A stretch of 64,000 nucleotides of DNA from Mobula hypostoma (lineage: Eukaryota): positions 5,828,001-5,892,000 of the forward strand of contig NC_086097.1 in assembly GCF_963921235.1 (NCBI RefSeq). The letters are read 5' to 3'. The notes under the pieces were generated by a model. It searched no databases, was not told the origin of the DNA, and was given only the letters and a program-made list of their open reading frames with translations. Within the stretch, counting starts at the first letter, position 1, and every line of letters starts with the position of its first letter. Shown one piece after another: positions 1 through 64,000 of the stretch. The translations under genes were made by a program, and so were the position numbers.

Positions 1-383
1 CCTTTCTGATGCAGTGGGGTATGAACATGGCAAAATAGAGAAAAGTAAGTCGGGGCATATTTTGCATTCTGATGGAGTTTCTGCATTGGTATTCTGAAAG
101 AAGGCTCCTTTGGCTGGGAATTTATCCCTGCTTGGTAGCAATAAACATAATATATGGTCATTTGAGAGGCAGAGCACAATGTACTGACATTATTGCTTAG
201 TACATCTTATATTACTGACCAGAGATGAATTTCTAGGCACTTGAATCTACTTAGCATCATGAACATTTTTCACCAGATATTTTAGAGAAAAATTATACAA
301 ATGGACTGCTTGAATTATCACGGAATGTTAAGCAGCGATCCTGCATTGAGAGAACATCATAGAATATGTACAGGAGCCGTGAA

Positions 384-600
384 GACAAGAGATTCTGCAG
401 ATGTTGGAAATGCGGAGCAGCACACACAAGATGCTGGAGGAACTCAACGGGTCAGGCTCCAGCTGGGGGGGGGAAGGAGTCAATGTTTCAGGCAGTACTT
501 CAGCTGTCCTGACGAAGGATATCAACACAAAATGTTGATTCTTTAGTCCTTTCAACAGATGTTGCCTGACCTGCTGAGTTCCTCCGGCATTTTGTGTGCT
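384..600. mobile_element. Small inverted pair of Penelope-like pLTR fragments
   Basis: The minus-strand copy (gatgctggaggaactcaacgggtcagg, ~430-456) faces the plus-strand copy (gtcctgacgaagg...cctgacctgctgagttcctccggcattttgtgtg, ~506-598). Both match the terminal sequence of the GIY-YIG-bearing copies at 36894-37893 and 59820-60736. Confidence 0.7.
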
Positions 601-1026
601 CACTTCCATAAGAAAGAGAAGTGTTCACAGAAACTCAGAATCAGGTTTAATCAGGCATATCTCAGAATCAGATTTATTATCACCAGAATGTGTCCTGCAA
701 TTTGTGAACTTAGGAGCAGCAGTTTGGTGCAATACATAATATAGAAGAGAAAGAAACAGTAAATAAATAAGTAAATCAATTACAGTATATGTATATTGAA
801 TAGATTAAAAATTGTGCAAAAAAAACAGAAATAATATATATAAAAAAAGTGAGGTAGTTTTCAAGAGTTCAAAGTCCATTCAGAAATCAGATGGCAGAGG
901 GGAAGAAGTTCTTCCTGAATCACTTGGTGTCTAACTTCATACTCTGGTGCTTCCTTCCTGATGGTAGCAATAAGAAGAGGGCATGCATTTGCACAGCCAC
1001 CTTCCAAGTAAAAAGACTAGATAGTT

Positions 1027-1782
1027 TCAAAGTTCAAAGTTCAAGGTAAAGTTATTATTGAAGTAAATATATATCACCAAGTACAACCCTGAGATTAATT
1101 TTCTTGCAGGCATACTCAATAAGTCCAAGAACCATAATACAACCAGTGAAAGACCACACTGAACAGGACAGGCAAATAACCAAAGTGCAAAGGGCAACCA
1201 ACTGTGCAAATATGAAAGAGAGAAAAAAATGATGACAAATAAATGATCAATAAATATCAAGAACATGAGATGAAGAGTCCTTGAACCTAGTCCATAGGCT
1301 GTGGGAACAGTTCAGTGATGGGGCAGGTGAAGCTGAGTGAAATTATTCCTTCTGGTTCAAGAGCCTGATACTAAGAGGTAATAACTGTTCCTGAACGTGG
1401 TGGTGTGAGTCCTGAGGCTCCTGTTCCTTCTTCCTGATGTCAGCAGCGAGAAGAGAGCATGACCTGGTTGGTAGGGGTGCTGCTTTCCTGTGACAATGCT
1501 CCATGTAGATGTGTTCAACGGTGGGGAGGGCTTTAGCCATGATAGATAGGGCCATATCCTCTACTATTTTGTCGAATTTTCCCATCAAGGATATTGATGT
1601 TTCCATACCAGAATGTGATGCAGCCAGTCAATATACCCTTCTCCACACATCTATAGAAATTTCTCAAAGTTTTAGATGTCATCCCTCATGTCAAAAGTTG
1701 CAAACGTCTAATGAAGTGGAGGTGCTGTCATGCTTTCTTCATAATTACACTTACATGCTGTGCCTAGGGCAAGTCCTCTGAC
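1027..1782 (-). mobile_element. 3' fragment of a Rex1/Babar-type LINE
   Basis: Translation ..LPTVEHIYMEHCHRKAA.. matches the C-terminus of the other Rex1-type copies here. It is followed by the recurring 3' UTR ending in tttgaactttgaa. Confidence 0.6.
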
Positions 1783-2724
1783 AGCTTGTTGGAGTTAAAT
1801 TGTCTAAGGGTTTGATTATTTGTTTAAATACGTAGCATTTTTTTTGGCTCATATTAAAATTTTATTTTGAGTTTTGGCTTGGTTGTAGAACCGTGATGAA
1901 ATGGATGAGTACAGTGGTGTTGTAGTTCAGCTATTCAGCCAATACCTTTTTGAATTAATAAAAAGGAACACAAATTTCATGCTTGTATTTCTGTTGGGTC
2001 ATTATTTATAGATCACATTCTTAGAAATGCACTTGTAAGGGTGCATGAGGATGGTATCAATATATAATGTCGGTGAATTTCAATTGGACCATGATCTACT
2101 GTGGCGATGTGTTTCCCTCAGGATGATACTATTTTACAGTTAATTATACCTGTTTTTATTGTGCTGAAAAGCCTCAGTGCTCTAAAGCCAGGTAAAATAA
2201 AATGCAGGCATTATTAGCAAATGGAATAAAGGGCACTTTAACACAAACGTCCTTGTGTAACAAGAGCTAGTTGTAATGCTTCTAATTCAGCAAAGAGCCC
2301 CAAGGAATTTCAAAGGAATGTGACTGATCAAAATACCTCACAGAGGTCCAGGAAGAGATATGAAATCAGTCTGAAAGCAAGGATGAGAATTTTAATATCG
2401 AGGGATGGTGGATGAATAGAAATGAAGTGCAAATTGAAGAACGTAAGGTAGAGCAGGGGCCGGTCCTACTCATGCTCTGTGAAAGTAGCAACACTTCATT
2501 ACTTTTGTATCCCAGTCCCGTTGCAACGAAGGACAACATACCTTTTGCCACTTTAATTCAGAGTCAGAATCAGAAACAGAAACAGGTTTATTATCACTTT
2601 CATGTGACATGAAATTTGTTTTCAGTACCAGCCAGGTACACCATTGATATTTGCGAGAGTTCAACCTCTTGAAGGAAGTTCAAGGCAAAGTTTCACAGAG
2701 TGGCCAGATGCTGTAGGAATTTGA

Positions 2725-3545
2725 TGGGCGCAGTGACAATAAATTTGCTAATGATACAACCATTGTTGGCAGAATCTCAGATGGTGACAAGAGGGAGTAC
2801 AGGAGCGATCTGTACCAGCCTTGCATTCAACCAAAGAACTGATTGTGGAATTCAGAAAGGGTAAGACGAGGGAACACACACCAGTCCTCGTAGAGGGATC
2901 AGAAGTGGAAAGAGTGAGCAGTTCCAAACTCCTGGGTGTCAATATCTCTGAGGAAACAAACCTGGATCAAACATATCTATGCAGCTACAAAGAAGGCATG
3001 ACAGTGGCTATATTTCACTAGGTATTTCAGAATATTTGGTATATCACCTAAACTACTCGTAAATTTCTACAGATGTAATGTGGAGAGCATTCTAATCGAC
3101 TACATCACTGTCTGGTATGGGGGCAGGGGCGAAATAGTCAGCTCCATCATGGGCACTAGCTTCCATAGTATCCAGAATATTTTCAAGGAGCGATGTCTCA
3201 AAAAGGCGGCATCCACCATTAAGGATCTTCATCCCCCAAGGACATGCCCTCTTCTCATTACTACCATCAGGAGGGAGGTACAGAAGCTTGAAGACACATA
3301 CTCAATGATTCAGGAAATAATGCTTCTCCTCTGCCATCGGATTTCTGAATGGACATTGAACTCTTATACACTACCTCACTATAGTTTTATTTCTATTTTT
3401 GCACTACTTGTTTTACTATGTTGTGTGTGTGTATATAGTGTGTGTGTGTGTGTGTGTATACACTTCCTGTACTTCACAAGATTTTAACGTATTTCATTGT
3501 ACTGCTGCAACAAGATTTGCTAATGATATTAAACCTGACCCTGAT
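2725..3545 (+). mobile_element. Degraded Rex1/Babar-type LINE (RT C-terminal half and 3' UTR)
   Basis: KFANDTTIVG (FADD motif), TKELIVEFRK, VERVSSSKLLGVNISE and ESILIDYITVWYG; several frameshifts. Confidence 0.75.
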
Positions 3546-4844
3546 TATGCTCCCTTGCAAAGTGTACATCAAAGGCATTGAGGTCATCAAGGGGTGAAAC
3601 ATCACAACCCGTTCACATGCAAACCTTGCCACAGGTGTCTTACATCTAATTACATCTCTCGTTTCACATGCAATTTCCTTTTTTGCTATCACGATGCTTT
3701 TCTCTGGATCATACTTGGACTTCCTTCAGGATTCTGTAAATATATGTTTACTTTATACATCTCACGTGCCTGCACACCAAAATCATTCTGAACGTGCACA
3801 TTAATTGATACCCTTCTACTAAAAAACACTAGTGCATTTCCATTCTTCTTACCAAGTAAATGACTTCATATAACTTCATCAACAACACTTAGCCCATACA
3901 CTTAACCCAAATGACTGCCTCACAGTTTATCTGTGCATGGTCGTGCACTTTGGCAGCAGGAATAAAGGCATGAACTATTTTGTAAATGGGGTGGACGTTC
4001 AAAAATTAGAGGTAGAGGTGGACTTGGGAGTCCTTGTGGAGGATTCCCTAAAGGTTAATTTCATCACCACAGAGGTCATGGTCTCTTCTCGCTGCTGCCT
4101 GTGGGCTTACGCTACCAGGTTCAGGAGCAATTATTACCCCTCAACAAACAGGCTCTTGCTTATTTATTTACTATTATTTCTTTCTACTTGTTCTCAATCT
4201 TTTGCACACTGGCTGAACACCCAAGTCTTTCGTTGAATTTGTTATAGTTGTTGTTCTATTATGGATTTATTGAGCACACCCACAAGAAAATGAATCTCAG
4301 GGTTGTATATGGTGCCATAGATGTACTTTAATAATATATCTGCTTTGAAGTTTGAACTTTGAACTTGCAGGTTGAGTTGGTAGTAGGGAAGGCAAATGCA
4401 ATGTTAACATTTATTTTGAGAGGGTTAGAATTTAAAAGAAAGAATGGAACATTAAGGTTTTATAATTCATTAGTCAGACCACACTTTTGTATTGTGAGCT
4501 GTTTTGGGTCCCTTATCTGAGAAGAGATGTGCTGGGGGAGTCCAGAGGGTGTTCACGAGAATGATTCTGGGAATGAGAGGGTTAGATGGTTCTGGGACTG
4601 TTCTTTTTTTTTAAATACTTCATTTTCAAAATTTTCCAAAAAAACAATGAAATCAACAAAAACATACCAGCTCAGACATGTATAAAAAAGAAATAAGCAA
4701 AAAAAAAACATAACATTAGCGGGATGCGTATGGTACAAAGTGCTCAAAAATCCTAAACATGCTCAAATGAGGGCCGTGAGAAATCAGCTGGGGGGAAATT
4801 GCTCATCTGCCCCCGGACTCACCCAGGGAGGCAAGAAATGGGTC

Positions 4845-7380
4845 TCAGATAGCCGAAATTTTTTTTATTGAATTGGTTCTCAAGAACCTAAGTTTCTCCA
4901 TCTGTATGACTGAGATCATATCAGCCATCCATCTCCGAAAGAAAGGGGGAGAGGGTGATTTCCATTCCCTCAAGATAAGTCTTTGGGCAGCAATCATCCC
5001 CAGCATCAGAGACTGTTGTATGGCTGCAGGGGAACAAATAGTAGATTGCGAGCAGCTAAATATAACGAGACCAGCTTCCAAGGGGAAGGATCTTTCAGAG
5101 GCCTTTGAATAGCAGTCGAATACTTTGGACCAAAATCCGGTCAGTAATGGGCAAAGCCAAAAGGTGTGTGATAACGTGGCTTCTATCCCTTGGCATCTAT
5201 CACACATTGGCGAGACAGAAGGGTAAATCCTGTGCAACCTAAGTTTAGAGTAATGGAGACGGTGGACAACTTTAAACTGGATCAGTTGGTGCCTGCTGTC
5301 AACAGAGCAAGCCTGTATCATAGACAAACACTTGTCCCAGGCAGCTTCAGATAATTCAATGTCCAACTCCTCTCTCCAGGCGTCTCTAATCTTCACATTA
5401 GATGCTACAGTGCAATTATCAAACAAACGTACAATCATAGAAACAAGATGCCTGGAGTCAGGAGGGTTCTTAAAAATATCAAAAAAACATATGTTTCCTT
5501 GGAAGGATTTCAAAATTACAAATCTTAGATTGAATGTAGTGTCTAATTTGTAAATAACGCAAAAAGTGCGAATGAGGCAGCTCTCAGATTTCTCGTTCAG
5601 CAGAGTAAATGTTGCAAACCATCCCTCTATATACAGGTCTTCAATAGAAACTAGACCCTTCTCCCTCCAAGCATGGTAGGTTTTATCTGACCATGAGGGT
5701 AGAAAGGAGTGATTGAAACAGATTGGTGTTTGTACAGAGGTCTCTGGTAAACTCAGAACGCTCCTAATCTGATTTAGAATTCTGATAGAATTTTTCAAAA
5801 CAAAACTCAAGCTTTTTGAAGTCCCAGGCTTCTCTAACTTGTAGAACAGCATGGCTGGCAAGGAGGAATTGACAACAGAGTTAGACTCCATACATAGCCC
5901 AGGGGCTAGGTTATCCGGAGCCCCGTGTTGCCAGAACATTAAAGCCCTAGCATTGACAGCCCAATAATAGTTTCTAAATACAGGTAATCCCAGCCCTCCT
6001 TCAGACTTGGGCCTTTGTAAATGAATTTTCGAGATTCTGTGATTCTTATAATTCCAGATAGAAGACAATATTATGGAGTCCAACTCTTTAAAGAAAGCTG
6101 ATGTAAGAAAAATGGGGAGATTTTGACAAAGGTAGAGAAACCTAGGAAGGGAAACCATTTTAATTGAATTTATACGACCAATCATGGACAGAGGTAGGGT
6201 TTTCTGGAATTATAAGACTCACAGGACCTCTGAACTGCCGCACCAAGACCTCCTCAGGCTTGTCCCCAATTTCGAAATGCTCTTGTCTTAATTTTAAGAG
6301 GAGATTATTTATTTGACGACCCAAGATACAGTTGTACTCATATTTAAGCTTCATTATTTTATTATAGTCTTCAGAGGATTTCGAAGCCTGGTATGTCACT
6401 TCGAGGGTTGGGAGCGTATTCTCAATCTCTAATAATCGCCCTTCTCTCTCCCTCTTAGCAGTGGATTCATATGAAATTATATACCCACGAATTACAACTC
6501 TTAATGTCTCCCAGAGTGTGGAATCTGACACCTCGCCGTTATCTTTACTTTCTTTCTTTTAATCTGGTGGTGATATATTCTATAATTTTCTTATCGGTGA
6601 TTAGGGAGGGGTTAAAACACCAGGAATAGATTCATTTGGAAAGGGAGAGGTTTAGGGACATTGTCAAGGGGCTATGGTCAGAAATTAATCTATATATGAT
6701 ATTTTGTATTGGTAACACCAGATATTAAATGAGAGTCAATCAAAAATAGTCTATTCTACTATAAGATTTGTGAACATGAGAATAATAAGAATAATCCTTG
6801 TCGGTGGGATGTTGAACTCGCCAAATATCTACTAAATTCCTAGATCTAATCAAATTATTTAGGACTTGCACTGACATGATATTTGAGGGCGGGCGGGAGG
6901 ACAATCTATCTAAGTATGGATCCAGGTAGCAATTCAAGTCACTGCTGATTATTATATTTGAATTACTGGCATCCGGAAGTAAATCAAAAACTTTCCTAAA
7001 AAAAATTTGGCTCGTCTGTGTTTGGACCATAAATATTAAGGGAAGGTTAGCGGAAACGAATTAATGGTGCCAGAGATCATAATAAACCTGCCGAGAGGAT
7101 CTGTGGTCATGGAAGTGAGTTGAAATGGAATATTTTTCCTAAAGAGGATAGCCACACCATGGGCATGAGAAGTAAATGGTGACTGTTAAATCTGCGATAT
7201 ACAGCTAGACCTCAATCTGTGTTGCTCAGTTACTTTGATATGAGTTTCCTGTAGAAAAATCACATCTGCAGATAGCGATTTGAGATGTCTAAAAACTTAA
7301 TCCCTCTTAACAACATGACCAAGACCCTTTATATTCCTCGAGACTATTGTAATATCTTTACCCCCCAGCTGCGTTCTACC
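4845..7380 (-). pseudogene. L1 ORF2 remnant (endonuclease and C-terminal domain, RT missing)
   Basis: The EN region has stops and frameshifts. The linker ..GDKPEEVLVRQFRG joins near 6215-6228 directly to KTLPLSMIGRINSIKM, which normally lies downstream of the RT. Confidence 0.85.
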
Positions 7381-7913
7381 GCAAGGCCTCTGCATATGAG
7401 AATAAAAAAGAGATTATTAGAGTTGAGCACAAACATAGTAAACAATGCAAAATGGTTGGCAGCCTCATAAGAACACAATATACACAAAAAAAATGTCTGA
7501 GCTATAAACAAAAACAACACACACCCTAACCCACCCCCCTTCATGTCTCCCTAAACCAGACACATAGTTCCCCATTTCCATCCCAAAAGGAGCTGCTGGG
7601 CAGGTAACTAACATTACACAATTATCACAAACCCCCTCTCCGAGAAAATTTATTACACAAGTTATATAATACCGTTAACTAAATGCTATTAGGGCTGGGG
7701 AGAGTTATCCAGTGTCCGCACCTGAAGCTGAACATTCATGACATCAACTCAAATTTAACCCTTATAATAACAAAAATATTTAGAACATTTTCTGAAATTA
7801 AATCCCAGTGCGGCATATAGCATTGCAAAACTACATATAACAAGCCAGTCCCTCCCCATATCCCAACATGGAAACCGGCACAAATATAAGCTAATTAAAC
7901 AGTGTCAATATCT

Positions 7914-8804
7914 CTACTCCCTTTTTCGTGCATCATTCCTTTCCAAGAATTGTGCTGCTTCTATCAGGTCATCGTATACTTTAGGCTCTCTTCCATCTTG
8001 ATGATAAATATAGAGCCTAGCCGGATACCGCAGGGTGTGCTTGATTCCTCCATCGCGCAGAGTTTGCAGTACATCACGAAAGGTACGACGTTGAGTCATC
8101 ACCTCTTTAGTATAGTCCGGGAAGATCAAGACCTTACTTCCCTTGTACTCCATGGGTTGTAGTCTGCTGCGGCGCAGGATCAGCTCTTTCACTTGAAAGT
8201 GATGGATACGTGCCAAAATGGTACACGGTTTCCCGCCGGCAGCCGACTTCGGATAGAGAGAGCGATGTGCACGATCCACTTTAACCGGATACGGGAAATG
8301 CTCTTCCTCGAGCAACTTGGGAATCAGTCTGGAAACAAATTCAGCAGGTTTACCATCCTCCTCGCCCTCTTGTATCCCTACAATCTTAATGTTATGTCTC
8401 CGGGAACGAGCCTCTAAGTCATGGACTTTAGCTTCAAGCTGGCTATTTTGTCTCATTAGCTCTGAATACTTAACTTCAAACTCTTGCACGCGTGTTTCAA
8501 GGTCACTTGTGGTGAGTTCTTGATTAGCCACACGGGCTTGTAAGTCAGCCTGGGAGGCTACAAGCGCCTCAAACTTGGTCTCAAAAACATCAAAGCGGTC
8601 GTTAATGCCGTGCAGAACTGACTCAGAAATCTCCTGACCTAATTCTTTGCACATGGCGTAAGTTTTATCCGGTGGTATCTCAGACGCCGAGAAGTTCTTT
8701 ACCGACCCATTGTTAGCACTAAATTCGGTAGTTTGGCAGTCGGCGGTATTGGTTTTATTTGCCTTCGGCATTGTCAAACTTTTCCAGACACTTAATTTAG
8801 ACAT
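7914..8804 (-). CDS. L1 ORF1p (coiled coil plus RRM/CTD, RNA-binding)
   Basis: Uninterrupted ORF. First ATG at 8804, alternative at 8771; the track start at 8834 is a GTG. Motifs DLEARSRRHNIKIVGI, VDRAHRS, VLIFPDYT and LRYPARL are typical of L1 ORF1p. Confidence 0.88.
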   Translation of the reverse strand: MSKLSVWKSLTMPKANKTNTADCQTTEFSANNGSVKNFSASEIPPDKTYAMCKELGQEISESVLHGINDRFDVFETKFEALVASQADLQARVANQELTTSDLETRVQEFEVKYSELMRQNSQLEAKVHDLEARSRRHNIKIVGIQEGEEDGKPAEFVSRLIPKLLEEEHFPYPVKVDRAHRSLYPKSAAGGKPCTILARIHHFQVKELILRRSRLQPMEYKGSKVLIFPDYTKEVMTQRRTFRDVLQTLRDGGIKHTLRYPARLYIYHQDGREPKVYDDLIEAAQFLERNDARKRE

Positions 8805-11800
8805 ACACTGTTGACCTATGAATAAATAAAACACGGTATAATAGTAATTTTACCGAGGCCTCGGAGAGGAGCACTGACCTTTCACGTCTAATCCATACGC
8901 TGCGCACTAGCGCCTCCCGTTCTGGGACTGTTCTCACTGGAGTTTAGAAAAATGAGGAGGGATTTCATTGAAATCTATCAAATACTGAAAGCTCTGGATA
9001 AAGTGGATGTGGAGAGGATGTTTCCTATAGTGGGGGGTAGGGTCTGGAACTAGAGGGCACAGCCTCAGAATTAAGAAGCATCCATTTAAAACAGAGATGA
9101 GGAACATACCTTTGGTCAGAGGGTAGTGAATCTGTGGAATTCATTGGCACAGATGGCTGTGGAGGCCATGTCAAGTATATTTAAGGCAAAGTCAGATAGG
9201 TTCTTGATTAATCAGGACATCAAAGGTTACAGGGAAAAGGCAGGGGAATAGAGTTGAGAGGGATAATAAATCAGCCATGATGGAATAGCAGAGCAGATTT
9301 AGTGGGCTGAATGGCCTCGTTCTTCTACTAGGTCTTATGGTCTTATATTGCTATCTAGCCTCCTTTCAGCAGACAAATTGGATACTTGTAGCTCTCTATC
9401 ATTACATCGAAGCAATGAATTGCAAACAGCCCAACACTGATTCTTGTAGCATGTCTAAAGCAGCAGTCTCCTTCTTGAAGGAACCATTAACTCCTGCACT
9501 TTCTTTTATCTGTTCTTCAACCTTTAGCTCCCTCACTGTCATGTTGAGGAATATTATGAAGCCACAGATTCTCCAATATTGGGCACTTCTCCATTTCTGA
9601 CAATGGGTCATTGACCTGAAACATGAACTCTGTTTCTTTCTTCACAGACATTGCCTGAGTATCTCCAGCACATTTTGTTTTTATTAGACTGCGAGAGAAA
9701 GGCCATCTTGATGTTGAGAAGGAAATGTAGTTTGAAGCTACCTTGAGGTGAAAGGCAAAACGAGTTTGTGAAAAGTTTAGCTGAATGTCACACAGATAAT
9801 ACTCACTGCGACATCAGTGGTAATGTTATGAGCTTTATAACTTTTATACCATGCTTTTCTTAGGGAAGTTTCAAGAAAAAGATCATTCAGACTTATTACC
9901 ACATTTTGAAAAGCACAGTTCCACAACCTTATTGACCTCTGAGCAAGTTCACATACCAGGAGGATTAAGATGCACAGCTTCTCTTTAACTGTCTGATCTG
10001 CTGCCTGACACAATGTGCTACAAGATGTTCAATCAAGATCTAGACAGCTCATCATTCTATCAAGGCTGATAAGCAGATACAACCCGTGGTTTATTTATTT
10101 ATTGAGATGTGGCTCAGAGTAGGCCTTTCCAGTCCACCTATTTAATACTAGCCTAATCATGGACAATTTATGCAGGTCATGCCTTGTTTTTGTTGCTAAT
10201 ATCAGGGAAGGGTACAGACACACATTCAACAATTAAGGAACAGCATCTTCCCCTCTGCCTTCAGAATGGACATTAAACACATGAACACTACCTCACTACT
10301 TTTTTTTTGCACTACTTATTTCATTTAACTATTAAATACATGTACTCTTACTGTTATTTACAGTGTTATTTTCTATTATTATGTATTGCATTGTACTGCT
10401 GCTGCAAAGACAAATGGTGTGACATTTGCCGGAGATATTAAACCTGATTCTGATTCGATTTATAATGACCAAATATAATGCGGTACGTCTTTGGATTGTG
10501 GGAGGAAACTGGAGCACCCGGAGGAAATCCATGCAGTCACAGAGAGAACGTACAAACACACAGCAGCAGGAACTGAATCAGAATCGCTGGTACTGTAAAG
10601 CGTTGTGCTAACTACTACATTACCATTATGTTCCATCATCCATGTAGTTTAAATGAGTTATTTCATAGTCATCATTATATCAAATGTAACTTATAACTGC
10701 AGACAGCGTCCCAATTGCATGTGATGAATTAAGTTTCAGTGGGCTCCAGTTAAGTGAGTGTGATTTTAGAACAAACAATCACAATACATATAAGCAAAGC
10801 TTCCTGGTTTAGTTCTATTTTCACTGTCCATTTTAAAACTCTCTGTCATCTGTCTCCTGTTTTCATTGGCCTCCTTAACAAGACTCAAGATTCAAAATTG
10901 TTTAATGTTATTTCCAGTATAAAGGAGAACAATGTAATTGTTACTCTGGATTTGATCAGCACAAACAAAAACACAATAGGTATAAATACATAAGATACCA
11001 TATATATGTAAACTGATTTTATGTCCATAAAATGACACTCGGCACAGGAGTGTCTGTACATAAGGTGACTGACAGGAGATGATAAAGTAGTGGTGGTTGG
11101 AGATGTGGAGGGGTGGGTTGATGGGTGGGGGTGTTGATCAGCCTTACTACTCATGGAAAATAACTGTTTTTGTATCTGGTGGTCCAGGTCTGGATACTAT
11201 GTAATCTCCTCAGTAATGGGAGTGGGACAAACAGTCCATGAGCTGAGTGGATGGGATCCGTCATAACGTTACTGACCTTCTTTTCCGGCACCTTTCTGTA
11301 TATATGCCCCTGATGGTGGTTAAGCTGGTGCTAGTGATACTTTGGACAGTTTTGACTACCCATTATAGAGTAGAGCCTTCCCGCATCCACTGCATTGCGT
11401 TGAACGCATATCCCCTTGAAATGCTCCTCGGTACTGGCAGGGTAAGTTTCATAGATAAGCTAGGCAATGACACCTCCCAATAATGTTCACCACTTACGTC
11501 ACCCTGTTCTCTTCATTCTTCTTGTGCTGGATCAGATCCGGACTAACAATTATTTTGTTCTACTTTACACTCGTTACTGGAAATGACTTTAAACAACCTT
11601 GAATCTGGAATTCAGGTTGGAGATGAAAAAGAGGCTTCTCAGTATATGCTTGTAGGAAAGTTGTGTGTGAATGTGGCTTTGCCATAAGGACTTGTATCCC
11701 ACAATTCTTTACATAAAGGTCACTTATAAAATCTTGTAAGGATCAATGAGTTGCCTAAGGTGTAAAATAGCTTTTACTGGTTTGTGTGAGGGCTATCAAA

Positions 11801-11929
11801 CAGGAGCCCTGTTTCCTGCTGCAACATCAGAGTGCTTTAACAAGTGGTGCTTAAATCATATTTGAATGTCTCAATATGTCCACATGACATGAATAATGAA
11901 CATATCCGAATCTGAAACAGAATCAGGTT

Positions 11930-12575
11930 TGGGCATCACGGTAGTGTCACAGTTAGCACAATGCTATTACTGCCTGGGGTGTTGGAGTTCAGAGTTCAAT
12001 TCCAACATCATCTTTATGGAGTCTGTACATCCTCCTCATGGAATGTGTGGGTTTCCTCTGGGTCCTCCCGTTTCTTTCCACAGTCCAAAGTTCGTAGGCT
12101 AATTGTGATTATCCTGTGACTAGGCTCGGGTTATCCTGTGACTAGGCTCGGGTTATACGGTGACTAGGCTCGGGTTATCCGGTGACTAGGCTCGGGTTAT
12201 ACGGTGACTAGGCTCGGGTTATCCTGTGACTAGGCTCGGGTTATCGGGTGGCTAGGCTCGGGTTATACGGTGACTAGGCTCGGGTTATCCGGTGACTAGG
12301 CTCGGGTTATACAGTGACTAGGCTCGGGTTATCCTGTGACTAGGCTCGGGTTATACGGTGACTAGGCTCGGGTTATCCTGTGGCTAGGCTCGGGTTATCC
12401 TGTGACTAGGCTCGGGTTATACGGTGACTAGGCTCGGGTTATCCTGTGACTAGGCTCGGGTTATCGGGTGGCTAGGCTCGGGTTATACGGTGACTAGGCT
12501 CGGGTTATACGGGGGTTGCTGAGCAGAGTGGCTTGTTGAGCTGAAATAGCCTGTTCCACCCTGTATTTTTAAACG
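11930..12575 (+). mobile_element. SINE (recurrent family) carrying an internal minisatellite
   Basis: ggtagtgtcacagttagcacaatgctattac...ggagttcagagttcaattcc...gggtttcctctgggtcctcc; related copies at ~23518-23800, ~40945-41240 and, reversed, ~10100-10630. Confidence 0.7.
12109..12510. repeat. 22-bp minisatellite (taggctcgggttatcctgtgac), about 18 units
   Basis: Directly visible tandem array with ttatcct/ttatacg/ttatccg variants. Confidence 0.97.
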
Positions 12576-12990
12576 AATTAAAAAAATATCGCGAGCATAT
12601 GCCATGAAATTTGCTGTTTTGCGGCAGTGGTGCAGTACAATACATAACAATTGGTAAAATCTACAAATTACAATAAGAAAAGATATTAAAAAAAAGTAGT
12701 GCAAAAAGAGACCAAAGAAGAGAGAAAAATACTGAGGCAGTGCTCATGGGTTCATTGTCCATTCCGAGATCTGATGGCGGAGGGGAAGACGATGTTCCTG
12801 AAATGTTGAGTGTGTGTCTTCAGACTCCTGTATTTCTGTAAATACACCACTCGTAAAGACAGTTTTACACAAGCTAGGAATGCAAAGCAAGCTTACTGAT
12901 TGCAGCTGAGACCAGTCTGAAATTGATTATGTAAATGTTCTTTCCTATAAATTTATAAAAACAGAATAAAATTAAAAAGAAGGATTGAAA

Positions 12991-13569
12991 TACCCTCAGT
13001 GGCATTAACCATTTTATTAGGTAGACATGTACACTTGCTCATTAATGCAAATAGCTCATCAACCAATCATGTAGCAGCAGATCAATACATAAAAGCACAT
13101 AGACATGGTCAAGAGGCTCAGTTGTTGTTCAAACCAAACATCAGGATGATGAAGAAATGTGATCGAAGTAACTTTGACTGTGGAATGATTGTTGGTTCCA
13201 GACAAGATGGTTTGAGTATCTCAGAAACTGCTGATCTTCTGGGATTTTCATACATGACACCCTCTAGAGTTTACAGAGAAGGATGTGAAAAATCAAAAAC
13301 ATATCCAGTGAGTGGCAATTCTGTTGGCAAAATGCCTTGTTACTGAGAAAGATGAGAGGAGAATGACCAGACTGGTTTAAGCTGACAGTAAGATGACAGT
13401 AACTCAAATAACCACGTGTTACAACAGAGGCCTATGGAAGAGCATCTCTGAGCACACAACATGTCAAACTTTGAAGTGGGTAGGTTACAGCAGCAGAAGA
13501 CCTCAAACATACACTCAGTGGCCACTTTATTATTTACAGGGGGTACCTAATAAGAGGTCACTAAGATTA
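12991..13569 (+). mobile_element. Non-autonomous Tc1-like DNA transposon
   Basis: Left end taccctcagtggc..tttattaggta; transposase N-terminus MMKKCDRSNFDCGMIVGSRQDGLSISETADLLGFS; an internal left-TIR copy (tacactcagtggccactttatta, ~13510) followed by a degenerate right TIR (tacctaataagaggtcactaag). Confidence 0.85.
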
Positions 13570-13774
13570 ACTGGCTCTTAACTGCTTCCTTGGTCAAAAT
13601 TCAAAGTACATCTATTATTGAAGCATGCACACTATATACAACCTTGTGATTTGTCTTCTTGCAGACAGCCAGAAAACAAAGGAACACAATAGAATCTATT
13701 GAAAGCCCCACGCAGCAAAGACCATTAACCCAATGTGTGAAAAAGGAACAAATGGTGCAAACGATAAAATAGTC

Positions 13775-14495
13775 ATTATCATACTTCATTGATCCCGAGG
13801 GAAATTGGGTTTCGTTACAGTTGCACCAACCAAAAATAGAGTATAAATATAGCAATATAAAACCATAAAAAAATTAAATAATAATATGCAAATTATGCCA
13901 GGAAATAATTCCAGGACCAGCCTATTGGCTCAGGGTGTCTGACCCTCCAAGGGAGGAGTTGTAAAGTTTGATGGCCACAGGCAGGAATGACTTCCTATGA
14001 CGCTCTGTGCTGCATCTCGGTGGAATGAGTCTCTGGCTGAATGTACTCCTGTGCCCACCCAGTACATTATGTAGTGGATGGGAGACATTGTCCAAGATGG
14101 CATGCAACTTGGACAGCATCCTCTTTTCAGACACCGCCGCCAGAGAGTCCAGTTCCATCCCCACAACATCACTGGCCTTACGAATGAGTTTGTTGATTCT
14201 GTTGGTGTCTGCTACCCTCAGCCTGCTGCCCCAGCACACAACAGCAAACATGATAGCACTGGCCACCACAGACTCGTCGAACATCCTCAGCATCGTCCGA
14301 CAGATGTTAAAGGACCTCAGTCTCCTCAGGAAATAGAGACGGCTCTGACCCTTCTTGTAGACAGCCTCAGTGTTCTTTGACCAGTCCAGTTTATTGCCAA
14401 TTCGTATCCCCAGGTATTTGTAATCCTCCACCATGTCCACAGTAACCCCCTGGATGGAAACAGGGGTCACCGGTGCCTTAGCCCTCAGCCTTAGG
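13775..14495 (-). mobile_element. Young 5'-truncated Rex1/Babar-type LINE
   Basis: Open ORF ..YKYLGIRIGNKLDWSKNTEAVYKKGQSRLYFLRRLRSFNIC..; near-identical to the copy at 38060-38955. Confidence 0.88.
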
Positions 14496-14729
14496 CTGGG
14501 AAGTAAACAAGTAACACACAGAACATCCATGCTTCATCCAGAGGTGCATCGACGATGCTGCTCCCCAGATGTCAGTCAGGGTCTTCCCGAACCAGAAACC
14601 CTGGATTAATAGTTCCATGCAATCAGCACTTACAGCACGACATAGAGCTTCCATTGCTGGCAATCAGCAGGAGCTGAAGAAAAGCAGCTATAAGCTGCAC
14701 AAAGCTATCAAGGCTACAAAACAGCAATA

Positions 14730-15959
14730 CAGTCAGCCCTCCGTTTCCGCGGGTTCTGCATCCGCAGGTTCAACCAACCGCTCATCGAAAATATTCAAAA
14801 ACATTCCAGAACGTTCCAAAAAGCAGAACTTGAATTTGCCGTGCACCGAGCACTACGCTGAATCCACGCGAATGAAGTGATGTGCAGGCATACCCCGCTG
14901 TAGCCTCCCGCCATTTCAACAGATCCCCAGTCTCTCTCCAGCACTGTTCACCTCCTGTCTCGCTCGTTTGCTACTTGTGTTGTGAGCGAGAGGAAGGAGT
15001 TTACGGCTGGTAAGGGATGGCGGGCCTCGAGAACTTAAAGATCACGGGAGAATCGGCAGCGGCTGATGCCGAGGCAGCTTCAGCGTTCCCAAAAGAGCTA
15101 CGATGGTTGTGTCTGTACTGAACATGTACAGACTTTTTTTTTCTTGTCATTATTCCCTAAACAATGCAGTATAACAACTATTTACATTGTATTAGGTTCC
15201 AAGGTTGTCAAGCCGAGGAGTGGTCGTGGGGACAAGCTCCCACTACTGAAAAGTTCTTCCTTACGGCATGCGCCTCAAATAGCCTCTGACAACCAAGTCC
15301 AACTCCAGGCCTTCTCGTGTGGCTTAGCCTCTAAGCCCGGTGGAACTGTTTCTACTGACAGGAGAAGGGGCGAAGGCAGGTCCTGGCACCTTAAAACCAG
15401 TGCTTCGGGTAGAAGGAGCTCGTCAGCCTGGGAAGGCAGTCCATCTCAGAGAGAGGAAACTCTGAATTCAAACCTCCGCTGCCTTGCGGCCATACCCACT
15501 CATGGGAAAGGTGTCAGGAGTAAACCCTGAGGACAAATCCAGAGCTGGAGTCCCTAAGGCAGTCCAACATTGCCTTCAACCTCGTTCTGGCAACTCCTGC
15601 GACGACACTGGTGCCAAGCTGTATTGGTCCTTTCCCTTCCCTTGGACAACATCGGTGTCATGGAGAGGGGAGACTTGCTGCATGGGCAACTGCCGGTCTT
15701 CCATACAATCTTTCCCAGGCCTGCACCCTGGAGAATCCAGGCACAGATCCATGGTCTCGCGAGACTAACGGATGCCACCAGTGTACCAGTACATTGTATT
15801 AGGTATTATAAGTAATCTAGAGATGATTTAAAGTATACGGGAGGATGTGCGTAGGTTATATGCAAATGCTACACCATTTTATATAAGGGACTTGAGCATC
15901 TGCAGATTTTGGTATCCACGGGGGGTCCTGGAATCAATCCCCCGCGGATACCGAGGGAC
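14730..15959. mobile_element. Tigger3(Golem)/MER2-like pogo-family non-autonomous DNA transposon
   Basis: Follows TA (14728-14729). TIRs cagtcagccctccgtttccgcggg and cccgcggataccgagggac. Internal blocks gtactgaacatgtacagactttttttt and gtaatctagagatgatttaaagtatacgggaggatgtgcgtaggttatatgcaaat match the MER2/Tigger3 consensus as I recall it. Confidence 0.85.
15198..15789 (+). mobile_element. Non-coding retroposon (probably RTE-derived, non-autonomous)
   Basis: 15-bp TSD tacattgtattaggt at 15183-15197 and 15790-15804; a second copy lies at ~45425-45900. The clade assignment is an inference. Confidence 0.75.
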
Positions 15960-18477
15960 AAGATTGAGTCAGAATTCACAATGAATAGCACACGTGACTT
16001 GTGATGAGGGCTGCATAACATCACAGACTTCAAAGCCAAACGTTATGGTCCCACCAACATTGCAGTCTCTCTCCCAGATGAACTCAATCGCTTTTACGCT
16101 CAGTTCAATGTTGCTAACTCTGAGCCTCCGAGGAAAGCCAACGCCACAACCTGTAACCTGGTCGTCTCTGGGGCTGAGGTATGCAGATGTTTTCAACCAG
16201 TGGACAGCCACAAGGCTGAGGGATCGGATGGCATCCCAGAGTGAGTTCTCAGGATGTGCACAGCACAACTGGCAGGTGTGTTTTTTAATCTCTCCCTCTC
16301 CCAATGTAGAGTGGCTTCCTGCTTCAAATTATCCACCATTGTCCCTGTACCAAAAAAGACCAAGGTAACATGCCTGACTGACTGGTGTCTTGTCACACTC
16401 ACCTCAAGCAAATGCTTTGAGAGGTTGGTCAAGGATTACATCTGCAATATGCTACCACCCAAACTGGACTCCCTACAATTCACCTTCCGACACAACCGAT
16501 CGACAGATGATGCAATAGCCATTACTCTACACACCGTCCTTACACATCTGGAGAAGAAGGATACTTATGTGAGAATGCTGTTCTTGGACTACAGTTCAGC
16601 ATTCAACACCATAATTCCATCCAGACTTGACTGGAAGCTTAGAGACCTCGACTCTGACCCTGCCTTGTGCAACTGGTTCCTGGACTTCCTGTCAGATAGC
16701 TAGCAGGTGGTAAGAGTGGGCTCCCTCACCTCCACCCCTCTGGCTCTCAACACAGGAGCTCCTTATGGCTGTGTACTAGGTCCCCTCCTTTAATCCCTGT
16801 ATACCCATGACTATGTCATCACCCATAGCTCTAATCTGCTAATTAAATTTGCCAACAACACTACATTGATTGGATTAATCCCAAACAATAATGAGGTGGC
16901 CTACAGGGAAGAAGTCATCTCTCTAACGCAGTGCTGTCAAGAAAACAACCTCTCCCTCAATGTCACAAAAACAAAGGAGCTGGTTGTGGATTACAGGAGG
17001 AATGGAGACAGGCTAGCCCCTATTGACATCAATGGATCTGGGGTTGAGAGGATAAACAACTTTAAGTTTCTCGGCATAAACATCACCGAGGATCTCACAT
17101 GGTCTGTACACACCAGCTGTGCGGTGAAAAAGCCACCTCTTTCACCTCAGATGGTTGAGGAAGTTTGGTATGGGCCCCCAGATCCTAAGAACTTTCTACA
17201 GGGGTACAATTGAGGACATCCTGACTGGTTGCATCACTGCTTGGTATGGGAATGGTACCTCCCTTAATCGCAGGACTCTATAGAGTGGTGCGGACAGCAC
17301 AGCGCATCTGTAGTTGTGAACTTCCCATGATTCAGGACATTTACAAAGATCTGATTCACTCCAACCACAAACTATTCCAGCTGCTACCATCCAGGAAGCG
17401 GTACTGCAGCAGAAGAGCCAGGACCAACAGGCTCCAGGACAGCTTCTTCCACCAGGCCATCAGACTGATGAACTCATGCTGATTTGAGTGTATTTCTATG
17501 TTACATCGACTTTTCTATTTATTATAAATTACTATGATTGCACATTGCACATTTAGACGGAGACGTAACGTAAAGATTTTTGCTCCTCACCTATGTGAAG
17601 GATGTAAGAAATAAAGTCAATTCAATTCAGTTCGATACATGAACAGCAGAGTCCACGAGAGTGAGTTCACAGGCTCAGGGAGCCAGTTCAGCACGAGGCA
17701 AGTGATACCGGTCCAGGAGCCCGATGGTTGCTGGCCACAGCCATGGAGTCAGATGAATGTTGAGGTGAGTGCAGTGGTCCAGGGCCCGCTGGCTGCACTG
17801 AGTCGAGTACCAATGGCTGCAGGCCACAGCCACCGGGCCAGTGCAGTGCTCCAACCGGTCCAGGAGCCCGATGGTGGCAGGTATCAGCCACAGGGTCAGT
17901 AGAGTGCCACAGATGGTCCAGGGCCCTGATAGTTGCAGGCCACAGCTACTGTCTGTTCAGCAGTGAGGCGAGTAAAACCTCATAAGGTAGTGAGCGGAAT
18001 ACCAGCCAGTGATGTTCACATCCTATAAACAAATGCTGAAAAGTAATAAATAACAGAGTGAGGAGCCGGACTTGTTACACTGATCAGATCAAATAAGATG
18101 TGAGGAAAAGCATTCACAATTGTACCCTGTAATAGCCTCCCCTATGGTTTACTGATCAATTCTTCAAAATTCCAGTTGTCTTTTCAGCTACTACAACATC
18201 TTTCATCATGCATGAATATTTAAGTACTTTGGAGACTGTTGGAGTAGTGACTTGAGAATTGATGTGCTAATTTCATGCCAAATAGAAAGAATATAATGGT
18301 TTCACAGTAGGCAAACAAGCTGATTATCAGCATTGTATGCTTCCATTGCTTTAAATTTACCTATTTAAATATTGATATTAAGCAGGGGAAAATCTTTATT
18401 GAAAGAGACATATTCAATAAAACAATAATTTCCAGTTTTTTGGTATAATTTCCCATAACCTAATCTATTTTTCAAGT

Positions 18478-19365
18478 AAGATTGACAAGGGAGAGGCTGT
18501 GAATGTTGTGTATTTGGATTTTCAAAAGGCCTTCGATAAGGTGTGGCATAAGAGGCTGCTTAATAAGATGAGAGCCCATGGAATTACAGGAAAGATATTG
18601 GAATGGGTGCAGCATTAGCTGGTAGGCAGAAAGCAAAGGGTGGGAATAAAGGGATCCTATTCTGATTGGTTGCCGGTTATTAGTGGTGTTCCGCAGGGGT
18701 CGGTGTTGGGGCCGCTTCTTTTTACAATGTATATCGATGATTTCAATTATGGATTAAAAGGTTTTGTGGCTAAATTTGCGGATGACACCAAGATAGGTGG
18801 AGGAGCAGGAAGTGTTGAAGAAACAGAAAGGTTGCAGAGAGACTTGGTCAGTTTAGGAGAGTGGGCAAAGAAATGGCAGATGAGACACAATGTTGAGAAA
18901 TGTACGGTTGTACTGTACATTACGGAAGAAGACATAATCGGGCGGATTATTATTTAGATGGGGAGAAAATTCAGAAATCAGAAGTGCAAAGGGACTTGGG
19001 GGTCCTCGTGCAGGATACCCTAAAGGTTAACCACCAGGTTGGATCAGCAGTAAGGAAAGCGAACGTTGACATTCATTTCAAGAGGAATAGTGTATAAGAG
19101 TAAGGAGGTGTTGATGAGGCTCTATGGGGCATTAGTGAGACCTCATTTGGAATACTGTGTGCAGTTTTGGGCCCCCTATCTTAGAAGGGATGTACTGATG
19201 TTGGACAGAGTTCAGAGAGGATTTGCGAGGATGATTCCTGAAATGCAGGGGCTAACATATGAGGAGCGTTTGTCGGCTCTTGGACTGTATTCATTAGAGT
19301 ATAGAAGAATGAGAGGGGATCTCATAGAAACATTTCGAATGTTGAAAGGGTTGGACAGATTAGAT
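18478..19365 (+). mobile_element. CR1-type LINE RT fragment
   Basis: YLDFQKAFDKV, GVPQGSVLGPLLF, KFADDTK, RPHLEYCVQFWAP. Confidence 0.92.
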
Positions 19366-19817
19366 CTGGAATGCCTTTTGGTATCCTCAGGAGTAGCAGG
19401 CTGTGGTTCAAAGTTCAAAGTTGGAAGTATATTTTATTATCAGAGTACATATATGTCACCGCATCGAACCCAGAGATTCATTTTCCTGTGAGCATGCGCT
19501 CTAAATCTATAGATTAGTAGCTATAACAGGATCAATTAAAGATCAAGCAACTGCACATCCCAGAAGTGAGGAATTCACTGCAGGAAGCTGGCTAGCTTGT
19601 TACCTCGTCTGACCTGAGATACCCGTTTTGCACTAGCCTCAAACTCAGTTAGCCAGCAAGGAAAGACTAACACACATAAAATGCTGGAGGCCTCAGAAAA
19701 TCAGGCAGCATCTATGGAAGGTAATAAACAGCTGTTGTTTGTTTTAAACACATCTCTAAACTTTTATTTCTAGTGGACCCTGATAAAGACAAAAAAGGTG
19801 TAAAAGGAAAATATATA

Positions 19818-20500
19818 TATAAGGGGTTTCTTCTGTTACGTTATAATCAAAATGGCTTCTTTGTTATGTTAAATGCTGAGAAAGTTCTCTTGCCAGCAGC
19901 TTGTTTGGGTTATATTATTGATAAGAGAGCGTATGAACCAATTGGGTGTCCATGTTATTCCTTCTTGTGTGTCTGTAAGCTGTTGTATGCGCGGGTTTTT
20001 GGGGAGAAGGCGCGATGGAGAGAGAGAGAGAGAATGGACAAGGTGCTGTGATGCTGGTTAATGGGGTTGGACCCCAAGCAGGAGTCCGAGGTCCAGGGTC
20101 TTCGGTGAGGAGAGGAGACAAAGACATACTCGTGTGGAGCATCTGGTCGACCACCGTGGGTGATCCCAGGCGGCGGGACAAAGTGGTCAGAGGGGATCGA
20201 ACGGTGAAGCAAGGATCGTTACTAGAGCTCCAACTGTTGTGCGCGAAGAGATTGAACTTTGATAAGTGTGGCGCCTTTTACTTTTCTTTTATATTTTATC
20301 TCTATTAATCATATAGTTCCAGTAATATCTATAAACTGTAATTCATTTAATCATATATGGTGTATTGTCTGTTATTTGGGCGGGGTGGGGTACATCAAAC
20401 AGCATCCACACAAACTTAATTACCCAGTTTGGCGGGGCCGAGGGCTGTTTCCCTAGATGACAGCAAGTTGAGCGAACCTGAGGCTTGCCAGGGGGCTACA
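19818..20500 (+). mobile_element. Solo LTR (Gypsy-like)
   Basis: Ends gggggctaca; begins tataagggg (probably decayed from tgta); flanked by tata at 19814-19817 and 20501-20504. Its 3' half resembles the LTRs at 54963-55735 and 61637-62417. Confidence 0.65.
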
Positions 20501-20642
20501 TATAGTTATAACAAATTACTTACACTTGGAATATTAATTCAATTCAAGTTTAGTTCGTCATTCAACCATACATGACTTATGAATATAGCCAAATGAGATG
20601 GCGTTACTCCGGGGCCAAGGTGTAAAACACAGTACCAACAGT

Positions 20643-22445
20643 CACACACAGCACAGAACACACATAGCACAGTCCTGATACACACATAGTACAGTCCTGA
20701 TACACACACAGCACAGAACACACACAGCACAGTCCTGATACACACACAGCACAGTCCTGATACACACACAGCACAGTCCTGATACACACATAGCACAGTC
20801 CTGATACACACACAGCACAGTCCTGATACACACATAGCACAGTCCTGATACACACACAGCACAGTCCTGATACACACATAGTACAGTCCTGATACACACA
20901 CAGCACAGAACACACACAGCACAGTCCTGATACACACACAGCACAGTCCTGATACACACACAGCACAGTCCTGATACACACATAGCACAGTCCTGATACA
21001 CACACAGCACAGTCCTGATACACACATAGCACAGTCCTGATACACACACAGCACAGTCCTGATACACACATAGCACAGTCCTGATACACACACAGCACAG
21101 TCCTGATACACACATAGCACAGTCCTGATACACACACAGCACAGTCCTGATACACACATAGCACAGTCCTGATACACACACAGCACAGTCCTGATACACA
21201 CATAGTACAGTCCTGATACACACACAGCACAGTCCTGATACACACACAGCACAGTCCTGATACACACATAGTACAGTCCTGATACACACACAGCACAGAA
21301 CACACACAGCACAGTCCTGATACACACACAGCACAGAACACACACAGCACAGTTCTGATACACACATAGTACAGTCCTGATACACACATAGTACAGTCCT
21401 GATACACACACAGCACAGTCCTGATACACACACAGCACAGAACACACACAGCACGGTCCTGATACACACATAGTACAGTCCTGATACACACATAGCACAG
21501 TCCTGATACACACATAGCACAGTCCTGATACACACATAGTACAGTCCTGATACACACACAGCAAAGTCCTGATACACACATAGCACAGTCCTGATACACA
21601 CATAGTACAGTCCTGATACACACACAGCACAGTCCTGATACACACATAGTACAGTCCTGATACACACACAGCACAGTCCTGATACACACATAGCATAGTC
21701 CTGATACACACACAGCACAGAACACACACAGCACAGTCCTGATACACACATAGCACAGTCCTGATACACACATAGTACAGTCCTGATACACACACAGCAA
21801 AGTCCTGATACACACATAGCACAGTCCTGATACACACATAGCACAGTCCTGATACACACATAGTACAGTCCTGATACACACACAGCACAGTCCTGATACA
21901 CACACAGCACAGAACACACATAGCACAGTCCTGATACACACACAGCACAGTCCTGATACACACACAGCACAGTCCTGATACACACACAGCACAGAACACA
22001 CACAGCACAGTCCTGATACACACATAGTACAGTCCTGATACACACATAGCACAGTCCTGATACACACATAGCATAGTCCTGATACACACACAGCACAGTC
22101 CTGATACACACATAGTACAGTCCTGATACACACATAGCACAGTCCTGATACACACACAGCACAGTCCTGATACACACATAGTACAGTCCTGATACACACA
22201 TAGCATAGTCCTGATACACACATAGTACAGTCCTGATACACACACAGCAAAGTCCTGATACACACATAGCACAGTCCTGATACACACATAGTACAGTCCT
22301 GATACACACACAGCACAGTCCTGATACACACACAGCACAGAACACACATAGCACAGTCCTGATACACACACAGCACAGTCCTGATACACACACAGCACAG
22401 AACACACATAGCACAGTCCTGATACACACATAACACAGTCCTGAT
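20643..22445. repeat. About 1.8-kb minisatellite, 22-bp unit agtcctgatacacacacagcac with a 16-bp variant agaacacacacagcac
   Basis: Directly visible, roughly 80 units; runs without a break into the Penelope pLTR at 22436. Confidence 0.98.
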
Positions 22446-22567
22446 GAAGGGTTCCGGCCCGAAATGTTGACTGATCGTTTCCACGGATGCTGCCCGACCT
22501 GCTGAGTTCCTCCAGCTTGTAGTGAGTGTTGCTTTGACCCCAGCATCTGCAGAGTATTTTGTGTTTA
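22436..22567 (+). mobile_element. Penelope-like pLTR fragment beginning at a hammerhead motif
   Basis: cagtcCTGATGAagggttccggcccGAAAtgttgactg..gctgcccgacctgctgagttcctccagc..; candidate TSD acacagcaca at 20646-20655 and 22569-22578. Confidence 0.85.
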
Positions 22568-23800
22568 TACACAGCACATAAAAGGTAGAAAGTGCATGTA
22601 AGATGTCAGTAAAATACAGCCACACAAAAAGTAGTCCAGATCCTGAGTCCATGAATGCCGCAGAAATCTGCAGTCGACCACAGCACAACTTGTTTTCTGC
22701 TGAGTGAACACTGGAGGGCAGCACCAACTTCAGTCGAGCTGCTGCCCCTTTGGAATACATGAGCTTTGATGGTTTAATTACAGTATATTAACAAAGTTTG
22801 GCAGGAGGGGCAAGGAAAGAGGATGGGGCTTTGGTTTGGAGGACAGTGAGGGATCCCCAATACAGGAGGGGAGGGGATTGAGACAGAGGATGAGTCTGCA
22901 GCCTCCTTACTACCCTGCTGTGGGGTCCACCATCTGCCCCAACTACCTCCCATTGTTTAGGCCCAATACCCTTCATCAGGACTCACCCTGCATTTATGCA
23001 TGTTGCTAAAGGCTTCCAGTGGCGTTTTTTTTTGTGCGTGTTGCTCAAGATTACCAGCATCTGCAGAATTTCTAGTGTTAGGGAAAAATTAAATTAGCCA
23101 AGTTTCTTGTGACAATGAAACGCCATTGGCAACAGGGGAACTGAGACACATATAAGGCTTCCTCCTACAATTTCCACTCTAGGCTAGTCTGGAACATATG
23201 GTAATTAAATTACCAATTCACCAGTTGCCTCAGAAAGAAGTCTAGAGTTTTCTGATGCAGAAAGAATTGGAAACTGGTGAACTGAACAGGAGAGAGAGCA
23301 TCCTGAATGGGAAGAGTGAATATATAAGCTTTTATAACAGATGAATGTTGATCCCTTAAAGAAAGTAAAAGAACACAGTTTCAAAACAATTTACTTTTTT
23401 TGCATTGATGAAGCAATCTCAGATATTTCCTGATGAATATTGTCCAGTTATGGTTGAAGGGGTGATCTTAAGGATGTCATTAGGGTGAAGCTTACAATAT
23501 GTGATGAAGGTGACTATCCATGGTAGAGTAGCCGTTAGACAGCACTACTGCAGTTAAGGGCGTTGGAGTTCAGAGTTCAATTCTGGAAACGTCTGTAAAG
23601 AGTTTGTACGTCCTTCCTGTGAGCCAGTGGGCTTTCTCCAGGATGCAGCTTCCACCCATATTTCAAAGATTTACCGGTTAGTAGAGTCATTGATTGCTGT
23701 ACGTTTTCCTGTGACTAGGCTAGTGTTGAGTGGCTGGGTCACTGGATGGTGCAGCTCAGCAGGCCAGAAGAGCCTGTTTAAGCTGTATCTTCAAACAAAA

Positions 23801-24300
23801 CGACATGGAGGAAATCTGGAAGTCAAACCTGACCAGAGGGCTTAAAAAGAGGATTTTCATGCAGTCATACAGCCCATTCTCACATACGGATGTGAGATGT
23901 GGACACTCACCAACATGATGTGAAAGTCTCTAGATGGTTGCTATACACGAATGCTCCGGATGGCTCTTGACGTGAGTTGGCAACAGCACATGACGAACGT
24001 TGAACTCTATAACGACCTACCGATGCTCTCCACTAAAATCGAGGTGAGAAGACTGCAACTAGTGGGGCACTGTCTGCGCCACCCTGAGCTACCCGCCAGC
24101 CTAGTCTTCATATGGGAGCCCAAGCACAGGAGGATGAACCCTGGACGCCCTCCCAAGACTATGGTCAACACGCTCCTAGAAGACAGCGGTGTGGCTAATG
24201 TAGCTGAACTGAACACACTGATGAGGGAGAGGGAGAAGTGGAGCGTCCATCATCATGCCCGACGCCGGCCCCCTAGGCCTGAGTCAACGTAGTAGTAGTC
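23801..24300 (+). mobile_element. 5'-truncated RTE-like LINE 3' end inserted in a SINE tail
   Basis: LRMALDVSWQQHMTNVELY..RRLQLVGHCLRH..WEPKH..GRP; (GTA)n tail; TSD caaacaaaa at 23792-23800 and 24301-24309. Confidence 0.8.
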
Positions 24301-25077
24301 CAAACAAAATAAATGTTAAAACTTTTCTCCCCAAAACAAAGTAATGTTTCTGTGGCCAAGCTAAAAGATGAGCTATGGAAGAAGGAAAGGGTTTTAGTCC
24401 TGTGAGTATAAAATCTCACTTAGTTGATGTGAGGCAGTGTAGATCAAATTTGTCTCATCTGCTTCCTCTTGAATAAAAACCTAAATGAAGATTCCGCTCA
24501 GAAACACAGAAAAAAAAAGTCTGATATTTCATTTTTAAGTCTAAATGATATTGACTTATTTACTTAAGCCCACCACCCCTACAGGGACATCGGCCACTGA
24601 CAGCAGCTCACCAGAGGCCTCTGTCAAGTTTTCTCCACGTGTAACCCATTGAGGATTCCTCCTCGATCAGCTGTGAGGCCCTTTGGAGCTTCTGCTGAGA
24701 ATTCTGCAGCTCTGGGGTGGGTTTTCATGGAATGGGGTTGCTAACCCTTTGCCCAGCTCTCTCTTTATACAGCCAGTCTTTGGGCCATCCACAGCAGAAT
24801 TAAATGATATTCAGGTGTTCTTTTATCGCCACTTTAAATAGCAAGATGTTCAGCCAAAACATAATTTTAGCTTCCTTTAAATTAAGCTGTACAGTGTTTA
24901 CAGATCAACTATGAAAATTTAATTGCTTTGCAATTTTTGCAGTTTTTTCCCTTCTGATTATTTAAGTATATCCCAGTCTCCCAAAATGGAATTATATTAT
25001 TTTATACTGTGTTGCTGGCTCCACATTATAAGTGTGGGCACTATCTCTACACTATCAGTGTGGCTGAGTACTATACT

Positions 25078-27705
25078 TTTATACTTTATGCTTTATTGTC
25101 GCCAAACAATTGGTACTAGAACGTATAATCATCACAGCGATATTTTATTCTGCTCTTCACACTCCCTGGATTACATATATGAAATATTAAAGATATTAAA
25201 ATAGTTAAAATTAGTAAATATTAAACATTTAAATTATTAATCATAAACAGAAAATAGAAAAATGGGAAGTAAGGTAGTGCAAAAAAACCGAGAGGCAGGT
25301 CTGGATATTTGGAGGCTACGGCCCAGATCCGGGTCAGGATCCGTTCAGCAGTCTTATCACAGTTGGAAAGAAGCTGCTCCCAAATCTGGCCGTGTGAGTC
25401 TTCAACCTCCTGTACCTTCTCCCGGAGGGAAGAGGGACAAAAGGTCTGTTGGCTGGGTGGGTCGTGTCCTTGATTATCCCGGCAGCACTGCTCCGACAGC
25501 GTGCGGTGTAAAGTGAGTCCATGGATTGAAGATTGGTTTGTGTGATGTGCTGGGCCATGTTCACGATCTTCTGCAGCTTCTTTCGGTCTTGGAAAGGACA
25601 ACTTCCACACCAGGTTGTGATGCACCCTAGAAGAATGCTTTCTACGGTGCACCTATAAAAATTAGTGAGGGTTTTAGGGGACAGGCCAAATTTCTTTAGT
25701 TTCCTCAGGAAGTAAAGGCGCTGGTTGGCCTTCTTGGCAGTGAACTGCTTGGTTGGACTAAGTCAGGTCATTTGTGATATTGACCCCGAGGAACTTAAAG
25801 CTTTTGACCTGTTCCACTTGCGCACCACCGATGTAACTTGGGTCGTGCGGTCCACTACTCCTTCTGAAGTCAACAACTAATTCCTTCGTCTTGCTGACGT
25901 TGAGGGATAGGTTATTGTCTTCGCACCATGCCACCAGGTTCTTAATTTCTTCCCTGTACTCAAACTCATCATTACCTGAGATAAGGCCTACAATTGTTGT
26001 GTCATCAGCAAACTTATATATTGAGTTTGATGGAAACTTGGCTACACAATCATGGGTGTACAGTGAGTACAGCAGGGGGCTGAGTACACAGCCTTGTGGG
26101 GCACCGGTGCTCAGAGTGATTGTAGAGGAGAGCTTGGCCCCTATTTTTGCAGCCTGGATCCTGTCTGTGAGGAAGTTGAAGATCCAGCTGCAGATCTGAG
26201 TGCTAAGGCCCAGGTTCCGGAGCTTAGGAATCAGTTTATTTGGAAGGATGGTATTAAAGGCAGAGCTGTAGACAATGAAAAAGGAGCCTTATGTATGCGT
26301 CTTTATTCTCCAGGTGTTCTAAGGAGGAATGTAGGGCCAGAGAGATGGCATCTGCCGTTGACCTGTTGCTCCGATAGGCGAATTGCAAAGCATTGAGGTT
26401 GACCGGTAGGCTGTGGCTGATGTGTGCCAAAACTAATCTCTCGAAGCACTTCATAGCAATTGATGTCAGAGCCACAGGTTAGTCATTCAGGCATGCCACC
26501 TTGCTCTTCTTCGGCACTAGGATTATCGTTGCCTTCTTAAAACACAAGGGGATCTTAGACCGAAGCAAGGAGCAGTTGAAGATGTCAGCAAACATTCCAG
26601 CTAGTTCGCTCACACAGGCCCGGAGAACCCGTCCCGGGGCGCCATCTGGGCCCATCGCCTTCCTTGGATTTATCTTGAGGAAGGCCCTTCTCACGTTCTC
26701 CTCAGTGACAATGAATTTCGATGCCACCAGGTCTGGTTCATCCGGAGGGAGCTGGACGCTCCTCTTCTGTTCGAATCTTGCGCAGAATACGTTAAGTTCG
26801 TCAGGAAGAGAAGCGCCACAGTTATTGATATTCCCAGCCTTTTCTTTGCGCCCAGTGATCTCATTTAGACTCTGCCATAGTCTACTGGCATCCTTCTGGT
26901 TAGCCTGGGCTTCCGACTTGGCTCGATATTGCCTCTTAGTGCCCTTAATGGCTTTCCGGAGTTCACGCCTGGATTCCGTGTAGCGACTGGTATCTCTGGA
27001 CCTAAAAGCCACAGCTCTAGCCTTTAAAAGGGATTTGACCTCATAATACATCCAAGGTTTCCGGTTAGGGAATACCCAGATTGTCTTGGGAGACACAAAG
27101 TCCTCCTTGCATTTCCAAATAAAGTCTGTGACAGCTGAGGCATACTCAACCAGGTTAGCTGCCGAATCCTTGAATACTAACCAGTCCACCGATTCAAAGC
27201 AGTCACGGAGGACGTCATCCATTTCCTCCGTCCAACGTGACACTACTTTTGACACTGTCACCTCCCGCTTCAGTTTCTGTTTGTAAGCCGGGAGGAGGGG
27301 TACGGCCTGACGGTCCGATTATCCGAAGTGAGGTCGTGGGATGAAACGGTAGGCATCCTTGCCTGCTGTGTAGCAGTGGTCAGGTGTACTTGGGCCTCTA
27401 GTGGGGCAGCAGACATGTTGGTATAACTTTGGCAATGCCTTTCTGAGTTTGGCCTGGTTAAAGTCCCCAGTTGTAATGAGCAAAGCCTCCGGATACCTGG
27501 TCTCAAGTTCACTGATGTTGGCATACAGTATGATCAGAGCACACTCCACGTCCGCCTGGGGGGGAATGTAGACCGCTGTCAGTATGACCGAGGTGAATTC
27601 CCGTGGCAGATAGTAGGGACAACACTTCACCGACATGTGTTCCAGGTCCGGGCTGCAGGAGCTCGTCAGTGCCACTGTGTCCGAGCACCACCCAGTGTTG
27701 ATCAG
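25078..27705 (-). mobile_element. Rex1/Babar-type LINE (endonuclease part, RT, 3' UTR)
   Basis: [68 protein letters not shown]; frameshifted. Confidence 0.92.
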
Positions 27706-28070
27706 AGAGCTGGTCGGAGGCTCGGAGTTTTCGGACGGACTCGGAGTCGGACTGTGGTCGGATGCTTCCGTGATGCTGCATCGACAAGTTTGCGGCGCTG
27801 GAGGTTCACCGTCTGCGTGAGATGATGGGACTTTCGAGAGACTTTGAGACTGTACCGTGCCCATGGTCTGTTCTTATCAAATTACGGTATTGCTTTGCAC
27901 TGTTGTAACTATATGTTATAATTATGTGCTTTTTGTCAGTTTTTCAATCTTGGCTTGTCATGTGTTTCTGTGATATCATTCTGGAAAAACATTGTATCAT
28001 TTCTTAATGCATGCATTACTAAATGACAATAAAAGGGACTGCATGTCCTCATAATCAAATCTAATCTAAT
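27706..28070 (+). mobile_element. Non-coding retroposon with an (ATCTA)n tail
   Basis: GC-rich head; tail atgcatgcattactaaatgacaataaaagggactgcatgtcctcataatc..ctaatcta, also present as a short insert at ~58600-58680. Confidence 0.6.
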
Positions 28071-29309
28071 ATATATTTTAATTGTAATATATAGTTTTTA
28101 AAATTAACTACAGAACGTTTTGCGAAGTGCTGCTGCCATCAGGTAAAATATTTCCTGACACATGCCAGTGATAATAAAGCAGATTCCAGTAAAAAAACCT
28201 GATCTGATTCAGTTAACTGGATATTGTAAAGCGTCAAAGTTTCAATTCATAACAAAATGTTATATTTCATTACCTTTTAAAGGTTTTTCCTATTTAATAA
28301 ATACTATTAATTATCAGATCTACAGGTGAGAAATGATTGTCACTTGGGATGTTCTGGAACTTCAGGATGTGTACAAATGTTCTCAAAGGGTCTCAGAAGA
28401 GATTAAGGTTGAGAAGTCATAGTTGATCTACTTGCAGTCAAGAAGGTCGAGAGAAGATTTGGTAAAATAAAATCATGATTGGTTCAGATAGAGTAGCCGG
28501 AGGAATTGTTGTCATTAGAGATGGTGCAATGGCCCATGGGGAGACAGATTTAAAATTCCACACTCTAGTTACATGAGAACGTGAGAGAAACTTGTTGAGT
28601 TAGAGAGTGGTTAGAATCTGGAATGAACTGCTTATTGGGGTGGTGGAAGCTAATCTATCAGTGCCTTCAGAAAGGAATTAATTTGCATGATCACAGGAAA
28701 ACAAAGGGGAATTTTGACTGATGGACTTGTCCTCTTTACCAGAAGCCAGCATAATTTTAATGGGCCCAATTGTCACTTCCTGGGCCATAATAGCTACTTG
28801 ATTTTACAAGTTAAAGCCCCAAGTGAATTAAAACGATTTACAAATTATAACTTCTAATAAAAACATTAGATTACAATTAAAGAGTTTGGTGAGATAATGC
28901 AGACAGACAGTAATAAATTAGTGACAGAGGTATTGAGCATACTGACAATTAGTGTTGTTTGACCTAATTGGAATTGGAATTGATCTTGCTGCAGGGAGGA
29001 AACATCAAAGCTCTCTTCGATTCTTATGATTGTGAATCAATTAAGATGAACTATTTATGAGCAGAATTGGACATTAATCAATCATCAGTTATTTGTGAAT
29101 TTAGTGGATTGCTTCCATAGCTAAAGATGAATTAACACAGAACTCTTAATAACTCAATGATATGCAAGACATTTGAAGTGATAATCTATTAATACTTTAT
29201 TTTAAAATACAAAGGAAAACTTGTGCATTTAACTTAGAGATACTGCAGGGAACAGGCCCTTCCAGCCGACCAAACAGCACTGCGCAGCAACACATCAACA
29301 CTAGCCCAA

Positions 29310-29768
29310 GGACTGGACACCATCTATTCCAGCAGACTCAGGAGGAAAGCAATCAGCATAACCAGAGACACCACACACCCCGGCCACTCCCTGTTTGACC
29401 CGCTGCCGTCCAGCAAAAGGTTCAGGACACTAAAAGCCAGAACAAATAGACTGAGGAACAGCTTCTATCCCAGAGCTGTGGCCTCCATCACACCACTCCC
29501 ACAGAACAATGACTGAAACTGTGAGCACACACATCCACACACAGGGACTCAAATACTTGCACTAACAGCACTTTGTGCATTACTGTGATAATCTGGTGTG
29601 GCTGCAACTTATTTTCTGCTACTTATCTATTTAATACTGTTTTTCTATTACTGTCTTGTGTCTTATCTACCGCTTTATTTAATTGCTTGAGAGGAAGCCA
29701 AACAGAGTTTCATTGTACCTATGTATAATGACAATAAAGATCATTCAATTCAATTCAATTCAATTCAA
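29310..29768 (+). mobile_element. LINE 3' fragment with a (TTCAA)n tail
   Basis: HPGHSLFDPLPSSKRFRTLKARTNRLRNSFYPRAV, then aataaag and (attca)n. Confidence 0.75.
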
Positions 29769-29903
29769 TGTTATTGATATTTACTGCTTATTTATTATTA
29801 TTTTTTTCTCAGCTCAAGCCGCTAAAACTTGATGTACAGGCATCGCCCCGCACACTCATTTCTCAATTACGAGGAACTTTTAGTCTATTCTTATGATGTA
29901 TTG

Positions 29904-30106
29904 GCCGGCTGGTGGCATAGTGGCATCAGCGCCAGTCTTCGGAGCGAAGGCTTCCGAGTTTGAATCCAGCCGGCTCCCTTGCACGCTTTCAATCTGTGCT
30001 GGGTTGAGCATCAAGTGTCCTCGTAAAAATAAGAAAGCCTGCTAAAAAAAACGCCATCATGACAGCATCCCGATGACTCCACTCGGAGTTAAGGGCTTTC
30101 TTCTTC
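29904..30106 (+). mobile_element. tRNA-derived SINE
   Basis: A-box tggcatagtgg, B-box gtttgaatcc, (ttc)n tail, 12-bp TSD tatgatgtattg at 29892-29903 and 30107-30118. Confidence 0.85.
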
Positions 30107-30452
30107 TATGATGTATTGCTGCTTTCTGGAAATATACATACATATTGCTGTTTAGGATTTGGGATGATACCAGTTGTAGATATTACTCTCAGGACAATGT
30201 ATACCCTGTCCATTTTCCATAGTCTTTCACTTTCCTCTTCTAGTTCAGTATAGTTCTGCTATTTTTCACTTAATGATTTCTTTATATTGTGTGTGTTTGG
30301 AATGGCTATGTCTATTAAGTAAGGAGTTCTTATTTGTTTATCATGTATTATTATATCAAGACAGTTAATATGGATTGACTGATCTGTAATAACGGAACAG
30401 TCAAAATATAATTTGTAGGACTCTGACTCTAAAACTAGATCAGGTTTGCATT

Positions 30453-32500
30453 TAGACCATAAGATAAAGAAGCAGAAGTCAGCCATTCAGCCCATCGAGC
30501 CTGCTCCTCCATTTTATCATGAGCTGATCCATTCTCCCATTTAGTCCCACTCCCCCGCCTTCTCACCATAACCTTTGATGCCCTGGCTACTCAGATAGCT
30601 ATCAATCTCTGCCTTAAATACACAAAATGACTTGGCCTCCACTACCGTCTGTGGCAACTAATTCCATAGATTCACCACTCTCTGGCTAAAAATATTTCTT
30701 CGCATTTCTGTTCTGAATGGGCGCCCTTCAATCCTTAAGTCATGCCCTCTCGTACTAGACTCCCCCATCATGGGAAACAACTTTGCCACATCCACTCTGT
30801 CCTTGCCTTTCAACATTCGAAATGTTTCTATGAGGTCCCCCCTCATTCTTTTAGACTCTAAGGAATACAGTCCAAGAGCGGACAAACATTCCTCATATGT
30901 TAACCCTCTCATTCCCGGAATCATTTTAGTGAATCTTCTCTGTACCCTCTCCAACGTCAGTACATCCTTTCTTAAATAGAGAGACCAAAACTGCCCACAG
31001 TACTCCAAGTGAGGTGTCACCAGCGCCTTATAGAGCCTCAACATCACATCCCTGCTCCTATACTCTATTCCTCTAGAAATGAATTCCAACATTGCATTCG
31101 CCTTCTTCACTACTGACTCAACCTGGAGGTTAACTTTAAGGGTATCCTGTACGAGGACTCCCAAGTCCCGTTGCATCTCAGAACTTTGAATTCTTTCTCC
31201 ATTTAAATAATAGTCTGCCCGTTTATTTCTTCTGCCAAAGTGCATAACCATACACTTTCCAACATTGTACTTCATTTGCCACTTCTCTGCCCATTCTTCC
31301 AATCTATCCAAGTCTCTCTGCAGACTCTCTGTTTCCTCAGCACTACCGGCCCCTCCATCTATCTTCGTATCGTCAGCAAATTTAGCCACAAAGCCACCTA
31401 TACCATAATCCAAATCGTTGATGTACAACGTAAAAAGAAGCGGCCCCAACACAGAGCCCTGTGGAACACCACTGGTAACCGGCAGCCAACCAGAAAAGGA
31501 TCCCTTTATTCCCACTCCAATGCTCTATCCAAGTATGTAACATTCCCGTAATTCCATGGGCTCTTATCTTGTTAAGCAGCCTCATGTGTGGTACTTTGTC
31601 GAAGGCCTTCTGAAAATCCAAATATACAACATCCACTGAATTTCCCTTGTCTAGCCTACTTGTAATTTCCTAAAAAAATTGTAATAGGTTTGTCAGGCAG
31701 GATTTTCGTTTAAGGAATCCATGCTGAGTTCTGCCTATCTTGTCATATGCCTCCATGTACTCTGTAACCTCATCCTTGACAATCGACTCCAACAACTTCC
31801 CAAGTACCAATGTCAAGTTAACAGGTCTATAATTTCCTTTTTGCTTCCTTGCCCCCTTCTTAAATAGCGAAGTGACATTTGCAATCTTCCAGTCCTCCGG
31901 AACCATGCCAGAATCTATTGACTTTTGAAAGATCATTGCTAATGCCTCCGCAATCTCCACAGCTAATTCCTTCAGAACACAAGGGTGCATTCCATCTGGT
32001 CCGGGAGATTTATCTACCCTTAGACTATTCAGCTTCCTGAGTACTTTCTCTGTCGTAATTGTGACTGCGCACACTTCTCTTCCCTGCCACCCTTGAGTAT
32101 CCGGTGTACTGCTGATGTCTTCTTCAGTGAAGACTGATACAAAATACTCGTTCAGTTCCTCCACCATCTCCTTATCTCCCATTACAATTTCTACAACATC
32201 ATCTTCTATCAGTCCTATACCTACTCTCACCTGTTTCTTACTCTTTATGTACTTGAAAAAGCTTTTAGTATCCTCTTTGATATTATTTGCTAGCTTCCTT
32301 TCATAGTTCATCTTTCCCCTCTTAATGACCTTCTTATTTTCCTTTTGTAAGCTTTTAAAAACTTCCCAAACCTCTGCCTTCCCACTAATTTTTGTTTCCT
32401 TGTATGCCCTCTCCTTTTCTTTAACTTTGGCTTTGACTTCTCTTGTCAGCCACGGTTGCATCCTTTTTCCATTCGAAAACTTCTTCTTTTTTGGAATATA
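30453..32500 (-). mobile_element. CR1-type LINE, about 2 kb, young
   Basis: ORFs 31670-32461 and 30658-31515 with KSPGPDG, NYRPVNLT, QHGF, GVPQGSVLGP and FADD; the CR1 tail shows as gaccataaga on the plus strand. Confidence 0.95.
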
Positions 32501-33514
32501 GAGTTAGGTATGATTTCTTTTATGAGTTTGTGCTTGAAAACAAGATTTTCGTGAATCATGTTTGCCACTTGGTTGTGCCTGTGTAAGTAATCAGATTGAG
32601 TTAAACTGCTGCGTGATCCTGTAATGTTTTGGATTCTTTCTGGTTTCTCTTGGCATTTTCTGTATTTATCATTCTGAAATTTTTGTTTTTTTATTATGTA
32701 CTTTTGGTCACCCTTGTGTTAAGCACCTGGTTCTGTATTGCTGTTCTGTTTGCGTGGAAGAGTTTCCAACTCTGAGTCAGACATTCAACACTTCCTTGTT
32801 GACTTTAGTCTGCTCAGCTCATGGGGATGTCTTCCATTGAAGGTCATGCTCTTCCATTGGTTAACCTTTTCCTTCCCTAGTGATAACTTCTTCATTTTTT
32901 TTGTGTTGTGCTTTCATTTAAGTTCAATTGTATGTACTTCTTATCAGAATTGCATATGTTCGTATGGAGTGCTGAATCCTGTTTTTGTGATGAAAATATA
33001 TCCTTAGCAGATTTATCTGATTATTGTGCAATTTTTTATTGTCTGTTACACCTCGTCCTCCTTCTGCCCTAGCTAATGTTAATCGAAGTGTATTTGAATG
33101 TACATAGCATTTCCTAAAATTCGTTATTTCAGTTCTTAATTTTCTTTGTAAATTTTCCAGATCAAGAAGAAAGAATCTGTTAATATGGGTATAGCAAAAG
33201 TATTTATTGCTCTGTTTGGCAGATTTTCTTAAGCCTTAAAGTAAGTTCTGTTGTAAGTTTTTCCTGTATCGCACTATAAACTATTTTCTTTTCCTGTTGA
33301 TATCCCTGATACTTATACATTTCATATTCATCCATCGGTATTGTACCCTGCTGCTTTGTTTTATATTCTACCAGCTCCGTTGCACCTTTCTTTTTGATTA
33401 ATGTTCTGAACTTAACCAGTCCAAGGCTCATGCTTATTTTTTTTGAAAATAGTTCTACTATTTGAATTAATTGCTCCAGCTTTACTAATTAAGGAGTATA
33501 TAATTTCAATCTTA

Positions 33515-34665
33515 TAGAAGCAGAGAAACATAGAAAACCTACAGCTCAATACAGGCCCTTCGGCTCAAAACGCTGTGCCGAACATGTACTTACTTTAGAA
33601 ATTACCTAGAATTACCCACAGCCCTCCACTTTTCTGAGCTCCATACACCTGTCCAGGAGTCTCTTAAAATACTCTATCATATCCGCCTCCACCATCATCA
33701 CTGGCAGCCCACTCACCAATCTCTGCGTACAAAACTTACCTCTGACATCTCCTCTGTCCCTACTTCCAACCACCTTAAAACTGTGCCCTCTCATGTTAGC
33801 TATTTCATTCCTGGGAAAAAGCCTCTGACTATCCACATGATCAATGACTGTCATCATCTTATACACCTCTATCAGGTCACCTCTCATCCTCCGCCGCTCC
33901 AAGGAGAAAAGGCTGTGTCATTCAAACTATTCTCATAAGGCATGCTCCCCAATCCAGGCAACATCCTTGTAAATCTCCTCTGTACACTTTCTATGGCATC
34001 CACATCCTTCTTGTAGTGAGGCGATCAGAACTGAGCACAGTACTCCAAGTGGGGTCTGACCATGGTCCTATAGAGCTGCAACATTACCTCTCGGCTCTTA
34101 AACTCAATCCCACGGTTGATGAAGGCCAATGCACTGTATGCTTTCTTAACCACAGAGTCAACCTGTGCAGCAACTTTGAGTGTCCTATGGACTCGGACCC
34201 AAAGATCCCTCTGATCCTCCACACTGCCAGGAGTCTTACCATTAATAATGAACCACCTCACACTTACCTGGGTTGAACTCCATCTGTCACTTCTCAGCCC
34301 AGTTTTGCATCCTATCAATGTCCTGCTGTAACCTCTGACAGCCCTCCACACTATCCACAACACCCCCAATCTTCACGTCATCAGCAAATTTACTAACCCA
34401 TCCCTCCACTTCCTCATCCAGGTTATTTATGAAAATCACGAAGAGTAAGGGTCCCAGAACAGATCCCTGAGGCACACCACTAGTCACTGACCTCCATGCA
34501 GGATATGACCCGTCTACAATCACTCTTTGCCTTCTATGAGCAAGTTAATCCTGGATCCACAAAGCAATGTCTCCTTGGATCCCATGCCTCCTTACTTTCT
34601 CAATAAGCCTTGTATGGAGTACCTTATCAAATGCCTTGCTGAAATCCATATACACTACATCCACT
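33515..34665 (-). mobile_element. CR1-type LINE (second subfamily)
   Basis: GVPQGSVLGPLLFVIFIN, KFADD, RPHLEYCAQF; tail shows as gaaacatagaaa on the plus strand. Confidence 0.92.
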
Positions 34666-35086
34666 TATCATTATTATTTGTTCTTTTTGTATTTGCACAG
34701 TATTTCAATTATCTGAACTGCTCAACTGAGCAACATGAATTCAGTACTTGGTAGCCATGGAGAACATGGAAAAATGAATGGGACTAGGCCCTTCCTGCTC
34801 AATGAGCCACATGCCCAGTAACCAACCTGTTCAACACTAGCTTAATCATAGGACAATTTACAATGCCCAGTTAACCCACAATCAGGTATGTCTTTGTATG
34901 TTTAAAGTGAAGGCTGATAGGTTCTCGATAAGGAAGAATGTTAAAGGTCAGTAGGAGAAGGCTGAGAATGGGGTTGAAAGAGATAATAAATCAGCCATGA
35001 TAGAATGACAGAGCACTCGATGGACCCAACTGCCTAATTCTGCTTTTAAGTCTTACTGTTTTGTGGGTTTATAGTATAAGTGACAA

Positions 35087-37893
35087 AAACTAATCCACAC
35101 AAAATGCTGGAGGAGCTCAGCAGGTCAGGCAGCATCGAGAAAAAAAGTACAGTCAACATTCCAGGCCGAAACCCTTCAGCACGACTGGAGAAAAAAAAGC
35201 TGAGGAGTAGATTTAAAAAATGGAGGGAGGGGAGAGAGAAAGACAAAGTGATTGGTGAAACCTGAGGGGGAGGGAATTAAGTAAACGGCTGGGAAGTAAA
35301 TTGGTAAAAGAGACAGAAAGCTATGGAAGAAAGACAAAGGGGAAGAGCACGATAGGGTGGCGATGGGCAGGCAAGGAGATAAGGTGAGAGAGGGAAAAGG
35401 GGATGGGAGATGGTGAAGGAGAGGGGGTGGGGGCATTACCGGAAATTTGAGAAATCGGCGTTCATGCCATTAGGTTGGAGGCTACCCAAATGGAATATAA
35501 GGTGTTGCTTGTCCAGCCCAAGTGTGGCTTCATCACGACAGTGGAGGAGGCCATGTATAGACATCTTGGAACGTGAATGGAAAGTGGAATTAAAATGGGT
35601 CGCCACTGGGAGATCCTACTTTTTCAGGCGAACGGAGCGTAGGTGCTCAGCGAAATGGTCTCCTAATCAATGTCGGCTCTCACCGATATATAGGAGGCCA
35701 CACCAGGAGCACCGGACACAGTGTATGACCCCAACAGACTCACAGGTGAGGTGCCGCCTCACCTGGAAGGACTGTTTAGGGCCCTGAATGTTAGTGAGGG
35801 AGGAGGTGTAGGGACAGGTGTAGCACTTGTTCCTCTTGCAAGGAGAGGTGCCAGGAGGAAGATCAGTGGCGAGGGACGAATGGACATTGGAGTCACATAG
35901 GAAGCGATCCCTGCAAAAAACACAAAGTGGGAGGAAGAGAAAGATCTGCTTGGTGGTAGGATCCCATTGGAGATAGCAAATGTTTCAGAGAATTATGTGC
36001 TGGACACAGAGGCTAGTGGGGTTGTAGGTAAGGGCAAGAGGAATTCTATCCCTGGTAGCGTAGCAGGAGGATGGGGTAAGAGCAGAGATGAGTGAAATGG
36101 AAAAGATGTGGTTGAGGGCAGTATTGATGGTGGAGGAAAGAAAGACCCTTTCTTTAAAAAAGGACATCTCCTTCATTCTAGAATGAAAAGCTTCACTCTG
36201 AGAGCAGATACTGTGGAGGCGGAGGAATGGAGAGAAGGAGATGGCACATTGACAAGTAACAGGTTCTAGAATGAAAAGCCTCATCAAAGAAAGAGGCGAC
36301 CCTTCCTCCACCATCAACGCTGCCCTCAATGAAGGAGATGTCCTCCTTTTTTAAAGAAAGGTGATAGGGTTCCTCTGACAGGCTGCATCACTGTCTGGTA
36401 TGGAGGGGCTACTGCACAGGACTAAAAGAGGTTGCAAAAGGTTATAAATCTAGTCAGCTCCATCTTGGGCACTAGGCTACAAAGTACCCAGAGCATCTTT
36501 AGGGAGTGATGTCTCAGAAAGGCAACGTCCATTATCAAGGACCTCTAGCACCCAGGGCAAGCCCTTTTCTCACTGTTACCATCGGGTAGGAGGTACAGAA
36601 GCCTGAAGGCACACACTCAGCGATTCAGGAACAACTTCTTCCCCTCTGCCATCTGATTCCTAAATGGACATTGAAGTTTTGGAAACTCCTCACTTTTTTT
36701 AAATATACAGTATTTCTGTTTTTGCACATTCTTTTAAATCTATTCAATATACATAATTGATTTACTTGTTTATTTCTTATGTTTTATTTAATTTTTTTCT
36801 CTCTCTGCTAGATTATGTATTGCAATGAACTGCTGCTGCTAAGTTAACAAATTTCACGTCACATGCCAGTGAAAATAAACCTGATTCTGATTCTTGTCCT
36901 CACCTACTAACCTGCAGCCTCCGCACATAATTCTGCAAAACTTCTGCCATCTTCAATGGGATCTCAACACCAAGCTCATCTCCATCTTCCCCCCCCCCCC
37001 CGCCCCACCGATTTCTGCTTTCCACAGGGATTGCTCCCTATGCGACTCCCTTGTCCATTCGTCCCTCCCCACTGATCTCCCTCCTGGCACTTATCCTTGC
37101 AAATGGAACAAGTGCTACTCCTGTTCCTACACCTCCTCCCTCACTACAATCCAGGGTCCTAAACAGTCCTTCCAGCTGAGGCGACACTTCACCTGTGAGT
37201 CTGTTGGGGTTACCTACTTCATCTGGTGCTCCCAGTGTATCCTCCTGTATATGAGATCCAAGGTAGATTGGGAGGCTGCTTCATTGAGCTCCTATGCTTC
37301 GTCTGCTTGAAAAACTGGGATATCCTGGAGGCGACCCATTTTAATTGCACTTCCCACTCAGATATGTCTATCCATGGCCTCTTCCACTGTCGGGATGAGG
37401 CCACAGTTAGGTTGGAGGAACAGCATCTTATATTCTGTCTGGGAAGCCTCCAACCTCATGGCATGAACATCGATTTCCTTAACTTCTTGTAATGGCCTTC
37501 CCCCCCCCATTACACCCCTTCTCCTTCACCATTCCCTTTCCCCTTTTCCCTCACTCACCTTATCTCCTTGCCTGCCCATTGCCTCCCGTTAGTGCACCTC
37601 CCTCTTTTCATTCTTCGATGGCATTCTGTCTCTTTTACCAATTTATTCCCAGTTCTTTATTTCACCCCCCCCCCCACTTCAGGTTTCACCTGTCACCTTG
37701 TGTATCTCTCTCCTTTCCTCCCACTTTTTAAATCTACTCCTCATCTTTTTTTCCTCCAGTCCTGTTGAAGGATTTCGGCCTGAACTGTCGACTGTACTCT
37801 TTTCCATAGATGCTGCCTGGCCTGCTGAGTTCCTCCAGCATTTTGTGTGTTTTGCTCTGGATTTCTAGCATCTGCAGTATTTCCCGTGTTTGT
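35087..37893. mobile_element. Back-to-back inverted Penelope-like elements (GIY-YIG region and pLTR) with a Rex1-type fragment in the middle
   Basis: Minus arm ~35087-36265 and plus arm ~36894-37893, both with QGPKQSFQ..FTCESVGV..EEQHLIF; hammerhead-like motifs at ~35150-35187 and ~37757-37793; LINE fragment ~36376-36893. Confidence 0.88.
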
Positions 37894-38059
37894 GATGAAC
37901 AAATCTGGATCTTGCTATCATCATCAAACAGTCAGCAAGGACATGACAGGTGAAGTGACCACCTTCTATATCAAGAGAAAAAAAGTTTTTTGCAAATATA
38001 CTTCTAGTGACATATTTGTTTGTGACCGTCTTGTCTCCCTTTCTCTTCACCATTTTATC

Positions 38060-38955
38060 CTTGGACTTCAACAACTGCACAGAGTCTTGTCATCTTCAGA
38101 AGTTTCTGATGACTCTGCCATAGTTGGATGCATCAGCAAGGGAGATGAGGCTGTGTACAGGGCTACGGTAGGAAACTTTGTCACATGGTGTGAGCAGAAT
38201 TATCTGCAGCTTAATGTGAAAAAGACTAAGGAGCTGGTGGTAGACCTGAGGAGAGCTAAGGTACCGGTGACCCCTGTTTCCATCCAGGGGGTCAGTGTGG
38301 ACATGGTGGACGATTACAAATACCTGGGGATACGAATTGACAATAAACTGGACTGGTCAAAGAACACTGAGGCTGTCTACAAGAAGGGTCAGAGCCGTCT
38401 CTATTTCCTGAGGAGATTGAGGTCCTTTAACATCTGTCGGACGATGTTGAGGATGTTCTACGAGTCTGTGGTGGCCAGTGCGATCATGTTTGCTGTTGTG
38501 TGCTGGGGCAACAGGCTGAGGGTGGCAGACACCAACAGAATCAACAAACTCATTCGTAAGGCCAATGATGTTGTGGGAATGGAACTGGACTCTTTGATGG
38601 TGGTGTGTGAAAAGAGGATGCTGTCCAAGTTGCATGCTATCTTGTACAATGTCTCCCATCCACTACATAATGTTCTAGTTGGGCACAGGAGTACATTCAG
38701 CTAGAGACTCATTCCACCGAGATGCAGCACAGAGCGTCATAGGAAGTCATTCCTCCCTGTGGCCATCAAACTTTACAACTCCTCCCTTGGAGGGTCAGAC
38801 ACCCTGAGCCAATAGGCTGGTCCTGGACTTATTTCCTGGCATAATTTACATATTACTATTTAATTATTTATGGTTTTATTACTATTTAATTATTTATGGT
38901 GCAACTGTAACAAGAACCAATTTCCCCCAGGATCAATAAAGTATGACTATGACTA
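38060..38955 (+). mobile_element. Rex1/Babar-type LINE 3' part
   Basis: [34 protein letters not shown]; tail aataaagtatgactatgacta. Confidence 0.9.
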
Positions 38956-39659
38956 TAAAGCATAGAAACAGAGCCTGTAGTCTAGTTTGTCTGTGTCAAC
39001 TAGGAAGTCTGTCTGAGCTCCTACAAAAAGCAGGGAATATAGCCCAGTCCTTTACGGGTAAAGATCTTCCCCCAGCCCCCCCCCCCCACCGCCCCCCATT
39101 GAGCTCATCCACATGAAATGTTGCTGCAGGAAAGCAGCATTCAACATTTTGGACCCCTCTCCCACCAGCACCAACGTCATCAGGAAGAAGGTAAAGGAGC
39201 CTCAGGATTCACAGCACCAGAGTTTCAGGAACAGTTACTACCTTTCAACCATCAGTCTCTTGAAAAGTGGGGATAACTTCATTCAACTTCACTTACCATT
39301 CTCTGAAATGTTCCCACAACCAATGTACTAATTTTCAAGAATGCTTCATCTCATGTTATCAATATTTATTGCTTATTCATTTAGTATTATTGTTTCTTTG
39401 CTTTATATTTGCACAGTTTGTTGTCTTGTGAACTCTGGTTAAAAGCATAGGTTGATTCTGTCATGGTTATCGTTATATAGATGCGTTGATTTTGCCCACA
39501 AGAAAATATATATGGTGACATGTATGCATTTTGATAATAAAATTTACTTTGAACTTTGAGCTGTTCAACTCAGCAACATAAATTAAGTACAAGTTACCCA
39601 TGGGGAACATGAAAGAAAGATGAACAAAAATGAATTGGATAAGCTCTTCCAGCCCAATG

Positions 39660-40214
39660 AAGGACCCTGGTCAGTCCCCACTTGGAGTACTGTGCTCAAT
39701 TCTGGTCGCCTCACCACAGGAAGGATGTGGAAACCATAGAAAGGGTGCAAAGGAGATTTACAAGGATGTTGCCTGGATTGGGGAGCATATCTTATGAAAA
39801 TAGATTGAGTGAACTCAGCCTTTTCTCCTTGGAGCAATGGAGGATGACAGGTGACCTGATAGATGTGTATAAGATGATGAGAGGTGGCTAGTCAGAGGTT
39901 TTTTCCCCAGGGCTGAAATGGCTAGCACTAGAGGGCATAATTTTAAGGTGCCTGGAAGTAGGTACAGAGGAGATGTCAGGGGTAAGTTTTACGCTGAGAG
40001 TGGTGAGTGCGTGGAAAGGGCTGCCGGTGACAGTGGTGGAGGCGAATACGATAGGGTCTTTTAAGAGACTCCTGCATAGGTACATGGAGCTCAGAAAAAC
40101 AGAGGGCTATGGGTAAGCCTAGGTAATTTCTAAGGTAAGGATATTTTCGGCACAGCTTTGTGGGCCGAAGGGTCTGTATTGTGCTGTAGGTTTTCTGTGT
40201 TTCTATGTTTCTAT
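39660..40214 (+). mobile_element. CR1 3' fragment
   Basis: LEYCAQFWSPHHRKDVETIERVQRRFTRML; tail gtttctatgtttctat. Confidence 0.88.
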
Positions 40215-41944
40215 GATCTGCAACAACCAACCTATTTAACAGTAGTCTAACCACAGGACAATCTACAGTGACAAATTAACCTACTATCTGGTATGTATTT
40301 GCATATTTGAAGAGGAGGTTGATAGTTTCTTGATTAGTAAGGTCGTCAAAGGTTATGGGGAGAAGGCTGGAGAATGGGGTTGAGAGGGATAATAAATCAG
40401 CCATGATGGAATGATGGTGCAGACTCAATGGGCTGAATGGCCTAATTCTGCTGCTACGTCTTTTGGTCTATTAAGGAACATAAACAACTTAAAGAACAAA
40501 ACCACAAGGGTGCTAACACGTGCATGAAGATGGAGGATTTAGGTAAGGATCCAAATGAATATCTTATGCTGTCTGGACTAAAGGAGTGAGTTGATATTGG
40601 AGTAAAGTCGGGCAATCTGGATTGGATGATCAAAGTAAAGGAGCAGATGTTATGGAATCTAGCATTTCTTCTTGTGGATAAAACTTAGATGAAATATATC
40701 TCAAGCCATTAAAAGAAACAAGAAAGAAATTTTTGGACTGCAATTTTTCAATTCTAGAATGGTGCCAGAGAACTAGACTGCAGCTAACATGGTACTGATA
40801 TTAACAAAAATTAAACCAAATAATTGTAGGCCAATTAATTTAATATTGATATTGGTAACAGTTTTAGAATCAATTCTAAAGCATAGCATCAAACTTTGTT
40901 TAGAAATCTTCGTTTAGAATTGTATAAACCTTTGTTCAGGTACCTCAGTAGCAGTGCATTAAGTGTGATGCTATTACAGCTCGGGGCATCGGAGCTTGGA
41001 GATCAATTCTAGCACCATCTGTAAGAAGTTCCCACATCCTTCCCATGGGCATGTGGATTTCCTACAGGTGCTCTGTTTGCCTCTCACAGTTGAAAGATGT
41101 ACTGGTTAGTGGGTTAATTGGTCATTGTAAATTGTCCTATGGTTAGGATAGGGTTAAACGAGAGGGTTGCTGGGTGGTGTGACTTGTTTGGCAGGAAGAG
41201 CCTGTTCCAGGCTGTATCGCTAAATAAAATTAAAATTAATGCGTCATTGAACCAGGGACAGGCAGCAGGGATTATTTAAAAGGAAGATCAAGTCTAATTA
41301 CAGGAATTTTTGAGGAGGTGACAAAGAAGATTGATGAAGACAATGATATAGTCTGCAGGGATTTTAGAAGGATTTTGATAAGGTCAAGGAAAAGGTAGCT
41401 GTTGACAGGTGTTTTCATTTGTAGAAAAATATTATCAGGCCCTCAGAGCTTGTACTTAGTCGCTTGTTCTTAAAAATGCACATTGAAGATTTAGACTCAA
41501 ATGTATAAATCAGCTATGAAACAATACTGCAGATGTCTGATCGTGAACAAAGAAGTTTTCAGATTATAAAAGGTAGGAGAAGAGTTAGGCCATTTGGCCC
41601 ATCGAGGCTGCTCTAGCATTTCATCATGGCTGATCCATTTCCCTCTCTGCTTCAGTCTGCTGCCTTCTCCCTGTAACCTTCATGCCCTTACTAATCAAGA
41701 ATCTAGCAATCACTTCCTTAAGTATACCCAATGGCCCCCACAGCCACCTGTTTCATCACTCTCTGGCTAAAGAATCACCTCCTCATCTCTGTTCTAAATG
41801 GGTGCCCCTTTATTCTGAAGCTGTGTACTTTGGCAATCGACTCTCCTACACCTACTCTATCGACAGTTTTGAATAAGATCCTGTCATTCTTCTGATCTTC
41901 AGTGAGTACAGGCCAGATCCATTTGGTTTATACTGCTGCGAGAT

Positions 41945-42517
41945 ACACACTAGACACTAGAACACCACAGCACAGTACAGGCCCTTCAGCCCTCGATGTT
42001 GTGCCGGCCCATATATTCCTTTAAAAATAAGTGTGAAACACACACTACCCGTAACCCTCTATTTTTCTTTCATCCATGTGCTTGTCCAAGAGGCTGTTAA
42101 ATACCCCTAATATTTTAGCCTCCACCACCATCCCTGGCAAGTCATTCCAGGCACCCACAACCCTCTGTGTAAAAAACTTACCCCTGATGTCTCCCCTAAA
42201 CTTCCCTCCCTTAACTTTGTACATATGCCTTCTGGTGTTTGCTATTCGTGCCCTGGGAAACAGGTACTGGCTATCCACCCTATCTATGCCTCTCATAATC
42301 TTGTAGACCTCTGTCAAGTCCCCTCTCATCCTTCTATGCTCCAAAGAGAAAAGTCCCAGTTCTGCTAACCTTGCCTCATAAGACTTGTTTTCCAATCCAG
42401 GCAACATCCTGGTAAATGTCGTCTGCATCCTCTCCATAGCTTCCACATCCTTCCTATAATGAGGTGACCAGAACTGAACACAATACTCTTAAGTGTGGTC
42501 TCACCAGAGATTTGTAG
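41945..42517 (-). mobile_element. CR1 3' fragment
   Basis: ORF 42045-42446 ..LGLFSLEHRRMRGDL..FFTQRVVGAWNDLP. Confidence 0.88.
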
Positions 42518-43070
42518 ATATACGCCAAAGATACTGTAGATGGCCTGGTCAATTGCGCAGAAATGACAAAGAAATGACTTTCATCGAAGCAGGAGGATAT
42601 TCAGCAAATAAGAGGGAAGATAGAGGGAGGGAAAGGAGTACAAACTGGCCGGTAATAAGTGGGTCGGAGAACAGCAGAGATCACAGAGGTGGAGAAGTGA
42701 GAGAGGGTCTCACTGAGCTCCCATTGAATAGAAGATTGAAACTTCTTCAGGGTAGACATGCTCTTCAACTCACCTCTCACCTGTCTGCTTGTATTCCATT
42801 CCTAGTCCCACCTTCTTACTCTGGCATCTGTCCTTCCTTACCGGTCCTGAAGAAGGGTCTTGCCCCAAAAAGTTCACTGTTTGTTCATTTCCATAGATGC
42901 TGCCTGACCTGCTGAGTTCCTCCAGCGTTTTGTGTGTGTTATTCTGTTAGCAAATAGCTGTGACCTGCAGGATTACAGATCAAGGAGAAATATTTTTATT
43001 TCATTTATTTGTTTATTAGAGATTGAGTGCTGAACAGGCCTTTCTGGCTCAACAAGCTGCACCACCCAGC

Positions 43071-43607
43071 ACCCCACCTATATAACCCACCTATATAACC
43101 CACCTATATAACCCACCTATATAACTCACCTATATAACCCACCAATATAACCCACCTATATAACTCACCTATATAACCCACCTATATAACCCACCTATAT
43201 AACCCACCTATATAACTCACCTATATAACCCACCTATATAACCCACCTATATAACCCACCTATATAACCCACCTATATAACTCACCTATATAACCCACCT
43301 ATATAACTCACCTATATAACTCACCTATATAACCCACCTATATAACCCACCTATATAACTCACCTATATAACCCACCTATACAACTCACTTATATAACCC
43401 ACCTATATAACCCACCTATATAACCCACCTATATAACTCACCTATATAACCCACCTATATAACCCACCTATATAACTCACCTATATAACCCACCTGTATA
43501 ACTCACCTATATAACCCACTTATATAACCCACCTATATAACCCACCTATATAACTCACCTACATAACCCACCTATATAACTCACCTATATAACCCACCTA
43601 TATAACT
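43071..43607. repeat. 13-bp minisatellite (acccacctatata / actcacctatata), about 41 units, inside a minus-strand SINE
   Basis: Directly visible; flanked by SINE sequence (aggcctttctggctc..; ctagcctaatctcaggataattta). Confidence 0.97.
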
Positions 43608-43742
43608 CTAGCCTAATCTCAGGATAATTTACACAGACCAGTCAATCTGCCAACCGCTATGTCTTTTATCTGTGGGAGAAAACCAGAGCACCAAGGGGAA
43701 ACACATCTGTTCTTGGAAAGAATGTACAAGCTTCTTACAGAG

Positions 43743-44135
43743 GACCATAAGACCATAAGACATAGGAGAAGAAATAAGCCCTTCAGCCCATTGAGAATGT
43801 TCCACCATTCCATCATAGCCATTTTTTATCTATTTCAGCCCCACTTTCCAGCATTCTTCCTGTAACCTCTGACGCCCTGACTAATCGAGAATTTGTTAAC
43901 CTCTGTCTTAAATATACATAATGAACTGGACTCCACAGTCATCTGTGGCAATGAATTCCACTGATTCACCACCCTCTGCCTAAAGAAATCTTTCCTCAGC
44001 TCCATCTTAAATGGACATCCCTCTATTCTGAGGCTGTGCCCTCTGGACCCTGTCGTTTCTTTGATAAAAGGCCCAAAACTGCTCACAACATTCCAGGTGC
44101 GGTCTGACCAATGCCTTTTCACACCTCAGCATCAC
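43743..44135 (-). mobile_element. CR1 3' fragment with an internal deletion
   Basis: SRGHSLRIEGCPFKMELRKDFFRQRVVNQWNSLP; tail shows as gaccataagaccataaga. Confidence 0.85.
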
Positions 44136-44839
44136 ATCACAAACATAAGAAAATCTTCAGATGCTGGAAATCCAAAGCAAAATGCTGGAGGAACTCAGCA
44201 GGTCAGGTAGCATCTAGGGAAAGAGTAAGCAGTCGATGTTTCAGACCGAGTCCCTTCTTGAGTCCTGCATTGCTGTCTGGGATGGGAGCTGGCTACTGCA
44301 AAGGACTGAAAGAAGCTACAGAGAATTGAAAAATTAGTCAGCTCCATATTGCGTCTGAGTCTCCGTGGTATCTAAGACATCTTCAAGGAGTGGTACCTCA
44401 GAAAAGTGGCGTCCATCATTAAGGACCCCCATCACCCAGGACATGCCCTCTTCTCATTGTAACCCTCAGGAAGAAGGTACAGAAGCCTGAAGGCACACAC
44501 TCAGTGATTCAGGAACGGCTTCTTCCCCTTTGCCATCAGATTCCTAAATGAATATTAAACCCATAAACACTACGTCACTTTTTAATATATTATTTCGGTT
44601 TGCACTATTTTTAATCCCACTATTTTATATATATATATAGATATAGATATATCTATATATACACACTTACTGTATTTGATTTACTTTTCTTTCCATCTAT
44701 ATTATCATATACTGTACTGCAATATATTGCATTGTACTACAGCTGCCAAGTTAACAAATTTTATGGCAACATGCCGGTGATAATAAACCTGATTCTGATT
44801 CTGATTCACTTATGGCATAGAAAGAAGCTGTTTTCTTAA

Positions 44840-45900
44840 GATTGTTATAGCCTGGGGGTAGGGGTGGTAATGGGATGTCAGGGAGGGGTAACATCTCTGG
44901 TGGGGGAACATGTCACGTCCTTTTCAAGGTGGTTCGTCCACCTTTGGTCCCCACCTGGCACTCAGATCTCAACTGTGTCTCCTCGTAGCTGTTTGCATGC
45001 GACAGCGGCCACACTCCAGGCAACGGCTTCAACAGGCTGGCCAAACCAGGTGAGAGTAGTCGACGGGTCTCAAACCCTCGGTGAGATAGGGAGTTGTCTA
45101 TCCCAGCATGTGAAGACAGACTCTGGTGGATTGAGCAGATGAGACCAATGGAAGGTCCAACGGTCAAGAAGGCGGTCTCTGCAAGCGTCGTGGAACGTGT
45201 AGAGCAGGACAAGACACAGAAGATGCCCTGGTCATCCACTGCACCTAGTCCCATCTCCAGCCGTCTAGACTCTGTTTTTCCACTGGATCCAGATGGGAAT
45301 TGGGAAGAGAGAGTGAGGCTGACGCTGCGCAACTCTCCCTCACTTAAATCCAAATCATGCGCTAGTCTCGACACTATCAATGATGTTGAGGTCTTCATCG
45401 CCGACAACGATGGATGAACAAACCTGTTAAATGCTCCCAATGGCGTGCATCTCAAGTAGCCTCTGACAACCAAGTCCAGCTCCTGTTCTTCAAGTGTGGC
45501 TTAGCTACTGAGCCAGGTGGAAATGGTTCCACTGACAGGAGAAGGAGTAAAGGCAGGTTACTGGCACCTTAAAACCAGTTGCAACCAGCAGATGGAGGTT
45601 TATCAGCCGTGGTTGGCATCTTACCTACGAGAATGAAAACTCCGATCTCAAACTTCTGGTGCCTTGTGGCTATACCCCCTCATGGGGAATTATTCGTGAG
45701 TAAGCTCTGGGGAAAAGTCCGGAGCTGGTGTCCCTAAGACAGTCCTACAATGGGTTCAGTGCTGACTGACAACTCCTGCAATGCTGCAGGTAGCAAGCTG
45801 TATTGGGCAACAGCTTGCTCACCATATAGTAGCACCTTGGCTTGCATATTGGCTTATGTGTCACGTAGACTGCTGAGATGCAATATCCTTGGTCAACCTC
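44840..45900 (+). mobile_element. Two nested non-coding (RTE-like) retroposons
   Basis: ~44840-44877 and ~45420-45900 match the 15198-15789 family; a different ~540-bp element (~44878-45419) sits between them. Confidence 0.6.
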
Positions 45901-46074
45901 AGAGGCATCAGAAAGAAGTTTCCTTTATGCCAGCTCATGGAACCATTGCATCATTTCAGATCTTTACTTATTAAATATAACATAGCCTATTCTTTCTCCC
46001 ATCTCCATTAATTTACCTCTGATTACTACTTATTTACACCAAGGTAATTTACAGTTGCAAATAATGCCTTCAAA

Positions 46075-47715
46075 AGCAATCTATTGGCAAACTTCAACTC
46101 ATTCACAACAATGGTGCTGGACTTTTAATTAAAACCAGGATGAAGCAACATATCACTCCCATCCAAATGACTCTGCATTGGTTTCCTGTATCTTTAGGAA
46201 TTGATTTTAAAGTTGTCTTACTCATTCTTAAAGCTCTCAATGGTCTGGGACCAGAGTACATCACAGAATCACTTTTGTTTTATAATCCTGCTCGAACTCT
46301 CAGGTCTTCTTCCACCAGTCTCTTAAATTTAAACAATTTCCCTCAGAACTACAGCTCTGCCTTTAATACCATCGTTCCAAATAAACTGATTTCTAAGCTC
46401 CGGAACCTGGGCCTTAGCACTCAGATCTGCAGCTGGATCTTCAACCTCCTCACAGATAGGACCCAGGGGGTGCCACACAAGGCTGTGTATTCAGCCCCCT
46501 GCTGTACTCACTGTACACCCATGGTTGTGTAGCCAAGTTTCCATCGAACTCAATATATAAGTTTGCTGATGACACCAAAATTGTAGGCCGTATCTCGGGT
46601 AATGATGAGTTTGAGTACAGAGAGGAAATTAAGAACCTTGTGGCATGGTGCGAAGACAATAACCTATCCCTCAATGTCAGCAAGACGAAGGAATTGGTTG
46701 TTGACTTCAGAAGGAGTAGAGGACCGTACAACCCCACTTACATCGGCGGTGCGCCAGTGGAGCAGGCCAAAGGCTTTAAATTCCTCGGGGTCAAAATCAC
46801 AAATGACCTGACTTGATCCACCCAAGCAGAGTCCACTGCCAAGAAGGCCCACCAGTGCCTTTACTTCCTGAGGAAGCTAAGGAAATTTGGCCTGTCCCTT
46901 AAAACCCTCACTAATTTTTATAGATGCACGGTAGAAAGCATTGCTCTGGGATGCATCACAACCTGGTATGGAGGTTGTCCTGTCCAAGACCGGAAGAAGC
47001 TGCAGAAGATCGTGAACACAGCCCAGCACATCGCACAAAACAATCTTCCATCCTTGGACTCACTTTACACTGCCCACTGTCGGAGCAGTGCTGCCAGGGT
47101 AATCAAGGACACGACCCACCCAGCGAACACACTTTTCGTCCCTCTTCCCTCCAGGAGAAGGCTCAGGAGCTTGAAGACTCGTATGGCCAGATTTGGGAAC
47201 AACTTCTTTCCAACTGTGATAAGACTGCTGAACGGATCCTGACGTGGATCTGGGCCTGCCCTCCAAATATCCGGACCTGCCTCTCGGTTTTTTTGCACTA
47301 CCTTACTTTCAATTTCCTATTTTCTATTTATGATTTATAATTTAAATTTTTAATATTTACTATCGATCTGTATTCCAGGGAGCACAAAGAGCAGAATCAA
47401 ATATTGCTGTGATGATTGTATGCTCTAGTATCAATTGTTTGGCGATAATAAAGTATAAAAAAAAAGAAGATAATTGTCAAGTCAGTTTCTAGAACTATTC
47501 TCCTAAATTATGCAATTCAGTACCTAAAACTAGAAGGATGCAACTTAATTGACACTTTTAATCACCAGCTCAAAACCCATTTATTTAATCTTGTGTTTAA
47601 CAAACATCTTTTTGTCTTTTAATTTCATGTTTGCACGTTATTGCACTATAAAATACTTTGAACTATATTATCTGTATGAAAAGTGCTCTATAAATAAGTT
47701 ATTACTGTTATTATT
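46075..47715 (+). mobile_element. Old L2-type LINE 3' end, split by a Rex1-type insertion
   Basis: HITPIQMTLHWFPVSLGIDFKVVLLILKALNGLGPEY (L2 C-terminus); the tail resumes at ~47465 (ctcaaaacccatttattt..gctctataaataag). Confidence 0.75.
46348..47460 (+). mobile_element. Rex1/Babar-type LINE, same family as 25078-27705
   Basis: [33 protein letters not shown]; shared 3' UTR ending aataaagtataa. Confidence 0.9.
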
Positions 47716-48706
47716 AATGTTTATCAGCCAGTATGTCTTTGGAATGCTGCAGGAAACTATAGCAGCCCAGTGTATCCCTGGCAGTCACAGGAAGAAGGTG
47801 CAACCTCCCCTCAGACAGAACTGCTGGTCATGATTGAAAATGGGGCATTGGAGCTACAAGGTAGCAACACTGTGTGAAACGTTTTACTTTTTAATTTTAT
47901 TTAGAGATACAGTGTGGTATAAGCCCTTCCAGCCTTTCAAGCTGTTCAGCCCATCAGTCCCCCTACTTAACCCTCACCTGATAACAGGAAGATTTACTAT
48001 AACCAATTAACCGCCCAACTGGTACGTCTTTGGAGAGAGGGAGGAAAGTGGAGCACCCTGAGAAAACCCCATGCGTTCCATGGGGAGGACGTACAGACGC
48101 CTTACAGATGATGTGTCTGCGCACAACTACATATTATTTAAGTAAAAGCACACACACAGATGATGGCTTTAACTGGTTATTCACATTGCAGCAAGAGAGA
48201 GAGAACAATGCGCATGTGTAGACAACAGATCAATGCACATGCTTAGACAAGTCCATACTTAGTGTTAAGGGGAGTCATTGCTCTAAAAGAATTAGATCCA
48301 TATATTACATTTCCTTCTCCTTTAGATTAAGGCAGGATAAAACTGTATATGTACAAAACATTCAATTTCCCTTTCATAAGCCCATATTCCAAATAAACAT
48401 GCTTTCACAATAACGGTCCATAACCGCACTGTTCTGAAGATTCAGTCTATTAGGTGGCGCTCTGTTTCTTTCAGGATAGCACCTCCGGACCTGTGGAGTG
48501 GCATCAGGTTTGGCCAGTGTCTTGTGTGAGACAACATTCTCTATTGCCATTGCATGTTGCTGTTAGTGACATGATCACCACTGCGAGGTAGGTCCAGAGT
48601 CTGTAATGTGTCTGTCTTGTTAGATGCTATTGACTTTAGTGTGTTCTTGGTATCTAGTCCACATGACATCTCCAATGTCTGATCTCCAACATCCACTGTG
48701 TCCATC

Positions 48707-49270
48707 GTAACACAAAATAATCTGCAGATGCTGTTGTCAAAGGAACACTCACAATGTGATGGAGGAACTTAGCAGGTCAGTCAGCATCAGTTGAAAAGAT
48801 TAGTCGACATTTCGGGCCAAAACCCTTCGTCAGGACTGAAGGAAGAACTTTGGGGAGGGTTTGAAGAATGCTGGTAGTTGAAGAAACAGCAATTCAAAAG
48901 ACAGAGGGGTGGGGGAGGGGAAGCAGGGAGGTGATTGGCAGGAGAACAATGCGCAGTAGTAGAAGGAGGCGGAACTATGAGGGAGGTGATGTGAAATAGG
49001 GATAGAGGAAGGGAGGGGGAGGGAATTACCGGAAGTTGGAGAATTCTATGTTCATACCAAGGGGCTGGAGACTACCTAGATGGTATATGAGGTCTTGCTC
49101 CTCCAACCTGAGTTTAGCCTCATCATGGCAGTAGAGGAGGCCATGTATGGACATATCTGAATGGGAATGGGAAGCAGTCCTGACGAAGGGTTTTGGCCCG
49201 AAACGTCGACTAATCTTTTCAACTGATGCTGACTGACCTGCTGAGTTCCTCCAGCGCATTGTGAGTGTTC
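48707..49270. mobile_element. Penelope-like insertion with inverted pLTRs
   Basis: 13-bp TSD cactgtgtccatc (48694-48706, 49270-49282); ~48743-48838 is the reverse complement of ~49175-49270; GIY-YIG C-terminus (LEEQDLIYHLGSLQPLGMNIEF) on the minus strand. Confidence 0.92.
49176..49211 (+). ncRNA. Minimal hammerhead ribozyme motif (Penelope type)
   Basis: agtc-CTGACGA-a-ggg-ttttgg-ccc-GAAA-c-GTC-gact: stem I agtc/gact, stem II ggg/ccc, conserved core, GUC cleavage triplet, palindromic ACGT in place of a full stem III. Confidence 0.75.
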
Positions 49271-52200
49271 ACTGTGTCCATCAGTGGTCCAGTTTCTTGT
49301 AGCTATCTTATTGGGTGTCCGCTTGTCTTCTCAGCTCCTTGCTGATTCATTTGGCTACTGGCCGAACACTTTATTTTGTACTTTCCACCGTAGATCTAGT
49401 TTCAGGAGATCTGTGTGAGATCTCAGGTTCCTGTCATGAACAACACTGCAGCTGTTTGATTTGTCGTCGCACGAATAAAGTTGTGATACACAAAAAGGAA
49501 ATTGTCCACTTTATGCTGTAGAGAAATATCATCTGCGTCCATAGCTTTAATGAACTTCTTAAAGTATTGGATAAATGATTCAGTTAACCCTTTCATTGCT
49601 GGGTGGTGAGCAACTGACTTGAAATGTCTGATGCCATTTTTCTTCATGAACAGCTGGAATTCTTCTGATATGTATTGTGGTCCGTTATCACTCACAATTT
49701 GTTCTGGCAAGCCATAGCTGGTGATGTTAGTCCTCAGGGTGAAGACAGTCTTTGCTGAGGTGGTTAATTTTTTTTAGATTCATTTACGGGATGTGGACAT
49801 CGTCAGCTAAGCCAGTATTTATTGTCCATCCCTAGTTGCCCTTGAGAAGGTGATGATGATCTGATTTCTTGTACTGCTGATTCCGTGAGGTGTAGGAACA
49901 CCCAGAGTGCTGTTAGGGAGGAAGTTCCATTATTTTGACACTGTGACAATGAAGGAACGGCGATATGTTTCCAAGTCAGAATGGTGAGTGACTTGTAGGG
50001 GGATTTCCAAGTGGTGGTGTTCCCAGGTATCTGATGTTCTTCTCCTTCTAGGTGGTAGTGATCAGGGTTCTGGAAGGTGCTGCCTTAGGAACTTTGATGT
50101 GTTGTAGCAGTGCATCTTCACTGTTATACCAACTTCACTGGTGTGACCTCTGGCCACGTTGAATGAGCATCCACAGCAATCAGGAACATCGAGTTCATGA
50201 GTGGCCCAGTCAATATGTACTCTTTACCATGGGGAAGACAGCCATTCCCATGGGTGTAACAGTGCCTGTGGGGGTGCATCTTGAAATTTTTGGCATCCCG
50301 AACAGCTTTTGGCCAAGTCTTTAACCTGCTTATCGACTCCTGGCCACCACAAGTAGCTCTGTGTGAGACTCTAACCCTTGACTGTACCCAGTTGACCTTC
50401 ATGCAGATTCTCTAACACGCTGGTGAGTGGGTGAGAGGGAACCACAGTGCAAAATCTACACATCAGCGTTCTTCGACATACCAACTGTTGGTCTCATCTT
50501 GCTGAGAACTCTGGAAACATAGGCCATCCTTACGTGGTGATTTCATAGACTTTTGACAACGTTGAGTCATTCCTTGTTTCTCTTTGTATTTCAGAATTTT
50601 ATTATTAGCAACTGGTCCACCAGTACTGTGTGGAACACTTCTGCTGGGCCACAGTGTGAAGACTTCTGGTCTTCAGTTGCCAATAGTGGAAGTTGTGACA
50701 AACCATCATCACTGCGGTGTTGTTTGGTATCCTTGAACTTTATGTCACAAGAGTCACTCCGGATAGTGCGGTGTTTTAACCAGGTGGCAGTCATTAACTG
50801 GAATTCCCTTCCTGGGATTTAAAATGGACACAAGGGGCTAGTGATCTGTCACTAGCGTAAACTTTTGTCTGTAGAGGAAGTGGTGGAACTTCTTTATTCC
50901 CCATACTAGACCAAGGGCCTCTCGGTCAATCTGTGCATAGAACGTGTTCTGCGCTCGTCAGTGATCTAGACGCAAATGCAATCAGACGTTCAGATCCATT
51001 TTTCATAGTGTGTGACAAAATGGTTCCAATGCCATAAGGGGACACATCTAGCACCAGTCTAATGAGCAGTGATGGGTCATAATGGGTGAGCAGTTCATCT
51101 GATGTTATTAGTCTCTCTGTTTCCTTAAATGCTCTTTCACATCTTTCTGGCCAGTCCCACCTTATTCCAGTCTGCTACAGTGTGTTCAATGGGTGCAGTC
51201 CCGTAGCAATGTTGGGGAGAAACTGGTGGTGGAAATTTACCAGGCCCAAGTATGACCTGAGTTGTGATACATTTTCCAGTTTGAGTGCCTGTAGCACTGT
51301 TTCAATCTTCTCTTTTGACAAATCAATCTATGGAACCCTCTCCCTGCCTGCCAAAGATGCAAAAATGTCTTTTATTCATGCCAGGGGATACTGCACGGTA
51401 TGCAGCTCACTTTGAAATCCCCACATTTGCAAATGGCCCTGGTCTTCCCTTTCTTGATCACCAGGACAATGGGCATGACCCAAATGCTCCACTCAACCCT
51501 GGAGAGAATTCCAAGTGCCTCCAATCTCTGAATTTCATCATCCATTTTAGGACACTGAAGTGTAAGGCACAGGACGGACTTTATGGAATCTTGGTGTTGC
51601 TGCTTCATTCAGTTCAGTTCTGGCCTTCATGCCTTTGAGTTTACTGATACCTTTCTCAAACACCTTCTCATTAGCATTAAACAGCTGTGACAGTCTCTGG
51701 TTAGTGCTACCATTTGGGCTGCAATTGTCTATTGATTTCACACTGAGAGCTTTGATTGAGTTCTAGTCTAGTTGGATTTTTCTTGTCCGAAAAGGGCTGG
51801 CCCTCCACTTTTCAATACATAAAGATCTAACTGTTGTGTTTGGCCTCCATATGACAAATTTACTTTCAGTTTGCCTTGTGGAGGGGGGTGGGAGGTACTA
51901 TTTCACCTGTGTAGGTCTTTAGCATCACTGAGATCTTCTCTAATGGTATTTTAGAAAGTCTGTGGCACTAAAGACCTACACAGGCAAAATAGTGTTTCCC
52001 AAAGGCAAACTGAAAGTAAATGTGACATCTGAGGTCAACCACAGCAGTTAGAGATTTATGACAACAGATCAATGCCAATGCGTAGACAACAGATCATACA
52101 TTGTGCTAACAGGAGTTATTGCTCTAAATGAAATAAATCCATATATTACAGATAACGTTGGAACTGAATGCCAAACTCTGACACCCCGAGCTTTACTAGC

Positions 52201-53984
52201 ATCATGCTAACCGCTATACTACCCTACTGGCCACCAAATAGTGAAATGGTCTGAAGGGGAAAACTGGCCTATTTTGGTCCCAATAATTCTACATACTATA
52301 TTCCTGCATACCCCACAATATTTCTGTCTTTTGACAAGGCATTTCTGACCTAAAGTATGAACCATATTTTTGTTTCCACTGCGTGACCTGCTAAGTACTT
52401 TCTAAATTTTCTTCTTTTTTTTCAGATTTCCAATCACCACCAAATTAAGGGGCAGTGTTATTACCGCTCAGCCGCCAGGCCCATGAACCAGAGGGGATAA
52501 CTTCACTCAACTTCACTCACCCCATCATTGATTCCTGCAGCCTATGGACTCACTTTCAAGGACTCCTCATCTCATGCCCTTGATATTTATTGCTTATTTA
52601 TTTATTTAGTTAGTTATTACTTTGTATTTGCTCAGTTTGTTGTCTTTTGTGCACTGGTTATTTTGCTGGATGTGGCATTCCATAGATTTCTATTGTGCTT
52701 CTTGGACTTACTGAGTATGCCCGCAAGTAAACGAATCTCAGTAATCATATATTACTTCGGTAATAAATTTATTTTGAACTTTGAATATCTTCAGGCTTTT
52801 TCAAGTCAAAATGCAATGCCTCAAAAAGGAACCATCCATCATTAAGGACCTCCATCACCCAGGACATGTCCTCTTCTCATTCTACCATTAAGGAGGAGGT
52901 ACAGGAGCCTGAAGACTCAGCGATTCAGGAACAGCTTCTTCAGATTTCTGAATACCTTACTATTTCTTTGGTTCCCTTTTGGCAATACTTACTTCTCTCT
53001 GTTGGGTGCCCATAAGTGAATATTCTCCATAACCACATGCAAAGAATATGCTTAACAACATCTGCCGTTCCTGAGCCCATCATGCAACACACGTAGGTCG
53101 GCTCTGCAAGTGTTAGATGTCATGCATGTGCTCAACGCTCCTAAAAGTGTTGACAAATGTTGGACCCAACACCTACTGCCTGTCCATTATAAAATTAATA
53201 AGATACAATGGTTTTAGTAATCCCTATCTAAGCAACAAGCTATAGACCTTCAAATCCCATTGCATTTTACCACCAAATCAACATATACACAGCAAAACAA
53301 GAATTATACCAAAGGTAAAAATAAACCAAAGGGCTAAGTCTAGGTGATACCAATAAAATTCCAAGTTTGTTATTTCAAGCATGGCATCCATTACCATCAT
53401 TCCAATTAATACGTACATTTATAATTCCCTTATATTTTTATGTTCATTATTGATGTCTTCTTTAAGGGGAAATGGATTATGCATGCAATCTGTTATGCCT
53501 ATAATTAGATGGTTCTATCCTCTCAAGTTGTATCAGACTTCCTCCTTGCAGATGGATTGTGATTCTGAAATGCACGAGAGGCTCGTCTGATATTATTACA
53601 AGGCTGAATTTGTGAGGGGTGCAATAACTGCACTTCAGTGGCACATATTTTGTGCTGCTTAGTTTCAAGAGGACAGCATTACCGACATTTGTGTGTTTTG
53701 CAGAGATAAACAATGCGTATAGACATGGAAACTAGATTTCTGGAATGCTAAAACCTTAACCCTTACCATAATGCACAGAGACATGCAACGCTGATGCTCA
53801 ACTTAATAACTCTACCCACACTTCCTTGTGTAACAAACAAAGTGGCCATTGAGTGTATGTCAGGATGACCTGCACTTTATTTTTTGCACCTGTAGAGTCA
53901 AGTTCCTCATGGACAGATGTAGGTATCTGAGTCTTTTAAGCAGGTGGAAGTAAACAGGACAAAGAATTATTGTTGGAAGCCACT

Positions 53985-54580
53985 ATCAGGAGGACTCAAC
54001 TATAAAAGAATGATGTAACACTGAGGCATTATAAGGCATTGGTCAGACCGCACTTGGAGCATTGTGAGCTGTTTGGGCCCCCTAACCTGTGAAAAATGTG
54101 CTGACACTGCAAAGAGCTCAGAGGAGGTTCTCGAGAATGATTCCGGAAATGATAGGGTTAATGTAAGAGGAGCATTTGATGGCTGTGGGCTTGTTCTTGC
54201 TGGAGAGGACATCTCACTGAAACCTATCGAACATTGAAAGGCCTAGATAGAGAGGCTGTTTCAGATAGTGGGGAAGTCTAGGACCAAAGGTCACAGCTCA
54301 GAACAGAGGGACGTCCATTTAGAACAGAGTTGAGGAGGAATTTCTTTAGCCAGAGGATGGTGGATCTGTGGAATTTATCGCCACAAACAACTGTGAGGCC
54401 AAGTCATTGGGTATATTCAAATTGGAAGTTTGATAGGTTCTTGATTAGGCAGGAGGTCAAAGGTTACAGGGAGAAAGCAGAAGAAAGGGATTGAGAAGAG
54501 TAATAAATCAGCCAGAATGGGATGCTGGAGCAGACTAGATGGGCCCAATGACCTAATACTGCTCCTATGTCTTATGGTCT
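53985..54580 (+). mobile_element. Degraded CR1 3' fragment
   Basis: ggtcagaccgcacttggagcattgtgagc; gtggatctgtggaattt; tail cctatgtcttatggtctta. Confidence 0.8.
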
Positions 54581-54962
54581 TAGTGATTAGAACAAGGATT
54601 CATTTGTCTGTGCTTATAATTAGTGCATGTGAGTTAAGTTCGAAGTTTAAAGATTCAGTGTACATTTATTATCAGAGTATGTATGCAGTATACAACCCTG
54701 AGATTTGTCTTCCCCACAGACATCTGTGCTCCCTTACCTGGTTATCGATATGTCTTCTTTGTGTGTGGGAAGGTGGCATGCACACAGGATAATGAGTTTA
54801 TGAGCTGTACAAAGGTATTTTTCTGTCAGGTTTTCCCTTATTGATGGTATCAATAAAGTTCAAATTCAAGTTTGTTGTTATTGACATATATACATGTATA
54901 CCACTAAACAAAACAATGTTCCTCTGAACCAAGGTGCACACACACTACATATAAGTCACACA

Positions 54963-55735
54963 AGTAAGAGTCCTACTGCTATGCTGTGAGGTAGTATATA
55001 TTAGCAGTTTTCTGTAAAAGCAGTACGCCATGCCAGGGAAGAGTGTTTTGGTTTCAGGTAAAATAAGGACATGTTGTCCAACTTAGGAATGTGAGTTAGC
55101 TAATCAGGATTGCAGTGAAGAGTTTTCTGAAGGACAGTAGTCTGGTTTGGGTGATTTTGACGGCAACTACAGAGTGAGACAGAAGGGAAGATGCCAAAGA
55201 ATGCTGTTGGAAGGAGAGTCCCCATTGCACAAAGTGATTCATACAGTTGAATGGCTCCAAGGAGGAAGGGCCAATACTCCTAAGACAAAGTTGGACTTTG
55301 AGACAAGTTCAGAATGTGGTGTATACTTTCACACGGACTGTGGGTCCAGAACTTGAGCAAAAGATGACTCTAGTATGAACTCTAATGGTCTTGTGCACCT
55401 TGGACTGATGTAACTGTAATGGGCCTTTTATTTTCTTTTTCCTATTAACTGTTTGATTAAGCTGACATTGGTAAATTTACTTTCTTTATAATTTTATGCA
55501 GTGTACAATCTGTTATTTCTGACTGACCAACAATTCTGTATGGGCAGCATTCGCTCAAATTGGGGATTTTTTAATCGGAACATCACAATGTACGCGTTTG
55601 ATTGAACCCCCAAATCATGCCAACCTTGGATCTATTTGTTTCTGAAAGGTGGCCTTTTCACCGCTGAGTCTCGTGGCTGTTAGCGAAGCTAGCTGGCGAG
55701 TGAAGTTTGTCTTGAAGCCCGGTGAGAGGGTTATA
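54963..55735 (+). repeat. 5' LTR (first ~10-15 nt missing)
   Basis: Collinear with 61637-62417 (ctgctatgctgtgaggtagtatatattagcagttttct..., gaaaggtggcctt.., caagtttgt/gaagtttgt). Confidence 0.88.
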
Positions 55736-55850
55736 TTTGTGGCAGTTTTGTCCAGAGATTTTGGATGTTTCTTTAGGATTGATTAAGTGGTTTGTGTGTT
55801 TAAGCCTGTGATTAAACTAATGTCAGGGTAAGTTATTAAGGTACTTAATC

Positions 55851-57770
55851 ATGGATGCTGCAGGGATTGAGGATTGGTGAGATTTGAAACGGTTATCCAT
55901 AAATATTGCCAGTGCTCTGAGTGGACTGCTGCTTAGAGTGCTGAGTTCTGTAAAAGTGTTGAGAAAAGTGATGCTGATTGAACAGTGTTTTGACCAGTCG
56001 GCTGATAAGGATGTCAGGTTAGTCCAGACTAGCAGCGACATAACTGAAGTTGCGCTGCCTGATAGGTTGGGAGACCCTGGAGAGGCGGGGTCATGGGCAG
56101 TCCATATCTTTAGAGCAGAGGGTACGTAGCTGAGGGTGAAGTTTTAAAAGGCAAGTTGTTCCATAAAATCTGGGCAAACAGTTGTCTGATGTAAAAGGTC
56201 GACTGGGTCCTTCAGCGATTGATTTAAATTCTGAGCTGGTTTTGTGTGTTACATCACTGGTTGATAAATACCAAATTTACCATGGGCTGGGAGTGTTCTC
56301 TGGAATCAAGCTTATAACTGATGGGGAAGAAGATTATGAGGCTTGAGCGGAGTGTCCAGCTCAGTTCATGGATGAGTAGCAGTACTCAGGTAGTATGAGA
56401 AACAGACACTGGTAGAAGGTCTGGCAGCTGATACAGTGAGGTTTCTAAAGGAAGAAGTAAAAGTTCAGAAGCTCAAAGGCAGTTTTATTATCAGAGTACA
56501 TATATGTCACCTCATACAATCCTGAGATTCTTTTTCTGCAGGTATACTTAGCATTTAGCCATGTCAGCTAAATTTCCAAAAGCCAAATAGTGTCGCCTCT
56601 GTTGCTGATGTGATCCCTGTTGCCACAGAGATGGAACTTTAGAGGAATGAGGTGGAAAACCTCAAGCTGAGCTGATTCGATGGATGTCTACTTATATTTC
56701 AGCTAAACGTGATACATCCATTGGAAAACTCGACCCACTAGTAGGACTTACCATGCGGAGGACTGCTGCTGAAAAGGGTCTCTTGACTTGAGAGGCGACT
56801 GGTATTTTCTGTTACAACTGTGGAGAAGATGGAAATTTCAAGCAAGACTGTGAGGGGCAGGAAAATCTTCAAGGAGCAAGTCAGCGGATAAAGAAACAGA
56901 GAACAAGAACAAGCAAAACTACGGAGGGACGCAGTAAAGGAATGGGCTGGTGTCTCTGAGAGGATACATTCCAGTCAGTGTATCAAGGCAAATAATAAAG
57001 TGTAAAACACTATTCCTGAAGGGTTAGTGGGACCAAGCTCTGATGTATCCATATGGATTGAAGATATTTATGTTCAATCCATACTTGACATAGGTTCTCA
57101 AGTTACTTTGCTTTATATAGATCCTTTTACAACTGGTATTTGACACCACTCAATGCCCTTGAGACATGGGGGTTTAGTATTGATGATCACCCATGCAATG
57201 GTTACTCATCATTGAAACTGGAGTTTTCAGAAGCAGATGTTGGAGTAAATGCGATTATTGACACACCAGTGTTGGTCTGCCCAAATCCAGTTGAAAAGGG
57301 TGAAGCTTCCATTCTTGTGGGAACAAATATTTCCACTGTGAGAAGGCTCATACAAGGTGAGAAATGGAGAGAACTTTTTGAAAATCTTGCTCATTCACCC
57401 AGTTGTTCAGAGCTGCTTTTGAAAAGGTGCAAGCTCCCTCGAAGCAGAATGATGAGCAGTAATGAGGAAGTGTGAGGTACACCCAGTCTAAACTTATCAT
57501 GTCACATCCTGGAGGACTAGCTAGAGTGACAGAAAGCCCCCAAATTTGCCGGAATGCCCAATGCCTCAGTCAGCAAGGTGGATGCTCCTGATGATCAGGA
57601 AGAAGAGTCGCACTTACTTGCAGGGCTGCTGGTGAGGCCTAACCTGTAGAAGTCTTTGGCTGTCTACGCAAGCAGGATGACATTGATTGTCAGGAACACC
57701 TCAGGAAGAGATGTTAGCCTCAGAGATGGGATGCCGATTGCCCCTCTTTTTCCTGTGGGAGGTAGTGTCT
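55851..57770 (+). pseudogene. Gypsy gag-protease pseudogene (PNMA-like gag, zinc knuckle, aspartic protease)
   Basis: MDAAGIEDW*; GEEDYEA*..EKQTLVEGL; zinc knuckle with H->N; LDIGSQVT (D-T-G motif altered); many stops and frameshifts; small LINE-tail insert at ~56460-56550. Confidence 0.75.
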
Positions 57771-57789
57771 AGTTTTTCATAGCACCCTA

Positions 57790-59197
57790 AGACCATAAGA
57801 CATAAGAGCAGAATTAGGCCATCTAGCCCATTGAGTCTGCTCTGACATTCAATCATAGCTGATCCTTTTTTCTTCTCCTTCTCAACCCCAGTTCCCGGCC
57901 TTCTCCCCATAACCTTTGATGCCATGTCTAATCAAGAACCTATCAATCTCTGTCTTAAATGCACCCAAAGACTTGGCCTCCACAGCTGCATGTGGCAACA
58001 AATTCCACAAATTCACCACCCTTTGGCTACAGAAATTTCTCCACATCTCTGTTTTGAAAAGGCGCCCCTCTATCCTGAGGCTGTGCCCTCTTGTCCTAGA
58101 CTCTCCCACTATGGGAAACATCCTTTCCACATCTACTCTGTGTAGGCCTTTCAACATTTGAGTTTCAATGAAATTCTCCTCATCCTTCTGAATTCCAGCG
58201 AGTACAGACCCAGAGCCATCAAATGTTCCTCATATGATAACCCTTTCATTCCTGGAACCATTCTTGTGAACCTCCTCTGATCCCTCTCCAATGCCAGCAC
58301 ATCTTTTCTAAGATGAGGGGCCCAAAACTGTTCACAATACTCAAGGTGAGGGCTCACCAGTGCTTTATGAAGCCTCAGCATCACATCACTGCTCTTGTAT
58401 TAGAGATATGTTGAAATGAATGCTAACATTGCACTTGCCTTCCTCACACTGACTCAACCTGCAAGTTAACTTTTAGGGTGTTCTGCACAAGGACTTCCAA
58501 GTCCCTTTGCATCTCAGATTTTTGGATATTCTCCCTGTTTAGAAAATAGTTCGCACATTTATTTCTACTACCAAAGTGCATGAACATGCATTTTCCAACA
58601 TTGTATCAGTTCTTAATGCATGCATACTAAATGACAATAAAGAGGACTGCGTGTCCTCATAATCTAATCTAAAAAAAAACTTGGCAACAAAGCCATCTAT
58701 TCCATCATCTAAATCATTGATACACAGCATGAAAAGGAGTGGTCCCAATACCGACCCCTGCAGAACACCACTAGTCACTAGCAGCCAACTAGAAAAGGAT
58801 CCTTTTATTCCCATTTGCTGCCCCCTACCAATCAGCCAATTCTCTAACCATGTTAGTAACTTTCCTGTAAAACCATGGGCTCTTAACTTGGTAAGCAGCC
58901 TCATGTGTGGCACCTTGTCAAAGGCCTTCTGGAAGTCCAAATATGCAACATCTGCTACATCGTCTACTTGTAATCTCCTCAAAGGATTCCAACAGGTTCA
59001 TCAGGCAGGGTTTTCCATGCTGACTTTGTACTATCTTGTCCTGTGTCACCAAGTACTCCATCATCTCATCCTTAAAAATTGACTCTAACATCCTCCCAAC
59101 CACTGAGGTCTGGCTAACTGGTTTACAATTTCCTGTCTGCTGCCTTCCTCCTTTCTTAAAGAGTGGAGTGACATTTGCAATTTTCCAGTCCTCTGGC
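57790..59197 (-). mobile_element. CR1-type LINE nested in the Gypsy element
   Basis: PEDWKIANVTPLFKKG, YLDFQKAFDKV, GVLQGSVLGP, PHLEYCEQFWAP; tail shows as taagaccataaga. Confidence 0.92.
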
Positions 59198-59819
59198 ACA
59201 AGTGGCAGTAGTGTTTAGTCTTCTGGGGGAACCAAAAGAGAAACAGTCTCCTGGTCGAAGGAAGATGATCTCAAAGTCATTCAACTTTGGTGTCTCACCG
59301 ATACCCGAGGAATGGAAAAGGAGATCAACTGAGAAGGTGTTGGAACTGAAGATGTCTTTTCTACGGTCACGTCTGATGTTGATTGCTCCAGGAGTACTCG
59401 CCACACTATTACTCAGCCCCCTGCTCGATTCACGTCACACCTATGACTGTGTGGCAAAATACAACTCCAACACCATATACAGATTAGCTAACAACACTAC
59501 TGTTGCGGGCTGTATCAAAGGGGGTGATGAATCAACATACAGGAGGGATATTGAACATTTGGTTGAGTGGTGTAATAACAACAACCTCTCACTCAATGTC
59601 AAAAGGACCAAGGAGATGATTGTAGACTTCAGGAGAACATAACCAGAACCAGTAATCATTGGAGGATCAGAGGTGGCGAGGGTCAGTAACTTTAAATTCC
59701 TGGGTGTCTCTATCTCGGAGGACCTGTCCTGGACCAATCATATAAATATTATTGCAAAGAAAGCACAACAGCACCTTTCGGCATGTCATTGACAACCTTG
59801 GCAAACTTCTATAGACATG

Positions 59820-60736
59820 CAAACACAAAATAATCTGCAGATGCTGGCGTCAAAGCAACACTCACGGCACGCTGGAGGAACTCAGCAGGTCGGGCAGCAT
59901 CCGTGGAAACGATGAGTCAACGTTTCGGACTGGAACCCTTCATCAGGACTGTAGAGGGAAGGGGTAGAGGGAAGGGGCAGAGGCCCTATACAGAAGGTGG
60001 GGGGAGGGTGGGAAGGAGAAGGCTGGTAGGTTCCAGCTGAAAAACCAGTAAGGGGAAAGATAAGGTGGTGGGGGAAGGGAGGCAGGGAGGTGATAGGCAG
60101 GAAAGGTGAAGAAAGAATAGGGGAAAACACAATGGGTAGTAGAAGGAGGCGGAACCATGAGGAAGGTGATAGGCAGCTGGCGGAGGGGGCAGAGTGAAAT
60201 AGGGATAGGGGAAGGGAGGGGGAGGGAATTACCGGAAGTTGGAGAATTCTATGTTCATACCAAGGGGCTGGAGACTACCTAGACGGTATATGAGGTGTTG
60301 CTCCTCCAACCTGAGTTTAGCCTCATCATGGCAGTAGAGGAGGCCATGTATGGACATATCTGAATGGGAGTAGGAAGCAGAGTTGAAGTGGGTGGCTACT
60401 GGGAGATCCTGTCTCTTTTGGCGGACGGAGCGGAAGTGCTCGATGAAGCGGTCTCCCAATCTGCGTCGGGTTTCACTGATGTAGAGGAGGCCGCACCAGG
60501 AGCACCGGATGCAATAGATGACCCCAACAGACTCACAAGTGAAGTGTTGCCTCACCTGGAAGGACTGTTTGGGGCCCTGATTGGTGGCAAGAGAGGAGGT
60601 GTAGGGACAGGTGTAGCACTTGCACTTACAGGGATAAGTGCCGGCTGGGAGATCCGTGGGGAGGGACGTGTGGACCAGGGAGTTGCGGAGGGACCGATCC
60701 CTGCGGAAAGCGGAGAGGTGTGGAGAGGGAAACATG
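59820..60736 (-). mobile_element. 5'-truncated Penelope-like element
   Basis: 13-bp TSD ttctatagacatg (59807-59819, 60737-60749); hammerhead motif at 59914-59951 (minus strand). Confidence 0.92.
60229..60735 (-). CDS. Penelope GIY-YIG endonuclease domain (partial ORF)
   Basis: CKCKCYTC..FTCESVGVIYCIRCSWCGLLYISETRRRLGDRFIEH..VATHF..LEEQHLI..LQPLGMN; open for 168 codons but 5'-truncated. Confidence 0.8.
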   Translation of the reverse strand: MFPSPHLSAFRRDRSLRNSLVHTSLPTDLPAGTYPCKCKCYTCPYTSSLATNQGPKQSFQVRQHFTCESVGVIYCIRCSWCGLLYISETRRRLGDRFIEHFRSVRQKRQDLPVATHFNSASYSHSDMSIHGLLYCHDEAKLRLEEQHLIYRLGSLQPLGMNIEFSNFR

Positions 60737-61636
60737 TTCTATAGACATGTGGTGGAAATTGAGCTGACTAGCTGCATTACAGCCTAATATGGGAACACCG
60801 ATGTCTTTGAGTGGAAAATCCTACAAATTGTATTGAATTCTGCCCAGTACATCACCTTTGAGCATATCTACGTGAAGTATTGCCACAGAAAAGGAGTGTC
60901 CGTCATCAAAGATCCTCATCACCAAGGCCATGCTCTTTTCTCAATGCTGTCATCAGGTAGAAGGTACAAGAGCCTTAGTGTTCACACCACCATGTTCAAG
61001 AACACTAACTATCCCTCAACCATCAGGCTCTTTAACAAAAGGGGATAACTACACTCATTTAAGAACTTTGTTATACAATTATTTCATGCAATTTATTTAT
61101 ATCAACATTTACAGTTTGTTGACAGCTTACAGTTTCTGATGTTTACAGTTTACAGTTACTATTCTATAGATTTGCTAAGTATGCCTGCACAAAAAGTGTC
61201 TCAGTGTTGTTTGTGGTAGCATGTACGTACTCTGAAAATAAAATCTACTTTGAACTTCAAACTTTATTAGAGTGACTGAGGACACCATTAGAGGTTGAAG
61301 ATGTTCAGCAGCACCTGAAGGGGGCAGGGTGACTGGAGCTGCAAGAAGGTACAAGTAATAGACAGGGGAGGTGTCCTCTAGTAGACAGGAAAGGGTACAA
61401 GGAATGTCTGAAGCTGGAGAAGCTGGAGATGAGGTAAGGAGGTTTCCGAAAGTCAGAAATCCCCTAACTTGGCTGACAGAAGATGCATCTGGGAAACTGA
61501 GTGTTATGTCCATTCCCATTTACAAATGGATTGGGGAGTCATGAAATCATGGAATTCATTGAAATACTATGCTCTTAGTAATGGATTAATTAGTTTCAAA
61601 GTCATGAGGACTTGATTATTTTTGGTGGGGGGAGTA

Positions 61637-62417
61637 TGTAATACCCTGGTAAAGATTCCTGCTGCTATGCTGTGAGGTAGTATATATTAGCAGTTTTCTA
61701 TAAAAGCAGTACGCCATGCTGGAAAGAGTTTTTTGGTTTCGGCTAAGAAAAGGACACATGCTGTCCAACTTAGGGATATGAGTCAGCCAGTCAAGATCGT
61801 GGTGAAGAGTTTTCTGAAGGACAGTCGGGTCTTTCGATGGGAGCTGCAGAGTGGGACAGAAGGGATGATGCCGCAGAATGGCATTGGAAGGAGAGTCCTT
61901 GTTTCACTAAGTGCTTTGTGCAGATGAATGGCTCCAAGGAGAAAGGGCCAATACTCTTGAGAGAGAGAGGTTTATTTGACTTAGACTTTTGAGGGAAGTT
62001 TGGAACGTGGTGTGTGATTTCACACAGACCATGGGCCCAGCACGAGAGTAAAAGAACTCCAACGGTCCTGTGCCCATCGGAGTGCTGCAACTGTAATGGG
62101 CCTTCCAGTTTATTTCTCCTTCTTTTCCTATTAACTGCTTGATAAAGCTGAAATTTGTAAGTATACTTTCTTTATGAAGTGTACAAACTGTTATTTCCGG
62201 CTGACCGACAATGGTATACGGACAGCATTTACCCAGTGTCTGCTCGAATGGAGATTTCTTTAATTGCAACATCACAATATTCCCATCAGGTTGAACCATA
62301 CCAACCCTAGAGGAGGATTGTTTTGAAAGGTGGCCTTCTCTCTGCTGAGTCCCAGGGCTTTTAGCGGGCTACCCGGCCAGTCAAGTTTGTATACAAGCCT
62401 GGTGACAGGGGTGTACA
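61637..62417 (+). repeat. 3' LTR (TGTA...TACA)
   Basis: Starts tgtaataccc directly after the purine tract and ends ggggtgtaca. Confidence 0.9.
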
Positions 62418-62796
62418 CATAACAGATAAAGTAATATTACTACATATAAATTAACAAATAATTTGCAACACAAGTTGAAAAGTAAACAGTAAAGTGCTAC
62501 TGGTGCTTCATCCATGAAGAAACCTGTGTGGTGGCAGGGAGTTCAATTGTCTCACAAACTGAGGGAAGAAGCTGCTTCCCATCCTTAGGTTCCTGGTTCC
62601 AATGCTACAGTACCTCCTGTCTGATGGTCAGGGGCCACAGGGATTGTTGGATGGTGGGAGAGATGATTGACACTGTTAAGGGCACTGAATGCGTAGCATT
62701 CTTGGTAATTATCTTAGTTAGGTGGAAGAGCGACCATAAGACCTTAAGATAGACAATAAGACATGACTTGAGGTACGTTGATGGAGAAGATCCTAA

Positions 62797-63907
62797 AAGG
62801 TACCCCATGCAAGGCTTATTGAGAAAGTAAGGAGACGTGGGATCCAAGGGGACATTGCTTTGTGGATCCAGAACTAGCTTGCTCACAGAAGGCAAAGAGT
62901 GGTTGTAGATGGGTCACATTCTGCATGGAGGTCGGTGGCAGTGGTGTGCCTCAGGGATCTATGCTGGGACCCCTTCTCTTCATGATTTTTATAAATGATC
63001 TGGATGAAGAAGTGGAGGGATGGGTTAGTAAGTGTGCTGATGACACAAAGGTTGGGGGTGTTGTGGATAGTGTGGAGGGCTGTCAGAGGTTACAGTGGGA
63101 CATTGATAGGATGCAAAACTGGGCTGAGAAGTGGCAGATGGAGTTCAACCCAGATAAATGTGAGGTGGTTCATTTTGGTAGGTCAAATATGATGGCAGAA
63201 TATAGTATTAATTGTAAGACTCTTGGCAGTGTGGAGGATCAGAGGGATCTTGGGGTCTGACATTGAAAGCAGCTGTGCAGGTTGATTAATAAGGCATATG
63301 GTGTACTGGCCTTGATCAATTGTGGGATTTGAGCCGAGAGGTAATGTTGCAGCTATATAGGACCCTGGTCAGACCCCACTTGGGAGTAATGTGCTCAGTT
63401 TTGGTCAGCTCACTACAAGAAGGATATGGAATCTATAGATCGGCTGCAGAGGAGATTTACAAGGATGTTGCCTGGATTGGGGAGTATGCCTTATGAGAAT
63501 AGGTTGAGTGAACTCGGCCTTTTCTCCTTGGAGCAACAGAGGATGAGAGGTGACCTGATAGAGGTGTACAAGATAATGAGAGGCATTCATCGTGTGGATT
63601 GTCAGAGGCTTTTTCCCAGGGCTGAAATGGCTGGCATGAGAGGGCACAGTTTTAAGGTGCTTGGAAGTAGGTCCAGAGGAGATGTCAGGGGTAAGTTTTT
63701 TACGCAGAGTGCATGGAATGGGCTGCCGGCGACGGTCATGGAGGCAAATATGATAGAGTCTTTTGAGAGGCTCCTGGATAGGTACATGGAGCTTATAAAA
63801 ATAGAGGGCTATGGTAACCCTAGATAATTTCTAAGGTAAATACATGTTTGGGACAGCTTTGTGGGTTGAAGGGCCTGTATTGTGCTTAGGTTTTCTATGT
63901 TTCTATG
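62797..63907 (+). mobile_element. CR1-type LINE 3' part
   Basis: GVPQGSMLGPLLF, CADDTKV, WQMEFNPDKC, RMRGDLIEVYK; tail ttctatgtttctatg. Confidence 0.92.
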
Positions 63908-64000
63908 TAAGATATAGGAGCAGAAGTAGGACATTTGGCCTATCGAGTCTTCTCTGCCATGGCTGATCCTTTCTGACAGTACAACAATTGTTGGTAGAAT

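Follow-up and report, generated by a model that had tools for sequence, protein, structure and literature searches.

A dead Tigger-type miniature transposon nested in a LINE of the ray Mobula hypostoma: possible kinship with human MER2/Tigger3 and a possible horizontal origin

The window, a stretch of 64,000 nucleotides from the genome of the ray Mobula hypostoma, contains at positions 14730-15959 a dead, non-autonomous pogo/Tigger copy of the ~670-bp type, with both end regions present and no coding capacity. The identity of the element and the history of this copy, as a pogo/Tigger derivative with a LINE host, a nested retroposon and a tip deletion, are regarded as practically certain. The left copy of the TA target-site duplication is found at 14728-14729; TA also flanks other copies of the element and is present in the empty LINE site. 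The left part of the element (14730-15197, plus strand), defined from the sequence and the alignment of copies, consists of an inverted repeat (about 14730-14753) and the 5′ non-coding region. In the alignment it shows three small internal deletions relative to other copies. The right part (15805-15959, plus strand), defined by the same alignment, consists of the 3′ non-coding region and a truncated right inverted repeat (15941-15959), and its 155 bases are 83-95% identical to nine other copies.

The first bases of the element, CAGTC at 14730, lie immediately 3′ of the left TA. Inverted arms at 14737-14753 and 15941-15957 were paired by a repeat finder over 17 nt, with 88% complementarity. All nine copies aligned with the window copy carry TA on both sides and the termini CAGTC...GACTG. 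The original prediction described a TA-preceded element with terminal inverted repeats; the left TA, the CAGTC start and the 17-nt arms agree with this description, although the right end is damaged and its TA is gone. The end of the element is ambiguous within 15955-15959, because GGGAC is common to the element tip and the LINE.

Positions 14988-15103 (plus strand) hold a remnant of the transposase frame, recognised by peptide comparison. It corresponds to about residues 132-177 of the closest database protein (referred to here as P0001), where the HTH_Tnp_Tc5 region ends. The remnant is broken in the window copy by a 22-bp deletion. In other copies the peptide is open over 46-47 aa, and the same peptide lies inside long frames of two further copies in the genome, L043 and L044.

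The host of the element is a LINE. The upstream part of its interrupted frame, ending in ..KATKQQY, occupies 14515-14729 (plus strand), and the downstream part, which resumes with KIESEF.. in an open frame, occupies 15960-17213 (plus strand); both parts are also recognised from empty-site copies. An RVT_1 domain is present at 16245-16700 (Pfam, E 4.3e-08). The left flank has 1,096 candidate copies in the same genome, of which 40 were scored, at 85-88% identity. The split reading frame, the RVT_1 domain and the number of flank candidates confirm the embedding in a local LINE that had been proposed from the letters of the window. On the minus strand, a 203-aa open frame at 13922-14533 abuts the host LINE and resembles the C-terminal part of another LINE reverse-transcriptase protein.

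Uninterrupted copies of the LINE read ..CAATAC..GGGACAAGATTGAG.. across the site in three of four 101-base stretches. From this reading it follows that the transposon entered the TA of that string, and that a deletion of 14 bp later occurred in the window copy, between a GGGAC at the element tip and a second GGGAC in the LINE. It removed the final 5 bp of the inverted repeat, the TA on the right and 7 bp belonging to the LINE. The 3′ tip of the window copy was lost by this small microhomology deletion.

The two parts of the element are separated by a local retroposon-like repeat at 15198-15789, which consists of about 583 bp and 9 variable bases at one end. This 592-bp insert is bounded by a perfect 15-nt direct repeat, found by the repeat finder, the left copy of which (15183-15197) is element sequence and 100% identical to the right copy (15790-15804). 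The repeat has 8,605 first-look candidates in the genome, and the 40 that were scored are 91-94% identical. Its ends recur unchanged in three other copies, one of the ends bears a tail that varies, and the target duplications of the family measure 12-15 bp, with one of 12 bp visible at the locus L150. No tRNA-like head was found in the repeat by ARAGORN or by an Rfam search of positions 14000-17000. In these features the repeat behaves as a retroposon. The expectation of a local retroposon inside the element is upheld by the perfect 15-bp duplication and by the size and identity of the repeat family. The LINE is the oldest of the three insertions, the Tigger-type element came next and the retroposon last. 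The element inserted at a TA within the reading frame of the older LINE and was later struck by the high-copy local retroposon.

The left 468 bases of the element were used as a query against the assembly from which the window comes (3.48 Gb, 200 contigs). The search returned 1,940 first-look candidates, of which 40 were scored. Other copies of the element account for 39 of the 41 places listed, at 78-84% identity and on at least 19 contigs. The common form of the family, taken from the nine copies aligned with their flanks to the window copy, is ~670 bp long.

These figures bear on the idea that human contamination or misassembly introduced a copy of the human repeat MER2/Tigger3 into the ray assembly, for which the presumed likeness to that repeat speaks and nothing else. 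The window lies within a 256-Mb contig (C1, 256,436,635 bases), and the family is spread as 1,940 candidates over at least 19 contigs. The window copy itself sits inside a LINE with 1,096 local candidates and is split by a repeat with 8,605, each bearing its target-site signature. The probability of contamination is therefore negligible; it had already been called unlikely, and the 39 other copies, the local LINE host and the local nested repeat exclude it.

The divergence of the family was estimated from 28 copies, namely the ten aligned copies including the window copy and 18 of 20 further copies; a fragment (L133) and an interrupted copy (L143) were left out. The alignment contains 44 CpG sites. 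The median Kimura distance to the majority consensus is 0.060 over all sites and 0.033 outside CpG, and the corresponding values for the window copy are 0.061 and 0.038. Medians were used because the structural variants L128, L134, L137, L139 and L140 have values inflated through misalignment (0.115-0.242). As the dated copies are the best-scoring ones, the divergence of 3-6% probably understates the mean age of the family.

Several deletion subfamilies are present in the genome. Another locus (L042 3240-4110, minus strand) holds a sister miniature element that is diverged and shorter and has TA on its flanks and changed inverted repeats; it is itself split by about 560 bp of other sequence. 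In sequencing runs, 21 of 24 rows hold fractions of 0.30-0.55 of 73 sampled words of one good copy, which is about the level of family-consensus words alone, since 39% of the 31-mers of that copy are consensus. The rows with words belong to nine studies, with organisms coded A to I and skin metagenomes, and are uninformative on taxa.

Autonomous copies were sought in the same genome, and decayed partners of ~2.3 kb were found, all with stop codons or frameshifts. A search with the remnant peptide, in which 150 of 1,684 candidates were scored, gave two places with the peptide in frames of 219 and 262 aa. The copy L043 is an intermediate deletion form. The copy L044 is ~2.3 kb long and contains the 5′ region of the element, the coding scrap and the 3′ region. 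Its matches to the element fall in three blocks, at element positions 73-254, 288-425 and 470-699, and the gaps between the blocks hold about 390 and 1,170 bases that the element lacks. Its frames read as a transposase broken by frameshifts, the pieces of which match HTH_Tnp_Tc5 (E 3.2e-10) and DDE_1 (E 2.2e-23) in Pfam.

The closest database protein, P0001, is an intact protein of 607 aa from a 2,416-bp contig and is 86% identical to the 219-aa piece. It carries the domains CENP-B_N, HTH_Tnp_Tc5 and DDE_1, all above the Pfam cut-offs. When it was used as a query against the Mobula hypostoma genome, 72 of 5,354 candidates were scored. Four places, 79-83% identical to P0001 and interrupted by 1-3 stops each, extend over most of it, between residues 1 and 583, and a fifth, with 6 stops, extends over residues 2-505. 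No open full-length transposase frame is present among these 72 best of 5,354 candidates, and it is on this account that the family looks extinct in the genome, as judged from the best-scored places.

Two other sets of loci were rejected as partners. A search of the genome for DDE_1 scored 150 of 1,718 candidates, and the 30 best loci belong to other pogo-like families, with at most 47.6% identity to the element peptide. The DNA matches in L021 and L037 are only adjacent short relatives. As a separate observation, the open frames of further pogo-like genes at four loci (L011-L014) run to 533-608 aa and match DDE_1 strongly (E 1e-42 to 1e-43). Their identity to the element peptide is at most 42%, and they may represent domesticated genes or Tigger families with recent activity.

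A mechanism can be proposed from the forms present in the genome. The ~670-bp form is an internal-deletion derivative of a pogo/Tigger-type transposon and retains both ends, the non-coding regions and a 46-aa scrap of coding sequence. The non-coding copies would then have been mobilised in trans, in the manner of the family to which they belong. The transposase of the partner would bind the shared inverted repeats, cut the element out and paste it at a new TA.

Sequence of the ray transposase also occurs at the start of a gene. Two GTF2IRD2A-like proteins, P0037 from Hemitrygon akajei and P0046 from Mobula hypostoma, share 87% identity, and both begin with the first ~184 aa of the ray Tigger transposase, 82% identical to P0001. 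This Tigger part comprises CENP-B_N and HTH_Tnp_Tc5 and is open in both species; after it, the proteins switch to GTF2I-repeat and hAT-like sequence. By mapping to the Mobula hypostoma genome, the Tigger-derived first exon was placed at C71:44639543-44640124 (plus strand), and the last exon at C71:44696698-44698659 (plus strand; P0046 residues 497-1150, 99% identity). The first exon corresponds to a Tigger copy 57 kb upstream of the last exon of the gene. The fusion may be either a captured DNA-binding domain or an artefact of the gene models. Should the Hemitrygon and Mobula genes be orthologous, activity of the family dates back to before the split between stingrays and devil rays. With orthology, the shared exon would rule out a recent transfer of the lineage, and an older transfer would still be compatible with it.

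Among 240 listed homologues of the transposase, the nearest that is named from a non-ray organism comes from a skink, at 73-76% identity; P0001 is 73.4% identical to the skink (Tiliqua) protein over 593 aa. Three of the 240 homologues are named from rays and none from primates. None is named from sharks, skates or chimaeras either, an absence of names that is weak evidence because gene annotation masks repeats. Old mammalian transposon fossils are likewise seldom annotated as proteins. Relatives in metagenome contigs were found at 77 loci, the longest match being 37% identical and short segments reaching 72%, and were left out of the analysis; a search of viral contigs gave none.

In a tree of 34 rows, obtained by a quick search with SH-aLRT support only and with several forks open, two ray copies fall together with P0001 and the skink clade. 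The next rows outward are contig-derived proteins and that of the nematode Trichuris, followed by a clade in which mammals and lizards are mixed. Mammals identified by name (elephant, dugong, donkey and opossum) belong to a clade neighbouring the ray group and are 59-63% identical to P0001, with 62.6% for the elephant and 58.9% for the opossum. The ray group stands apart from the fish, frog and hagfish rows, and the tree is thus incongruent with the phylogeny of the hosts. Paralogous Tigger lineages could also give a tree of this kind. The branch of P0001 next to the ray copies is very short, 0.052. As P0001 is intact and its branch is short, some organism holds, or recently held, a working copy of the lineage.

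It is somewhat favoured by these data that the Tigger lineage entered the ancestor of the myliobatiform rays by horizontal transfer. Points for such an origin are the tree, the published accounts of Tigger3 and of Tigger transfers, and protein identities that are out of step with host phylogeny, P0001 being 73.4% identical to the skink protein and 66.3% to that of Trichuris, as against 44.0% for catfish, 45.4% for hagfish and 35.6% for frog. The same identities speak against an alternative in which the lineage is a long-resident, vertically inherited one of cartilaginous fishes and the MER2/Tigger3 likeness amounts to the inverted repeats and a few common Tigger blocks and has been overstated. 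Such vertical residence would be in keeping with the several subfamilies and the diverged sister miniature element, with the 1,718 DDE_1 candidates of many pogo-like families, and with a Tigger-derived exon common to two ray families. It would also suit the limited identity of the closest named non-ray protein in the list, since 73-76% at the protein level is far from near-identity and could fit old paralogous lineages. The subfamilies, the sister element and the shared exon point to a long residence in rays and argue against a recent arrival. Transposons, however, seldom persist over hundreds of millions of years by vertical descent alone. The absence of shark, skate and chimaera names among the listed homologues also stands against vertical inheritance, as does the extent of the presumed MER2/Tigger3 likeness, which would cover long non-coding stretches and not the ends alone. 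Vertical inheritance is rated as unlikely, though it is a far more serious alternative than contamination, and an old horizontal transfer is preferred.

The horizontal transfer put forward in the original prediction hinges on a presumed near-identity of non-coding DNA with the human consensus. The ray consensus presumably resembles MER2 over both ends and the ~230 bp of the 3′ non-coding region, and longer Tigger3-type derivatives over part of the 5′ region. An identity of at least 90% between the ray consensus and human MER2/Tigger3 over the shared non-coding parts is considered fairly likely. The ray lineage is probably the same as that of the mammalian Tigger3/MER2 group.

Several searches for the element sequence elsewhere gave null results within their scope. 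A 23-base motif of the 3′ region had no match in public genome, viral and metagenome contig collections, and 246 bases of a good copy had none by BLAST against plasmids and phages. Rfam returned no match at E up to 1 over positions 14000-17000 of the window, and motifs of the element sequence were not matched in published paper texts.

A fuller history, which is put forward tentatively and is held to be slightly less probable than its negation, joins these elements. A Tigger3/MER2 lineage, with its non-coding parts nearly unchanged, would have invaded both early primates or placentals and the ancestor of stingrays and devil rays, passing between mammals of the land and cartilaginous fishes of the sea. 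In rays, its DNA-binding domain would later have been recruited, as exon one, into a GTF2IRD2-like gene whose frame has stayed open in two families of rays.

The patchiness of the Tigger3 group and the transfer of Tigger elements into cartilaginous fishes are already in print. In Anolis, families with ends like those of marsupial Tigger3 and Tigger4 have been described (PMC3014272). Thirteen Tigger transfer events have been claimed, including events of Eutheria with the two chondrichthyans Carcharodon and Scyliorhinus (PMC9219625, section 3.3). All fish events of that paper run via one mongoose assembly; the published transfers between Eutheria and sharks are therefore considered weak, as they rest on that assembly.

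If the presumed near-identity is true, one Tigger3-type lineage has rays among its hosts, in addition to primates, marsupials and lizards. A transposon would then have passed, in a clean case, between cartilaginous fishes of the sea and vertebrates of the land, and one would have to ask which vector carried it. With their slow molecular clock, rays would also keep the element in a far less decayed state than human DNA, where it is badly eroded, and the ray copies could help to reconstruct the history of human MER2/Tigger3. If the near-identity is false, the window copy is one more ordinary, dead miniature transposon of a genome rich in repeats.

Among known systems, the human elements MER2, MER2B and Tigger3 (Golem) share with the ray family the TA duplication, inverted repeats of the CAGT type, deletion derivatives and thousands of copies. 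MER2 and Golem/Tigger3 are listed as human repeats of the Mariner/Tc1 class (PMC5753468). The ray host is a difference, since Tigger3 has been described as specific to primates, with an age of 54-67 My (PMC5441408, citing Pace and Feschotte 2007). A coding scrap of 46 aa is retained in the common ~670-bp form of the ray, which sets it apart from human MER2/Tigger3, and the ray copies are only about 3-6% from their consensus.

With respect to the Tigger transfers of PMC9219625, the TA site and the ~2.3-2.4 kb length of the ray partner fall within the Tigger ranges given in the table of that paper. The table is without rays, and two 10-base end motifs of the ray element have no occurrence in the supplement. 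In comparison with the pogo/Tigger transposases annotated as 'tigger transposable element-derived protein 1-like', the same three domains are found in P0001 and, piecewise, in the decayed ~2.3-kb copy L044, whereas the window copy encodes nothing. SPIN and OposCharlie1 are DNA transposons that were horizontally transferred in tetrapods. A tree incongruent with host phylogeny, perhaps together with a patchy host range, is what the ray lineage has in common with the published transfers of DNA transposons among vertebrates.

Follow-up and report, generated by a model that had tools for sequence, protein, structure and literature searches.

The tandem array at 20654-22435 of the 64,000-nucleotide stretch of DNA analysed here (the window) is a minisatellite whose unit is, judged from its letters, a chimera of the 5' end of a Penelope stub and the local target DNA. 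We think it probable that the whole path to this array, including a first duplication that followed the insertion, ran at the DNA level and produced a minisatellite derived from a transposable element (TE). The bulk of the array is very probably younger than the insertion. Both parents of the unit, the Penelope 5' end and a host repeat, can still be read together with the block duplications, and this makes the locus an unusually legible case of minisatellite birth. The array itself is probably neutral.

Retroelement fragments are numerous in the window, which consists of repeat-rich animal DNA. A broken L1/Tx1-like remnant lies at 4845-8849 on the minus strand (a frame resembling ORF1, and the C-terminus of an ORF2 in which zf-RVT matches weakly, E 0.0035). 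A near-perfect hairpin at 51904-51986, present on both strands, scores 32.8 bits for mir-1245 against a gathering score of 79 and is probably a short inverted repeat.

The array and the Penelope stub

The following features were annotated at the array and in the family of the stub.

20654-22435, plus strand: minisatellite of 84 units, of which 73 measure 22 bp and 11 measure 16 bp; native host DNA forms the first of the 16-bp units
22436-22566 (131 bp), plus strand: 5'-truncated Penelope pLTR stub starting at hammerhead stem I, 93% identical over 130 bp to 59950-59821 on the minus strand
22436-22473, plus strand: minimal type I hammerhead motif (stem I, CUGAUGA, stem II, GAAA), from motif scan and fold prediction
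22531-22566, plus strand: optional 36-bp Penelope 'tail', from the 3' ends of other copies
60232-60738, minus strand: part of a Penelope ORF with its C-terminal GIY-YIG region, lying upstream of the pLTR copy closest to the stub, from homology to P0010

TRF reported a period of 22 with 84 copies at 20658-22445 and 88% matches. Splitting the array at the unit starts gave 84 units over 1,782 bp (20654-22435), followed directly by the stub from 22436. A previous sequence-only reading of the window had described about 80 copies of a 22-bp unit over some 1.8 kb, the last of which runs straight into the stub, and both points are borne out. The same reading gave every unit as the first ten letters of the pLTR joined to one fixed target sequence. 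This holds for 34 of the 84 units, but not for 39 variants of 22 bp and the 11 units of 16 bp.

Three 22-bp types with 34, 16 and 14 copies make up 64 of the 84 units and differ at positions 18 and 21 only, while rarer 22-bp variants account for 9 units. T at position 21 is found in 17 units, all of which have T at position 18 too. Sixteen of the 22 positions are invariant, and with three singleton variants in 1,782 bp the units are very uniform. Twelve letters of the 22-bp unit belong to the host, and the 11 units of 16 bp carry no Penelope letters at all and equal host DNA. The 10-mer CAGTCCTGAT has 67 occurrences in the window against an expectation of 0.29, a count reached in 0 of 100 shuffles; the array holds 65 of them, the start of the stub one and the closest family copy one. 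By this count there is no 22-bp unit to the right of the stub in the window. The long C/V-rich open reading frames across the minus strand of the array were rejected as genes and are by-products of a stop-free repeat. A scan of metagenome contigs for the junction pattern of the array gave no match.

The stub is assigned to Penelope because a 93% identical copy adjoins a GIY-YIG ORF, and because of the optional 36-bp tail. This closest copy (59950-59821, minus strand) is preceded by a pyrimidine-rich UTR and, further upstream, by the ORF at 60232-60738, which over 170 aa matches residues 720-887 of P0010 at 44% identity; P0010 is an 889-aa protein with RVT_1 and GIY-YIG. Pfam gave no family in the ORF by itself; its identity comes from homologues, and the closest named ones are stingray proteins at 71-84% identity, so the DNA is probably that of a ray. 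No RT part of the stub's family was identified in the window. The UTR directly upstream of the closest copy's hammerhead also contains a 13-bp unit in 2.5 copies (59951-59983).

Comparison of the family copies places the 3' end of the family at 22566. Among 12 other family matches, five end at query 129-130 and three at query 94, giving clusters 35-36 bp apart, and this spacing agrees with the optional 30-40-bp tail of Penelope (PMC8557442; the available part of PMC11167929). Four of the nine hammerhead-bearing copies begin at stem I, which is therefore an ordinary 5' boundary for this family. Upstream of stem I a pyrimidine-rich UTR (fraction 0.73-0.84) is found in five of the nine copies, without the host half of the unit. 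The element part of the unit is single in all eight copies other than the stub, and in none of these, three of which also start at stem I, are the first ten letters repeated within 200 bp upstream; this is a small local sample. Two further structures were seen in the family: a 5'-truncated minus-strand copy joined head-to-head to an inverted pLTR whose start coincides exactly with that of stem I (48709-49269), and a similar opposed Penelope pair at 382-596.

The hammerhead of the stub is predicted to fold with stems I and II at -12.3 kcal/mol (z -2.05; 7 of 200 shuffles were as good) and carries a C-to-T change after GAAA. For the closest family copy the fold was no better than shuffles (z +1.09), and Rfam gave no hammerhead match in the window at E<=5. 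The earlier description of the array unit as a hammerhead half goes too far: of about 38 nt it has 10, made up of the 5' arm of stem I plus five letters of the core, and G8, A9, stem II and GAAA are missing. Mutation of G8 abolishes cleavage in an anole element (PMC11167929, in part). As the unit stops before G8 and A9, the units are not expected to be ribozymes. Four array units folded worse than shuffles (z +1.84), and the core motif scan matched the stub only and none of the units. The array is thus predicted to have no ribozyme function. We also considered it as a non-LTR retrozyme and rejected this, as no unit has a complete type I hammerhead. Hammerhead-core scans of viral, genome and metagenome contigs gave no match.

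The host repeat and the related species

Contigs of four runs were compared on positions 20380-20713 only: X1 (organism A), and X8, X5 and X6 (one sample of organism B). Runs X9-X13 (shares 0.05-0.07) were left out of the contig comparison. X1 is possibly the window's own source and does not count as independent support. The comparison and the sequence gave the following features around the insertion.

20536-20671, no strand assigned: left part of a host interspersed repeat; contig depth climbs from bin 20536 onwards and is highest at 20632-20643 in each of the four runs, with many paralogous contigs
20644-20655, plus strand: AC-rich repeat 1, native to the host; in each run 122-174 contigs match up to 20655 and continue into a related second repeat
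20656-20671, plus strand: native host repeat 2, source of the 16-bp units; 39-48 contigs per run match up to 20671 and then resemble the right flank
20662-20671, plus strand: likely left copy of the target site duplication (TSD), the last 10 bp of host repeat 2, from host paralogs
22569-22578, plus strand: right TSD copy, which may extend to 22567, from the sequence and the family 3' end at 22566
22579-22600, no strand assigned: the host repeat resumes; 8 of the first 10 letters equal the consensus of the loose paralog ends behind 20671

The host repeat has a high copy number, and we take it to be a LINE/SINE-like 3' end in reverse. Just to the left of it, at about 19835-20500, lies a high-copy repeat with TG...CA ends by eye and very high contig depth up to about 20500, which is presumably LTR-like.

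Since the host paralogs carry both AC-rich repeats, 20644-20655 and 20656-20671 are native and the insertion point lies after 20671. Contigs matching up to 20655 go on with a noisy consensus that resembles the second AC-rich repeat. The TSD had earlier been placed at 20646-20655 and 22569-22578. These two 10-mers are indeed identical, but the left one lies in native host repeat 1 and is probably misplaced. The pair is likely 20662-20671 and 22569-22578 with one mismatch in 10, a C/T difference by which the two commonest unit types also differ from each other. The position of the array inside the target duplication, on the 5' side of the stub, is supported, and the family copies and host paralogs agree with a unit made of the stub's 5' end and the local target. 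At the start of the pLTR 10-mer, two or three letters could come from host or element alike (ACA microhomology). The available part of PMC3846280 describes Penelope TSDs of 8-10 bp and joints with microhomology.

An existing minisatellite, to whose end the stub was joined by a chance 10-bp match, is a very improbable source of the array. CAGTC does precede host repeat 1, as this explanation would have it. Against this, the paralog consensus behind both 20655 and 20671 is without the CTGAT letters, the 22-bp unit is absent to the right of the stub, and stem I, where the element part begins, is a usual 5' boundary of the family (4 of 9 copies).

Among the paralogous contigs, 12 of the matches listed (10 distinct) jump back over 20622-20673 with non-Penelope letters in between, so this host segment duplicates by itself, without Penelope. 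The AC-rich 20622-20673 is duplicated in tandem in other host copies of X1, X5, X6 and X8, and may found a minisatellite family of its own. Relative to the host peak, depth at 20680-20703 is about 3-5 times higher in X1 than in X8, X5 and X6; as summed contig depth is not a copy number, this ratio was set aside.

In organism B the orthologous left flank was found at 20510-20630 (X5) and 20510-20636 (X6), with no substitutions and a 3-bp insertion. One X8 contig (depth 5.11) reads up to 20701 and then goes back 44 bp to 20658; the shorter side of this joint has 36 letters. The contig implies at least three tandem element 10-mers at a likeness of at least 88%, and it is a single contig that is not anchored to the flank. 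Its tandem joint is absent from X5 and X6, which are of the same organism B sample. This one contig suggests that the related species carries an array, a short one at the least, which may then be older than the species split and cannot be dated after the insertion. Neither an orthologue with a single junction unit nor an empty orthologous site was seen in the contigs of the four runs.

No listed contig spans 20380-20713 and the interior of the array lies outside the contig comparison, which would fit an assembly artefact making up the array or most of its length. Set against this are the ordered and linked variants, the collinearity of both flanks with the host family, and the tandem joint seen in a run with another organism label. 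We therefore hold an artefact to be extremely improbable.

Block structure and growth of the array

Two blocks of units recur in the array, as seen from the unit order.

20670-21053, plus strand: 9-unit block of 192 bp, twice in tandem (20670-20861 = 20862-21053)
21844-21969 and 22272-22397, plus strand: two copies of a 6-unit block of 126 bp

Positions within repeated 5-unit words numbered 26, against 3.28 +/- 2.91 in shuffled arrays (0 of 2000 as high), and those within repeated 6-unit words 20, against 0.78 (0 of 2000). The longest repeated run was 9 units compared with 5.11 after shuffling (2 of 400). Individual variants also keep their neighbours, here as plain counts. All three AAG-starting units come after the commonest unit, itself after a unit with T at position 21; all three TAG-starting units come after one and the same unit type; and all ten internal 16-bp units come after a unit with a repeat-1-like tail. 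Variants inherited in blocks with their neighbours point to the copying of DNA segments and not to independent rounds on one RNA template. The earlier suggestion of later slippage or unequal exchange fits this pattern.

The sequence-only reading had offered, as the other branch, a telomerase-like reiterative synthesis in which the Penelope RT wrote the array during integration. The RTs of Penelope-like elements (PLEs) are the closest eukaryotic relatives of TERT (PMC12632851, PMC8557442; both in part), and units with only three singletons in 1,782 bp would suit such synthesis. Repeat addition by telomerase or DRT10, as described in the available part of PMC12632851, needs the unit on an RNA template in an A-B-A' pattern. 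Here host DNA makes up 12 of the 22 letters and is missing upstream of stem I from the family copies compared, so that the element RNA would not template the whole unit, 11 units are without element letters, and the variants travel in multi-unit blocks. In the accessible text of an in vitro study of a Penelope protein, cleavage and internal priming are reported and repeat addition is not (PMC11167929). On these grounds telomerase-like synthesis has to be regarded as exceedingly unlikely. Later turnover could, for its part, mask or erase the signature of an early homogeneous array made at integration.

The array may also have been seeded at integration and expanded later. The host 3' end would have copied 8-10 letters of the cDNA, fallen back onto the target and re-primed, so that two or a few units were left, with ordinary turnover doing the rest. 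Seeding at second-strand priming or end-joining is consistent with a unit that spans the joint exactly, an array inside the TSD, the ACA microhomology at the joint, the AT of the unit, which equals the first two letters of the right flank, and a short array possibly common to organism B. Target duplications of 16-27 nt are also found at R1 5' junctions (PMC2718515, in part). The route through AT would, on the other hand, give an 18-bp unit and not one of 22 bp, the host segment duplicates without Penelope, and none of the eight other copies, a small sample, shows even one junction repeat. We consider seeding possible but unlikely.

If Penelope integration seeded minisatellites in general, stem-I-truncated stubs, which are abundant here, would be a recurring source of chimeric minisatellites and a record of an integration step. 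The more general proposal that Penelope integration seeds minisatellites, with 5'-end joining at stem-I cDNA ends sometimes stuttering and the few copies later expanding, seems to us decidedly improbable, and the corresponding claim of Penelope as a satellite generator found no support in the small local sample (0 of 8 other copies). The later steps of Penelope integration are called not yet validated in the available part of PMC11167929, and junction duplications would matter more if they were enriched at young Penelope 5' ends.

Growth at the DNA level after the insertion, which we prefer, would have proceeded in four steps. The stem-I-truncated, tail-ended pLTR stub sits, as the host paralogs indicate, in the second native AC-rich repeat of an older host element. 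Its arrival would have been by target-primed reverse transcription, with about 10 bp of target duplicated and a microhomology of 3 bp (ACA) where its 5' end was joined. A later slip in this duplication-prone tract would then have copied 22 bp over the joint, i.e. host repeat 2 and the first 8-10 letters of the element. Finally, misalignment with host repeats 1 and 2 would have given the C/T variant at position 18 and the 16-bp units, whose pattern can be read in the array, and a few point mutations would have arisen and spread with their neighbours via slippage, unequal exchange or conversion until the array numbered 84 units. This account does not explain the first slip, since no direct repeat flanks the first duplication in the register of the left flank. 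Known initiation models explain only 6% of cases, and retrotransposition has been suggested as a trigger of repeats (PMC3389668, in part). The stub has two or three private substitutions in 131 bp and the array three singletons in 1,782 bp; the former are possibly subfamily differences, which makes the comparison weak for dating.

Two other minisatellites in the window served as controls. They were found by TRF and repeat comparison.

12109-12512, strand not given: 22-bp unit, 18 units, inside a SINE-like repeat
43073-43606, strand opposite to that of 12109-12512: 13-bp unit, 41 units, inside a repeat of the same family

Both lie at nearly the same place of a family that we assume to be SINE-like, and the family copies at 23515-23790 and 40971-41218 have no array there. 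Neither control showed an excess of blocks over shuffles, so they are controls for an origin inside repeats and not for the block pattern. In terms of the family sequence, the array at 43073-43606 sits beside the segment whose amplification is seen at 12.1 kb, and the family may have a slippage hot spot here.

Comparison with known systems

We found no description of a Penelope junction array in the literature searched, outside of which lay supplements and most subscription papers. The sources compared below were available in part, and likenesses and differences refer to those parts.

EN+ Penelope-like elements (Poseidon PAc, PMC11167929; A. vaga Penelope, PMC3846280; PMC8557442) share with the stub the 5' truncation, the pLTR hammerhead and the optional 30-40-bp tail, as well as microhomology at the 5' joint and, in other copies, inverted pLTRs; the likely TSD pair would also agree with their TSDs of 8-10 bp. 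Only a 131-bp stub is present here, and the available parts of these reports do not describe a junction array.

Non-LTR retrozymes and hammerhead satellites (bioRxiv 10.64898/2026.07.22.740005) are similar in being tandem repeats from PLE terminal sequence with local amplification; satellites of this kind in newt, cricket and schistosome are cited in PMC5680766. A retrozyme unit has a whole type I hammerhead, whereas the array unit has 10 letters of it, is predicted not to cleave and shows no sign of mobility.

Telomerase and DRT10 (PMC12632851) also make short uniform tandem repeats, and in both settings these stand beside an element with a TERT-related RT. In those systems the RNA carries the complete unit as A-B-A', next to a boundary stem, while over half of the present unit is target DNA. 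R1 in Drosophila (PMC2718515) duplicates 16-27 nt of target at its 5' junction, in the described cases as one extra copy tied to upstream 28S in the transcript; here there is a long array.

The closest likeness is to TE-derived minisatellites (Ahmed & Liang 2012, PMC3389668; PMC9659126), in which a short piece of a TE forms head-to-tail copies on the spot, variant units are interspersed among them and the array grows through local duplications. According to PMC3389668, TE-derived tandem repeats are common and grow with time, and 23% of human mini/satellites are TE-derived; the Alu-derived minisatellites of Jurka & Gentles and mouse Ms6-hm/Hm-2 are cases cited in PMC3389668/PMC9659126. The present array likewise has head-to-tail units within about 10-100 bp with interspersed variants, and its unit is homologous to TE sequence that is single in other copies, with a host part native to the paralogs. 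In the cases cited in the available text the unit lies within one element. Here it spans the joint of element and target, half Penelope and half host repeat. The formation of a TE-derived minisatellite is a known process, and the junction-spanning unit is the one distinctive trait of this array.
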